Shown here: piece by piece, positions 1-64,000 of the stretch
Layout of the letters: each line of letters opens with the position of its first letter
Numbering within the stretch: the first letter of the stretch is position 1
NCBI GenBank assembly: GCA_035221665.1
Contig: CM069142.1
Span: 5,890,001 to 5,954,000 of the forward strand
Direction: 5' to 3'
Source: Okamejei kenojei
Taxonomy: Eukaryota
Length of the DNA stretch: 64,000 nt
The notes under the pieces: generated by a model
Told to the model about the DNA's origin: nothing
Seen by the model: only the letters and a program-made list of their open reading frames with translations
Database searches by the model: none
Made by a program: the position numbers and the translations under genes

Positions 1-193
1 TCAGTTATAGTTTTGATGACCTAAAAAAATGTGACATAGATGTATATACACACACAAAATCACATTGCCTATCTCCTTCACTCCTTAGATGCTGCTGCAC
101 CCGCTGAGTTTCTCCAGCTTTTTGTGTACCCTATATTTTTATTTAGTTTCTTGTGATTTCCTCTAATTTGTTTAGCAACCTTTTTCTTTCAAT

Positions 194-560
194 CTCTCTC
201 TCTCTATATATATCTATATAGATGTGTATATATGTGTGTATGTATATATATATATATATACATACATTTATACTCATGCGTGTGTGTACTTACATACATA
301 TATNNNNNNNNNNNNNNNNNNNNNNNNNNNNNNNNNNNNNNNNNNNNNNNNNNNNNNNNNNNNNNNNNNNNNNNNNNNNNNNNNNNNNNNNNNNNNNNNN
401 NNNNNNNNNNNNNNNNNNNNNNNNNNNNNNNNNNNNNNNNNNNNNNNNNNNNNNNNNNNNNNNNNNNNNNNNNNNNNNNNNNNNNNNNNNNNNNNNNNNN
501 NNNNNNNNNNNNNNNNNNNNNNNNNNNNNNNNNNACGTACACATAAATATATAAAATATA
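194..560. repeat. (TC)n/(TA)n/(TG)n microsatellite with an N-run at 304-534
   Basis: Directly visible dinucleotide repeats flanking Ns. Confidence 0.9.
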
Positions 561-1561
561 TATGAAATCCTAATATTGTGAATAAAATATCCATGAACAC
601 AGTGTCAAATATTTTTCCATTCTTTCATTCTATATTAGTGTAACACAACGTAGTGCATACATACCTGCATATTTAAATTCAGTCGATAAGTTGGTCAAAT
701 AACATGGGGACCTTCTTGCTTTTTTTTTCAGACATGGATTTTTTAAATGTGAATGTCTCATAACAACACATTTGTGGGTCAGCCGTATATTGCACCAACC
801 CCCACAATTTCAAATAACTCTAAATTGAACATAACAAGGAAAACACTTTTTATTTCCGTCATTTATGGTAATATTTACATAATTCACATCATTTTATGTG
901 CGACATATACAGGGGGTTGCAGTGTTTTGAAAGTGATGTAAAATGCAACATATTTCAGACAATGATAGCTTGACCCCTTGCTTACTCCAAAGGGCAACAT
1001 TTCCAACATATACAATAATAAATAAATCGTCATTTGCACAATTTTGTGTGGGTAACGGGAGGTTCTCATTCTTCCTCTTGAGTAACCTGCTTTGGGAAAA
1101 CAGACGTTTCAGCGGGTTCGGGATGTCAAATAGCATTGGAACTGCATTGCAATTTAGCCTGTTATTGGTCTGCCTGTTGGAGAACTAGTCAAGGTCAGTG
1201 TTCAGAACAAAGACGGCAGGTGGTTGACAAGTACACCAGAGTTTGGTGGAGGAGATCTTGTCAACGAGTATTCTGGACCCGCTGGCGACATCTGAAATTA
1301 CAGAAAATCTCATATGGGATTAACTAAGAAGAAAAAAAATGATTATAACTACATATCTGCAGAATGGATGATATATCATTTAAGTGCAATTTTTTTCAGT
1401 TGTGGTGTGAGACCTGTATATTGAAGATGCATTTTGCCTCCAATATGTCAATTTACCTTAAATGTAGAAGAGCTTATTAAAATCTTCTTACATAGGCCAT
1501 TTAAGTATTTTCTTTCTATCCTCTTTTGCACAAGACACTAGCAGGGCTGACAACTCTCAGG

Positions 1562-2248
1562 CAGAGGGAGAGAGAGAGGGGAGGAATAGAGAGNNNNNNN
1601 NNNNNNNNNNNNNNNNNNNNNNNNNNNNNNNNNNNNNNNNNNNNNNNNNNNNNNNNNNNNNNNNNNNNNNNNNNNNNNNNNNNNNNNNNNNNNNNNNNNN
1701 NNNNNNNNNNNNNNNNNNNNNNNNNNNNAGAGAAACAGAGNNNNNNNNNNNNNNNNNNNNNNNNNNNNNNNNNNNNNNNNNNNNNNNNNNNNNNNNNNNN
1801 NNNNNNNNNNNNNNNNNNNNNNNNNNNNNNNNNNNNNNNNNNNNNNNNNNNNNNNNNNNNNNNNNNNNNNNNNNNNNNNNNNNNNNNNNNNNNNNNNNNN
1901 NNNNNNNNNNNNNNNNNNNNNNNNNNNNNNNNNNNNNNNNNNNNNNNNNNNNNNNNNNNNNNNNNNNNNNNNNNNNNAGAGAGAGAGAGNNNNNNNNNNN
2001 NNNNNNNNNNNNNNNNNNNNNNNNNNNNNNNNNNNNNNNNNNNNNNNNNNNNNNNNNNNNNNNNNNNNNNNNNNNNNNNNNNNNNNNNNNNNNNNNNNNN
2101 NNNNNNNNNNNNNNNNNNNNNNNNNNNNNNNNNNNNNNNNNNNNNNNNNNNNNNNNNNNNNNNNNNNNNNNNNNNNNNNNNNNNNNNNNNNNNNNNNNNN
2201 NNNNNNNNNNNNNNACAAAGAGAGAGAGGGGCAGATAGGGCAGAGACG

Positions 2249-2287
<39 letters not shown>

Positions 2288-2325
2288 GGCAGAAAGAGAT
2301 GGGGAGAGAGATGGGGAGAGAGAGG
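1562..2325. repeat. GA-rich microsatellite with three N-runs
   Basis: (GA)n and GAGACAGA repeats around and between the N-runs. Confidence 0.9.
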
Positions 2326-2949
2326 AACGATGGCACGTTATAATGCAGAGCCGTCCCATTCTGACTGCCGCCGAACCCTGCACCCCACCATTGCACCTTT
2401 CTTCACGGCGGCCCAGTGATGTCTCAGCTCTGACAATTCGAGTTATCTAACCGGTAACAACACTGAGAGCAGCCCCAGGCCGCCGCACTCCCCGACTCGA
2501 ATCTGAGCTTAGAGTCTCGTGACGGGCCGGATGTGTCCTAAGGACATATTTTGGAGACTCCTGCCTTACAAGAACAAAAACAAAAATGTACAGAAGAACA
2601 AAAATTGCTGACTTTATTATTGTGGTAAGTCTATTAAAAAAAAATCTAGTAACTTTCTAATGTACCGTCAAACCTAGTTTCCCAATGAGTGTTGCTAGGG
2701 GAACAGAAAAGAACATTTTCAGGACAGAATAATATCGACAGAAAAGATGTGTTGTTGGGGAACCTGAAGAAAGACAGGTTGAGTCGTCCACACCGGCGAT
2801 TAGGGTAATTTATACCGAACAGTGAGCTGTAGATGTGGACGCCATGACAGTGTGGGGCAGCCCGGTAAAATGGCGTCGACAATCACACATGTCATACTGC
2901 ACTCTTTTCTCTACCTGGCGCATCTTACTCCACTCTATAATCATTGGTG

Positions 2950-3215
2950 GGCATAGCCATAAGGTGAGAGGAGGAATGTTTAAAGGAGATGTGTGGGGCG
3001 AGTTTGTTTACGCAGTGTAGTGGAGGCCTGGAATGCATTGCCGGGGCTGGTGGTGGAAGCAGATAGTTTAAGAAGCTTTTAGATAGGCACCTGGAGGTAA
3101 AGGAATAGAGGGGTCTGGATCATTTACAGGCAGACGAGATCCATTTAACTTGGCATCATGTTCAGCACGGACATTGTGGGCTGAAGGGCCCGTTCCTGTG
3201 CTGTACTGTTCTATG
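2950..3215 (+). mobile_element. CR1-clade LINE 3' fragment
   Basis: GGGCATAG...AAGGTGAGAGG...TGGAATGCATTGCC body and GGGCTGAAGGGCCCGTTCCTGTGCTGTACTGTTCTATG tail, shared with other copies in the window. Confidence 0.75.
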
Positions 3216-4129
3216 TAGAGAGCGGGATAAAGGCTGGAGCTCATTGTCTGAGTTGGTGACAGGGACACGAGCGAGCACTGGAAGGACACCATTTGTCGAC
3301 TGGCACAGAGGGGACAGGCTAAATGTCCTCCATCTGCCCTGGGAATTTTTTTCCCGAGTCCCTGATACTTTGTGCCGCCAATATATATAGTTTGAAAGTA
3401 TTGGCGAATCGAGAGTGTAAACAGATGGAGAACTTTGCTTTGAAGGTGCGTGTAAAGAGCTTCCGGGGCAGGCTGACTCCCCACTGCACCCGCACCCTCT
3501 CATCTGCCGCAGGACTACTGCAGAGGCAGGCTGCTCCTGCTCTTCCTCAATGCTCCCACCTTCATAAACACCAGGAAGGATTCTGCCTGCAGGATTGGCA
3601 GGTACACACTTCATGGCAGGATCACTGGGTGCTTTGTAACCAATTTACAATCATTCAAGTGGTGCGTGTTCGCTTGTTCCAAGATGGTTCTCAACTAACA
3701 AACAGCGCCACGTACGTAAACCTGTTGTGGAAACTTCTTCTGCTGGGATGCGAGGCATGTACGTTCTGCCAATGGCGTGCAGATAAGAGGAAATGTGAAG
3801 TGTAGGAGGAATAATGTTGTTTTAAAGAAGTTTACAGAGCTGGGTGAACAGGAAACCACATGGTGGGTGGCGTCTGAAAATGGGCGCAGTCTTTGGTAAC
3901 ATTTCCATTCTACAAAAATATTTGCCTCTTGTCTACTGACTTCAGACTCGTGAATGAGATGTAGTTGATGTATTCCTTCAGAAGTATGTTGGGGACTGGA
4001 GTATGGTACTGTGCTTGTTAACAGGTGAAGGGTATTTTATGTGAACGAAAGCTAATTTACAGCTGGTGCACACTTCATCCCACACGCAGTGATACCATCA
4101 TTTCAGGTGAGCATTAAATGTCGCTTGTT

Positions 4130-4790
4130 ATAGTCATGGAGTCACATCGCGTGGAAACAGGCCCGACCTGTCCATGCAGACCAAATACCCCTTCTAGTAG
4201 CGTTGGCCCACATCCACGTCCAATGTTTTGTAAATGTTGTCACAATACCTGCCTCAACTACCTCCTCTGGCAGCTCGCTCCACCACCCTCTGAGTGAAAA
4301 ATGTGCCCCTTGGGTTTCTGTTAAATCTTTCCCCTCTCACCTTAACCCTCTAGTCCTTGATTCCTCTATTCTAGGTCAAAGTCTGTGCCTTTACCCTCAT
4401 GATTTTGTACACCCCTATTGCATCACCCCTCAGCCTCCTGTGCTCCAAGGATTAAAGGCCTAACGTACCCTGCCGCTCCCTCCAGCTTAGGCCCCGGAGC
4501 CCTGGCCACATCCTCGTGCATCTTCTCCGCGCCCATTCCAGCTGAGTGGCATTTCTCCTGCAGGAGGGTGACCGCAACTGGACACAATAGTCCGGGCGCA
4601 GAGCCTCCCGGCTTCTGTACTCAGCGACTTGACTGGCAAAGGGCAGTGTGATCAAAGTCTGCCCTCACCACCCGATCTAGTTACGACGCCACTTGTCCTG
4701 CCCGATCCCTCTGTTCCACAACACTCTCCAGGGGCCTATCATTCACTGCGACGGTCTTGCCCTTGTTTGCTTTCCAAAATGCAGCACCTC
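4130..4790 (-). mobile_element. Degenerate CR1 LINE 3' fragment
   Basis: Reverse complement resembles the CR1 3' ends at 8322 and 36607 (ACCACCCTCTGAGTGAAAAA, GGAAACAGGCCC tail). Confidence 0.6.
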
Positions 4791-5264
4791 GCACCAAAGT
4801 ACACTCCCAGCAAGGCGGCCATCTCCTTTTTATTACTCCGCTACATCCTTTAGCCTCCCTGGATAAACCATCAGTAATATCATCTCAGTCTACTGCCCTT
4901 AATCAATAGAGCAACTCCACCCTGTTAATTCCCTCTGGCAGACAGTGAGGCTAACATTTAGAAATGACCTCAGTTTATCCAATGGTACCGATTATTATTC
5001 ATGTTGAATGTGTATCTCGCTGTTTTTGAACGATGAAACGTTATCACGAATGATGTTTACTTAGAAAACAACTTAGCTCAAAGTGTTTCCAGAGAATAAA
5101 TCTCAAAATATTTAGTGTCTCCTCTGAGCCGCTGATTTGGCCTCTGGTTGTTGTTGTTGTCGGCGTGCCCCTGTGCTGGGGATTTATTGAGTGGACTGAG
5201 TGGTGGTGCAGTTTACAGTTGTACGTACACTGTAGGATTCGTAGCCTCCACTTCCCAGAAAATT

Positions 5265-5585
5265 ACGTTTAGCAGTAACGCAGCTGGTAAAGCTACTGCC
5301 TCACGGCGTCAGAGACCCAGATGCAATCCTGTCCTCGGGTACTGTCCGTGTGGAGTTTGCACCTCCTCCCTGTGACCCGTGTGGATTTCCTCCGGGTGCT
5401 CCGGTTTCCTCCCACATCCCACAGGCGCGCAGGTTTGTTGCTTAATTGTCCCTCTGCAAATTGCCCCTAGTGTGTGGGGAGTGGATGAGAATGTGGTGAT
5501 AGCATGGAACTCGTGTGAGCGGGTGCTCGATAGCCGTTGTGGGCCGAAGGTCTTGTTTCCATTGCTATATCTCCAAAACTAAACT
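5265..5585 (+). mobile_element. tRNA-derived SINE (HE1/V-SINE-like) with CR1-type tail
   Basis: A/B-box-like head, central GGAGTTTGCAC...GTGGATTTCCTCCGGGTGCTCCGGTTTCCTCCCAC block, GGGCCGAAGG...AAACTAAACT tail. Confidence 0.8.
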
Positions 5586-6169
5586 CCGATCAGGCTGCCG
5601 TGAGAATCCGCTGCCGCATCTCGGCTGGATGGCTGGCGTTGGGTGTGTGCAGTTGAATTCATCCTGATCTTACCACCACTGGCAGTGCTGCACATATTAA
5701 TGACAATCGTGGTACGATTGCAAGCGGGCTACAAAATGACCAAAAGGGATGACAAAAAGTGCTGCTTCAGTCTAATAAAGAAGGCGTACATTGTCACATT
5801 TTCTGTAGCCCACTTGCGATGATACTAATAATGTTCAATTAAAACTAGTGGCCGCGTAGCTCAGACCCACAACTATGAATAAACCTGCTAAGCCATTACC
5901 TACGGATAACATGCATTGAGCCAAGATTGCTTGAACAGACGTTCGTATGTTTTAAAGTGACATTTGAAAAGGAACTCCTTAGCCTCCAGTTACTTTTTAA
6001 CAAAGGTTTTGTCGTGTAAAAAGCCTGGTGTGTCGCTGTTGTTTCTGAGAGTTACTTTTTTTCATCGTTTCCATTACCTGACTGCCTCACTGTAAGAAAA
6101 CTGGCCGATTGGAAAACTTCGATCGTTAGAGTTCACAGAAACCGAAATTGTAATCAGTGGTTGCGTTTA

Positions 6170-6435
6170 AAGATACAACAGGGGAATAGGCCTACCGAGT
6201 CCACACTGGCCATCACACGAATGCTGTGTTATCCCACTTTCTCATCCACTCCTTGCACATGAGCGACAGATTTACAGAGGGCCAATCCACCTACAAACCT
6301 GCAAGAATTTCGGATGTGGGAGGAAACCAGCGCACCCTGAGGAAACCCACATGGTCACGGGGGAAGCGTGCAAACTCCACGCAGACAGCAACCAGGGTCA
6401 AGATCGAACCCGGATCTCTGGCGCCGTGAGGAAGA
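6170..6435 (-). mobile_element. tRNA-derived SINE
   Basis: Reverse complement of the same SINE core (GTGGGAGGAAACC...GTGCAAACTCCAC...GATCGAACCCGG). Confidence 0.75.
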
Positions 6436-6967
6436 GCAGCTGGGAGGCACTTAGTATTTGGTTCTGTTATCTCTTATCAAAGATATATTTGCAAATTAAT
6501 TAATTTTCCTTTATTCTATGCGTTGCATGCTGCGGGAATCCATTAAAAGTAGAATGGTTCCCAAATAGGATGAAGATTTACGATCCACTGAAAATGGTGC
6601 CAGTGTTAGTTAGGCTGTCGCTTGTGTCGAAGGCCAAACTGTTTTCAGTGCTGAGGACGCAGTGAGCTGGAATGGCAGCTCTGCAAATGGGCTGGCTGCC
6701 TCAGCCCTGCTTTCGCATGGTAGATCAGACTGCGATAAGATGCAGAGCAACACCATTACACAGGAAATCCACGCAGAGGCTCAGAGGTAGCTCCACTCAT
6801 TTAAACTACCGCAGCTCAGTAGCTTTTGAATCATCTTTTAAACCACACTGAGAACACAGTGCACAGAACAAGAAGTGCATTATGCCACAAGGAAGGCAAG
6901 GGTTCACACAGTTTTTAAGAAACTTTGCAAGATATTGAAGCAGAATTCAGATGGGATGGGTAATTCA

Positions 6968-7180
6968 GTTTAGAGATACAGCATGGAAACAGGCCCTTCA
7001 GGCCCACGGAGTCCGCGCCAGTTCTATGTTGTCCCACTTTTGCACCCGCTCCCTACACACTGGCACCACTTCCAGAGGCCAATTACCCAACAAGTCTGCA
7101 CGTCTGTGGGATGCGCGCGGAAACTGGGGCACCCGGAGAAAACCCACGCGGTCACGGGGAAAACGTGCGAACCCCACCCG
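6968..7180 (-). mobile_element. tRNA-derived SINE fragment
   Basis: TTTAGAGATACAGCATGGAAACAGGCCCTTC tail and CACCCGGAGAAAACCCACGCGGTCAC core. Confidence 0.7.
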
Positions 7181-7994
7181 TAGCCAAATTCTGGATGAAT
7201 GACAAGCAGTGGCAATGTATTGAAGGCAAACTGTATTTGACTAACTTGGTTAATGATCCCGTTTCCCTGAAAACTAAAAATGAATACAAATCAGGAACTT
7301 ACTGCGTGGATTGTGAAGTCCAATTGTTCAAAAGGCCTTTATGTTAAAATACCTGAGAACAGGCTCATTAAATGGTCCTCGGCCTAGCGACCAAAGGGCC
7401 AATGGAGAGAGGCAATGACCTCAGCCAAGTTCTACACGGATAGGAACGGTTTAGTGAGATATGGGCCAAACACAGGCAAATGGGACCAGCATAGATGGGG
7501 AATGTTGGTCTGCATGGGCAAGTTGGGCCGAAGGGCCTGTTTCCCTGCTGTACGTCTCTAAGGAGCTGGAAGCTGACACTTGTTGAAGAACAAAGGGAAG
7601 ATGCAAGAGAGGTGTTTTAAGTTGGAAGGAAGAGTGAAGGGTTAAGATGTCAACTATATGTTCAAGACAAAAAGGGATATAGGAACACAGAGATCACAAG
7701 TGTTTTCATATTAAAACAACTTCTCAAGGTGCTAGTGGAGAGCCTGAAAAGTTGAAAAGCTTACAAGGCTCTTGGCATATAAGCACAAATGCCTGAAGTT
7801 GGACCATGATGCAACATGTTTTAATGTGCTTTGTGATCCAATTCCATGCAAAATAGGATAGAAATGAAAATCAGTGACTGCTTTCATCATTAAGTCCCCA
7901 ATTTTTATTCTCTCTGCGTTTCACATGGAATATGTAGTGAACACAGCAAGTGCCTCGTTTACTCCATTGATGTGGAGTGTGGGAGGGTTGCAAG

Positions 7995-9320
7995 GTTTCA
8001 AGGTCAGTTTATCGTCACATGCACCAATCAAGGTACCGTGAAATTCGAATTACCAAGCAGCCATACTAACAAAAAAAGCAACAAGACACACAACTAGGTA
8101 AAAGTTAACATAAACATCCACCACAGCAGTTTCCCCACGCTCCTCACGCCCCAAGATGGAAGTCCAATCTTCTTCCTCTTTTATTCTCCCACGGTCGGGG
8201 CATTCGAACCATCCACAGTCGGGGCGATCGAAGCTCCCACCGCCAGCGGTCGAAGCCCCCGCATCAGGGCGGTCAAAGATCTTGCGCTTGGAGCCCCTGA
8301 AGTCGGTCTCTGACCAGAGATCATATAACCATATAAAACCATATAACAATTACAGCACGGAATGGCCCTTCCAGACCATTTGTTTTCCTCTAGTCCCATC
8401 TACCTGCACTCAGACCATACCCCCCCATTCCCTTCACGTCCATATACCTATCCACTTTACTCTTAAATGTTAAAATCGATCCTGCCTCCACCACTTCTGC
8501 TGGAAGCTCATTCCACACAGCCACCACCCTCTGAGTAAAGAAGTTTCCCCCTCACGTGAAACCTCTGTCCCTTAATGTCATGCCCTCTTGTTTGAATCTT
8601 CCCTACCCTCAATGGGAAAAACGTATCCACGTCAACTCTGTCTATCCCTTTCATCATTTTAAAGACCTCAATCAAGTCCCCCCTTAACCTTCTGCGCTCC
8701 AAAGAATAAAGACCTAACTTGTTCAACCTTTCTCTGTAACATAGTTGCTGGAACCCTGGCAACATTCTAGTAAATCTCCTCTGTACTCTCTCTATTTTGT
8801 TGACATCCTTCTATAACTAGGCGGACCAAAATGAATTGGTCTTACCAATGCCTTGTACAATTTTAACATTACTTCCCTACTCCTATATTCAATGCTCTGA
8901 TTTATAAAGGCCAGCACACCAAAGGCTTTCTTTACCACCCCATCTACATGCGATTCCACCTTCAGGGAACTATGCACAGTTATTCCTAGATCCCTCTGTT
9001 CCACAGCATTCCTCAATTCCCTACCATTTACCATGTATCGTGATGCTCTACGATGTTAAGTCCACAGGCCCCTGCGGCGGAGCTCTCGAAGAGTCTCCAG
9101 CAAAGGCCGCCAACTCCTCGATGATAGGCCGCAGTGCGGACGGAGATACGATACAAGAAAAAAATTGCATTTCCGTTGAGGTAAAAGATTAGAAAAAGTT
9201 TCCCCCAACTCCCCGCTCCCCCGTCCCCCACATAAAACAAGCTAAAGAACACTCAAAACATACATTTAACACCTACAAACGAACAACAGAGAAGGAAGGG
9301 ACAGACAGACTGTTGGCGCA
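7995..9320 (-). mobile_element. Unclassified GC-rich non-autonomous repeat (related to 24810-25890), interrupted by a CR1 at 8322-9035
   Basis: Shares AACATAAACATCCACCACAG, GAGGTAA...TTTCCCCC...GACAGACAGACTGTTGGCG blocks and the TTTATxGTCACATGCACC start with 24810-25890. Confidence 0.55.
8322..9035 (-). mobile_element. 5'-truncated CR1 LINE (ORF2 C-terminus plus 3'UTR)
   Basis: Encodes QRDLGITVHSSLK...LKLYKALVRP and LGLYSLERRRLRGDLIEVFK; ATAACC-type repeat tail. Confidence 0.9.
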
Positions 9321-10074
9321 AGAGTAGTGTTATAGTGTCCTGTCAGCTGCAAGGAGCCCTGGTGAGACTGCTTTAGCTCTAGCCTTCTTACCTAAGAAAG
9401 GATATACTTGTGAGAGAGATTACAATGAAGTGATCCCATGCATGGTGGGTCTGAAGAAGGTTCCATAAAGGCACCTCTCATGTCTCTCCAGAGATGCTGC
9501 CTGATCTGCTGGGTTATTCCAGCACTCTGTGAATTCCTTGCATGGTGGGCCTGTTGGATGCTGACCAAACAGAACTATCTTCGACTCTCCTGAGTTTAGA
9601 AGAGAGAGATGATCTCATTGAAAAGTACAAAGTACAGACGTGGCTTGGTGGAGGGGATGACTACCTGATCGACCCTGTGACCCAAAGACATCGCCAACAA
9701 TCAAACAACAGCCACCGTCAGACAGGACCACCTTGCCCAGCAGTCCCCAACACCAGTTACAGCCCCATCCGGCAACACCATTACTGACCCTCCCTCAAAT
9801 TCCCAGCACACCTTCCCCACCCCACCACCAACCTGTGACTAACGCTCCCCGGACAGAGCCCAACACTTTGAGAAAGGTCTGCTCAGATAAAGGCACTTCA
9901 CCACTTCATCCACTTTCAAAGGCACCGATGACATTGGGGGTTGCTCAGAAACAAACATGTTAAGCTGTACCTTTATAGAACGTAGCTTGAAACCAGCTAG
10001 ATTATTGCGGCCAATTCCTGCCATGTTAGTACAGATCAAAGGTCCTGCAAAAGAATGCAAAAGGAAACTAGAGT

Positions 10075-10520
10075 GGTCATATGCTGAGAGAATGGAGCGG
10101 CTGGGCTTGTACACTCTGGAGTTTAGAAGGATGGGAGGGGATCTCATTGAAACATATAAGATTGTTAAGGGTTTGGACACGTTAGAGGCAGGAAACATGT
10201 TCCTGATGTTGGGGGAGTCCAGAACCAGGGGGCTACAGTTTAAGAATAAGGGGTAAGAACGGAGACGAGGAAACGCTTTTTCTCACAGAGAGTGGGAGTC
10301 TGTGGAATTCTTTGCCTCGGAGGGCGGTGGAGGCCGGTTCTCTGGATGCTTTCAAGAGAGAGCTAGATAGGGCTCTTAAAAATAGCGGAGTCGGGGGATA
10401 TGGGGAGAAGGCAGGAACGGGGTACTGATTGGGGATGATCAGCCATGATCACATTGAATGGCGGTGCTGGCTCGAAGGGCCGAATGGCCTACTCCTGCAC
10501 CTATTGTCCTTTGTCCATTG
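10075..10520 (+). mobile_element. CR1 LINE 3' fragment
   Basis: SYAERMERLGLYTLEFRRMGGDLIETYK and GGCTCGAAGGGCCGAATGGCCTACTCCTGCACCTATT tail. Confidence 0.9.
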
Positions 10521-10782
10521 TCTTGATAATATGTTTGAAGCTGGGCTTGGTCTCCTCACACTTAATGTGGAGATTTAGTAGATGCATAAAGTGATGGAGG
10601 ATTTTGAGAATGTCAGCAGGTGAAAAACTATTTCTGGTGACAGACGTATCAGTAATCAGGGAGTAATTAAGAGGATTGGTCATAGATCGGAGGGGATGAG
10701 AGGAATATGGTGCTTTACTGCATGAGTTGTTCTAATCTGTAAAGTAATGCCTGGAACAAGAATAACAATATTCAATGATAAT

Positions 10783-11033
10783 GCAGCGCCAGAGACCCGG
10801 GCTGTCTGTACGGAGTTTGTACGCTCTCCCCATGACCCGCGTGGGTTTTCTCCAAAATCTTCAGTTTCCTCCCATACTCCAAAGACGTACAGGTTTGTAG
10901 GTTAATTGGACTGCGTATAAATGTAAAATTGTCCCTAGTGTGTGTAGGGTAGTTTTAATGAGCGGGGATCGCTGGTTGGGGTGGACTTGGTGGGCTGAAG
11001 GGCCTGTTTCCGCGCTGCATCTCTAAACTAAAC
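10783..11033 (+). mobile_element. tRNA-derived SINE
   Basis: CAGCGCCAGAGACCCGG head, SINE core, CTCTAAACTAAACT tail. Confidence 0.8.
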
Positions 11034-12569
11034 TATTAACAGTACGTTGAATAAATACCTAGGAGAACAGATGAAGAAGAAAGGGGATAGAGCAGGGAAG
11101 CATTGATTGGATAGCTCTTTCACAGAGCTATGGAATGACCTTGTGTATGCCATTTCATGATGGCCCTTTTCTTTATAGAAAACAAGGAACTGCAGATTAT
11201 GGTTTACAAAAAAAAAAGGCACAGTCTGGAGTAACTCAGTGGGTCAGGCAGCATCTGTGGAGAACTGTGGAGAAGCTGACTTCTCGGGTCGGATCGGGAC
11301 CCTACGTCAAACTCTGAAAAATTATTTTAGTTTTTGTCAAGGTCTCCCTGTTCTTCAAATTGATGCCACGTGTGTTCATCTGATCAAGGAGCAATGAACC
11401 AGGTCACATCTCTCCAACCACGGTTTGTGGTGGATGGCTGCATTAGTGGTCAGCCAGATGTGGTCAAAGTCGGCGTTCTCCAAGTTGAGGCCAGCGAGAT
11501 CAGGGAAGAGTAACGAGGTTTGTTTCTTGTGGAAATCGAGCTCACGAATGAGGTGAAGAGGATGGAAAGAAGGAAACAAATTCCAGGGCAGAAGCGGGGC
11601 TGTGGCTTCTTGTGGCAGCAAGAAGGAATATACGTGGGGGGGTGAGATGTCAAAAACTGGAGAAACTATCTGATACAAAAACTTTGATATTAAAGGATAG
11701 ACCACCACCGGCACACGATAAGTAAAGCTAAGCAATGAAGTCATCCATACAAAGCCAGATGTCCCATCCAAGATAGACCCACCCACCAACCTGTGTTTCA
11801 CACATATCCCTCTAAACCTTTCCTATCCATGTACCTGTCCAAATGTCATTAAATGCCATATACATTGGAGTTGGTGGTGTTTATCTGGAACAGTTTCCTA
11901 GACTGTAGGGTATTGATTGGGTGTTCTGGAATTGACAGTCTTGTTTTTTGGTTCCACTTGCATATTATTAAAAGTCTACACCTCTCCTTAGGCATGTTAC
12001 GTGTTAGGTTCAATGTTCCAGGTCATATCCTGGATGGAGTCTAAACATCTAAAGGCCCTAGTGTGACTTTGTACCATTGTACCATCCTATAGGAGCCAAA
12101 CGTTTTGAGCTAACCCATTACATTTAAATAATGACCCCTTTGTTCCCCACTACAGCTTGTTATTGAAGAAACTAATAGCATCAGTTGGAAAAAATGACTG
12201 CTGTTCCTCATTCTGCTAACCTTACAATGTCAAAATATTTTTTGAATTCATATATACGGCATATGTGGAGCAGCTATCATCTTTCCACAAACAGGTACAG
12301 AATGAAACTTAACGACCACAGAAAGTGATATATGAAACTGATATAGAACTTGTCCAGAGAGGGGTGAAGGCTGACAATAACATGACCCGGTGGAACCCAA
12401 GACAAAAGAATGCCAAACAACACTCAATATCCGCCAGTTCAGGATATTCCGGATAAACACGCCCAACATTTAAAGCACTTTGCAGACAAGACAATGAGAC
12501 AAATGTTAGTTCATCAGTATCGCAGAATGATCATTGCTAGATTTCTCACAGGTCCCACCAGGCAAATGA

Positions 12570-12780
12570 CGCCTGTTCCACTTGGGCGTAATTTGCGCGT
12601 ATTTTACGCGTCATCATTTACGCGTCATGACGCACGACGCGCGTGTTGTGCCGCGCATGGTGCGTGGTGACGTAGGCAGTGACGTGCGGTCGCGCGCGGC
12701 TCCCCAGGATTTTGTTACGTACAAAATCTTCGCGCGCCATCAGCATGAAGCACAAATGACGCCCAAGTGGGACAGGCCCT
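12570..12780. mobile_element. CpG-rich MITE, PIF/Harbinger-like
   Basis: TIRs GCCTGTTCCACTTGGGCG...CGCCCAAGTGGGACAGGCCCT; same family as 27411-27579. Confidence 0.7.
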
Positions 12781-13384
12781 GTACCTGTAGGTTGGGCCCG
12801 AATTTCTACCTACGCCAGTCTCATTTGCCACGTTTGGCCCATATCTCTCTAAACCGTCAATGGTTATTTATTGCCACATGTATGAGAGTCAGTGAAATTA
12901 TATATTTTTTCATATAGTTCAGTAAATTATTATTACACACAGGCATAATCCCCAATGAAGTACAACTTGTGCAGAAATAGTCTACTGAAACCATGTACAA
13001 GAATCGTCAGCTTTCAGATCCACTTTCAAAGCCCTATCCATGTACATTCACCATTACACCTCTTATTTTATGCACCATTTGGACCAAGGGAGCATCACCT
13101 GTTCTCAACCTTATGCCACCTTCTCTATTTCGGAAACATGTCCACTTCCATCTTATTACTTCTGGTTCTGTCCTCTGGCCTTTCAAGCACCTTTCACATC
13201 CATACCCTTCTGCCAGAGCTGATGGGGAGCCACGGAGCTAGATTTCAGCCTGTGATCCCACACAGCACACAGCCTAGGCCTTCAGGCGTTTTACTGTCAC
13301 TCTTCCCCTCCTCAGTCTTCTGACAGTAGGTTCTGGTGACAATAACACGACCAACATTGAACCAACAAATCTCCAGGTTGCTGG

Positions 13385-14082
13385 GGAAACGAGGAACTGC
13401 AAATGCTGGAACCTTGGCCAAACACATAGTGCTGGACAATGTCAGCAGGTCAGGCAGCATCTGTGGAGGGGTCGTTCCAGTGGATACACAATGGATGTTT
13501 CGGGTTGGGACCCCTCTTCAGACTAATGGAGTAGGGGGAAAGAAAGCTGGAAAAGAAATGTGGGCACAGGCAAAGCCTGGCAAGTGATAGGTGGATACAG
13601 ATGAGGATGGCGATTGGTAAACAGGTGGTAGTAAGTGACAAAGGCTGGAGGTGAATAGGAGACAAAAAGGTGTCAGATCAGTAGAGGAAAGGAGAAGTGA
13701 AATGTAAAGCTAGAGGGAGGGCTTGTGGGTGGAATGGGGAGGGGAAATAAAAGAGAAATGTGGGACTAGAGGATGGAAGATGAGTGCATGGAGAAGGGGA
13801 AAGGAGATGGGCGACTGGTGAGGTGGGAGATGGTGGGCTAATGTGTGCACACCAGGGTGGGCTACAGAGGAATGACAAGGGGGTAGGCATTGTTTGACAT
13901 TGAAGAAATCAATCTTCATCGCCTGTACTGTCAGAGGGAAAAAAGGTGGAAAACCAACTGAAGAAGGGTTTCGGCCCGAAACGTTGCCTATTTATTTCGC
14001 TCCATAGATGCATAGACACTGAGTTTCTCCAGCACTTTTGTCTACCTTCGATTTTCCAGCATCTGCAGTTCCTTCTTAAACA
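13385..14082. mobile_element. Penelope-like 3' tail (minus) followed by a plus-strand pLTR-type repeat carrying a minimal hammerhead motif
   Basis: CTGAAGA-stem-GAAAC motifs at ~13497-13522 (minus) and 13958-13985 (plus); same tail as the GIY-YIG-bearing copies. Confidence 0.7.
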
Positions 14083-16758
14083 ACAAACTCCTGTCCATGT
14101 TTTTATGCTAACAAGCCCTCTATGCTTGTGAATATCTTTGTTATATATATAAAAGTTGATATTTTAATTAATAATATTTTTTGATGGATCTTTATAAGTT
14201 TTCCAAAACCTTATCATAGCCAACCAATATAATTTCCTCTTCCTACAACTCTAGTTCATCATATTATTTTACAAATAGACCTTCAGCCCAGAGACATTAG
14301 GTTAGACGAACTAGGCTCCAATGTGTGACTATGGGAGTGTGTAGGGGGTCACCTGAAATGAACGGAATTGGGAGTCTGCCGGGTACCACCCACTGCGTGT
14401 AGACCTGGGGGACACCCCAAGGGGCCAAACAATGGGTGCTAAATAGATGAGTGTGGTACCATGGTGTGCTCACTGCCACGCCTACATCAACAACACAAAC
14501 GGCAGACAGTTTCCCGCTGCAAAAGGCTCGCCAGACAAAGGGCCTATAAATGTGCTAGCATAAAGATGAGCAAGGTACCACTCAAAAATAATGCCAAATG
14601 AACAAGTTGAATTCATAGAGTACAAAATGGGATATGCCAGACATATAGTCCGTTGCACTATAGGCACCAGCCACCCTAGACCCTGCTGTCCAACTAGGCT
14701 AGCAGAGATATTGTGGGTACCAGCTGAAAACAAGTTTAAATGCGCTACCACAGCTTGGGGGATATAAAATGACCTATGACAGAACAATTATCTGCTGCAT
14801 TGGGCCTACCAGACCCCATAAGTGGCCCCTTGGGCCAAACTAGGCTAGCCTAGATATTAAAGGTACCAGCTAAAACCAGGTTTAGATGATCAGTCACAGC
14901 CCTGAAAATATAAAATCACTCATGCCAGGATAATAATCCATTGTCTTGGTCCTACCAGACTCCCCAAATAGTCCCTTAATTGCCCAACTGGGGGGGGGGG
15001 GAGTCTTATAGGCACAAGGCAGCGGATAGTTACTCTGGCAACGGTCATTTTGTATTTCCCTTAGGTGTGATAGATCATTTTAAGCAAACATTTAGCCCGA
15101 TGGCAAACATGTCATCCAAAATTGACATGTTGGTCCCGTGCTCATTTGTATATGGCCCAATGCATTTTTAAAATGTATTATTAATGTACTTGGGTAAGGA
15201 ATGATTCATTAAAGAATAACAGACTCAAATGTGAACCCTACCCCTAAGGAAAATTAATTTTGTTATGCTACATAGTTACATTAAACCTTTAAACCTTTAA
15301 ATTCGAAAGATATTGACTCCAAATTGTGTAACATATTCTGCACTTCAATATGTTTACCTGAGAATAATTCTGAAAAGAAAACTGGGTCGACCGTTACTCA
15401 GTTCTTAGATGTGGCCATTTCAAAACAAACAGTCTGCACCAAAAGCAGTCTGAAGTTGACTTTAGCAAAATTGGCAAAAAGCGAACAGCCGGGACATTTT
15501 TTCCAATGAGAAAAAAATTAGCTTGATAACTGTTTCTAAGTTTTATATATGTTTTAATATAGATGATATGATCTTCACAACCATGTGGAAAATTTAGTGG
15601 GTTGCGCATCGGGATGTTAAGAAAACTCACAAGTGTGCCCCAAAATGCTCATCTTTGCATTTTTCAAGCTCATTGAGTGCTATGATTCGCCGGTAGCGTA
15701 ATGGAATGGTAAATTATCATTACAGCCTACAGGATACTCCATGTACATTGTACTATTACTAGTACGAGCTAGGTTTGGTCATTTGCCCAGGATAATATTA
15801 GCATGAACTGTACTAAAGAGCTTTTAATGGGAGAACAATGTGGACGAAAAATACTCCCCTTCAAAGCTTGTTCCTTCATTTGCATGTAGAAAACTTTAAA
15901 AACCTAGGTCATCAAAGTATTTTTTTTATTAGATTGGTTCAGGGTGGTAAACCTAACAAACATAAATACCAAATGATCAGTTTAAGAATCACCAAAAAAT
16001 TAACATTATTGTAGCAATTGTCTTCTTGATCTGTGAATTGAGGTAGGTAAATATTGCAAATGTTCCAAAATTCATACTTACAATTTTAAACACGAGACTG
16101 AATGTAATGAATCTAAAGTACAGAACAAACTATGTGCTGACCACGCCACAGATAAAACATCCTATAATGGCACAAATTGAGCCTGACAATAAACTACATT
16201 ATTGAGTTTAATATTTTAAGCATACACTCACTGCATCACCACTGATATTGCAATTATGTCCATACTATAGGATGTCTGATACGGCTGTCCGTAGTTTTTC
16301 TTAAAGACAGGAGATGACTCTGGAAGCTTATCAAATTAAAGTCCAGCCCTATTTAAGATAAATCATCATCAAATAACATACTATTCCAGCTTAAATTGTA
16401 TTTAGGCCTATATAGCATAGTTTATTGCACAAATTCCACAGGGCTTTTATATGCACTTGCTGATACGCGATCCGAACCACGTGTCAGTCATTATACCTCT
16501 CTGCAGGCCGTGTGCTGTGGGCATGGCATTGGCCCGTGGCATTGGTTTTATCGTAAATTATCAACTGAACACTATAACTGAATCACGCACGATATCCCGG
16601 CATTATACTAGCAAACTATAACTACGTAGAAAAGTAAAACGACAGCCATAAACAGCGATTCTTCACTGCAAAGACTTCCATCCAATCTGATGTTGATATA
16701 TTGTTTGGCTGCAGCTCAGTAGAGCTTGTCACCGCATTCAGCCAAAAGGCCAAACATA

Positions 16759-18377
16759 CAGTGGCTTGCCAAAGTTTTCATACCCCTTGGACTTTTCCAC
16801 ATGTTGTCATGTTACAGCCACAAACGTAAATGTATTTTATTGGGATTTTATGCGATAGACCAACACAAAGTGGCGCATAATTGTGAAGTGGAAGGAAAAT
16901 GATACATGGTTTTCAATTTTTTTTTACAAATAAAAAACTGACAAGTGTGGCGTGCAAAAGTATTCATCCCCCTTTACTCTGATGCCACTAAATAAAATCC
17001 AGTGCAACCAATTGCCTTCAGAAGTCACCTAATTAGTAAATAGAGTCCATTTGTGTGTAATCTAATCTCAGTATAAATACTGCTGTTCTGTGAAGGCCTC
17101 GGAGGTTTGTTAGAGAACATTGGTGAACAAACAGCATCATGACGCCCAAGGAACACACCAGACAGGTCAGGGATAAAGTTGTGGAGAAGTTTAAAGCAGG
17201 GTTAGGTTATAAAAAAATATCCCAAGATTTGAACATCTCACGGAGCACTGTTCAATCCATCATCTGAAAATGGAAAGAGTATGGCACAACTGCAAACCTA
17301 CCAAGACATGGCCGTCCACCTAAACTGACAGGCCGGGCAAGGAGAGCATTGGTCAGAGAAGCAGCCAAGAGGCCCATGGTAACTCTGGAGGAGTTGCAGA
17401 GATCCACAGCTCAGGTGGGAGAATCTGTCCATAGGACAACTATTAGTCGTGCACTCCACAAATCGGGCCTTTATGGAAGAGTGGCAAGAAGAAAGCCATT
17501 GTTGAAACAAAGCCATAAGAAGTCCCGTTTGCAGTTTGCCACAAGCCATGTGGGGGACACAGCAAACATGTGGAGGAAGGTACTCAGGTCTGATGAGACC
17601 AAAATTGAAGTTTTTAGCCTAAATGCAAAATGCTATGTGTGGCGGAAAACTAACACTGCACATCACCCTGAACACACCATCCCCACTGTGAAACATGGTG
17701 GTGGCAGCATCATGCTGTGGGGATGCTTTTCTTCAGCAGGGACAGGGAAGCTGGTCAGAGTTGATGGGAAGATGGATGGAGCCAAATACAGGGCAATCTT
17801 GGAAGAAAGCCTGTTAGAGTCTGCAAAAGAGTTGAGACTGGGGCGGAGGTTCACCTTCCAGCAGGACAACAACCCTAAACATACAGCCAGAGCTACAGTG
17901 GAATAGTTTAGATCAAAGCATATTCATGTGTTAGAATGACCCAGTCAAAGTCCAGACCTAAATCAAATTGAGAATCTCTGGCAAGACTTGAAAATTGCTG
18001 TTCACAGACGCTCTCCATCCAATCTGACTGAGCTTGAGCTATTTTGCAAAGAAGAATGGGCAAACATTTCAGTCTCTAGATGTGCAAAGCTGGTAGAGAC
18101 ATACCCCAAAAGACTTGCAGCTGAAATTGCAGCGAAAGGTGGTTCTACAAAGTATTGACTCAGGGGGGCAGAATACTTTTGCACGCCACACTTTTCAGTT
18201 TTTTTATTTGTAATAAAATTTGTAAACAATGTATCATTTTCCTTCCACTTCACAATTATGCACCACTTTGTGTTGGACTATCACATAAAATCCCAATAAA
18301 ATACATTTACGTTTGTGGTTGTAACGTGACAAAATGTGAAAAAATTCAAGGGGTATGAAAACTTTTGCAAGCCACTG
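16759..18377 (+). mobile_element. Full-length Tc1/mariner (Passport/PPTN-like) element nested in the long-TIR element
   Basis: CAGTGGCTTGC...GCAAGCCACTG termini, ~215 bp TIRs, TA TSD (16757-58 and 18378-79), 1619 bp long. Confidence 0.95.
17139..18158 (+). pseudogene. Tc1 DD34E transposase, 339 codons, three nonsense codons (17265, 17904, 17937), no frameshift
   Basis: MTPKEHTRQVRDKVVEKF...GRPPKL...SDETK...WGCF...FQQDNNPKH...SPDLNQIE...KGGSTKY*. Confidence 0.95.
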
Positions 18378-19314
18378 TATAGAAAGCCAAATAGGACACT
18401 CCAACAGTTTATATCTACTATTAGCCTCTTGTCCCTCTTTTCTCATTGAAATGAGTTGTTGTGGAAATGATCGATAAAGTGGTAAATTTTTTGACACGAG
18501 TCACTTTGTTTTCACTAGCCAAAGGTTGTGGTTGATCATATAAACCTGGTTCAGCTCATACCTTGACTAGCCTACTTGGGCCCGAGGACCTATTGGGGGG
18601 GGGGGGGTCTGGTAAGGCCAAGCGAATGGATTATTATTCTGGCATGAGTGATTATATATTTCCTAGGCTGTGATTGATCATCTAAACCTGGTTTTAGCTG
18701 GTACCTTTAGTATCTAGGCTAGCCTAGATTGGCCCATGGGCCCATTTAGGGGGCCAGCTAGGCCCAATGCAGCAGATAATTGTTCTGTCATAGGTCACTT
18801 TATATCCCCCAAGGTGTGGTAGATCATTTTAGCTGGTACCCACAATATCTAGGCTAATCTAATTGGACAGCAGCATCTAGGGTGTCCATTTTTGGGGTGT
18901 CTGGTACCTCTCGTGCAGCGGACTATATGTGTGGCGTAACCCATTTTGTACTCTATGAACTCAACTTGTCCATTTGGCATTATTTTTGAGTGGTACCTTG
19001 CTCGTCTATATGTTAGCACATTTTTTAGGCCCTTTGTTTGTGTTGTTGATATAGGCGTGGCAGTGAGCACACCATGGTAGTGGATTTAAGTGGTACCTCA
19101 CTCATCTATTTAGCACCCATGTTTTGGCCCCTTGGGGTGTCCCCCAGGTCTACACGCAGCGGGTGGTACCCGGCAGACTCCCAATTCCGTTCATTTCAGG
19201 TGACCCCCCTACACACTCCCATAGTCACACATTGGTACCTAGTTCGTCTAACCTAACGTCTGAGCTGAAGGTCTAAAATGCCAATTTCCACATCCTTAAT
19301 TTTCCTGACAAGTA

Positions 19315-19780
19315 GAATCATAGAGCACTACAGAACGAAACAGGCCCTTCAGCCCACCTTGTCTATGCCAGACATGTTAGCATACTGGGCTAGTCCAATT
19401 TGCCTGCATTTGCCCCATAGCCCTCTAAAACCTTCCTATCCCTATACTGTAAGTGACAAATGTTGTTTAATAGTCTTATTTGTATTCCACTTCGATAGAT
19501 TCCTCTGGCAACTCATTTCAGTTACACATCACCCTCTGAGTGAGAAAAATTGTCTCTGAGGTCCCTCTTAACACTCTCTCCTCAACATAAGTCTACGCCC
19601 TCTAGTTTTACAATCCTCTATCCAGGGAAAATGACTGTGAGTGCTTACTTTATCCATGCCCCCCTTGGGGGTGGGGGTGATCTTGTATACCTCCATAAGA
19701 TCACCCTCAGCCTCCTACACTAGGAAGGAAAATGTCCCAGCCCTATCCAACTTATCTCTATAACTCAAGCCCGCAAGACC
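19315..19780 (-). mobile_element. Degenerate CR1 3' fragment
   Basis: GAAACAGGCCCTTCAGCCCAC tail and CACCCTCTGAGTGAGAAAAA motif. Confidence 0.65.
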
Positions 19781-19856
19781 AATTGATTAGACATAGTTCT
19801 CCATTTTCGTTGTCCCTCATTTCATGAATAGAATATTAATTTCTCTAAATTCAAGC

Positions 19857-20160
19857 TCAGTGGCGCAGGGGTAGTGTTGCTGCCTCACAGCGCCAGAGAC
19901 CCGGGTTCGCTCCTGACTACGGGTGCTGTCTGTACAGAGTTTGCACGTTCTCCCCGTGACCTGCGTGGGTTTACTCACAGATCTTCGATTTCCTCCCACA
20001 TTCCAAAGGCGTATGTTTGTAGGTTAATGGGCTTGAAATTCACTTCAATTGTCCTGACAGTGTGTCGGATAGTGTTAATGTGCAGGGATCGCTGGTCAGC
20101 GCAGACTAGGTGGGCCGAAGGGCCTGTTTCCGTGCTGTGTCACTAAACTAAACTAAACTA
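19857..20160 (+). mobile_element. tRNA-derived SINE, near full length
   Basis: A box GTGGCGCAGGGGTAG, B box GGTTCGCTCC, core, (CTAAA)n tail. Confidence 0.85.
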
Positions 20161-20164
20161 GTAA

Positions 20165-21210
20165 CCCTCGCTTTCCCTCTCTCTCCATCCCTCCCCCATC
20201 CTTGTTCTCTGACTAGTTTCACTGTCCTGATTAAATTTTACGGATTGTATGCCACCGTCTGCTAACAATGGACATTCTGAATTTCCTGATGGTCTTGTTT
20301 GTTCTGTGTTTTCACACCTTACCATTCCATCTCTCTAATGTCTCCCTCTCCCCTGACTCTCAGTCTGAAGAAGGGTCTCGACCTGAAACGTTACCCATTC
20401 CTTCTCTCCAGAGATGCTGCCTGTCCCGCTGAGTTACTCCAGCAATTTGTGTCTATCTTCGGTTTAAACCAGCATCCGTAGTTCCTTGTGTAAGAAGTCC
20501 ACATCTTGAAAAACGGACACAGTAGATGAGGTTGGAGGAGGTGCAAGCGAATCTCTGCCTAACCTGAAAGGTCTGTCGGGGTCCCTGGACAGAGTTGAGA
20601 GAGGAGGTATAGGGACAGGCGTTGTATCTTCTGCGGTTGCAGGGGAAGGTACCAGGGGAGGGGGTGGTTTGAGCGGGAAGGGATGAGTTAACCAGGGAGT
20701 TGCGGAGGGAGACTGAGAACAAGAAAGGGGAGGGAGGTGTCGGAGATGGTCCAAGTAAATTTAAGTGCAGGATGAAAATTGGTGGTGAAGTTGTTGAAGT
20801 CCATGATTTCTGCATGGGTGCAGGAGGGAGCACCGATGCAGTCACCAATCCCAGTTCCAGGTGTACACTGACCCTATCCCCGAACTCTATCTCCGTTACA
20901 TTGATGACTGCATTTGTGCTACCTCCTGCACCCACGCAGAACTCATGGGCTTCATCAACTTCACCACCAATTTCTATCCTGCACTCAAATTTACTTGGAC
21001 CAACTCCAAAACCTCACCTTCTGCATCTATTGTTCAAGGTGTGGACTCTTATACATCGGCGAGACCAAACGCAGACTGGGCGATCGTTTCACGGAACACC
21101 TTCGCTCAGCCCGCCTGAACCAACCTGACCTCCCGGTTGCTGGACACTTTGATTCTCCTTCCCATTCCCACACAGACCTTTCTGTCCTCAGTCTCCTCCA
21201 TTATCAGATA
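20165..21210. mobile_element. Rearranged Penelope-like retroelement (RT and GIY-YIG fragments in both orientations)
   Basis: YLRYIDDC (RT) and YCSRCGLLYIGETKRRLGDRFTEH (GIY-YIG) on plus; CTSSNLIYC on minus; pLTR tail at 20340-20490. Confidence 0.85.
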
Positions 21211-22999
21211 ATGGGTACAATTGATCTAATCCTAATACAACATAAATCTTTCTTTACTGTGGAGGTGGAAAATGATCTACCCAAGTTGAAATGCCTGGGA
21301 TGATCTCATTGCTGAGGGAGAAGTAACAGTGTTGACCTAAATAACTTCTTATTTCAATTATATTTTACATCCTCCCTTTAATGCAACAGAAAGGCACTGA
21401 GTAGCCTCTGGAGAACCACTTCTAATGTTGAGCCCATCTGGAGAATGTTTGAAACCCAGTCTAATTTTTAAAAAGTAATTTATGCTCTCAGATGTAGCAG
21501 CTTTGGAGTTTCCAATCTTAATAATTTAGCATCAATTTATTCGACCGACAGATCAAGAGGAAAATTCCTCTTGGATTCTCACAGTTCTTAAAGTAAACAG
21601 CGTTTGAGAATTTGTGAACTATTAGGGTCCACCAGTTCTATTCAATCTGTTAAATAAAATTGGTTGAACGAGTGAGCCATGTATTGGGCGTGCCTTGATG
21701 GAAGAATACTTCAAGGAGTTGCATTGTTTTAGCTGTTGGCTTGCCCATTGACCTCTTTTACTGAGCCTCTTACTCCACACTGAGTGCTGGATTTACCTCA
21801 CAATTTGAATTCTACTGGGAAGTTTAAATCTGCATAATTCCATATGCATAATTAATTGCTTGTCTTTAATATTTTGAAACGTGTTTTTAATTTGAGGAGC
21901 CAAGGATTTTAGACATAATTTTGTAAACAGACTAGTACACTTCGTAAAGTGAAATGTGCAGCATCCTCAGCTTTACATCTAAATAAATCTCCTTTCAAAT
22001 AATCTCATTGTTATTCATTCTACATTGATAAATGTAGCAATGTCACAAAATGTTGAGATTTAAAAAATCAAGTCTGCAATTTATCCCATCAGATAAAGCA
22101 TAAAAAGAAGTTTAATTTGACACCTAATTCACACTATCTTCAGCATTAAAAAAGTTGTGGTCATTTTCATACTCGGAAATTAGCATCTTGTTCCCCATTG
22201 CTTTTCCATTGACTTTTCCACAATACATGTGACTCAACCTGTTGTGAATATTTAGTTTAACAATAATGATCATGGAGAGAGAATAACACAAAATAAATGG
22301 CCCAATGTTGGCACCATTCTATAGTTGGTCTTACTTGATATCCTGGAGAAACAGGGAGCTGCAGATGCTGGTTTACAAAAGGAGACACAAAGTCCTGGAG
22401 TAACTCAGCGGGTCAAATGCTGTCCGACCCGCTGAGTTGCTCGGGCACGTTGTGCCTTTCCTTGCTCTCCTCTTTGGAGCGGACACCTGGTGTAAACAAG
22501 CTGAGCCATGTGGAACTAGAGTCAAGAGACCCAGTGAAGCGGGACAGGTGTGTGGTACATGGTCGCATTATTTACAACTCACGAGAGAAGTAGCTTGTTA
22601 GGTTTAGCTTTTCCATTGTCACGTGGACCGAGGTACAGTGAAAAGCTTTGTCCTGCTGCATGCCATCCAAACAGATCAGATAATGCCATGCAAGTACATT
22701 AGACAGAGCAAAGCGGAAGATCCAGAGGGCAGAGTATAGTTCTCAGCATGGTAGCATCATGGTTCCAGTGACAAAGTTCAATGTCCGCAATGGGGTAGAG
22801 GTGAATCGGACATTGAGAAACATTGGTACATGCACCGATCCCAGGCGAGTCACCATTAATAAGGGTCCAGTACTCCCCTTGTCCTCTGGAGGAGAGGCTT
22901 GCCGCACCTAATTGGCGCTAGCAGGTGTTTTAAATGATAGTTTTACAATCCTTTGCAAGGAAGACAAAGTGCATCAGCACCTAATTAGAAATATAGTTT

Positions 23000-23300
23000 C
23001 AGTTTTAGAGATATAGGACGTAAATCGGCCCTTCAGCCCACTGAGTCTGTACTGACCAGCAATCCCCGCACATTAACACTATCCTACACACACTAGGGAC
23101 AATTTAAACTTATGCCAAGCCAATTCATCTAAAAACCTGCACATCTTTGGAGTGTGGGAGGAACCTGAAGTTCTCGGGAAAACCCACGCACGTCACGGGA
23201 GAACGTGCAAACTCCGTACAGATAAGGACTCGCAACCAGGATCGAACGCGGGTGTGCGGTGCGGAAGCGCTGTAAGGCAGCAAGTCTATCGCTGCAACAC
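23000..23300 (-). mobile_element. tRNA-derived SINE
   Basis: Reverse complement of the SINE at 19857. Confidence 0.8.
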
Positions 23301-23724
23301 CGTGTCGCCCAGGACACAAAACATTGCAGGTGCTGGACTCTTGAACAGAACACAAAGAGCCGGAGGGTCAGGCAGCATCTGTGGAGGAAATGGGCAGGTG
23401 ATGTTTCAAGTTGACATCCTTCTTCAGACTGCGGAAGTAGAATTAAGGGTCCCAACCTGAGACGTCACTTGTCCATTCCCTCCACAGATGCTGCCTGACC
23501 CGATGAGTTCCTCCAGCACTTTGTGTGTTGCTCTGGAAATACATCTGGGTAACATGCCACCTCCACTTGTGCGCGGTGTAGGCAATAGTAAGTGTGAGAG
23601 GCCGTGACGGCAGCTGTGATCCTCAGGTAATGGGCCGGTCAATGTGAGGTCATTGGTAACTTAAAAGTAATAGCTGGCAAAAAATGTGGTGAAAATAGAC
23701 TAGTAATTGAAATTTTGATTCAAA

Positions 23725-24270
23725 GACACGGCATGGAAACAGACTACAGATCCACACCGACCGACCATCGATCACCCGCTCTCACTAGTTCTATGTTGTC
23801 CCGCATTCTCATCCACTCGCGACACACTCGGGGCAAGTTACAGAGGCCAATGAACCTACAAACTCGTTATATCTCCGACGATGGATAATTGTTTAATACT
23901 CCATTCACTTCTTTACTTTCTATATTATTTTTCTCTATCTTTTCCTACTTTATAAAAATTTTTTTAAAAATGTATAGAAACATAAAGTCTTAAATGTTAA
24001 TATTAATATTAATAATATTATGAATGTATGTAAGAAGTATTTTTTTATTAATATGTATTTACAACTAATAAAAAATATTAATCAAAATAAAAGAACCTAC
24101 AAACTCGCATGTCTTTGGGAGGTGGGAGGAGACCAGAGCACCCAAAGGAAACCCACACATGGTCACAGGGAGAACGTGCAAACTCCCAACAGACAGCATC
24201 CGTGGTGAGGATCGAAGCTGGGTCTTTGGTGCTGTGAGGCTGCAGCTCTACCCACTGGCTCCACTGTGCT
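23725..24270 (-). mobile_element. tRNA-derived SINE interrupted by an L1 3'UTR insertion
   Basis: SINE sequence resumes after the duplicated GAACCTACAAACTCG. Confidence 0.75.
23867..24092 (+). mobile_element. Short 5'-truncated L1 3'UTR with 15-bp TSD
   Basis: Homologous to 28560-28810; AATAAA plus A-rich end; TSD at 23852-23866 and 24093-24107. Confidence 0.8.
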
Positions 24271-24809
24271 GCCCAAATGGATTTCAGCAGGACTATTGAA
24301 GCACACGGTAGATTACATTTCACGCAGAGAATCATGTGGATGGAGAGACAAAGCAAGCAGACGCAACACCTGAGAAAGTCACAACCTGTGGTGGTGGATG
24401 CAGACAAGACATTGGGGCTGCTTTGATGAAGAAATGCATGGCTGAGAAGGCTGACAAAAGCACAAATGGCGCACCGACAGCAAAAAAAACATCAAAAAGG
24501 CAGCGTAGAAATGAGGGGATTATGCTGAATTTGTACAAAGGTGGGCTCTGCCTCAAAAAGTGTGGTCTACACTATCTCAGGAAAGATCTCAAGACCACAG
24601 CAAGAAATCGACAGACTGGCGGGGAATGGAGCTGAAAATCTGAGCTGCAATCATCAAATGGTGGAAAGACTCAGCAGGTCTGGGAAAGAGAAACGGTATT
24701 TATGCTTCAGGCTCCAGATTCATACTTAGCTCAGAAAATCTTTAACATTCTTGCAATGTGTTCAATTTGGCTATTGATTAACATAATAACTGGTACTAAG
24801 TCCGAGATT

Positions 24810-25890
24810 CAGATTCGCATTCCCATTTATTGTCACATGCACCGATTAAGGGACCGTTTTGGCAGTCGCAAGAACGACAACTACGTTTTGGTAACTTATT
24901 TATTAACAAAGTAGCTTCTTAGCTCGCAGCTTCTTACAACACATCTGACCACAACGGTGGTCAGCACTCAACTGCCGCGCGAAAGCGAAACTGCGCGAAA
25001 ACTAGCAGCCCCTCCCGAGTCACGTGACCGCGGCTTCCATACCTGCGCGCGCCAGCAGGTGCCGCTACACTGTGATATTTGAGTTACCATGCAGCCATGC
25101 AATTAAAAGAACACGACACAATTAAAAGAACGATAGAACGGTAACATAAACATCCACCACAGTGATCACTTCCATCGTAAAGTTCAGTCAGTCTTCCTCC
25201 TTTTGTTCACCCGTGTTTGGGGGCCTTGACCCTCCGTAGTGGCCGCTGCGGACGGCCGGATGTACAGGCCCTCACGTCGGGATGATGGAGGCTCCGACGT
25301 CGGGCTGGATGGAGCACACTCCGCAGCTTGAAGTGCCCGAATCGGCCACTTATTTACTGAACACTCGGCAGCTTCTCGATGTTGTAGGTCACAGGCAGGC
25401 CGGCGGTTGGAGCTCTTCTCCGGCGATCCCCGACAAGCCATCCCAGGCTCCCGGATGGTAAAGTCCGCTCCACGCCTGCTGCTAGAATCTCCGCAGACTA
25501 TGTTTCTATGTTTCTATGAATCACAGAGGGGGAGCAGTGAGAGTCACAGAGCAGTGAAAGTCAGCAAGCCGGCGGTTGGAGCCTTTCTTCTGGCTCCGCG
25601 ATGTTAAGGTCCACACCGCGCCTGCTGCTGACGCTCTGGGCCGACTCCGGGACAGGCCGGACCAATCCAAGTCGTTAGGCCGCGAGGGAGGGCGGAAATG
25701 CGACTCGGAGAAAAGTCGAATCTCCGCCGAGGTAAGTGACTGGAAACAGTTTCCCCCTTTTCCCCCCCACCCCCCTCCACACAAAAACACACCGAGAAAC
25801 ATTAATTCACACATTTAGACATACTAAAAAAACATTAAAAAGTCAAAATGACAGACACACTGCTGGCGAGGCGGCCGCGTGCGGCGCTAC
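24810..25890 (-). mobile_element. Unclassified GC-rich non-autonomous repeat containing a possible solo LTR (24851-25069)
   Basis: Same blocks as 7995-9320; CpG-rich internal repeats. Confidence 0.55.
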
Positions 25891-26046
25891 CCGATGACGA
25901 CAGCGTTGGCAGAGCCGTTATTTAGACAAGATGGTGCCAGTACGTATTGGTAGCAAAGGTACAAGTGACCTGGCTGGAAAACAAAATGACATTTAACTTT
26001 TTTCGAGCCACTGGTGCCTGTACCTGCACACTGTTGAACGTTGTTG

Positions 26047-27035
26047 TTAAAGAAGGAACTGCAGATGCTGGAGAATCGAGGGTTACACAAAAAGCTGGAG
26101 AAACTCAGCGGGTGCAGCAGCATCTAAGGAGCGAAGGAGATAGGCGACGTTTCGGGTCGAGACCCTTCTTCAGACTGGTCAGGGATCAGGGAAACGAGAG
26201 ATATAGACGGTGATGTGGAGAGATAAAGAACAATGAATGAAAGATATGCAAAGCTGTTTGTGGTGTGAAAATGAGAAGCTGGTGCGACTGGGGTGGGGGA
26301 GGGAGATGGAGATAGAGGGAATGCCAGGGCCCGAGGGATGAGGGAGAGGTGGAAGGGGAGGAGACAGCAAGGGTTAACAGAATTGAGAAAATTCAATGTT
26401 CAAGCCCAGAGGATGCAGACTCCCCAAGCGGAATATGAGATGCTGTTCCTCCAACTTGCGGTGTTGCTCACTCTGGCCGTGGAGGAGGCCCAGGACCGAG
26501 AGGTCGGATACAGAATGGGAGGGAGAGTTGAAGTGCTGAGCCACCGGGAGGTCGGGTTGGTTTTTGCGGACCGAGCGGAGGTGTTCGGCGAAACGATCGC
26601 CAAGCCTCCGCTTGGTCTCGCCGATATAGATCATCTGGCACCTGGAGCAGCGGATGCAGTAGATGAGGTTGGAGGAGGTGCAGGTGAACCTCTGTCGGAC
26701 CTGGAAGGACTGCTTGGGTCCCTGAAAGGAGTGGAGGGGGGAGGTGAAGGGACAAGTGTAGCATTTCTTGTGGTCTCCCTCCCCCACCCTAGTCGCAATA
26801 GCTTCTCATTTTCACACCACAAACAGCTTACAATGGCTTGTTCCCTTTATCATCGATACTTTTTTGCATATCTTTCATTCATTGTTCTTTATCTCTCCAC
26901 ATCACCGTCTATATCTCTCGTTTCCCTGATCCCTGACCAGTCTGAAGAAGGGTCTCGACCCGAAACGTCGTCCATCTCCTTCGCTCCTTAGATGCTGCTG
27001 CACCCGATGAGTTTCTCCAGCCTTTTGTGTCTCCG
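26047..27035 (-). mobile_element. Penelope-like element with GIY-YIG fragment and inverted pLTRs
   Basis: Minus ORF CTSSNLIYCIRCSRCQMIYIGETKRRLGDRFAEH...LNIEF; ~26085-26305 is inverted relative to ~26775-27030; TSD CTGTTGAACGTTG. Confidence 0.9.
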
Positions 27036-27410
27036 CTGTTGAACGTTGATGGCCGGGAATTTCCACAGGAGATCATGGGCAAAATTATGAAGCAGTACTA
27101 ATGTTACCAAGGCCAGTGCTGATAATTGTATTACGAGGCCATCAAAAACAAATAAGCCCGTATTCTCCAGCATAGATTTCTGAGGGCAGTACAATCTTGT
27201 TTCAAAGAGTAGAAATATATTTCTGGCCTTTTTTGTTTAGTTGCTGAGACAATTTTTTTGTTATCTATTTTCATCCAAACTAAGGTAAGAGAGAGATGAT
27301 TCAGCAGTCATTCAGGAGGGAAGGGAAAATTCGCAATTCTTTTTCCACAACATTCAATATTGCCGTTGTGCACTTGAATGGCCGTGTCTGATCTCCGCCG
27401 TGATGGCTTA

Positions 27411-27579
27411 AGGATCTGGCCCACTTGGCCGTCATTTGCGCGTCACGCAAATGGCGCGCGAAGATTTTGTACGTCAATGCCTATGTCATCGCGCAGCACG
27501 TGCGTGCCAAGTCGCGTGCGCCGTGCATCGTGACACGTGAATGATGTCGCGTAAATTACGCGCAAGTGGGGCAGGCCCT
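27411..27579. mobile_element. PIF/Harbinger-like MITE
   Basis: AGGATCTGGCCCACTTG...CAAGTGGGGCAGGCCCT imperfect TIRs; TTA TSD at 27408-10 and 27580-82. Confidence 0.75.
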
Positions 27580-27687
27580 TTAGTCGTTGAATAAACTGGC
27601 ATTGTATTCGCAGCCCGAAACATCGCTTGCCCATTTCCCTCCACTCCTTGAGTTCCTGCAGCACTTTGTGTTTGGCTCAAGATTTTG

Positions 27688-27955
27688 GGCGGCGTGGTGC
27701 TCCAGCAGTAGAGTTGCTGCCTGACAGCGCCAGAGGCCCAGGTACTATGGCTGCTGTTGGTACGGAGTTTGTACATTCTCTCTGGTGATCATGTGGGGTT
27801 TCCTCCCCCACTCCAAAGATGTGCAGGCTTGTAGGTGAATTGGTTTCTGTAAATTGTCCCTAGTGTGTGCAGGATAGAATTAGTGTTTGGGTGATCGCTG
27901 GTCGCCGGGAGCTTGGTGGGCTGAAGATCTGTTTCCATGTTGTACCTCTAAACCT
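27688..27955 (+). mobile_element. tRNA-derived SINE
   Basis: GGCGGCGTGGTGC...GTAGAGTTGCTGCC head, core and tail. Confidence 0.75.
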
Positions 27956-28199
27956 AGCTGAAATGTCAGCATCCGTAGTTTCAAGGGCCTGCATTTTACT
28001 GCTCCACTGCAGAACCTCCTCAAAGAGTGGAGTTTGTGTAATTTGTGAACTTTGTGTAATTCGAGTTTCACTGCACCTTAATTGGTACACGTGACCATAA
28101 GCTGACCTTTGAACCCTTTGAACTGTGCCGACTTTGAAGAGGTTCTCCCCCTCTCTCTCTGATGGGAGTCCTGTGACTCTCACTGCTCCCCCTCTGTGA

Positions 28200-28965
28200 T
28201 TCATAGAAACATAGAAAATAGGTGCAGGAGGAGGCCATTCGGCCCTTCGAGCCAGCACAGCCATTCATTGTGATCATGGCTGATCATCCCCAATCAATAA
28301 CCCGTGCCTGCCTTCTCCCCAAATCCCTTGATTCCACCAGCCCCTAGAGCTCTATCTAACTCTCTCTTAAATCCATCCAGTGTCGGAGACACTTCATCTG
28401 GAGAGATTGAGGCTTGTCCTAATGGACAGGTTAGATCTCTTCAGAGAGATATGGTCTCCATATATTGAATATTTACAGGGTCATAATGGCTCGGTACGAG
28501 GGCTTGACTGAGGCCTGAATATTAGAATAGATGAAGAAGTATACATAATAAATCATGCCTATATCTCCAATGACGGATTAATGATTAACACTCCATTCGC
28601 TTTCATATTTTCTATATTATCTCTCTCTATCTTTTCTTACTTTATAAAAAAATTAGAAAAGTGTATAGAAGCATATAGTCTTAAATTTTAATATTAATAA
28701 TAATATTAATATTATTAATATCATGAAAGTATCTAATAATGTATTTTCATTTATGTAAAATAATGTATTTTTCATCAATATGTTTCTACAATAAAAATAT
28801 TTAACAAAAAAAACCAAAACAAAACAAAAAACAAAAAAAAAATCCATCCAGTAATTTGGCCTCCACTGCCCTCTGTGGTGGGGAATTCCACAAATTCACA
28901 ACTCTCTGGGTGCAAATGTTTTTTCTCACCTCAGTCTTAAATGCCCTCCCCTTTGTTCTAAGATT
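28200..28965 (-). mobile_element. CR1 3' end interrupted by an L1
   Basis: CATAGAAACATAGAAAATAGGTGCAGG tail; sequence resumes at 28853. Confidence 0.85.
28382..28839 (+). mobile_element. 5'-truncated L1-clade insertion (ORF2 C-terminus, AT-rich 3'UTR, poly-A)
   Basis: LHLERLRLVLMDRLDLFREIWSPYIEYL resembles fish L1 ORF2 ends; A-tail; 13-bp TSD AAATCCATCCAGT; TT/AAA site. Confidence 0.85.
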
Positions 28966-29549
28966 CCTGCTGCTCTTCAACCATGTGCTGCATTTGCCAG
29001 GCTGTGTCCCATCACTAGTCCTCTTTTCTAGCTTTGTCCCCTCTACTCCATCAACTCCATCAGTCTAAAGAGGCGTTGTCCCCACAGATGCTGCCTGCTG
29101 TTCCTCTTGCTCAAGTTGTTAGTGCCTTCACTTGACTGAATGATGGTCACCTGCTGAGGTAAAGAATGTAACTGTTGAGTATTCTCTTTGACCAGAGAAA
29201 ACAACATAATGGGACAACAGAAACTTCATCCTAATAGCAATGTTCACAGCACCTGAGCAGCTCTGTCACCACATACATGCAGCCGGATTATTTAAACTGA
29301 CTGGAAAAACGTGAGCTAAACATAATCTTAACGTGAATAAATGCTGGTGTTGTGTACACCATTCCACATCGAGCACCTCCCCTCACATCTCATACTTTGA
29401 AATCTTTTTAATTTTGGCTCCACCACAAGATCTCCTTCCCTCCTGAAGTTCAGATGTGCCCATTCTCACAGATGCTTGCTAGCTCAACCATGCTCCTCTC
29501 TGTGCTTCTGCAGAGGCTTTCGCCCCACTCTGACAGGTTTCCTGCACCT

Positions 29550-29950
29550 TCCCAGCACACCACGGGTACTGGCCTCCCCACCATCGAAGGGATCTACAGG
29601 AGGCTCTGCCTCGTAACGGCAGCCAGCATCATCAAAGACCCACGCCACCCTGGCCACGCTCTCATCTCACCACTACCCTTGTGAAGAAGGTAGAAGAGCT
29701 TGAAATCTGTGACCTCCAGGTGCAAGAACAGCTTCTCCCTAGCATCAGGGTCATGAGCACTGCCCAACACTAACTACCACCTCAGCAACTGTGTATTTGA
29801 TTGCACCACAGACTTCAGTATTGTACGCTTAAGATTACCTGGTCGTTAACTCGTTGTAGTATTGAATATTACACACTATCTGTGTGGAATTGTGCATACG
29901 GGCCTGTGAAGTTGCAGAAGGTAAGAATGTGATTATTCCATTGGTGGTAG
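29550..29950 (+). mobile_element. Rex1/Babar LINE 3' fragment
   Basis: LPTIEGIYRRLCL..AASIIKDPRHPGHALISPLP motif. Confidence 0.75.
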
Positions 29951-30739
29951 ATATGACAGCATGTCTTTATGAACTCCTTAATACATTATCATGGCATGTT
30001 TGACCCTGACATTGGATGCCTGGGCAAATGGTAGCAGGATTTTGATTCAATTTGGAAGAGAGACACACGTACATATGTGTTTAAGAAGAAACTGCAGATG
30101 CTGGAAAATCGAAGGTAGACAAAAGTGCTGGAGAAACTCAGCTCATCTGTGATGCTGCTGCACCCGCTGAGTTTCTCCAGCGCTTCTGTCTACGTGTACA
30201 CATGCACTCCTTGGACCGCAGTCACTGATGTTATGATGACAGTCTCCTAATGGCAGCAACGATCAGAAACTCTGGATATTCAGTGATGTTAATTGATAGC
30301 TGAAATGGTCATTGCAGATAGTACTTGAAGAATGCGAGGTGATCACTGACACAGCCCTGGGCAGGGTCATGGCAGGATTTTAAAACAACAGTGACATTTT
30401 TACATTTAAAATGTTAGTGAGCTGGGAATAAGAAGAAACCAATGTGCAAACCTATCATATTGATATTACACTGGCAAAATTATGTTAGATACGGTTAGTT
30501 TTGTAAAGGATAAGAAAATAAGGTGAACATTGGAATAATTGCTTCAAGACAACAGCATAAATGAGTGTGCCAGATAGCGCAAAGTAAGCTTCGGGCAATA
30601 TCAGATGTTACGAAGTGTGAGTGCACACATTATCGATAGGAAAAGACCAAGTATTATCAATTAAATCATCACATTCTCCAATTAGCTGTCAATATTGAAC
30701 TGAAATATAACCAAGGTTATTTGTTGAAAACGGCTCCAA

Positions 30740-30937
30740 TTTCAGGTAGTCCCTGCTTTCTCCTCCCCTTCCCAGCTCTCCCTCAGCCCACTGTCTCCGC
30801 CTCTTCCTTTCCTCTTCCCACCCCCCACCACCCTCACATCAGTCTGAAGAAGGGTCTCGACCCGAAACGTTGCCCATTTCCTTTGCTCCATAGATGCTGC
30901 CTCACCTGCTGAGTTTCTCCAGCACTTTTGTCTGCCT
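30740..30937 (+). mobile_element. Penelope-type tail/pLTR with minimal hammerhead motif
   Basis: CTGAAGAAGGGTCTCGACCCGAAACGTT at 30844-30871. Confidence 0.75.
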
Positions 30938-31025
30938 GTTGAAAACTACTGATGGTAAACAATGGAATCGCTAGATATTGATTGGATGGGTCGTTGATCA
31001 GGCTTTTTGCTTCCAACATTAACAG

Positions 31026-31129
31026 ATGCGGACACTATGGACCTGAATGACCCGAAGCTATGTTACATCCTGGATGGAATTCTCTTCATCTATGGCATTA
31101 TAATCACTGCTCTCTACCTTAAACTGAGG
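31026..31129 (+). CDS. CD247: CD3 zeta exon 2 (ectodomain plus transmembrane)
   Basis: AG/GT flanked, 104 nt, phase 1-0; (D)[34 protein letters not shown] aligns without gaps to human [35 protein letters not shown]. Confidence 0.97.
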
Positions 31130-31642
31130 GTAAGTTATTGGATTGAAATGCTGCCAGACATTATGAATAGCTATTCAGGTCCCTACATCATATTGGTGTG
31201 AACACAAGGAAGGGTCCTGACCTGAAACATCACCTGTTCAGGTCCCCTGAGATGCTGCGTGACCTGCTGAGTTACTCCAGCACTGTGTGCCCTTTTTTGT
31301 AAACCAGAATCTGCAGTTCCTTCTTTCCACACAAAAAAAGGGTGGTGGTTAAATGACATACACAAGGTCACTTGTGCAGCACTTTGTGTCTTCTGTTGTA
31401 TGAGAGAATTGTCTCCAACATTTCAGAGTGTGTTCTAAAGTTGGGGCTTCTTCAATTACGGATTCCAAACCAACATGTGTGCAAATATCATTCTGGAGAG
31501 TCGTGGGTGTGTGGCACTTGCCTGACTCTGCAATTCCTACCTAAAGAACCCTTCCATATCCACCACTTGTCCTGGTTAACCAAAACCACGGCTGAAATGA
31601 CTCTATGAAATGCTATAAATGACTATGAAATGCAATACATTA

Positions 31643-31955
31643 GGGCAGCACAGTGGCAGAGTTGGGACCTCACAGCACCAGAGACCCGGGTTCGATCCTG
31701 ACAGTGGGTGCTGTCTGTATGGAGTTTGTACGTTCTCCCTGTGACCGCGTGGGTTTTCTCTCCCCCCCCCCACACACTCCAAAGACCTACAACTTTGTAG
31801 GCTACATGGCTTTGGTAAAGATTGTAAATTGCATAAATATTGTAAAGATTGTAAATTGTCCCTAGCGTGTAGGATGGTGCTCTTGTACTGGAACTGCTGG
31901 TCAGTGCGGAGTCAGTAGGCCGAATGGCCTGTTTCCATGCTGTCTTTCTAAACTA
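31643..31955 (+). mobile_element. tRNA-derived SINE
   Basis: B box GGTTCGATCC, core, CTAAACTAA tail. Confidence 0.8.
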
Positions 31956-32271
31956 AGGGAGCCGTGAAGAATGGGAGGGACAGTGAGTTGCAGGAGAAAC
32001 AGGGCCCCGAGGCAGAATTGGATTCCTTGCAGTGAGAGGAGGTGGGTGTCGTGGGAGTTGGTGGAAACAAGCGTGGGTGGGTTGAGATGGGAGTGTGGTC
32101 GGCAGCCACAGTGAGAGGGGAGGGGGTACCGGTGTCGGGGAAGTGTGGGGGTGATCAGCTTGGTGTAGGGGAGAGGGTGTGGCGAATGGGCACAGAGGGG
32201 AGTGGTTAAAAATATATTCATTTCTGGCATAGAATTGAAAACTGCAAACCTTTTTCATTTTGATTTCAAAG

Positions 32272-32340
32272 CTGACCAAGGCAAAAAGCAAGTTAGAAGA
32301 TGCTGCTGCAAACCAACCAAATACGGAAGGACCATATGAG
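32272..32340 (+). CDS. CD247: CD3 zeta exon 3
   Basis: AAAG|CTG...GAG|GTATGG, 69 nt; LTKAKSKLEDAAANQPNTEGPYE supplies the first Tyr of ITAM1. Confidence 0.88.
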
Positions 32341-32492
32341 GTATGGAGTTATCCTGGGGCTCCAGACAGTCTGAAATATTCAACACTGCTCCTATTAATC
32401 CACCAAAATATTTAATTCACCTTTTAAAAAGACATTGCACGGTGATATAAGTATGCCTGTGAACCAGGTGACTTTAAAGGGGGTGCGGGAAA

Positions 32493-33045
32493 CAGAAACA
32501 TAGAAATAGGTGCAGGAAGAGGCCATTCGGCCCTTTGAGCCAGCACCGCCATTCATTGTGATCACGGCTGATCGTCCCCAATCAATAACCCGTGCCTGCC
32601 TTCTCCCCATATCCCTTGATTCCACCAGCCCCTAGAGCTCTATCTAACTCTCTCTTAAATCCATCCAGTGACTTGGCCTCCACTGACCTCTGTGGCGGGG
32701 AATTCCACAAATTCACAACTCTCTGGATGAAAACGTTTTTTCTCACCTCAGTCTTAAATGGCCACCCCTTTATTCTAAGACTGTGGCCCCTGGTTCTGGA
32801 CTCGCCCAACATTGGGAACATATTTCCTGCATCTAGCTTGTCCAGTCCTTTTATAATTTTATATGTTTCTATAAGATTTCCCCTCATCCTTCTAAACTCC
32901 AGTGAATACAAGCCTAGTGTTTTCAATCTTTCCTCATATGACAGTCCCGCCGTCCCAGGGATCAATCTCGTGAACCTACGCTGCACTGCCTCAATCACAA
33001 GGATGTCCTTCCTCAAATTAGGAGACCAAAACTGTACACAATGGC
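32493..33045 (-). mobile_element. CR1 LINE 3' fragment
   Basis: EAVQRRFTRLIPG...LGLYSLEFRRMRGNLIETYK. Confidence 0.92.
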
Positions 33046-33159
33046 ATAAATTTTACAGGGAGCATGGTAATCAATTGAGTTAGATACCGAAACGCTTGGA
33101 TTTCGCATCAATCGGAGCACATTGTCAGAGTTTAACTGCTTATAGTAAGAGAATAATAG

Positions 33160-35115
33160 AATCATAGAATAATAGAAAATAGGTGCAGGAGTAGGCCATT
33201 CGGCCCTTCGAGCCTGCACCGCCATTCAATATGATCATGGCTGATCATCCAACTCAGTATCCTGTACCTGCCTTCTCTCCATACCCCCTGATCCCTTTAG
33301 CCACAAGGGCCACATCTAACTCCCTCTTAAATATACCAATGAACTGGCCTCAACTACCTTCTGTGGCAGAGAATTCCACAGACTCACCACTCTCTGTATG
33401 AAAAAAGATCTTCTCATCTCGGTCCTAAAAGACTTCCCCCTTATCCTTAAACTGTGTGACCCCTTGTCCTGGACTTCCCCAACATCGGGAACAATCTTCC
33501 TGCATCTAGCCTGTCCAACCCCTTAAGAATTTTGTAAGCCTCTATAAGATCCCCCCTCAATCTCCTAAATTCCAGCGAGTACAAGCCAAGTCTATCCAGT
33601 CTTTCTTCATATGGAAGTCCTGCCATCCCAGGAATCAGTCTGGTGAACCTTCTCTGTACTCCCTCTATGGTAAGAATGTCTTTCCTCAGATTAGGAGACC
33701 AAAACTGTACGTAATACTCCAGGTGTTGCCTCACCAAGACCCTGTACAACTGCAGTAGAACCTCCTTGCTCTTGTACTCAAATCCTTTTGCTATGAATGC
33801 CAACATACCATTCGCTTTCTTCACAGCCTGCTGCAGCTGCATGCCTACTTTCAATGACTGGTGTACCATGACACCCAGGTCTCGTTTCATCTCCCCTTTT
33901 CCTAATTTGCCACCATTCAGATAATAATCTACCCTCCTGTTTTTGCCGCCAAAATGGATAACCTCACATTTATCCACATTATACTGCATCTGCCATGCAT
34001 TTGCCCACTCACCCAGCCTATCCAAGTCACCTTGTAGCCTCCTAGCATCCTCCTCACAGCTAACACTGGCCCCCAGCTTCGTGTCATCCGCAAACTTGGA
34101 GATGTTGCATTCAATTCCCTCATCCAAATCATTAATATATATTGTAAATAGCTGGGGTCCCAACACTGAGCCTTGCGGTACCCCACTAGTCACTGCCTGC
34201 CATTCTGAAAATGACCCGTTTACTCCTACTCTTTGCTTCCTGTTTGCCAGCCAGTTCTCTATCCACATCAATACTGAACCCCCAATACCATGTGCTTTAA
34301 GTTTGTATGCTAATCTCTTATGTGGGACCTTGTCGAAAGCCTTCTGAAAGCCCAGATATAACACATCCACTGGTTCTCCCTTATCCACTCGTTACATCCT
34401 CAAAAAATTCTAGAAGATTCGTCAGACATGATTTACCTTTCGTAAATCCATGCTGACTTTGTCCAATGATTTCACCACTTTCCAAATGTGCTGCTATCCC
34501 ATCTTTAATAACTGACTCTAGCATTTTCCCCACTACCGATGTTAGACTAATTGGTCTGTAATTCCCCGTTTTCTCTCTCCCTCCCTTTTTAAAAAGTGGG
34601 GTTACATTAGCTACCCTCCAATCCTCAGGAACTACTCCAGAATCTAAAGAGTTTTGAAAAATTATCACTAATGCATCCACTATTTCTGGGGCTACTTCCT
34701 TAAGCACTCTGGGATGCAGCCTATCTGGCCCTGGGGATTTATCAGCCTTTAATCCATTCAATTTACCTAACACCACTTCCCGGCTAATCTGGATTTCACT
34801 CAGTTCCTCCATCTCATTTGACCCCCGGTCCCCTGCTATTTCCGGCAGATTATTTATGTCTTCCTTAGTGAAGACGGAACCAAAGTAGTTATTCAATTGG
34901 TCTGCCATGTCCTTGTTCCCCATGATCAATTCACCTGTTTCTGACTGCAAGGGACCTACATTTGTTTTAACTAACCTTTTCCTCTTCACATATCTATAAA
35001 AACCTTTGCAGTCCGCTTTTATGTTTCGTGCCAGTTTTGTTTCATAATCTATTTTCCCTTTCCTAATTAAGCCCTTTGTCCTCCTCTGCTGGACTCTGAA
35101 TTTCTCCCAGTCCCC
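33160..35115 (-). mobile_element. ~2 kb CR1 LINE fragment with RT domain; frameshift near 34385
   Basis: KSPGPD, NYRPISLTSV, KAFDKVPH, SGVPQGSVLGP and KFADDTKL motifs in ORFs 34381-34989 and 33447-34388. Confidence 0.95.
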
Positions 35116-35176
35116 AGAAGATAGATTGATCCAATTATTATAGAATCTGAAAATAACAAGCTTCTAATCATTACAG

Positions 35177-35266
35177 GCGCTGCAGAAGAAGAATCAAGAA
35201 CCCTATTCAGATCTCAGGTTTAATAAACGACAGCAGGACGCAGAAGCAGCAACTGGAGGAAGGCGG
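35177..35266 (+). CDS. CD247: CD3 zeta exon 4
   Basis: TTACAG|GCG...CGG|GTAAGG, 90 nt; ALQKKNQEPYSDLRFNKRQQDAEAATGGRR completes ITAM1 YEAL-x7-YSDL. Confidence 0.92.
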
Positions 35267-35379
35267 GTAAGGTTTCACATTTCTTCCACGAAGGAATAAC
35301 GCTTTCCAAAGAAAGACATGGAATATAAATTCTATAACAGGAGCTTAATCAAAAGCGGGCTGAGGGCCCAGGGCAGTTG

Positions 35380-36035
35380 GATGTTTCCACCAGTGGGAGA
35401 GTCAAGGAACAGAGGGCTTGGCGTCAGAATAAAAGACATATCTTTAGATCGGAGATAAGGAGGAATATCTTTAGCCAGAGGGTGGTGAATCTGTGAATTC
35501 ACTGCCACAGATGGCAGTGGAGGCCATGTCTTTCGGTATTTTTAAAGCAGAGATTGGTTGGTTCTTGATTAGTGTGTATCAAAGGTTATGGGTAGAATGG
35601 GGTTAAGAATGGAGAATAGATCAGCCATGAATGGCCTAATTCTGCTCCTATGTCTTATAGAAACATATACAATTATAAAAGGACTGGACAGGCTAGATGC
35701 AGGAAAAATGTTCCCAATGTTGGGCGAGAACCAGGGGCCACAGACTTAGAATAAAGGGGAGGCCATTTAAGACTGAGGTGAGAAAAAACTTTTTCACTCA
35801 GAGAGTTGTGAATTTGTGGAATTCCCTGCCACAGAGGGCAGTGGAGGCCAAATCACTGGATGGATTTAAGAGATAGTTAGATAGAGTTCTAGGGGCTGGT
35901 GGAATCAAGGGATATGGGGAGAAGGCAAGCACGGGTTATTGATTGGGGATGATCAGCCATGATCACAATGAATGGCGGTGCTGGCTCGAAGGGCCGAATG
36001 GCCTCCTCCTGCACATATTTTCTATGTTTCTATGT
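35380..36035 (+). mobile_element. Two tandem CR1 3' fragments
   Basis: CR1 3'UTR tails ending at ~35655 and ~36033. Confidence 0.85.
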
Positions 36036-36176
36036 TATGGAGGGATCCAGGTGGATCAAGGCGGACAAAACCAATGGGTATGTGTAGGATGTGCTGGCAG
36101 ATTGAAACAGAGAATGGACCGTGAATAAAGGAGGGCAGGATTTCTTGAGAAATTGTTCCTCAGAGTGAGGAGAAGT

Positions 36177-36235
<59 letters not shown>

Positions 36236-36606
36236 CAAAAACAGAGGGCATACATTTAAAATGTGAGGTGCAAGATTTAATGGGAATCTGAGGGGTGATC
36301 TTTATCACATGGAGAGAGGTGGGGTATAAAGAATGAGCTGCCAGAGGAAGTCGTTGAGGCAGGTATAATATCAACATTGAAAAGCCACTTGGACAAAGAC
36401 ATGGATAGGAAAAGTTGAGAGGGATAAGTGCAAATGAGACTAGCTGAAGGGTCGTATGATTCTATACATGTTTTCTGAGCTGCTAAATATTTCCATCAGC
36501 TGCAGTGTTTTACTTTCGTAAAGATCTTTCTTGCCTTTATTGCAAGTAAGGGAGTACAAAACCAAAAAGCTTTGGTGCCAATATGCAGGATTTTAAGACC
36601 ACACTT

Positions 36607-37349
36607 ATAACCATATAACCATATAACAATTACAGCACGGAAACAGGCCCTCTCGGCCCTTCCAGTCCGTGCCGACCATTTGTTTTCCCCTAGTCCCATC
36701 TACCTGCACTCAGACCATACCCCTCCATTCCCTTCACGTCCATATACCTATCCACTTTACTCTTAAATGTTAAAATCGATCCTGCCTCCACCACTTCTGC
36801 TGGAAGCTCATTCCACACAGCCACCACCCTCTGAGTAAAGAAGTTCCCCCTCACGTTACCCCTAAACTTCTGTCCCTTAATTCTCATGTCATGCCCTCTT
36901 GTTTGAATCTTCCCTACCCTCAATGGGAAAAACGTATCCACGTCAACTCTGTCTATCCCTTTCATCATTTTAAAGACCTCAATCAAGTCCCCCCTTAACC
37001 TTCTGCGCTCCAAAGAATAAAGACCTAACTTGTTCAACCTTTCTCTGTAACATAGTTGCTGGAACCCTGGCAACATTCTAGTAAATCTCCTCTGTACTCT
37101 CTATTTTGTTGACATCCTTCCTATAACTAGGCGACCAAAATTGTACACCATACTCCAGAATTGGTCTTACCAATGCCTTGTACAATTTTAACATTACTTC
37201 CCTACTCCTATATTCAATGCTCTGATTTATAAAGGCCAGCACACCAAAGGCTTTCTTTACCACCCTATCTACATGCGATTCCACCTTCAGGGAACTATGC
37301 ACAGTTATTCCTAGATCCCTCTGTTCCACAGCATTCCTCAATTCCCTAC
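36607..37349 (-). mobile_element. 5'-truncated CR1, near-identical to 8322-9035
   Basis: Same translated motifs and ATAACC-type tail. Confidence 0.92.
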
Positions 37350-38069
37350 AACTTATAGAGTATTGTAAAGTCAAAATCTTGCAAACGCTGCCTTCGAAGC
37401 AGTGTGGGTTTACTAGATTGTTCCTGGGTCCGGTTTTCTTGTGAGGAAACATTTTGCTGCTTCATCTGTTTGCTCGTACGCAGAAGAATTGGAGGTGATA
37501 TTATGAAACGCAATCGAACCTAATTGTCTTGCTGCGGGAAGATGCTGAAAGAATGATGGGTCATTCTTTTTACACTTAAAACCTTGAATAGGTCAGTGTG
37601 GATACAGTTTCTTAACATTGACACAGATGTTTAAACACAAAAAGTATGAATATCACCGTAAGTCAGGCAAACTGCACATTTCTGAGCAACAATGTCTGAA
37701 CACCATATGCTGTTTTGCAGAATGTTCACTGATTTACTGATATCCACAGATACAAGGTAAATAATGCTACATGGTGACTTTTCTTTCAATTAAAATTAAA
37801 GAAAATTAAAGATTACATTAGGCAGTCCCAAACCTACACTCATGTCAACTGCGCTGGGTGTGTCCACTAACGTCAACATCAAATGTCTGGCTGCTGTGGT
37901 CATGGTTTTGAAACTTGCCTTGGAGTTCCTCCCAGTGGCTGCTTACAGAAACTGCTAGATCAGTGGCAGTGAGTGAAGCCGAGATTGTAGACATCCGTGC
38001 AAGCAGTGAGGAACAAGAACGGTGGAAGTCTTGCTTGCAGCAGCATCACACGTACATACACTTAGATAA

Positions 38070-38600
38070 CACACACACAAACATCAATGATACAAAACAT
38101 GAAAAAAACTGCAAAAGGCAAGACAGTGGTGCAAAAACACAACTAGAAATGAGTCCATGGGGGTGCAAGAGATGGTCCCTAGTGTTCTTGTCCTAAGGTA
38201 GGATTAGGTTTGGGCAAGTCAGTTCAAGAGCCTGATGGTTGTAGGATGGTTGACGGTTCTGGACCCCGGTTGACTGGGACTTCAGGCATCTGGACGTCCT
38301 GTCCTACTGTAGCAGTGAGGAGAGGGCACGGCCTGGATGATGGGATTCCCTCATGATAGATGCCGTCTTCCTGATGCCGCTGATTTTGATGGTGGGGGGG
38401 GGGGAGTCCACCCTTCTCCACAATGTCTTGTGCTCCTGTGTGTTGGAGTTGCCCGTAATAGCCCATGATGCAGCCAGTCAAGATACTTTCAACAGTGCAC
38501 CTGTAGAGGTTTGTTAGAGCATTCGGTGACATTGTCAAATCTCTTCAAAGTTCTTGGAAAGTCGACATGCTGGCGTGCCTTCATCCTGATCACATGCTGG
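38070..38600 (-). mobile_element. Rex1/Babar LINE 3' fragment
   Basis: LTNLYRCTVESILTGCI motif. Confidence 0.75.
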
Positions 38601-38859
38601 GTCTCGAGACATTGCTGGACAGGAATTTCTAGCAGCCCCTGCAGAGTTGATTTGAAACGTGCCATGTGACCATCTTCAGCTGCTCTGCCTGTGACATAAG
38701 TTGACAAGCAATTACAAATGGGCAGATCTGAGTGCTGGGACCCGGAGAGGTCTATGAAATGGAGCTAACCCATTGAAAAGATTCAGGCTGGGAGTTGTTC
38801 ACCTGAGAAACATTTTGATCACTTAGGCCTGTCTAAATTTGCTGATACAAATAACAGTG

Positions 38860-40255
38860 TGGTTTCAGTTGAACAATCCCTGTTCCAGGCGTACACTGGC
38901 CCTATCTCCGTTACATTGATGACAGCATCGGTGCTCCCTCCTGCACCCATGCAGAACGCATTGACTTCACCAACTTCACCACCAATCTTCATCCTCTGTG
39001 CTCAAATTTACTTGGACCATCTCCGACATCTCCCTCCCCTTTCTTGATCTCAGTCTCCATAACAAGAAATAGACCATTGACTGACGTCTATTACAAGCCC
39101 ACTGACTCCCACAACTTCCTCGACTACACTTCTTCCCACCCTGCTTCCTGCAACGATTATATCCCCTACTCCCAATTCCTCCGTCTACGCCGCATCTGCG
39201 CCCAAGATGAGGAGTTCCATACCAGAACATCCAAGATGTCCTCATTCTTTAGGGAATGGGAATTCACCTCTCCCATCATAGATGAGGTCCTCATTCATGT
39301 CTCCTCAGTACCCCACAGCTCTGCCCTTGCTACCACTTCCCCTAGTTGGAACAGAGACAGAGTCCCCTAGTCGTTATCCCATTAGTCATCACATACAACA
39401 CATGATCCTACAAAATCTCTGCCACGTCCAATGGGATCCCACCACTGGCCGCATTTTCCCATCTCCACCCCTTTCCGTCTTCCGCAGAGACCGTTCCCTC
39501 CGCAACTCCCTGGTCAACTCATCCCTTCCCACCCAAACCACCCCCTCCCCAGGTACCTTCCCCTGCAACCGCAGAAGATGTAACACCTGTCCCTATACCT
39601 CCTCCCTCGACTCTGTCCAGGGACACTGACTGTCCTTTCAAGTTAGGCAGAGGTTCACTTGCACCTCCTCCAACCTCATCTACTGTATCCGTTGTTCAAG
39701 ATGTGGACTCTTATACATCGGCGAGTCCAAACGCAGACTGGACGATCGTTTTGCGGAACACCTTCGCTCAGCCCGCCAGAACCAACCTGATCCCTCGGTT
39801 GCTGGACACTTTAATTCTCCTTCCCACTCCCACACAGACCTTTCTGTCCTGGGTCTCCTCCGTTGACAGAATGAGGCTAAATGCAAATTGGAGGAACAGC
39901 ATCTCATATTTCGCTTGGGCAGCTTACAGCCCAGTGGTATGAATATTGATTTCTCTCACTTCAGGTATCCCCGGCATTCCCTCTCTCTCTGTCCCTCCCC
40001 CACCCAAGTCACAGTAGCTTCTCATTTTCACCCGACAAACAGCTAACAATGGCCTGTTTCCTTTATCATCTTTACTTTTTTGCATATCTTTCATTCATTG
40101 TTCTTTATCTCTCCACATCACCATCTGTATCTCTAATTTCCCTTATCCCATACCAATCTGAGGAAGGGTCTCGACTCAAAAGGTCACCCATTCCTTCTCT
40201 CCAGAGATGCTGCCGGTCCCGCTGAGTTATTCTGGCTTTTTGTGTTTATCTTCAA
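38860..40255 (+). mobile_element. Penelope-like element (RT C-terminus, GIY-YIG, pLTR tail), frameshifted
   Basis: TDVYYKPTDSH...IPYSQFLRLRRIC; CNRRRCNTC; LYIGESKR. Confidence 0.92.
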
Positions 40256-40285
40256 TCATCACCTCCCTGTTTTGCTCTCTTTCAG

Positions 40286-40330
40286 AATGAAAGGATGAAT
40301 GCTGCTGCTGCCACCAGTGACACCTATTCT
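40286..40330 (+). CDS. CD247: CD3 zeta exon 5
   Basis: Strong pyrimidine tract TTTCAG| and |GTAAGT, 45 nt; NERMNAAAATSDTYS supplies the first Tyr of ITAM2. Confidence 0.88.
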
Positions 40331-42286
40331 GTAAGTATGGCTTAAACTTCAGGTTTTTTTGGAAGCAAAGCGTGCTTTGGTCATTAATATTGGTTGAAGG
40401 GAGGGGGAAATTAAAAGTTTGTGCTGGGTAAATGCCAAACGATGTACTGAGCATGCAGAGAGTCATGTGCTGTCAAACCGCGATCAACTTGGAATTACTG
40501 GTCTTCTTCTGAGTGGTAAGACTCCAACAGCAGGAGATGCATTTACCACCCAACCCCAACTGTGTGCTTGAAATTTGACCAATAGCTGTGTGGTATGTAT
40601 TCTGCTGCAGAATCTCTTGCTGCTACATGGTCCTTGTGTGGGTCAGACAAGACTATTCAACATAAGGAACTTATGCAGCCTTCTCCAGAAACAAGTGGGA
40701 AATGTGGAAATTAGTTTTGTCTATTATTGGGATTTGTGATTACAAACAAGTCATCCACAATGTATAGATAAATGATATAACACTTATTACAAGTTAAAGT
40801 CCCGCAAAGTCTGATTAGAGATAGTTTGAGATAGATGGGAGGTCAGGACCATTCTCTAGTTAGTGCGAGGACTTGTTATCTTGTTCCACAGCCCTTCTGC
40901 TTGAAGGAAGACTTGCGTCCACTCCGGGTATGGGATGGCTGGTGAGATGAGTGTGGGATCGGCAGAGCAGGAGGTACTGGATGGAGCAGGTGAGGTGGTG
41001 CACTCCTCCGCCAATCTAATTGTTGGCCAGAGATTGCCATCAGTGGGTGAGAGTCCAATACTTTGAGGTATCTACCTAAAGTCGTGCATGGGGTAACCAT
41101 ACAGCCGTTGGTGGAAAAACATTACCTGTATTGTGTTTGAGCTCTTGATCCTCCAATACTTTCCTTCAGGACTGCCAAATTGAGTGCTGGTACACAGAAA
41201 CAAAAGATAAAATGTGATCATTGACACTTGCCTTCAATGAGGGCTGGCTCTGGAGATCACAAAAGTGGTCATGGTTTCTAAGTTTGTAGACACTTGGGGA
41301 AGATGACTGTTAGTTTGTATCGAACACGTCAATTATTACTTTGAGGTGCCCTGGGATTGCATGCTTTGCTCATCACAGTAATAAGGCTGGAACGTGACCA
41401 TGGTTTTGAAGTGGATTTGAAGTAGGCGGAACAGTTTCATTATTTCTTCAATAGATTAGCCCTAACGCAAAGAAACTTATTCGGGGTGATGTGTATTATT
41501 TGGCAACATACTCTGATAAAAATGTTGGATGAACACACTAACCTTCCTTGGACCCAGTCTGCATACAATTTTGTTTGAAGTTTTTAAGCCAAATTGTGTA
41601 ATTCTTAACTGTTAATTAAGTTTGTAGATTTTAAAAGGTGCATTGGTTGTTGCTGCTACTCCCAACCTTTCTGTTGGAAGTTGCTGCGGAGTAAACATGG
41701 TGTCCATTGTGCCTCTCGATAAACAGAATTCACAATAATGTAGGAAGCAGTTCTTGTGCCTGTTGGCAACAGGTCTACTGAGTGCGGGGCTGAAGAGCGG
41801 GCGTTGGTGAAGGAATAGAAACTTCTTGTCAGGGTTTGCAAACCATCTTCGGATGGTCAGATGGGGAAAATCTGAGGCACAATTAAATTTTAATTAATTG
41901 TTCTCCCAATCACAAAAACATGTGCAGAGTAAGAACATTGTCCTATAAATCCTAACATTAGTAATCTTGGTATAATGAGCTTCCAGGTTTTAGTCTGGTG
42001 GCATACTAAAAAGTACTGATTTTAGAAAAAAAAACAATTTAAGACAGAAACTGAGCAGAATGAATTAAATTTTGCAGAACAAACAAGCTTATGCTTCTTG
42101 TTCAGTTCTCTTGCTGTTTTGGTCGCATAACAGCACTGACAGATAAAGGAATCTAAATCATCAGCTTAACGAAGGCTCCCAATTCAAAGCGTTTTCAGTC
42201 CATTCCCTTCACAGATCCTCCAGCTCTTTCTTTTTGCTGTAAATTAAATGTATTTTTACTCATGGTGAATTTTACTTTGTTTACAG

Positions 42287-42343
42287 AAACTGAATGCCAA
42301 GACAAGAAATGAAGCTTATGGCGAACTGAAACCAACTCAACAG
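42287..42343 (+). CDS. CD247: CD3 zeta exon 6
   Basis: TTACAG|...CAG|GTACAG, 57 nt; KLNAKTRNEAYGELKPTQQ completes ITAM2 YSKL-x8-YGEL. Confidence 0.92.
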
Positions 42344-42449
42344 GTACAGTGAACATGACCTGATTCATCAGTCAATTACTGTAACTTCCTGTAAATAAAC
42401 AGCTCCAAATTTCATTGATTCTGGCTGTAGCGATATGTTCAGGTCACAT

Positions 42450-42765
42450 AATGAAATGCTCGGAGGAGGAGGAAGAGGTGCAGCTCACAGGCCTTGAACC
42501 TGGTGAGATGCATGAGGAGCCCGGCCGGGAGTCACCCCACAGAGCCCAGTCCCTCCATGCACTAGAGTCTCCCAACCCCTGCAGAGTAGTTATTAAGATG
42601 GCTGATCCGTGGGCGGTTGCTGCTGGGACGCAAGTCGGGGCCTGATCAACCCCGGCTGGGTCGCCTGGGCGAGGGTGTCTGATGTTGTGAGACCCGAAAC
42701 ACCCGATGACCCCAGGTCACATCACTGAGGATGCGTCCCAGCGCATCTAGAAGATGTATATTTTT
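42450..42765 (+). mobile_element. Internally deleted Hero-like (R2-group) non-LTR retroelement
   Basis: MKC...EPGEMHEEPGRESPHRAQSLH resembles the Hero ORF N-terminal region and IKMADPWAVAAGTQVGA* its C-terminus, followed by a structured 3'UTR. Family assignment is from memory of fish Hero elements. Confidence 0.7.
42618..42745 (+). ncRNA. Candidate permuted hammerhead ribozyme with kink-turn
   Basis: CUGAGGA 42725-31, GAAA 42696-99, GUC 42677-79, plus six mutually compatible helices (see findings). Confidence 0.65.
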
Positions 42766-43150
42766 CACACCCTGTATGAACTAAGCAAACTGAATGTCCA
42801 CCAAGGGCATAAATCTGAAGCAAATGTATGCTTTGGTGAGTAACGAAATAAATAAATAAAAGCCATTTTGTCAGATGGATGAATATTGCACTTCATAACT
42901 AGTCTGTAATATTAGATAATTTCCCATGGAGATATGTGCATCCACTGTTAATATTGTCACTGTCTAAAGATCACAACAAAGCAGCTCAGGGTAGATATTG
43001 CAGGGACCTTGACATTCTGATAGGTCCATGTCAAACAGGGTGCTGCACGTGAATAAAAATCAGAAGAACTTACTGCAGTTTCCAGAGATGTGTACCTGAT
43101 TAACATGTATTATAGAAATAAATTAACTTGCATATTTTAATACCCCACAG

Positions 43151-43186
43151 AAACGAAGAGGCAAAGGAGGGAATGACATCTATCAG
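43151..43186 (+). CDS. CD247: CD3 zeta exon 7
   Basis: CCCACAG|...CAG|GTAGGA, 36 nt; KRRGKGGNDIYQ versus human RRRGKGHDGLYQ. Confidence 0.95.
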
Positions 43187-43593
43187 GTAGGAGAGAAGCG
43201 AGAGCGGTCTTCTTCAACATCTACTACCCACATTAAACCAGTGTCCTGCTGCTTGTATCCTCACTCAATCCACACCTTGCTTCAACAGTGGCTTCAATTT
43301 TAACATGTTTTTAGAAAATAGAACATTACAATAAAGGAACAGGTCCAACAGCCCACGATGTCCATGGCAAGTATGATGCCAAGTTTAACTAACCTCCTCT
43401 GCCTGCACAAGATCCATATCTGCCTGCCTGTGTAAAAGCCTCAAATGCCCCTAACGTATCTGCCTCCACACCACCCCTGGCAGCGCGTTCCAGGCACTCA
43501 CCACACCATGTCAAAAACACTTGTTCCGCACACTTTATTTAAACTTTGCCCTCTCACTTTAAAGCTATGGCCTTTACTCTTTGACATTTCCAC

Positions 43594-45599
43594 CAAAGAT
43601 CCTACAGCGAGCAAGATAGTCCACTCCTGCTAACTCCAATGGGCTGACGTGTAGTACGCAACGGAGCGGAACGCGAGCCTTTTCTTCGGCCATTTCAGTA
43701 ACCTGACCCGACTTTGTACATCCCTCTCGCAGTGCAATCAACGTTGCGGGGGAACAGTTTGTGTTAATAAATTATAATTCTGTTAATTTTATTCTTTTAA
43801 TGTTATTTTTAAATTGTTTTTTTTTTAATGTTTAAAAAATATATTTTTTAATAGCTCATGTGCTGTTTTATTCAGCGACCATACAACTGATTAGATTGTG
43901 TAGGAAAGAACACACATGCATGAATGCGATATAGATGTATATAATCATATAACACACACACACACACATACATATTTCTCCAGATTTTTATATATAATGA
44001 TAAACTTTATTTCGGATTCAAGACCCAGACAAGGGACAACATTACATTAAAATACATTGCAAACCTCCCCGCAACTTTACCCTGACATCTCAGCCGTGCT
44101 GATCCGGGCCAGACTTCCTACACGCTGTGGAAGGAACATAGGCATATTTTTGCTTTTTATTGTGAGGCAGAGAGGCAGAAAGAAAATAAGATTTTTACTA
44201 AAGATCTTTGATTTTTACTCTCTACTCTTCCTCCCACCCTGCTTCCTGTCAGGACTCCATCCCCTATTCCTCCGCCTAAACCGCATCTGCTCCCAGGATG
44301 AGGTGTTCCACACCAGGTCATCACAAATGGCCTCATTCTTCAGAGAACGGGGATTCCCCTCCCCCACTATTGATGAGGCTCGCACCAGGGTCTCCTCCAT
44401 ACCCCGCAACACTGCCCTCTCTCCCCATTCCCCCATTCGCAAACAGGGCAGAGTCCCCCTGGTCCTCACCTTTCACCCCACCAGCTGGCAAATACAACAC
44501 ATAGTCCTCCACCAGTTTCGCCACCTCCAACGTGACCCCTCCACTCGCCACATCTTCCCATCTCCCCCCCCCCCCCCCCCCCCCCGTCTGCCTTCCGCAA
44601 AGACCGCTCCCTCCGCAACTCCCTTGTCAATTCTTCCCTTCCCTCCCGCTCTACCCCTTCCCCGGGCACTTTCCCTTGCAACCGCAAGAAATGCTACACT
44701 TGTCCCTTCCCCCCCCCCTCCACTCCTTTCAGGGACCCAAGCAGTCCTTCCAGGTCCGACAGAGGTTCACCTGCACCTCCTCCAACCTCATCTACTGCAT
44801 CCGCTGCTCCAGATGCCAGATGATCTATATCGGTGAGACCAAGCGGAGGCTTGGCGATCGTTTCGCCGAACACCTCCGCTCGGTCCGCATTAACCAACCC
44901 GACCTCCCGGTGGCTCAGCACTTCAACTCCCCTCCCATTCCGTATCCGACCTCTCGGTCCTGGGCCTCCTCCACGGCCAGAGTGAGCAACACCGCAAGTT
45001 GGAGGAACAGCACCTCATATTCCACTTGGGGAGTCTGCATCCTCTGGGCTTGAACATTGAATTTCTCAATTCTGTTAACCCTTGCTGTCTCCTCCTCTTC
45101 CCACCTCTCCCTCAGCCCTCGGGCCCTGGCATTCCCTCTCTCTCTATCTCCCTCCCCCACCCTAGTTGCACCAGCTTCTCATTTTCACACCACAAACAGC
45201 TTACAATGGCTTGTTCCCTTTATCATTGATACTTTTTTGCATATCTTTCATTCATTGTTCTTTATCTCTCCACATCACCGTCTATATCTCTCGTTTCCCT
45301 GATCCCTGACCAGTCTGAAGAAGGATCTCGATCCGAAACGTCGCCTATCTCCTTCGCTCCTTAGATGCTGCTGCACCCGCTGAGTTTCTCCAGCCTTTTG
45401 TGTACCTTTGATTTTTACGAGGATGTTTCCGTAACCGGCTTCCGTCTGCGCACTTGTATCTTTGCTCCGCTACGGGATCTTTGGCGCGGAGACGGAAGCC
45501 GGTTACGGAAATGGGGCTGAAAATAACCCATGAATCTGCCCATGACCGTACTATGTCTTTTCCGTTGAGTGGGCTATCTTGCTCGCTATAGGATCTTTG
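43594..45599. mobile_element. Non-autonomous hAT-like DNA transposon
   Basis: ~33 bp TIRs CAAAGATCCTACAGCGAGCAAGATAGTCCACTC / GAGTGGGCTATCTTGCTCGCTATAGGATCTTTG; 8-bp flanks ATTTCCAC and GTTTCCAT. Confidence 0.75.
44219..45405 (+). mobile_element. Penelope-like insertion inside the hAT element
   Basis: GIY-YIG ORF 44532-45053; direct repeat CTTTGATTTTTAC at 44206-18 and 45406-18. Confidence 0.9.
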
Positions 45600-46658
45600 G
45601 TTTCCATCCTGGTAAAAAGGTTCTGACTGTCTAGCCTATCAATGCCACTCACAATTATATCCACTTCTATCAGTTCTTCCCTCAGCTTCTGACACTCCAC
45701 GGCAAACAATCCATGTTTGTCCACCCTCTCTCTCTAGCGCTAATATCCTCTAATCTAGGCAGCATTCTGGTCAACCTCTTCTGCACCCTCTCCAAAGCCT
45801 TCCTGTATGGGAGACCTGAACAATACTCCAAATGTTGAGTAACTAAAGACCTATAAAGCTGCAGCCAGATTCCTGCCTCATATATTCAATGCCCTGACCT
45901 ATGAAAGCATGCACACGTTACGTCTTCTTTACTACTTTCATCAAGCTATGGACTTAGACCACAAGCGTAGGAAGGAACTGCAGATGCTGGTTCTGTCTAT
46001 CTTTGACTTAATGCTGTTAAGGGTTTTGCCATTAACTGTACATTCCACCTCACAAAGTGCCCCACCTCACACTTACTCGAATTACATTTCATCTGCCATT
46101 TTTCTGTCCATTTCTGTAGCTGGTGCTGCATGCTGAACCCCGCTGCAAACATTGACAGCTTTCCTCACTGTCACAAACCCTCCTAATGTGAACCATCTTC
46201 AATCTCCCTACATTTGGCCCATCTTGCAAAGAATCTTTTTACTTCAACCAAGTGTTTAAGCTACATTTGCTAAAGTCTCCTTCTAAAGCTATTTACATCT
46301 CATAGATAAGTTGTTGAACATATCACAGACAAAACCCAGCAAAGGTTGACATTTTCTTGCATGCCTGGTTGGCTGGGAACCCGTGGGGAATACCTTTGAT
46401 CTCCATCTTCCATATCGATGAAGGATGGTTAAAAGACAAACACTGACTGAATTTCTGTTAATTTAGGAGGCAAACTGTCCACAGGAACTACACAATAGAT
46501 AATCAGCACATTATTATATCTTAACCACACCTGGAATACATGTTTTTTTTCCAGAAAGTCATATACAAGTTATACCTGCAGGGAAAAGTGTAGAATAGAA
46601 AAATACTTCCTTGTGATGCAGACATTTCGCTAACGATTTCAATGGAATTATTTTGCAG

Positions 46659-46742
46659 GGACTGAGTCAAGCAACACAAGATACATATGACAAACTGCAA
46701 ATGCAGGAATTACCGGCTGTGCCCCCACCTCCTCGTCGCTGA
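46659..46742 (+). CDS. CD247: CD3 zeta exon 8 (terminal coding exon)
   Basis: TTTTGCAG|GLSQATQDTYDKLQMQELPAVPPPPRR*; ITAM3 YQGL-x7-YDKL (human [21 protein letters not shown]). Confidence 0.96.
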   Translation, partial: GLSQATQDTYDKLQMQELPAVPPPPRR

Positions 46743-47558
46743 CTTCCTCGAGTGGATAACGTAATCCCACGACAAGCAACAGTGGACAACTTTTTAGGAT
46801 GAACTCTTATTTCATCAACATAAAGTAATGCCAAATTACAAATAATCCCCTGCAATATTTACTTGCAAATATTAAAAACTCAGTTGAATTAGCATTATTA
46901 TACTACAACATGGAAATGTCCCATTGTAATGAGTTTACAAGCCTCTAAAAACATAACTAGCTTGATATAATCTACAATTAATGAGAAACGTAGGCTAAAT
47001 CTCATTCAAGTTTAGAAGTCAATCCTTGTTACCTTCTGGCATAAATCAAAACGAAATGCTCAGCTGGAGCTGAAAATATTTATCATTTATCCAAGTGAAA
47101 ACAAGTATTTAAAAGGTAACTTCAAATTGGAAATAGAATGCACAGCATTGTCAATGGGGCATTATTTTCTTTAAATGAGAAATCACCTATATCTAGTCGG
47201 AACAGTATTGTTTAAAACATCAATTATGTAGATAAAGAACCATGTAAATAATACCATTACAAAGCAGTAATCTTTTCTCTTTTATACATCTTTCTAATGA
47301 GCGGCTGGAATTGTTGATCTCTGTAGTGTTGCACGAGTTACAGTAATGCTACAAATAACGATTTTTGTAAAAACCATTGCCTGTTTTACCCTGCTTGTTA
47401 TTGGTTGATCTGTACCTGAGTCTATAATGGTATGCCATTACTAGGTGCTGAACAGAAGTTACCTCAATGCTTGTCAGTATGTTTCCACTTAAGATAAAAC
47501 TGTCCATTTTAATTTTCACTGAATTGACGATTAAAATTTTAATATAACAGCCATTCTT

Positions 47559-47587
47559 AATAAATATCTTCACATTAGATGAATAAA
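47559..47587 (+). promoter_or_regulatory. Candidate CD247 polyadenylation signals
   Basis: AATAAA at 47559-64 and 47582-87, ~820 nt after the stop codon. Confidence 0.5.
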
Positions 47588-48149
47588 TTCAGGAATATTT
47601 TAAAAAGCAGGAAGTGAAGACAAAAAAGCCCAGTATTTTCAGCAAATATAATTCAGTATTTTCAGCCATTCCTGGATCTGTGGACAAATGTTGCACAGTT
47701 GGTGTCTAATTATTCAATACAAGCAATGCATATATACAGGAGGAAAAAAAGTACAATGGCTTGTTTGCCCGCACGTCTATTAATTAAAAAGTTGTTATGA
47801 TCTGGAGTGCAATGCCTGGAAAAATGATGGAAACTGATTTAATTACAAGAAGAAGGAATAAATACCTGAAGGGTGTGGGACTAGATGTTTAGTCTTCTAG
47901 CAGTCTGGTATATGTGCACAATGAACCCTTTATTTCTTTCTGTGTTGTACGATTCCAGGATTAGTAGAGTCACTAAGGTTCAAAATCCATTCAAGCAGAT
48001 TTTGCTTTTAAATATGTTGTACTTAAGCAAGTCAATCGTAGATGGTAACTATAGCTGTTGCTACATTCCTTCAAGCCAGTAAGAGGCATTTGCTATTGTG
48101 TTCTGGATGCTTTTGGTTTAATATTAATAGCCGCAACAATCAGGATCGC

Positions 48150-51100
48150 AATCTGCAGACCAAAAAGTTCTTTATTAAAAAAACGGATTCCTAAACAAAC
48201 TTTTGGGGGGGGGGGGGGGGAAATTAGAATATAACAAACCATCCACGACAAACTAGTGAATATGTCAGAATTGTCTTAACTTATTTCAATATACAGAACT
48301 GATTTTTATCATTTTCTTTAAAAAATAATCACTGTTCAGTTTTTTTTAATATTTAAGCTGTTTTCTGTAATGCCTGTAAACCTTTCTGTATTAAAAATGG
48401 TAAAGGCAAGAGATAAATGTTTAGAATCTTTTAACATGCAGTTGGAGAATCTCTGTATCAGCCCATTTTTTTGCAATTAATTGGTATATTATGTAAACTT
48501 CAGGAATTATTCAATCTTAACATGTTTAAGAGGTGGAGAGCTCAACTTGCTTAGATAACTTAAATTACATCAACTCATTTAGAAGTTTAAGGTTTTCAGG
48601 GGAACTATAATAGAGACATTGAATATAATGGGCTGTTGCTCCAAAAATAGGAAGGCAAATATGTTGACCATGGACAAACATTGTATAGACAATATGGAAA
48701 TAGTTCGACAGAAAAGTGAAGATGTATTCTTGAGTATTTCCATCCTGTTTGATGGCAAACAAAGTGGATATTCTATTGCAAGAAGCAGAGAAAGTGGCCT
48801 CTGATCCCACAGGATATCAGTCCACTGCATCTAGCAGAAGCTAGCAGGCAGACTGAATGCTGTCCAATGTTGCCACTAGGACTGAAAATAAATGCAGGAA
48901 GAAGCGGCAGAGACAAGGTGAATTAACAGTGGCATGCTCTACCTATGCGCAGCATTGGTATCAACCAGTTGCATTTAACTGCTTGCACTGGCAAACTGTC
49001 AGAACACTGCAAACATACATATACTTTAGAGGACTTTACAGTCAAGATGCTGTGTTGAATTGTATCCTTAACCTGCTCACCCCTTCCTAGGACTTCTGCT
49101 TACACACAACATCCACCTGTGCTTGTTTCCCTGCCCTTGAGAAATGCAGAAATGTCAAGAGTTGGGCACGTGCTTTGGTGTTCATTCCACGACAAATGTA
49201 ACAAATCATCTACATGTTGCATGCAGCACCTGCACCGCAGCTCAAAATAGGTACGAGCTGTTAGTGTAATAATGTGGTTTAGTCGTCCTTGTATGATTAA
49301 CCACCAAAAAATTCAAGTCCTCACTGCTTCAGTACTTGAAAAGAACGAACTGAAAAAGGTAAGCAGAAAAAAAACTAAGTTTCCCATCAATATTTTAAGT
49401 CAGATTTTTAATGAACCAAGACGCCATTACAAAAATGAATACAAAATGATTAGATAAAATGACCACATTACAATACAAAAAAAAAAATCAAGCTGCAATG
49501 GAATTATTTTGTGGCAGTTGTTGAGAACAGCTTTATCGGCAATGAGTACTTTACAAAAGAAATGATTTTGGAAAAGGAAATAAAAAACCTAAGTGCCTTA
49601 ATGCAGACAGAAGCAATATTGTTAAATTTGTATTTCTAATATAACTGAGCAACTCAATTATCAAGAATACTTATCACTGTGTAGCTGGTTTCATAATAAA
49701 TTAGAAAAATAGGATTTAGTTTGAATATATATTTTTAAATTAAAGGGGTGGGAATAAATTAACACCTTAAAGCTCAAATATATATCCAATGTACAGCAGA
49801 TCAGACCATGGCTCTAAAACCAGGCAGCATCACCTATATGTGCAATCACCCAAACCAAATCTTCATTAAAAGTTTAAATTTAAGAAGTTCTGTTATCACA
49901 TCTTGACTGGAAAGGATTTGAAAAGTTGTGCTTAGAGTTGCCACCTGTCAGTTTAGAATGGTTTGTTTTCTGGTTCTTTTTTTAACGTTCCTGATACAAA
50001 TAGGCAGTCCCAGTCCCACCTATATACCGACAGATGATTTATCTACATGTGTATGAACCAGTTTCCTAAGTGAAGGGGACTGAGGCGTTTGATGTGAATG
50101 AAGCAGTTTCACTATCTACACATATTTGTTCAAATACAAAAAAAAGATGAGAATCAGAAATTCATAAACTTAAAAAAAGGCAAATATCCATAATTCCTAA
50201 TTAATTTCTAGTTTGGTAAAGATTACCACAGTAGATATGAAACCCACATTTTGTCTTTTCAAATATAATGCCATTTCACCATCTTTAATTTCCAACTAAA
50301 TTATTTTTCCAACTTTAATACTATTTACCATAAACATTAGCTATATTATTATTCCCATTCAACAACATATTGATTTTTAAACTAAATTCCACAAATAGAT
50401 ATTTAATTAGCGATATATGACTAAAAAAATGTAAAACGTCAGTGAAAACAAAGTCAATAACTGCTTCAGTGTCAATGCTGATTTCGAAGCACTGACGTTA
50501 CATCAGTCATTATTCAGTGTAGAATCCCAAAAGAATAAATAATTTCCCCAAAAGTCTTAATTAATTTTTTTTGCAAAATTATTTTCCAAAATCATCAGTA
50601 GTAGATTAAAGTCCCCCAATCATTGAGATTCAATTCAGTGGTTCCAGTTAAAGTTATGCAAGTGAGCTGCAGGACTCAATATACAATGTTTTAAGATGAC
50701 TGAGATCGCACGATGGGTAGCCACACATTCATGCGTTTCGTTGAGGAAAAGTGCTAACACTAAACAGAATATTTAGGACCAGAAAGAAGAAAACACCAAA
50801 TGACATCAAATAACTACATTTGTCAAAGTGTAAAATTTAATATCCTGACAGTTTAGTCCTTACAATTTCCCAAAGGTTAATCTTTTTTCTCAAGTTCATC
50901 TTGAGCCAGAAGTGATACTGTACATTGTAAGTAAATATGGTTATACCAGTACACAGCAATATGCAAACCAATGCTTAACAATAATGCCTCACTGTTGCAA
51001 CGTGTCAATGTACAATATAATGAAATGTGCATTCACACCAGGTCATGTTGGAATTACTTTATACACAACTAAATGTCGCATTCATATTTTTAACCTCGTG

Positions 51101-54100
51101 ATTTTAAATTTCCTCATTGCTACTCTTCAAAATTGTCATGCTGTTCATGAAATAAATACCAGCAAATGTTGCACCACGAATGCAAGATAAACCAAAAGTG
51201 ATGCATTGGTAATACAAGATAAACCATCTTGTGATGTTACAATTCTGGATTTTAGCGAAGGTTAGTTTTTAATTAAAGAAGGCATTTGTCAGAACCTTGA
51301 TGACCACAACTCATTAAGATTGTGATCTTAATGTATTTTTTGTAAGATTAAGATAACTGGGGCAAAATGGCTGCAAGAGTTTCCTTTCATATCCACACTC
51401 TTTTTCTTTACTTAAAAAACTGCTTACACCAAACTTTCTCAATCATTTTTATGTGGTTATTGTCAAAATAGCTAACAGCTTTAGATGAGGCATTACTGCT
51501 GCGTTTGGATATATGCTGGTGACGATTAATTATTTAATTAAAAGGCTGCTGTCTGTCAACTATTACTGATGCTTGCTTATTGACACCATAGGGAAATCAA
51601 TGGGAAGGCTATGCTTTCACATACAATAGATTTAGAAATAATAATGTTTTAATCACCCTGCTGTAACTTTCCAGACATAAAAAAAACGTAACCTGCTAAT
51701 TGGTATTGAAAATAATACAAAGTGCTCGAGGAACCCTGTGGAGACCATGGATGGGTGATTTTCAGATTGGGACCCTTTGTCGGACCAGTTTACAAAAGTT
51801 TACTTTAGTAAATCAGCCCCTGCAGTTTCTTGTTTCTCCATTTTACTGCTAATTGCTAGTATTGTGTCAGTTCTGCACATTATTAATTAGTGGTCCAAGT
51901 GTTTCTGGCGACCTGTATTTATGTGTTATCAATCGGTGAAAATTGTTTTCCTTCCAGGAGTATTTTAACAAAAAGAGTGAACGATTAAAATGATTGGAGA
52001 TACATTTTAGCTCGGTGGTTAGCTTAATAATAAAAGAATGGGAGGTAACAAATCCAATCATTTGGAGCACAAACATTTTAAGATAATAGTATTCATCTAT
52101 TATTAAAAATTCAGACTATTTATGGTGAAATCAACGTTAACTGCCCTCTGAGATGTTAAGAAAACTCAATTGAAGGACAGTTTGGGATGGATATTTATTA
52201 CCTGCCATGAAATGAATAAAAACCATCTGAAAGTAAAAAAGATTTCTAAACTATCAGAATATTTCAAACAGAGCATTAATGCTGGTTGAATTAAAATTTT
52301 CCCCAAAATATGGTAAGACTGGAAAAATGTATGAAGCGGCGTCTATCAATATGACTGTTCTGACTCAAATTTAAATTTTAAGCATTTAGTTTGTATATCA
52401 TAATTTATTTTGAAAGAGCAACCAGACTCAGAATTAGGGGCTAGTAATAAGAGTTATAAAAAACATTTGCCTCTTAAGTTAATTTCCATGAATGCCTTGT
52501 CATTCAGTTCTCATAATGTTTCTTAATTAGTTAAAGGATTTACCAATTTATCTTCAAGAGTAAAAAGGTTATAAGATGCCTATATTAAGCAGACTGCAAA
52601 TACCTCGAATTTGGCCAGTTTTCCTAGGTGATCCTGTGCCAACATTGAAGGATTCTTAAAAAATGGATAGATTTCTTTGGATTCTATGCTGGCACTTTAA
52701 TTAGATGTAGTAATAGTTGCAAGTATCAATTGCAAATCATCAAGATTAAACATTTTCAATCAAGGGTATTGATTTGGGCTATTTGTACAAGCTATGCCAT
52801 GCATCCAAAGAACATCACAGATGGTGTACGTATTACCAAGTGGTACGATGGGCTTATTCAGAAATATACAGACTGTAGCAAATATTCCGTAATTATAAGA
52901 GATTTGTAACATGTATTGTTCAGCTATACAATTGATATGTCTGGGGAAACCGGAATGCAAAAATGTAATTGTCCTTTGTGAAACACCAATTTTTGCAATA
53001 TTCCGCAATCTTATAATTAGTAATATTTTCACATTTTTTTCCTAAACCTTATTAACATTTCTGAAAAAAGGCTATTTTGATGAAAGTGAGAAATAGTCTG
53101 ATGAAAACATTTTTAACCCCAAATGTTTATGCATTTTGCATTTACATCCCAAATCTCTTTCAAGGACCATTCAAAAATGTTAATTGACTTTATAGTTATA
53201 GATTTGCATTGTTGCATGGTTGAAATTTTCAGTTCAATTTAGGTGGACTGAATTTTGCCCCAGACAACACACCCTTTTAAAACAAGCAAACATGGGCAGT
53301 TTGAAGTATGGGCTGCAATAAACTTAATTCTCAACACTCAGATGATGTCACTAACGTGTGCTACTTTTTTTTGCAACATTTGCACTGGTAAAATGTTTGA
53401 CAGTTTTATCATCTATTAGATGTTTATACATAAAGATACTTTCTGTGTATATGTGGACACACTCAACTGCAGTACTGCATTAAGGTGCACTGGATGCAGG
53501 GACGTCCGCAGGTTACCTGTGCTGCCATCTTATTGTACAGGAAATACAACATGCACATGTGCGAATCGTTCAAAGCCGCTGAGAACCATGTGATCATACT
53601 TGCCGAGTTGTTACACATCTTCGCTCAGACATAATGATCAAATCATGACATTTACTAACACACAACAGTATTCCTTTTGATCATTAACAGAATTTGTACA
53701 TAGAATCAATGTAAAAGACCTCCAAAAATTATATCTACATATCTTTTTTGGCCAGTATTAATTCCCACAATTCGCTATTAAACAATATCATATGTGACTG
53801 GATAGAATCATCAGGTGCATTCCTCTGGAATGTATACATCAACAAAGTGATCAGCCGAATGACTGAATCATAAATTAAGTTGGACGCTATCTAGTAGGCG
53901 TCTACTGAACAATATACATGACAACTAACAGTGTAACTTCTCTGAAGGAGACTCACTGCCAGTGGAGTCAAAAGGGTGGGAAGGAAAGGAGCAAAGCTAG
54001 TACCAAGAGGCTGGAACGAACAAGATTCATTCTGCTATTTACTAGGATTTTATTTTCAATACACGTCAACAGTAGGCACATATAACCATATCTTATATTA

Positions 54101-55075
54101 TTCCAATTGGAAATTTTGGGATACCCACGTCTTTTTTACATATAAAAACACCAAATTATTTTGTGAACAAGCTGTATTTTGTTTAAACCGATTTAACTTT
54201 CAAAGATATTACGTAGTTATACATTTTTTTTAATATAGAAAGGAATACCGCCTATTGAAAATCTTCTTTAAAAACCTTCCAATAAATAACACATCTAAAG
54301 AATATAAGCCTGCGGACGTCCAAAATTGGATAATATGTACAGTTTTAAAACTATGAACAACTAGGCAGTGAAAAACAGTTATGTTCTCACACACAAAAAC
54401 ACACCCAAAACATACAAAAATACTATATCTTAAACTACCAAGAAAGACAATTTATCATCTCATGCCATGACTTATAGAGCAATACACGGAAACAAACAAG
54501 GATTTGACAACCAAAAAAAAACAATTTTATCCCAGAAATATACCAAAATATACATCTAAGCTTTGGAATGACTGAGGTTAGACCTGCTGGGTAATTGCAT
54601 TTAATACACAATTCTAAGGTTGCAAAGAAGAAACAAATCTTTGGTATCTGCATTAGGCGTATGTTAACATTTGTATTTTGCTTTGGGATAGAGCTTGCAT
54701 GATCCTTCAACCCCCTCAAAAAAATCTCCATAACATAAAAAAATTCCTTCTCTACACAAAAAAAAGTAGAGTGTCTATCTAGCACAAGGTTGAGGAATAC
54801 AATGCATAGTTGCACAGTGGTATTAATGAAAAGGAGATGAAACCTTTATACACAAGCTACATCTTTTTTAGTCTTTATTTTTCTTTCACAAAATCAATTG
54901 GCAGCATCCAGCTAGTTACAGTCAGTTCTGAAGAGCACCTCAATGTGTAGAAATCCAAATTACCCAGCCCACAGGGATAAATGCCCCCCAGAAGAGCTAA
55001 TCCTACCACAGGAGTCTCCAGTCTTTTCACCAATCAAATAGCACATGGCGCTCCACTTTCAGCAGTCCTCTACTG
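48150..55075 (-). other. Putative long terminal exon/3'UTR of a convergent gene (POU2F1 by synteny, unverified)
   Basis: Almost repeat-free, U-rich on the minus strand; minus AATAAA at 48171-76; candidate acceptor near 55072. Confidence 0.5.
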
Positions 55076-55363
55076 CTTTGGTAGAAAGAATGAAGCCGAT
55101 TTATTTAATTTATGCAATTCTTTAGTTACTGTAAGCAATTCACACTTTAGAAATAAGATTAGTATAGGACTGAAGACATTAAAAAATTTAGTTCATACAA
55201 TCATTAATAAAGTCTTTGGTTTTATCAGCACAATGTAAGGTTGCTGTCATGTAACAAAAGCACTAAGCATGGCAGGAAAGACCATCACCATCATTTACAT
55301 TCAGAGTGATCACTATTCATCAGGGTAGGTTTCTTTTTCAACGATGGGTAACAGTACCCTTAC

Positions 55364-55502
55364 CTGATCTGATAGAAGATTGTCAAAACTGAACAGCCTT
55401 TTGATATACAACCAGTATTTGCCCACTTGCACTCTCCCTATGCAATCGTCTACTTGCACTTGGCTAACACTGGAGGGACAAAGCTGAGGAGAAGAATCGT
55501 CA
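55364..55502 (-). other. Putative internal exon of the minus-strand transcript
   Basis: TCATTTAG| acceptor and CAG|GTAAGG donor, 139 nt. Confidence 0.45.
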
Positions 55503-56088
55503 CTAAATGACAACGGTATAGAATAATCAAAGAAAACATATTGTAGCTTCCAGTAAACACAAATGCACCAAGTCTGGATCTACACATGATAATCAAGTGC
55601 ATACTATATATTTGTATTTATGTGGGGCTTTGGAGATGTACAATAGAAGCTATGTTATCAATGATCAAAGAGTCAAAGTTAAATAATTAATGCTTTGACT
55701 GATTTATATGCTTAACAGAAAATTTCAGCAAGCTAAATCAAACCACCATTTTCACTTCTTCAGATCAAATTGTGTCTCGAACCCCAGAGGTGGGTTCAAC
55801 GTGCTAAATATTGGGTTAACATTTAATGGGATACATTGTGTCAAGTGATGATCCACCTTAATATCTCACCAGTTTAGCTGGTTGAGAGTGGCAAGTGAGC
55901 CAATGACTTGCCCAAGCTGTCATGGAAACAACTCAGAGCACAGTGCATTGGCTGTGAAGGCGATAGTTTACAGCACAGATGAGAGAAGGTTCAGCAGTTT
56001 TCGTTGCAATTCGAGTGGAGAAAGGGGCAAAGTCATCAATGGCCAGGCTACAAAGATAAGGGACTGCAAAATGATCAATTTTACTTAC

Positions 56089-56287
56089 CCTGTCAATTGT
56101 GACTGTTGTTGCTCACTTGTCATGCTAGTGCAGATCGATACATGTCAGAAAATGTTTTTAGAAGTATCATCAGTGGCAGGTTCAGCCACTCTGAGGGACT
56201 TGGGGAGAGGAGATTAGGAGTGGTGGGGATATTAAAGTGAGTTACTCGGTCACGAGTTAGAAATGAGGTATACAACTGCTCCTGTAC
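56089..56287 (-). other. Putative exon of the minus-strand transcript, with stops in all three frames
   Basis: TTTATCCTAG| acceptor and AGG|GTAAGT donor, 199 nt. Confidence 0.5.
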
Positions 56288-59200
56288 CTAGGATAAACGG
56301 TGACGCTAGCATGAGGAAGAAAATGAAATAATGTACATTTCGGGGACCTATATTTAAACTCCAGTAACACATCACTGGATTTGGTGTACATTTCCTCTTG
56401 CTAATTCCTGCAGCACACACGTAAATAAGGTTTTTTTTACTAATGACCCTACTGAAAAACAAAGCAATTTCAAAATCCACTACTAAAGTTGTAACAATCC
56501 CATGTATGATTCAGGAATTTATAGCTTTTTCAAGTCCATAGACTAATATGGGAACTGAGATTATAATATTAATAACTGCTGACTGGACTGTACAGCAATA
56601 TATTAAAAATGCATTTCATTACACATCGAAAATGGTGGAATACCACTACATCTTGTTACCCAGTATCAGATTTTTTTTTCCTCAGGTAATTCATCTCAAC
56701 AGTTCTTAACAATTGCTCTGGTGCAATGTTAACACAACATAAAATGTTAACACAACAATAAAACGATAATGGATAATTTCTGTTGCAGCTCAAGATTCCT
56801 AGAATTACAGAAAAGTTAGATTGATTGTCCTATGGTAAAAATGAAGCATTTATGAATGACGAGTTGACTTTAACCAAAGGTCACTGGAAGTTAACTGTAC
56901 ACACCTGTCCAGCATTCTAATACATCAGGGAAATACGTCTGACACATCATTTCATTTTCTTCCTCAGAATTCCTACATTTACTAATGTGCTATACAACCT
57001 GATCCATACTTTTGTTCCAAGTGCTCTGATATAACTGAAATGGACATATCAAGACTTTTCTTTACATCATTTTCCAAGACTGTGGAGCTCTTTACATAAC
57101 CAATCACTGAAATGAGAACCAATTCTACCTTCATATCTTTAGGTAACATTCTCATGAACCTTCAGAATCAGAATTCTTAATTTGCTTTATTGCTACTTTA
57201 ATTAATCTTACATTTTTAATATTTAATAACTGAACAACTAGACTGGTTTTCCTACCCTACTCATTGATTCATAGCACAGATCTTAGCACTATTAATGGAG
57301 TTACCAATGAAGGGAGTACACATTTATTCTGCTTTCTTTGAGATTTTCTTGGTGGAAAACAGGAGGGGAAGAAAGGGGACAGTGTTTAAAGGCACCACTC
57401 CTGATAGCAATCATCAAAGAATCATCACTTGCCTAAATAAAATATTCGCTTAAATGTTATTAATTACATTGAAGAGTTTGATCAATTATAAATTGTGGTT
57501 CCATTCTAAGCGAAGGGAATGTTTAAATTACAGACAAATAGTGATGTTTGTTTCAAGCCCTAGCACACTAAAAAGAGGAAGAGACTCAACAAAAGGAAAG
57601 ACTAAGTGATAACAGAACCATTGTAGCATTTCAAGCCATAAATCGGACATTTCTTTCCTCAGAGGGCATGTCAAAGAAAGCATCCTAAAGCCAAATAGCC
57701 TCCTTAAATCTGAGTCAGCAGCAATGTTTTCATTGGGCTTTTCACACAGATAATGAAGAAATGGCTAATATTTTTTAAAGCTTATGCAGGATGAGCAAGA
57801 GTTTTGGGAATTTTTTGATTTGAAAGCCGGAATCCAGAAAAAGAAGTGTTTGCAAAATTGTCTGGATGCTGTAGTTCATGAATACCGTACTCCCAAGTTG
57901 CATCTTTTGATATATAATTCTGCTAAAAATATCATGTCCTAGTACTCTAATGTGAACATCAGACCACCGGAATGAAAATGTTTCTCAGCTACACAAAAGG
58001 GAGCAAAGACCAATCCAGCACAAAGTCTGCTTATTGCCCCCTCTCACTGAGAGATTTGGAGGATTCATTGAAACAACAGTAGTATTTTTGCCATTTTGAG
58101 GGATTATTTTAAGCTAATAGATTAAAAAGTAAATACTCTTGGACAGGCTAGCTGAGCTCCAAACTTTTTTGTTCACCGCAATTCTGCAGAATACAATGAC
58201 TAAGTGGTTTGCTATCGATTATTTAAACATGATGACACTTAAAACATGGCAAAGATAACTGAATTTAAGAAGAACGCGTTTGATGGAAAAAACTATATAT
58301 TTTGATACTGCAGTTTTACTGTGTGGTAATGCCCATATATAGTACCAATGGGTACTATATTCAATTCCTAAAGCAAAATGCAGAGTGAATGTCAACACTG
58401 ATCAATGTTCATACACATGTATCAATAACTGACTATCGCTGCATGTGCTGACACTAAAATAGTATTTGTTATACAGGCTCCAAGGTTCTTGCATGACAAC
58501 ACTGCAAACACCTCTGAGAAGTACTGTCTCGTTTAGCAATAATTCTAAATAATGATATGAAACATGCTGAGGAATATACCCCATGTTAGACAATCTTTCA
58601 TAGCCATTTCAGAAGGTCGCATTGCAGGTGAATATTTAAGGGTGTGCAATATAATGCATTCAAAATCTGTGATTCCATGCTGTCAAAATGTAAACTACAA
58701 TTTTCAAACTGTAGACTCTTTCAGGGAGCAAAGAAACGACTGACCAGATTCAAAACAATTGCATCTAAATGTGATGTGACATTTTCACACCTATATGTGA
58801 TGTACCGCAAAACATTTGAGACGAGCCTGCCAATAGCAGAACAATTGGGAATTGTGAATGTGATTTTCAGATTGTAAAGCTAAGATGCATTACATTCGTA
58901 ATTATTGACCAACATATTTGTACAAATTAGGATAAAATGTCTCTTCAGAAACCAGTCAAATGTATGGAATTTTTTCAACTAATCTCACCTATGAAAAATA
59001 TTGCACACCCTTAATATTAGTTTTCTCAGAACAGTTAAATCATGCCTCAGATGTTAGAAATCAACTTCTGAATCAAACAGATTTCAGACATCTATGTTGA
59101 CACAGGTCAGCTTGACACTATGAGTGAAATAAGGAAATGTATGCAAATTCTCATCCTCAACTGGATGCCGACATGAGAGCAAGGATAGTCAAAGTGTCCT

Positions 59201-62200
59201 CTAAAGCACAAATCAGATGGCAGGAGCCAACCATAGCCACACATCTATACAACTACTCTTTGTTCAGTCAAGCGGGTGCAAGGAGCAGGATATATTTTTG
59301 GTCTAGATTGAATTGTTTAGCATTGCTATCATCAACAATAATAAAAAGTTAAAAACTTGCTCAACTATTTAAGTGACAAACACTATCTTCAATATACAAC
59401 ACAGATAAAACATTCTTTTTTTTCTTTTTGTTTAGAAAACGCCTTTCACATAGCGGAACCCTCTCCCATCCCCTGACATTGTTAATCTAATACCTCTCTG
59501 ACAAAAGGCCAGTGGAAAATGAGCACTTTGATGCTGTTTAAACACGTACAATACAAATTTCAACTAGTTTAAAAACCATGAGATGAGGCATGCTAAAACT
59601 TAGGCCACAATTTAATTGAGTTGCAAAAGGCGGCGTTTGCTTTGGCAATTAGAATCACAAACTGATTTCTTTTGTTAATTATCAAGGTTAACTTTTAAAG
59701 AACGAAACCAAATCCATAAATATTTCTAAAGCACAGAACATCATCCAAAAACTAATACTAATATCTAAATCTACAATCATATCCCTCGGGAATAGTTTTT
59801 TGTGTTTGCAAAGCAAGCCTGTAATTGCTAAGCGATGCTGAGGTATTTATTTTTTCATAGAAGGATTGCAATGATGGGAAGTAATTCTACTTATATGGTG
59901 CAAAGTATGTCTTATTTCCCGACGATAATGTTTGCACAAATATCTTAAAGCCATCTTTTTACTGGATTTTTTAAAAAGGTAATTATATAGTGGGTAATAT
60001 TAGTAATGAATTCTCATGGAATTTCTCCTATCCCCCAAGTTATTTCACTTAAAAGACGGCATGTACAATACTTGACTTTAATTTTGGAGCTCTATCATGT
60101 ACACAAGAACCATTCAGTGCCTGGCAACTTTCACACAAGCCAACTGCAACTGTATGCCATGGCAGCTCCTCAGACTGCACAGCGACAATTAGAATAAACC
60201 AGTGGAATATCAGTTTCCTTCTTTCCGATCACGTGGAGCTCCCAAATGTAGTGGTCACTGTATTGTACCATGATACACCTCCCAACAACAATCAAAAACC
60301 TCACTATTTCAGCAGCATTTTAAAACATCTAGAACGGATACAGATTTGGTCATTAGCAAAAGAGGGAGAGGGGAATAATTGCTTTTAAAAAATCATTAGA
60401 ATAATCTTTACAAGGGAATTTGTTATCCATCAAACATTTAAGGGCTTTGGATAGCAGGTGAGTGGAACCAAGTAGAAAGGCCCATCAAAGACGCTGTGTG
60501 TCCCCATAGGTTCTACAAATTCAATAAAGTATTCCATATTTTGTGCTTGTGAGACAATGTAAATAAAGTAATATGGGTCACGTATATTTAACAATAAAAC
60601 AATGTGCATCTGCAGAACTTGGAGTGGTGCGACATAAATGAAGTGAAGTAGTGCCACAAATCAGAAGTAGTTTGCAGTCAATTTAAATCAGATGTTTTGG
60701 TTAAGAAAGGGGAAAAGAAAAGATACAGAGATTGTACACCTCTACAGATGAAAAATATCAATCTGTAGCAATGATGTTGCCATTGTTACTGTTAGGAGTG
60801 AATGGCCTTGATCTCAACTAAGCAGTGCTTAAGAACACACGAAGCCTGTACAATTAGAGCCCTCACTTCAATGTGGCCAGTTTCTATAACCAGGATACAG
60901 TGAACAGCTTAGACAACTATTGCATGAACTCTGATTTGGTTGCTGTCGTGATTATTTGTGCTGTTGTTTTGTTCTAAAACATAAACGTTGATTTTTGACA
61001 CACATTGGTTGTAGCCCCAGATAAGAGTATATGAAAGTTAGACAACGGGATGTCAAACTAAAGGTATACAGTTTCTAAGGCAACAAATAAAGCCAGTTCA
61101 ATTGAAGGGTGCAATAAACCACAATAGATTACCGAAAATCTATTTTTGGAGGCCTTTCACAGAGTTATTAGATATTAGTTGATCAAGCCACCAAAAATGT
61201 GATCATGTTCATGAAATAGAACAAACCAAATCACCATGTCTATGACTAAATCTAATGTTTAAAATGAGGGATACTTGCATGTGTTCAATGTACATCAAAA
61301 TTATTTGGCTTCTCGAAGTGTACATATCACATTAAAATTACTTTTGAAGTTAAATAATTGTAGACCAATGTCAAAATCTGAACTTAATTCAGATTGATAA
61401 TTTGGAATTTGGGGGAGAAAAAAAGCTATCAGTCTTAGTAACGATGAAGATTATCAGATTGTTATCTGGTCACTAACCTCTGCCATGCTGGCCTGGACTA
61501 AATGCAACTACACAGCCTTCCCAAATGGCTCACTCTGAAATTGCCTCTGAAAAGGCTTGCCAAAACACTCAGCTGCAGGTTGCTTATTACCAACTTGCAA
61601 AGAAACAAATAGTTGGGCAATAAATACTATCCTTCACAGTGATGCCAGCTCCATAAAAAAGTGAGTAAGGAACATCAAAAACATTAAATTTAAATTTGTT
61701 GAACACCTATACATATTGATGTCAGCTTCTGTCATGAAAATTAAGATCGTGCAACTTCAATGAAAAATTTGCAGGTACAGCAATCCAGTGTTAGCTCAAC
61801 TGCCCAAGAAGGGTGATTTATTTGATTATTTGTATCATAATTATTATTATTATTATTATTATTATCTTTATTTGATTACAAAAAAGATAACAAATTAATT
61901 TGTTAATCCTTCTGAAGTGCATTGGCTATAAAATTATACTTCCACCTGGTAAAGGAATTTTACTTGGATTTGAAAAAATAATTATTTAACATAAAAACGT
62001 AAATCTTTTTATTTTAAAGAAAATCCTATTGCAAGTTACAGAATGCAGCATTTCCAAATGTTTTATAATTTATCTTCCTCATATTATCGTAATTAGCAAC
62101 TTTTAAATATTTATCAAAGTGAAAGAAATAAAATTCTATCCAACTGGATAAAATTAATTAGTGTATGGTCTAGAATATAGCCTACTTTTGAATTAATTGG

Positions 62201-62374
62201 TTTCCAAATAAATTACTTATTTTAGCTGGTAAATTTTATTTTTCTTGCACATTCAATTTGAGAAATTTGTTAACACATCCGACAGATGTCCATTGAATGC
62301 GCATAAAGCATCAGAGACTGCAATGTTGGTGCAAATGATACAGATGTTCCCCAATGTAAGCAGGAACCAAAATC

Positions 62375-62925
62375 ATACCTAAAAGTGGAGTCACAGGTAA
62401 ATAGGGGGGTCAAGGCGGCTTTCGGTACATTGGCCTTCATCAATCAGGGTATTGAGAATAGAAGCTAGGACGTTATGTTACAGTTGTACAAGACATTGGC
62501 GAGGCCGCATTTGGAGTATTGTGTTCAGATTTGGTCGACCTGCTATAGGAAGGATGTAGTTAAGATAGAAAGAGTGTAGAGAAGGACACAAAGTGCAGGA
62601 GTAACAGTGGGTCAGGTAGCATCTCTGGTGGCATTTCGGGTGGAGATCTTCTTCAGACTGAAGAGTGCAGAGAAGATTTACGAGGATCTTGCCAGCACTT
62701 GAGCGCCTGAGCTATAGCTATAGAGGTTGGGAAGGCTAAGACTTTATTCCTTGGAGCACAGGAGGCTGAGAAGTAATCTTAAACGGGTATATAAGATTAT
62801 GAGGGGAATACATGGGGTGTATGCACAGAGTATTTTACCCAGATTAGGGAGTTCAAGAACCAGAGGACAAAGTAATTTGGGTAATTTGGGCCAAAGGCCC
62901 GATTCCTAATTGATGATTCTATGAT
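62375..62925 (+). mobile_element. CR1 fragment with a small pLTR-type insertion (~62585-62660)
   Basis: LQLYKTLARPHLEYCVQIW and LRLYSLEHRRLR motifs. Confidence 0.8.
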
Positions 62926-63229
62926 TGCTTTATCTTCAAACTGCATTCCACAAATTCATCAGGATTTTCTTGACAATAAACCAATCAATGATATGCTGAT
63001 AGTATGAAATAAAATGAAAACCCTTTGAGGAGAACAACAAAATTAAGAGTTTTTCTTCAACCATTTTTTGATTGTCTTATCCAGAGGCAAGAAAATGTTC
63101 TAAACTTCTAACCCAACTGGATTCAAACCTTAAATGCAAACTGAGGTTCAACAGAAGCAGCGATAGGAGAATTTCTCAATCCATGCACCACTAACTCTGT
63201 CAACTGCCAGCACACGTTTCATTCTGCAC

Positions 63230-63360
63230 TTAGTCTGAAGAAGGGTCTCGACCCAAAACCTCACCCATTCCTTCTGTCCAGAGATGCTGCCTGTCCCGTT
63301 GAGTTACTCCAGCTTTTTGCGTCTATCTTCGGTTTAAACCAGCATCTGCAGTTCCTTCTT
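63230..63360 (+). mobile_element. Solo pLTR-type short repeat with degenerate hammerhead motif
   Basis: CTGAAGAAGGGTCTCGACCC...CAGCATCTGCAGTTCCTTC, flanked by duplicated TCATTCTGCACTT. Confidence 0.75.
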
Positions 63361-64000
63361 ACTCATTCTGCACTTCGAACTGAAATATTAGATATGTCAA
63401 ATTTTTTCCATCAACAATTTTTTTAATATTTGCAATTTTGCTTGGAGTAAAATTATTTAAACGGAAGGATCAATGTCAGCATTATCGTACCTTAATGAGC
63501 GACATTTTAAATTCTTTATCTGTCAAACTAAAAGGTATACACTTCTATTTACTGGATCAATTAATGAATTGCTATGTGCCCTACTTCCGATTTACTTAGC
63601 TTCTAATTAAAATTACAACTTTTAATGGTGCAATAAAGGTTACTCAGAAGCTGCAAAAACCTTCAGTCCTTTTAATCAAAGTCTACTTAAAACAACATGC
63701 ATTGATACCTCTGCCCAAAATATAGCAAAAATAGCTTGAATAATACCAACACAAACTGGCAGTTAAAACTAGCCCAGCGAACTTATTTTCTATATGCCCC
63801 ATTTAGGTTAAAGAGTAAATAGCCAATGTGCAATCAAGGCTTGAGCTATACTGCCTCATGATATGGGGTACAGGTCATCACACCTCACTTTTAACTGAAC
63901 ACACAGCATCAGATTTGATGGGAATTTTATTTTCCCACTGCATGGCATGTTATTATGGAATAGGACAATTTGACATTAAGCACTATTTCATTTTTAAGTA

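Follow-up and report, generated by a model that had tools for sequence, protein, structure and literature searches.

An internal loop at 42667–42713 of the window, by which we mean the whole 64,000-nucleotide stretch of Okamejei kenojei contig CM069142.1 analysed here, raises the question of whether it is a genuine kink-turn (k-turn) built into a candidate self-cleaving RNA and, if so, whether that RNA would need a protein to fold. On the plus strand, the letters CCC-GAT-G-A-C-CCC (42702–42713) stand opposite GGG-C-G-A-GGG (42667–42675), and the GAU bulge, tandem G·A/A·G pairs and C·C pair reported in an earlier note on this DNA are present exactly as described there. In k-turn nomenclature, the −1b:−1n pair is C42704:G42673, and the bulged strand (42705–42710) holds L1–L3 (G, A and U at 42705–42707) followed by 1b G, 2b A and 3b C. 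The non-bulged strand (42670–42672) supplies 3n C, 2n G and 1n A, giving G42708·A42672 at 1b:1n, A42709·G42671 at 2b:2n, C42710·C42670 at 3b:3n and C42711:G42669 at 4b:4n. A bulge of three nucleotides with G·A and A·G pairs after it, between a canonical and a non-canonical stem, here with six Watson–Crick pairs in each stem, is the standard k-turn consensus, and the assignment made in the note is borne out by this match.

The pattern by itself is modest evidence only, as both strands of the window together contain 65 such patterns with 3 + 3-bp stems, 9 with 4 + 4 bp and 2 with 6 + 6 bp, the latter being this loop and one other. It is the conservation of both G·A pairs that lifts the k-turn beyond chance. 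Structure-based parsing of 227, 53, 17, 43 and 9 distinct copies gave five family majorities, representing four lineages, and the two G·A pairs, together with C:G at −1b:−1n, are kept in all five as well as in all nine full-core copies among 13 outside loci examined, while the flanking stems covary. Conservation of the GA/GA pairs in homologues, proposed earlier as a check, is thereby confirmed. Judged from these letters and their variation, the k-turn is very probably real and conserved.

Architecture of the hammerhead core

Comparison of the five family majorities revealed a single order of elements: helix X, hairpin Y, the helix II 5′ strand, helix IV, the k-turn, helix III, the cut site and helix I, followed by a linker of 3–5 nucleotides, the helix II 3′ strand, GAAA, helix III, the k-turn, helix IV, helix I, CUGANGA and, at the 3′ end, X. 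All features lie on the plus strand. The 5′ strand of helix X (42622–42632) pairs with its 3′ strand (42732–42742), a helix supported by covariation with 7 of 11 pairs changed on both sides, and hairpin Y with its CUGAUCA loop occupies 42633–42657; with no unpaired linker, X and Y interrupt the core between A9 and G10.1. The 5′ strand of helix II (42658–42662, G10.1 being 42658) pairs with 42691–42695 and is compensated in families B, C and D. Helix IV (42663–42669 with 42711–42717), which forms both the non-canonical stem of the k-turn and a brace of stems I and II, covaries, five of its six pairs having changed on both sides. The canonical stem of the k-turn is helix III, with its 5′ strand at 42673–42678 (U16.1 = 42678) and its 3′ strand at the end of 42691–42704, a segment that also contains the helix II 3′ strand and G12-A13-A14-A15.1 (42696–42699). 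By analogy with the hammerhead core, the scissile bond is predicted after GUC between 42679 (C17) and 42680. Helix I (42680–42685 with 42719–42724) has two-sided changes in five of six pairs, and the segment 42719–42731 continues from its 3′ strand into the core CUGAGGA (C3–A9, 42725–42731), in which N7 is G, U, A or C and the other letters are kept. A terminal G·U pair, 42663·42717, closes helix IV where stems I and II meet in each of the five majorities.

The letters CUGANGA and GAAA, the U16.1–A15.1 and G10.1–C11.1 pairs and an H17 other than G are present in all five majorities, deviations being found in the decayed single copies L138 and L140. Helices I and II have been rewritten with compensation, and helix III is little varied (two-sided change in 2/6 pairs). 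Throughout the majorities, A9 runs directly into X and Y directly into G10.1, which defines a linkerless four-way junction. At the other side of the molecule, both strands pass from helix III through the k-turn into the stem I/II brace, whose far end joins the strands of helices II and I by 0–1 unpaired bases in every family. This placement fits the geometry suggested in the note, in which the kink folds the extra helix toward helices I and II.

Conventional readings of the core as a type I–III hammerhead, or as a permuted form with an intact block C, were rejected, since no family pairs the bases after A9 with the strand that precedes GAAA. An extended helix I (42686–42690 with 42717–42718) was likewise dismissed, as it is not conserved. 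Within the Y loop (42641–42649) lies the palindrome UGAUCA, which is retained by families A, B and C and by most teleost copies; family D has a GAYG tetraloop in its place. The palindrome could be a kissing or protein site. The 23 sequencing runs found all consist of contigs, and in one of them a high-depth contig from another organism (L014:1602-1607) has changes in helix II and at G12 that should inactivate the core. Searches against Rfam gave no match at the gathering score for the window and, for 42300–43000 at E ≤ 10, no hammerhead-type match, the five hits obtained at E 2–9 being chance matches.

Conservation and search results

Across the majorities the bulge reads GAU, AAU, AGU or AAG, and the third pair, 3b:3n, is C·C, C·U, C·U, U·G and A·G in the five. 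The earlier description of a bulge ending in U holds for the window, but this letter is not invariant: families A, B and C and seven of the nine outside copies carry U at L3, and family D and L539 carry G. Helix III is shortened from 6 to 5 bp in family D and helix IV has been rewritten; the bulge, the G·A pairs and the C:G at −1 survive.

In an alignment of 14 rows, 92.7% of cells pair, and 25 of the 42 pairs change on both sides, as compared to 12.0 ± 2.2 in shuffles and 5–11 in slid controls, with the reservation that the MAFFT rows are out of register in places for families B, C and D and that related rows inflate the counts. Part of the sampling bears on the GA letters themselves. The search pattern for family B demanded GA on the bulged strand, and families C and D first surfaced under a pattern that barred it in the family-A register (G at 1b); part of A2, part of C and eight metagenome copies were retrieved by protein. 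With the window's own family excluded, a pattern for the odd-order core gave 771 matches versus 7 for the reversed control. The GA-barring pattern was not commoner than its control (490 versus 719), and no recurring family lacking the k-turn was found among the 100 of its matches that were listed.

The decay of the CpG at 3n/2n is one-sided. Copies of A1 and A3 show 25 C>T versus 9 G>A changes there (p 0.009, or about 0.1 after 11 tests, the copies not being independent), with the other 10 CpGs even, and A2 shows 32 C>T versus 0 G>A. Such decay fits source copies that tolerate U at 3n and not A at 2n.

Among viral contigs, a loose core pattern hit at least 120 loci, of which one passed a weak helix filter and by eye had no helix II; the family-specific pattern gave no match. 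Prokaryote genomes returned 37 matches, including one with a full core (L539). This locus (L539:430-600), on a contig of 3.5 kb from a bacterial metagenome bin, contains a complete k-turn hammerhead with bulge GAG and third pair U·G; it lies in AT-rich, repeat-flanked DNA and is probably host contamination.

The host retrotransposon

According to repeat matches and unit layout, positions 42450–42769 represent a 5′-truncated copy (320 of 534 bp), with fixed 3′ end, of family A1, a non-autonomous and internally deleted HERO/Zebulon-like LINE derivative. In the 534-bp unit, the first part of the LINE (5′ UTR and first codons) is fused to the final 178 bp of the element: 42450–42591 stems from the start of the reading frame, with a translation resembling the N-terminus of protein P0002, and 42592–42769 is the 3′ segment shared with the coding family A3, comprising the frame end, the stop at 42643–42645 and the 3′ UTR. 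The segment is highly repeated (1609 candidates; 40 scored matches at 98–100%), and its 23-nt tail pattern gave 660 exact matches versus 0 for the control. The repeats point to a skate or ray. A solo LTR reading was dropped, as the 320 bp are a truncated piece of a head-to-tail unit.

In related families, the motif is adjoined on its 5′ side by a frame with CCHC and restriction-like endonuclease motifs. The parent element has one frame with reverse transcriptase, C-terminal CCHC and restriction-like endonuclease (motifs read from the translation; PF00078 on relatives), and a Pfam scan of two parent-protein fragments returned a weak zf-RVT match alone. An A2 fragment is 55–77% identical to named teleost proteins and 55–58% identical to Q7T1J8_TETNG and Q76IN2_TAKRU, which we take to be the proteins of the Zebulon and HERO elements; Zebulon forms partial tandem arrays. 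The parent is called HERO/Zebulon-like, a clade name that rests on this assignment of the two database proteins. P0002 is 77% identical to the A2 fragment and 42% to the family C protein, and the reading frames of many teleost proteins and of one from amphioxus extend into the RNA motif, with endings like GRPGEGV. One frame that combines reverse transcriptase, CCHC and a PD..D/E endonuclease, together with partial tandem insertions, is shared with Zebulon and the HERO clade, the latter described in PMC4640811; a literature search on the HERO/Zebulon 3′ UTR found neither a ribozyme nor a k-turn.

Family C is autonomous, with a 3972-bp unit of the same layout and an intact frame of 1118 codons. 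Its near-intact partial tandems (L518, L521, L523, L524 and L525), at 95–99% identity and one of them with the 1118-codon frame open, indicate recent activity. Family B (L058–L085) numbers several hundred copies, which combine the same ribozyme with the remnant of a HERO-type C-terminus.

Relation to known ribozymes and k-turns

The closest relatives in design are the type-SGC hammerheads (HRIMA-1 and variants) which, according to the accessible text of Eckert 2023 (PMC10085705), come from metatranscriptomes, with none in genomes of known organisms. Both share the order of site, GAAA and CUGANGA, a short linker between stems I and II, a helix bracing these stems and the full core. In type-SGC, however, block C is contiguous, CUGANGA and stem II being assumed to adjoin, whereas here the stem II 5′ strand lies upstream, X and Y stand between A9 and G10.1, and the bases after A9 pair in helix X in all families. 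Furthermore, both strands enter the brace here from stem III via the k-turn, unlike in type-SGC, for which the same paper notes that stem III and brace are far apart yet sometimes directly linked, a geometry left unexplained there; the words 'kink' and 'k-turn' are absent from its accessible text and supplement text.

Head-to-tail units with one hammerhead each, a proposed circular RNA intermediate and non-autonomous derivatives are also described, in the accessible accounts, for non-LTR retrozymes and Penelope pseudo-LTR hammerheads (Cervera and de la Peña 2020, PMC7229834; Li et al. 2026, bioRxiv 10.64898/2026.07.22.740005). Those are type I hammerheads of Penelope-like origin, whereas the present tandem units differ in hammerhead type and in parent, a LINE with restriction-like endonuclease. 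The window does contain six motifs that resemble a minimal type I hammerhead (CUGAAGA, stem II, GAAAC, GUY), at 13958, 20365, 26942, 30844 and 45315 on the plus strand and 26173 on the minus strand; they belong to an abundant repeat and are probably Penelope-type ends. As for the k-turn, the 3-nt bulge, the G·A and A·G pairs, C:G at −1b:−1n and C at 3b or G at 3n are shared with metal-folding representatives such as Kt-7 and that of the SAM-I riboswitch, which bring a distant helix end to a tertiary contact, as the present one would (PMC4382518, PMC5689011, PMC5061560). The natural hosts listed in the accessible parts of this literature are the ribosome, snoRNA, U4, SRP, RNase P and riboswitches; here the host is a small, predicted self-cleaving retrotransposon RNA. 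In a literature search, with subscription journals and Repbase outside its scope, no publication describing a hammerhead with a k-turn turned up for these elements.

Predicted folding of the k-turn

In its accessible text, McPhee 2014 (PMC4382518) reports that C at 3b or G at 3n permits folding in Mg2+ and that a Watson–Crick or G–U pair does not, and Ashraf 2017 (PMC5689011) reports that C:G at −1b:−1n and at 4b:4n also favours metal folding. Under these rules, which come from Kt-7 duplexes and whose transfer to the present k-turns is uncertain, the window's k-turn combines all three metal-folding elements (−1b:−1n C:G, 3b C and 4b:4n C:G). Each of the five majorities follows the 3b:3n rule and has C:G at −1b:−1n, and none shows the marks of the protein-dependent class (3b:3n Watson–Crick, G–U or U·U, or −1b:−1n G:C). 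Three of the nine outside copies depart at 3b:3n, with U·U in two and C–G in one, and fit the metal rule less well or not at all; a G:C pair at 4b:4n, unfavourable to metal folding, occurs in family B. The k-turns of U4 and box C/D RNAs, bound by 15.5K/SNU13, share the consensus, and the U at L3 in most families here; with G–C, G–U or U·U at 3b:3n, or G:C at −1 or 4, their folding needs protein, and the family majorities here differ from them save for the 4b:4n pair of family B.

Taken together, the host-protein dependence considered in the earlier note is not supported, and the k-turn would quite probably, as far as its letters tell, act as a structural hinge that needs no protein. Both classes of k-turn fold upon L7Ae binding (PMC4382518; PMC5689011, accessible text), so that an L7Ae gel shift would be uninformative about the need for a protein.

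Predicted cleavage, tandem copies and possible template

Analogy with known hammerheads makes it likely that the RNA cleaves after C42679, as the core varies only where hammerheads allow: N7 is free, H17 is C or A in the family majorities, and the other core letters are fixed across four lineages. A survey of unit starts (90 of 100 matches used, four pairs of which look like segmental duplicates) showed that 86/90 have 5 nt or more of a partial copy directly upstream. Across all 90, 69 end within 90 nt, 1 ends precisely at the cut site and 21 run past it. Under a linear template that begins at the cut site, a pile-up would be expected at 90 nt; this model was rejected, only 2/90 lying at 87–93 nt. 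Among copies flagged terminal, in a survey of 90 of 660 matches, 1/85 stops within 3 nt of the cut site (87–93 nt), two of the 85 being in fact internal. In family A1 (L232–L261, L382–L441), few 5′ truncations fall within 300 nt of the 3′ end, and their frequency rises steadily with copy length toward and beyond one full unit.

Easy passage in the first round and quick stops in the second fit a circular template, and we lean slightly toward a circular RNA; template jumps or tandem transcripts left uncut could instead account for the tandems. Of 21 insertions in 308 copies, three sit at the scissile bond (nominal p 0.002, from a small count in which one of the three copies is degraded), a weak hint at cutting and rejoining.

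Alternative explanations

The protein hypothesis holds that the hammerhead folds and cleaves only once the k-turn has been bound by SNU13/15.5K, by another protein of the L7Ae family or by the element's own protein. The prevalent U at L3 would suit such a binder, and a helper protein is named in the accessible text of Eckert 2023 (PMC10085705) as one possible cause of slow SGC cleavage. In family A, moreover, 42658–42663 may pair with 42707–42712 instead, which would break the k-turn in about half of the nested ensemble (0.51 vs 0.48, computed without pseudoknot or k-turn energies), a balance that a binder could shift. Against this stand the G at L3 of family D and L539, a rival pairing that the sequences of families B, C and D make impossible, and the metal-folding class of 3b:3n in all five majorities with C:G at −1b:−1n throughout, unlike in U4 and box C/D. 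We therefore hold a protein requirement to be unlikely, and just as doubtful a k-turn that docks a host L7Ae-family protein (SNU13/15.5K) or the element's protein and thereby tips the split-core hammerhead between cutting and closing. If the docking reading were true, a widespread animal LINE clade would replicate via a protein-gated circular RNA of about 4 kb.

The RNA may also be catalytically idle or very slow and serve as a handle recognised by the reverse transcriptase at the RNA 3′ end, for which R2 3′ UTRs are the model; the kink would then be structural only and the tandems products of template jumps. Terminal copies do run through the predicted cut site without a pile-up, and the CUGAUCA loop of Y and the sequence of helix III are more conserved than catalysis requires, yet the variation obeys hammerhead rules exactly, with N7 free, H17 C or A and the rest fixed in four lineages. 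The slight enrichment of insertions at the scissile bond and the lack of a free 5′ end at 86 of 90 unit starts also make such a handle improbable. Less probable still is that the GA/GA loop is fortuitous or unkinked and the active form a strand-swapped dimer of two tandem units. The Y-loop palindrome could join two RNAs and short-stem k-turn-like patterns are common (the 65 with 3 + 3 bp in the window), but family D has no palindromic loop, and the 3-nt bulge, both G·A pairs and the C:G at −1 persist through the shortening of helix III from 6 to 5 bp and the rewriting of helix IV.

Proposed mechanism and implications

Sequence and covariation together show the helices X, Y and I–IV, the invariant core, the invariant G·A/A·G pairs and the position of the motif behind a reverse transcriptase–endonuclease frame. 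As the best explanation, to which we assign a probability of roughly 0.7, we propose that a conserved standard k-turn acts as a metal-folded hinge, with no helper predicted, within the non-circularly permuted hammerhead RNA that HERO/Zebulon-like elements carry at their 3′ end. Helix III would point away from stems I and II, and the kink, with an angle of about 50 degrees given for k-turns in the accessible text of PMC5061560, would turn helix IV back, whose far end would link the tips of stems I and II in place of the usual contact between loops I and II. The RNA would then cleave itself at the predicted site. With less certainty, read-through transcripts of partial tandem copies may be cut to unit-length RNA, which may be circularised and serve as template for reverse transcription that starts internally, giving the observed insertions of 1.x units.

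On this metal-folded hinge reading, the element would provide a small self-cleaving ribozyme of natural origin with a k-turn at its centre. It would also place a non-circularly permuted hammerhead in animal genomes; the paper that described this kind in 2023 reported, in its accessible text, none in known organisms. The k-turn offers a concrete answer to the puzzle of stem III and brace geometry raised there, and the architecture breaks the assumption that CUGANGA and stem II must adjoin. Four natural lineages with different third pairs would form a ready series on k-turn folding rules, with cleavage as the read-out. For the HERO/Zebulon-like LINEs themselves, the ribozyme would supply a testable cause for their partial tandem insertions.

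Follow-up and report, generated by a model that had tools for sequence, protein, structure and literature searches.

A predicted hammerhead ribozyme with a rearranged strand order in the tail of an R2-group (Hero-like) retrotransposon

The last ~150 bases of a widespread fish/chordate retrotransposon carry every conserved part of a hammerhead self-cleaving RNA, in a strand order that is close to, but not the same as, one first described in 2023 (Eckert et al., PMC10085705). We found this arrangement in a 64,000-nucleotide stretch of DNA from Okamejei kenojei (GCA_035221665.1, contig CM069142.1, positions 5,890,001 to 5,954,000, forward strand), referred to here as the window. In the literature that we could search, such an RNA has not been reported in an animal genome. 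On the basis of DNA sequence, we put the probability at about 0.5 that the module is a 3′-terminal cis-acting RNA built around a hammerhead active site that cuts between positions 42679 and 42680.

Results

The module carries a complete hammerhead core

We first examined whether the motifs and six helices proposed by the initial annotation are present in the sequence. All of them were found exactly where it had placed them. The core motifs are CTGAGGA (42725-31), GAAA (42696-99) and GTC (42677-79), and helices I, II and III, of 6, 5 and 6 Watson-Crick pairs, abut the core in exact register without a spacer, with a G10.1-C11.1 pair. The element copy and its module comprise the following parts, all on the (+) strand.

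42450..42769 (+): 5′-truncated copy of an RLE (R2-group, Hero-like) LINE; only this stretch is repeated in genomes
42622..42632 (+): 5′ strand of the outer closing helix, Ha (11 bp), pairing with 42732-42742
42633..42657 (+): hairpin Hb, 8 bp (42633-40 / 42650-57, with one G-U pair) and loop 42641-49, which holds the conserved UGAUCA and the stop codon of this copy's ORF, UGA at 42643-45
42658..42662 (+): stem II strand 10.1-10.5 (GGGUC), pairing with 42691-42695
42663..42669 (+): 5′ strand of the sixth helix, H6, pairing with 42711-42717 and tying the distal ends of stems I and II; its terminal G-U is not conserved
42670..42672 (+): non-bulged strand of the kink-turn, position 3n (C), then G2n and A1n
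42673..42678 (+): stem III strand 16.6-16.1, pairing with 42699-42704
42679..42680 (+): C17 and U1.1, with the predicted scissile bond between them
42680..42685 (+): stem I strand 1.1-1.6, pairing with 42719-42724
42686..42690 (+): 5-nt linker from the distal end of stem I to the distal end of stem II
42691..42704 (+): block G, stem II strand 11.5-11.1, then G12 A13 A14, then stem III strand 15.1-15.6
42705..42710 (+): bulged strand of the kink-turn, L1-L3 (GAU), G1b, A2b and 3b
42711..42717 (+): 3′ strand of H6
42719..42731 (+): first half of block C, stem I strand 2.6-2.1, then C3 U4 G5 A6 N7 G8 A9 (CUGAGGA), preceded by a 1-nt spacer at 42718
42732..42742 (+): 3′ strand of Ha, starting directly after A9
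42743..42757 (+): terminal hairpin Hc (4-5 bp), just before the element's 3′ end
42758..42769 (+): 3′ tail of the element

The strand order is thus the stem II 10.x strand and H6, the S block (42673-85), the 5-nt linker, the G block, the kink-turn, the second H6 strand, and finally the stem I 2.x strand with CUGANGA. This pseudoknotted order fits none of types I-III, as the initial annotation had proposed. A canonical hammerhead cannot be assembled from the same motifs, since there is no GAAA downstream of CUGAGGA in register. Block C is interrupted in that A9 (42731) is followed by Ha and G10.1 (42658) is preceded by Hb; this break is bridged by a gap-free four-way junction. On the other side, a consensus kink-turn joins stem III to H6. 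Its C stem is stem III, closed by the C-G pair 42704/42673, its bulge is 42705-07, and the tandem sheared pairs are G42708-A42672 and A42709-G42671.

To estimate how often such an arrangement arises by chance, we wrote a descriptor that required CUGANGA, GAAA, U16.1-A15.1, non-G at position 17, G10.1-C11.1, helix I of at least 5 bp, helix II of at least 4 bp, helix III of at least 5 bp, and this strand order. It found exactly this site in the window and nothing on the other strand. By contrast, it gave 2 hits in 2,674 dinucleotide-shuffled windows (7.5e-4 per 64 kb), none as strong as the real one, and 1 hit in 257,857 shuffles of the local 321 nt. As this rate would still allow tens of chance hits per multi-gigabase genome, the case rests on the conservation pattern as well as on the motif.

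Searches with Rfam models gave no hit at E up to 10 in 36000-46000, or at the gathering score in the whole window, although this is expected for a permuted form. Plain folding gave a z-score of about -2.4, similar on both strands and hence not discriminating; nested folding cannot represent the model. The nested part of the model scores -58.9 kcal/mol, and with stems I and II added it is comparable to the -65.0 kcal/mol nested optimum.

The module is the 3′ terminus of an R2-group LINE

We then addressed the genomic context, using the depth profile and loose ends of ~1,140 raw reads and of contigs. The repeated element ends at about 42763-42769, and copies diverge into unrelated flanks at 42759-42770, where the consensus has low agreement. 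The module is therefore the extreme 3′ end of the element. A depth of about 550-640 reads from ~3% of one run points to roughly 1,000 copies per genome in a related genome. Homologues occur in metagenome contigs and in translated copies, some of them from named teleost genomes. Homologous contigs carry RT and RLE ORFs directly upstream, with RVT_1 and zf-RVT hits, a CCHC zinc knuckle and invariant RPD...ELTVPWE...K..KY motifs, and R2 proteins are the closest among solved structures. These features were seen in homologues and not in the truncated copy of the window. A protein search with the window's 76-aa ORF returned nothing, no other copy was found in the window, a scan of genome contigs gave only two short contaminant contigs, both cut before the 3′ end, and scans of viral contigs gave nothing. 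A simple ITAM pattern search, made because the initial annotation had placed the element in CD247 intron 6, found nothing usable.

The ORF of the element ends inside the module. The stop is the UGA in the Hb loop in this copy or, in another sub-family, the UGA directly after C17, so that coding extends up to 42645 or 42682, respectively. The module stays conserved although three different reading frames cross it, so the constraint acts on the RNA.

Sequence variation fits a hammerhead with a kink-turn

Among the reads, variants at 5% or more fall in the linker (42688 T>A at 23% and 42689 G>A at 22% in one genome), kink-turn L1 (42705, which occurs as G, A and C, with 22-23% for each of the two alternatives), position 3n (42670) and the spacer (42718, variable or deleted), or are G-U-compatible (42742). 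None is listed in the core or in helices I-III. N7 is G in the window, U in the homologous contigs L001, L002, L004 and L005, and C in contig L006, while the other six letters of CUGANGA are fixed in intact copies. We also read translations of copies in a non-coding frame, which reveal first and second codon letters but hide the partners of several changed helix III positions. In the 32 copies (25 database translations, six contigs and the window) whose position-17 codon is readable, it gives C in 19, A in 10 (nine Y codons plus one H codon that also changes U16.1), U in 2 and G in 1, a degenerate copy. Block G reads as RPETP in 30 of the 33 translated copies. The linker codon is V, E, A, K or Q, or is deleted; the kink-turn bulge codon is hypervariable, whereas the next codon stays D or E, which keeps GA.

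The peripheral helices show compensatory changes. Ha has four sequence versions, all fully complementary; Hb pair 42636-42654 occurs as C-G, U-A or U-G; H6 pair 42668-42712 changes from G-C to A-U in L006 and L001; and Hc is CATC/GATG in the window, L006 and L004 but CACC/GGTG in L003 and L005. By contrast, helices I-III show only G-U wobbles in the seven DNA sequences (a single U-G in the GGGUC strand of stem II), and the formal covariation score of the whole model does not exceed that of shuffles. This comparison is limited in that our search pattern fixed the S and G blocks in the six contigs, and that it lacked the DNA downstream of the homologous ORFs in Labeo, Dallia, Merluccius, Branchiostoma and Argopecten.

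Discussion

Given that all core nucleotides and abutting helices are in register and that the variable positions fit a hammerhead with a kink-turn, we infer that, once ribosomes have left, the module folds and cuts between 42679 and 42680. About 35 base pairs would hold the two products together, so the reaction is probably a cleavage/ligation equilibrium. Genomic copies are continuous across the site, so new copies must be made from the uncut or religated form. The same module probably serves as the recognition site of the reverse transcriptase for target-primed reverse transcription, as the pseudoknotted 3′ UTR element does in R2 (PMC12222951). Cleavage would then act as a switch on RNA fate. 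The initial annotation had suggested that the ribozyme may process the element's 3′ end, but this does not fit, as the predicted cut lies ~85-90 nt upstream of that end. A cut at this position would also destroy the retrotransposition template, leaving its selective benefit unclear. In addition, a break between A9 and G10.1, probably near the A9/G10.1 metal site, has not been shown to be tolerated, and Eckert et al. assumed that the blocks cannot be interrupted.

We do not rule out that the module is only the structure that the reverse transcriptase binds for priming, perhaps with a hammerhead-like fold inherited from a ribozyme, but without cleavage to any useful extent in the element's life cycle. 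We consider this less likely than the catalytic reading, although its position within ~25 nt of the terminus, the pseudoknotted element that R2 proteins recognize in the last ~67 nt of their 3′ UTR (PMC12222951), the continuity of genomic copies through the site and a possible disabling effect of the split at A9|G10.1 would all agree with it. Also, helices I-III keep their sequence while Ha changes freely, which suggests sequence-specific recognition and not mere pairing. However, a protein-binding scaffold has no evident need for every catalytic nucleotide in hammerhead register, and it does not predict the free N7, the non-G pattern at position 17 or the exact connectivity of a validated ribozyme class. 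Binding and catalysis are, moreover, not mutually exclusive.

It seems improbable that the hammerhead resemblance is a coincidence inside a real, conserved structured 3′ UTR with a different fold. Helices of 5-6 bp are easy to find in 60% G+C sequence, tens of relaxed-descriptor hits are expected in a multi-gigabase genome, helices I-III do not covary in our data, and GACCC occurs twice (42691-95 and 42708-12), such that 42658-62 has an alternative partner that the nested optimum uses. Nevertheless, only 1 in 257,857 local shuffles gives even a relaxed hit, the double change at 42668/42712 supports H6 and not the nested alternative, the variable positions (N7, position 17, the linker, L1-L3, 3b/3n and the spacer) coincide with free positions of hammerheads and kink-turns, and the architecture matches a validated ribozyme, SGC-1, segment by segment. 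A protein-coding or DNA-level origin of the conservation, which the overlap of the ORF with the 5′ part of the module might suggest, is very unlikely and already largely refuted: different sub-families read the same nucleotides in different frames, the non-coding 3′ half (42683-42757) is equally conserved, and Ha, Hb, H6 and Hc change by compensatory pairs.

More tentatively, an abundant chordate LINE family might carry a catalytically active hammerhead in a fourth permutation of the S-G-C ring, in which the kink-turn solves a geometric problem that Eckert et al. left open, namely how stem III reaches the helix joining stems I and II. The ribozyme could then work as a reversible cleavage/ligation switch inside the reverse transcriptase's own recognition site, coupled to translation termination because the stop codon lies inside the ribozyme. 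The non-circularly permuted hammerheads that we could trace come mainly from metatranscriptomes, with a single bacterial candidate. If this RNA cleaves, they would also exist in animal genomes at roughly a thousand copies per genome, and the three conserved blocks would not be indivisible, which widens the search space for hammerheads and for other ribozymes that covariance models of fixed topology miss. It would also raise the question of how an element tolerates, or uses, a cut inside its own priming structure. R2-group elements are being developed for gene insertion, so their 3′ recognition RNAs are of practical interest.

The initial annotation knew of no description of this structure, but the topology is not without precedent. 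The closest known RNAs are the validated type-SGC non-circularly permuted hammerheads (HRIMA-1 motif and variants; Eckert, Friedrich, Weinberg and Weinberg, NAR 2023, PMC10085705), which share the core nucleotides, the cyclic S-G-C block order, a short linker from stem I straight into stem II (3 nt there; 5 nt, or 2 nt in some copies, here), and a fourth helix of 6-7 bp that joins the other sides of stems I and II, with a 0-1 nt spacer to stem II and a 1-nt spacer to stem I. SGC-1, with a stem I of about 5 bp and a stem II of 5 bp, cleaves nearly to completion. In the published type the RNA ends lie between blocks, 5′ of S and 3′ of C, whereas here they open inside block C and are closed by Ha and Hb, and the former ends are joined through the kink-turn. 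The published examples come from metatranscriptomes, many found via association with hairpin ribozymes, and from RefSeq and metagenome searches, not from an animal LINE; their cleavage is proven, while here it is predicted. The kink-turn matches the Kt-7 type in its parts, with a bulge and a 3b/3n position that vary while GA is fixed; no kink-turn is mentioned for hammerheads in Eckert 2023 or in the other papers that we read.

The R2 3′ UTR recognition element (PMC12222951, PMC10499050) belongs to the same super-group of elements (RT, CCHC and RLE) and is likewise a compact, conserved, pseudoknotted RNA at the very 3′ end, although no hammerhead core has been described in R2 3′ UTRs. The classical hammerheads of Penelope-like elements and retrozymes (PMC4209133, PMC7229834) have the same catalytic core and are again carried by eukaryotic retroelements. 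Interestingly, the window also carries Penelope-type minimal hammerheads, whose stem II (GGGUC/GACCC) is identical to the one here. Those are type I (or III), nested three-way junctions in terminal repeats or tandem units, whereas the present module is pseudoknotted, permuted, single-copy per element and overlaps the end of the ORF of an RLE LINE. Finally, the HDV-like ribozymes at the 5′ ends of R2 and other LINEs (Eickbush 2010; Ruminski 2011) are also self-cleaving ribozymes built into non-LTR elements, but of a different class and location: they cut at their own 5′ edge and free the element's 5′ end, while the cut predicted here is internal to the 3′ module and frees nothing.

Sequence anatomy of the predicted hammerhead module

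We first verified the positions of the motifs and helices on the sequence, and every coordinate given in the initial annotation proved to be correct. The elements are as follows.

42725-31, CTGAGGA core motif
42696-99, GAAA core motif
42677-79, GTC cleavage triplet
42673-78/42699-704, helix III
42680-85/42719-24, helix I
42658-62/42691-95, helix II
42622-32/42732-42, an 11-bp outer helix, designated Ha
42633-40/42650-57, a hairpin, designated Hb
42663-69/42711-17, a sixth helix, designated H6

A9 is followed directly by Ha, Ha by Hb, and Hb by G10.1, so that the junction contains no unpaired nucleotide. The internal loop between helix III and H6 (CGA opposite GAUGAC) has the form of a kink-turn, in which the C stem is closed by C42704-G42673, the 3-nt bulge is 42705-07, and the sheared pairs are G42708-A42672 and A42709-G42671. 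The Hb loop (42641-42649) holds a palindrome, UGAUCA, that is conserved in all sub-families, including those that do not use its UGA as a stop codon. CUGAU in this loop repeats C17 and the start of stem I (42679-42683), so the loop could pair with the stem I partner (AUCA, 42721-24) or with the loop of another molecule; it could be a conformational switch or a dimerisation site.

To examine whether this arrangement could arise by chance, we wrote a descriptor for the strand order that required CUGANGA, GAAA, U16.1-A15.1, non-G at position 17, G10.1-C11.1, and minimum lengths of 5, 4 and 5 bp for helices I, II and III. The descriptor hit this site once in the window and nothing on the other strand. 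By contrast, it produced two hits in 2,674 dinucleotide-shuffled windows, neither of which was as strong as the real one, and one hit in 257,857 shuffles of the local 321 nt. As this rate (7.5e-4 per 64 kb) would still allow tens of relaxed chance hits in a multi-gigabase genome, one copy alone would not be convincing, and the case is carried by the conservation pattern.

The module lies at the 3′ end of an R2-group LINE

No long ORF lies upstream in the window. We aligned reads and contigs of four sequencing runs to 42350-42950 at 80% likeness and found that only 42450 to about 42763-42769 is repeated. The copy is therefore a 5′-truncated fragment, and the module lies within ~25 nt of the 3′ end of the element. 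Depth over the core was 550-640 reads from about 3% of one whole-genome run, which points to roughly a thousand copies in that genome.

A pattern search identified six homologous metagenome contigs (L001-L006). Directly upstream, they encode a reverse transcriptase (RVT_1) and a C-terminal domain with invariant RPD...ELTVPWE...K..KY motifs, which is a PD-(D/E)xK restriction-like endonuclease. Long relatives have RVT_1 plus the CCHC zf-RVT domain, and their best solved relatives are R2 proteins. The protein family has more than 4,900 clusters, with named members in teleosts, amphioxus and a scallop. Thus, on the evidence of these homologues, the element is an RLE LINE of the R2 group, while its assignment to Hero specifically is plausible. 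Two tiny scaffolds in bacterial genome assemblies, Thalassococcus profundi scaffold_92 (507 bp) and Alcanivorax profundi scaffold_221 (353 bp), encode 61-65% identical pieces of the endonuclease domain of this animal LINE and are most likely eukaryotic contamination of the assemblies.

In the window copy (42450-42600) and in L001 (871-1116, minus strand), the sequence just upstream of the module is not the endonuclease domain seen in L004 and L006, and about five in six copies in one genome have a different upstream sequence before 42592. This suggests deletion derivatives or several families that share one 3′ module.

The ORF of the element ends inside the module

The stop codon of the element always lies inside the RNA module, but in two different places and frames. 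In this copy and many others, the stop is the UGA in the Hb loop (42643-45), with protein tails ending ...AAGTQxGx. In another sub-family, the ORF runs in a different frame through Ha, Hb, II, H6 and III, and stops at the UGA directly after C17 (42680-42682; tails ...DQPRLGRPSEGV), where cleavage at the predicted site would remove the stop codon. Gene callers have also translated a third, non-coding frame across the whole module in many copies. The same nucleotides are conserved under different frames, and the 3′ half is non-coding. The constraint is therefore on the RNA.

Conservation follows the pattern expected of a hammerhead core with a kink-turn

We next examined variation among copies within one genome. 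Variants reaching 5% or more inside the module were 42688 T>A (23%) and 42689 G>A (22%), in the I-to-II linker; 42705 G>A (22%) and G>C (23%), at kink-turn L1; 42670 C>T, at kink-turn 3n; 42718 C>T (19%), the 1-nt spacer, which is deleted in some contigs; and 42742 C>T (56%), which keeps a G-U pair. None of these variants lies in the core or in helices I-III.

In the DNA alignment, N7 is G in the window, U in L001, L002, L004 and L005, and C in L006, whereas the other CUGANGA letters are fixed in intact copies. L004 has A9 changed to U, a change reported in functional ribozymes by Eckert et al. (PMC10085705). We then compared 33 rows in the module-spanning frame, comprising 26 database translations, the six contigs and the window. 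The position-17 codon is readable in 32 of them and gives C 19 times, A 10 times (nine Y codons plus one H codon that also changes U16.1), U twice, and G once in a degenerate copy. The G block (stem II strand, GAAA, stem III strand) reads as RPETP in 30 of the 33. The linker codon is V, E, A, K or Q, or is deleted, and the kink-turn bulge codon is hypervariable, while the next codon stays D or E, which keeps GA. This is the pattern expected of a hammerhead core with a kink-turn.

The peripheral helices show compensatory changes. Ha occurs in four versions that are each fully complementary: that of the window; that of L006, with G-C changed to A-U at 42630/42734; a 14-bp version seen as the 5′ strand in L002 and L003 and the 3′ strand in L005; and a version seen only as read overhangs, in 68 and 54 reads. 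Helices I, II and III, by contrast, show only G-U wobbles, and with seven partly truncated sequences the formal score of the whole model is not above shuffles. Our search pattern also fixed the S block (stem III strand, C17, stem I strand) and the G block, so their invariance in L001-L006 is not independent evidence; this is the main gap in the data. Of the other peripheral elements, Hb pair 42636-54 occurs as C-G, U-A and U-G, H6 pair 42668-42712 changes from G-C to A-U in L006 and L001, and a small terminal hairpin, designated Hc (42743-47/42753-57), alternates between CATC/GATG and CACC/GGTG.

Possible function of the module

Given this anatomy and its conservation, we infer that the RNA folds as a hammerhead and cuts between 42679 and 42680. 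An 80-nt contig of a possibly RNA-derived run (42680-42759) starts exactly at the first base after the predicted cut; however, contig ends reflect assembly-graph branch points, and position 42679 is polymorphic among copies, so this cannot be read as an RNA end. The initial annotation, whose interpretation is partly supported, had suggested that cleavage may process the 3′ end of the element. This role does not fit, as the cut lies ~85-90 nt inside the element, the two products would stay joined by about 35 base pairs, and genomic copies are continuous across the site, with no common indel there. New copies must therefore be made from uncut or religated RNA.

R2 proteins recognise a pseudoknotted element at the end of their 3′ UTR to begin reverse transcription (PMC12222951), and, by position, this module is the obvious counterpart. 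We favor the notion of a dual-purpose module, namely a recognition site for the reverse transcriptase whose core is a hammerhead in a cleavage/ligation equilibrium, which translating ribosomes would unfold until they terminate at the stop codon inside it. What the cut is used for is a tentative inference; it might separate spent from template RNA, or limit expression. The main alternative is that the module is only a protein-binding scaffold and does not cleave. We do not rule out a chance resemblance to the hammerhead, although this seems unlikely. A rough energy sum puts the pseudoknotted model on a par with the best nested fold: the nested part scores -58.9 kcal/mol, to which stems I and II add, and the nested optimum is -65.0 kcal/mol.

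Comparison with known hammerhead ribozymes

Penelope-type minimal hammerhead motifs (CUGAAGA, short stem II, GAAAC, GUC) lie inside dispersed repeats of the same window, with 3 exact pattern hits against 0 expected.

26942-26969 (+), exact hit
26146-26173 (-), exact hit
45315-45342 (+), exact hit
13954-14042, weaker copy near this position
30840-30928, weaker copy near this position

The 45315 copy has a compensatory stem II change (GGGUC/GACCC to GGAUC/GAUCC), but none of these motifs reaches any Rfam threshold. Their stem II and the 10-mer GACCCGAAAC are identical to those of the LINE module.

Although the initial annotation knew of no precedent for the permuted arrangement, there is one. 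Eckert et al. 2023 (PMC10085705) divided the hammerhead into blocks S, G and C, found natural non-circular permutations (type SGC and type CSG, with GCS doubtful), and validated them by cleavage mapping and by disrupt-and-rescue of four helices. In the literature we could search, we found no paper describing a hammerhead in a LINE 3′ end, or the permutation seen here, and the module, if cleavage is shown, would be of high interest to ribozyme and retrotransposon specialists. The SGC-1 of Eckert et al. reads, in order, stem III strand, C17, stem I strand, a 3-nt linker, stem II strand, GAAA, stem III strand, 2 nt, interaction-helix strand, 1 nt, stem I strand, CUGAUGA, stem II strand, 1 nt, and interaction-helix strand. 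The present RNA has the same segments, lengths and spacers, with H6 as the counterpart of the interaction helix, but it differs in two respects: the former 3′ and 5′ ends are joined through the kink-turn, and new ends are opened between A9 and G10.1 and are held by Ha and Hb. It is thus a further circular permutation of the S-G-C ring, with the break inside a block that the authors assumed could not be interrupted. Interestingly, the kink-turn sits exactly where they noted an unexplained geometric problem, in that stem III connects almost directly to the interaction helix.
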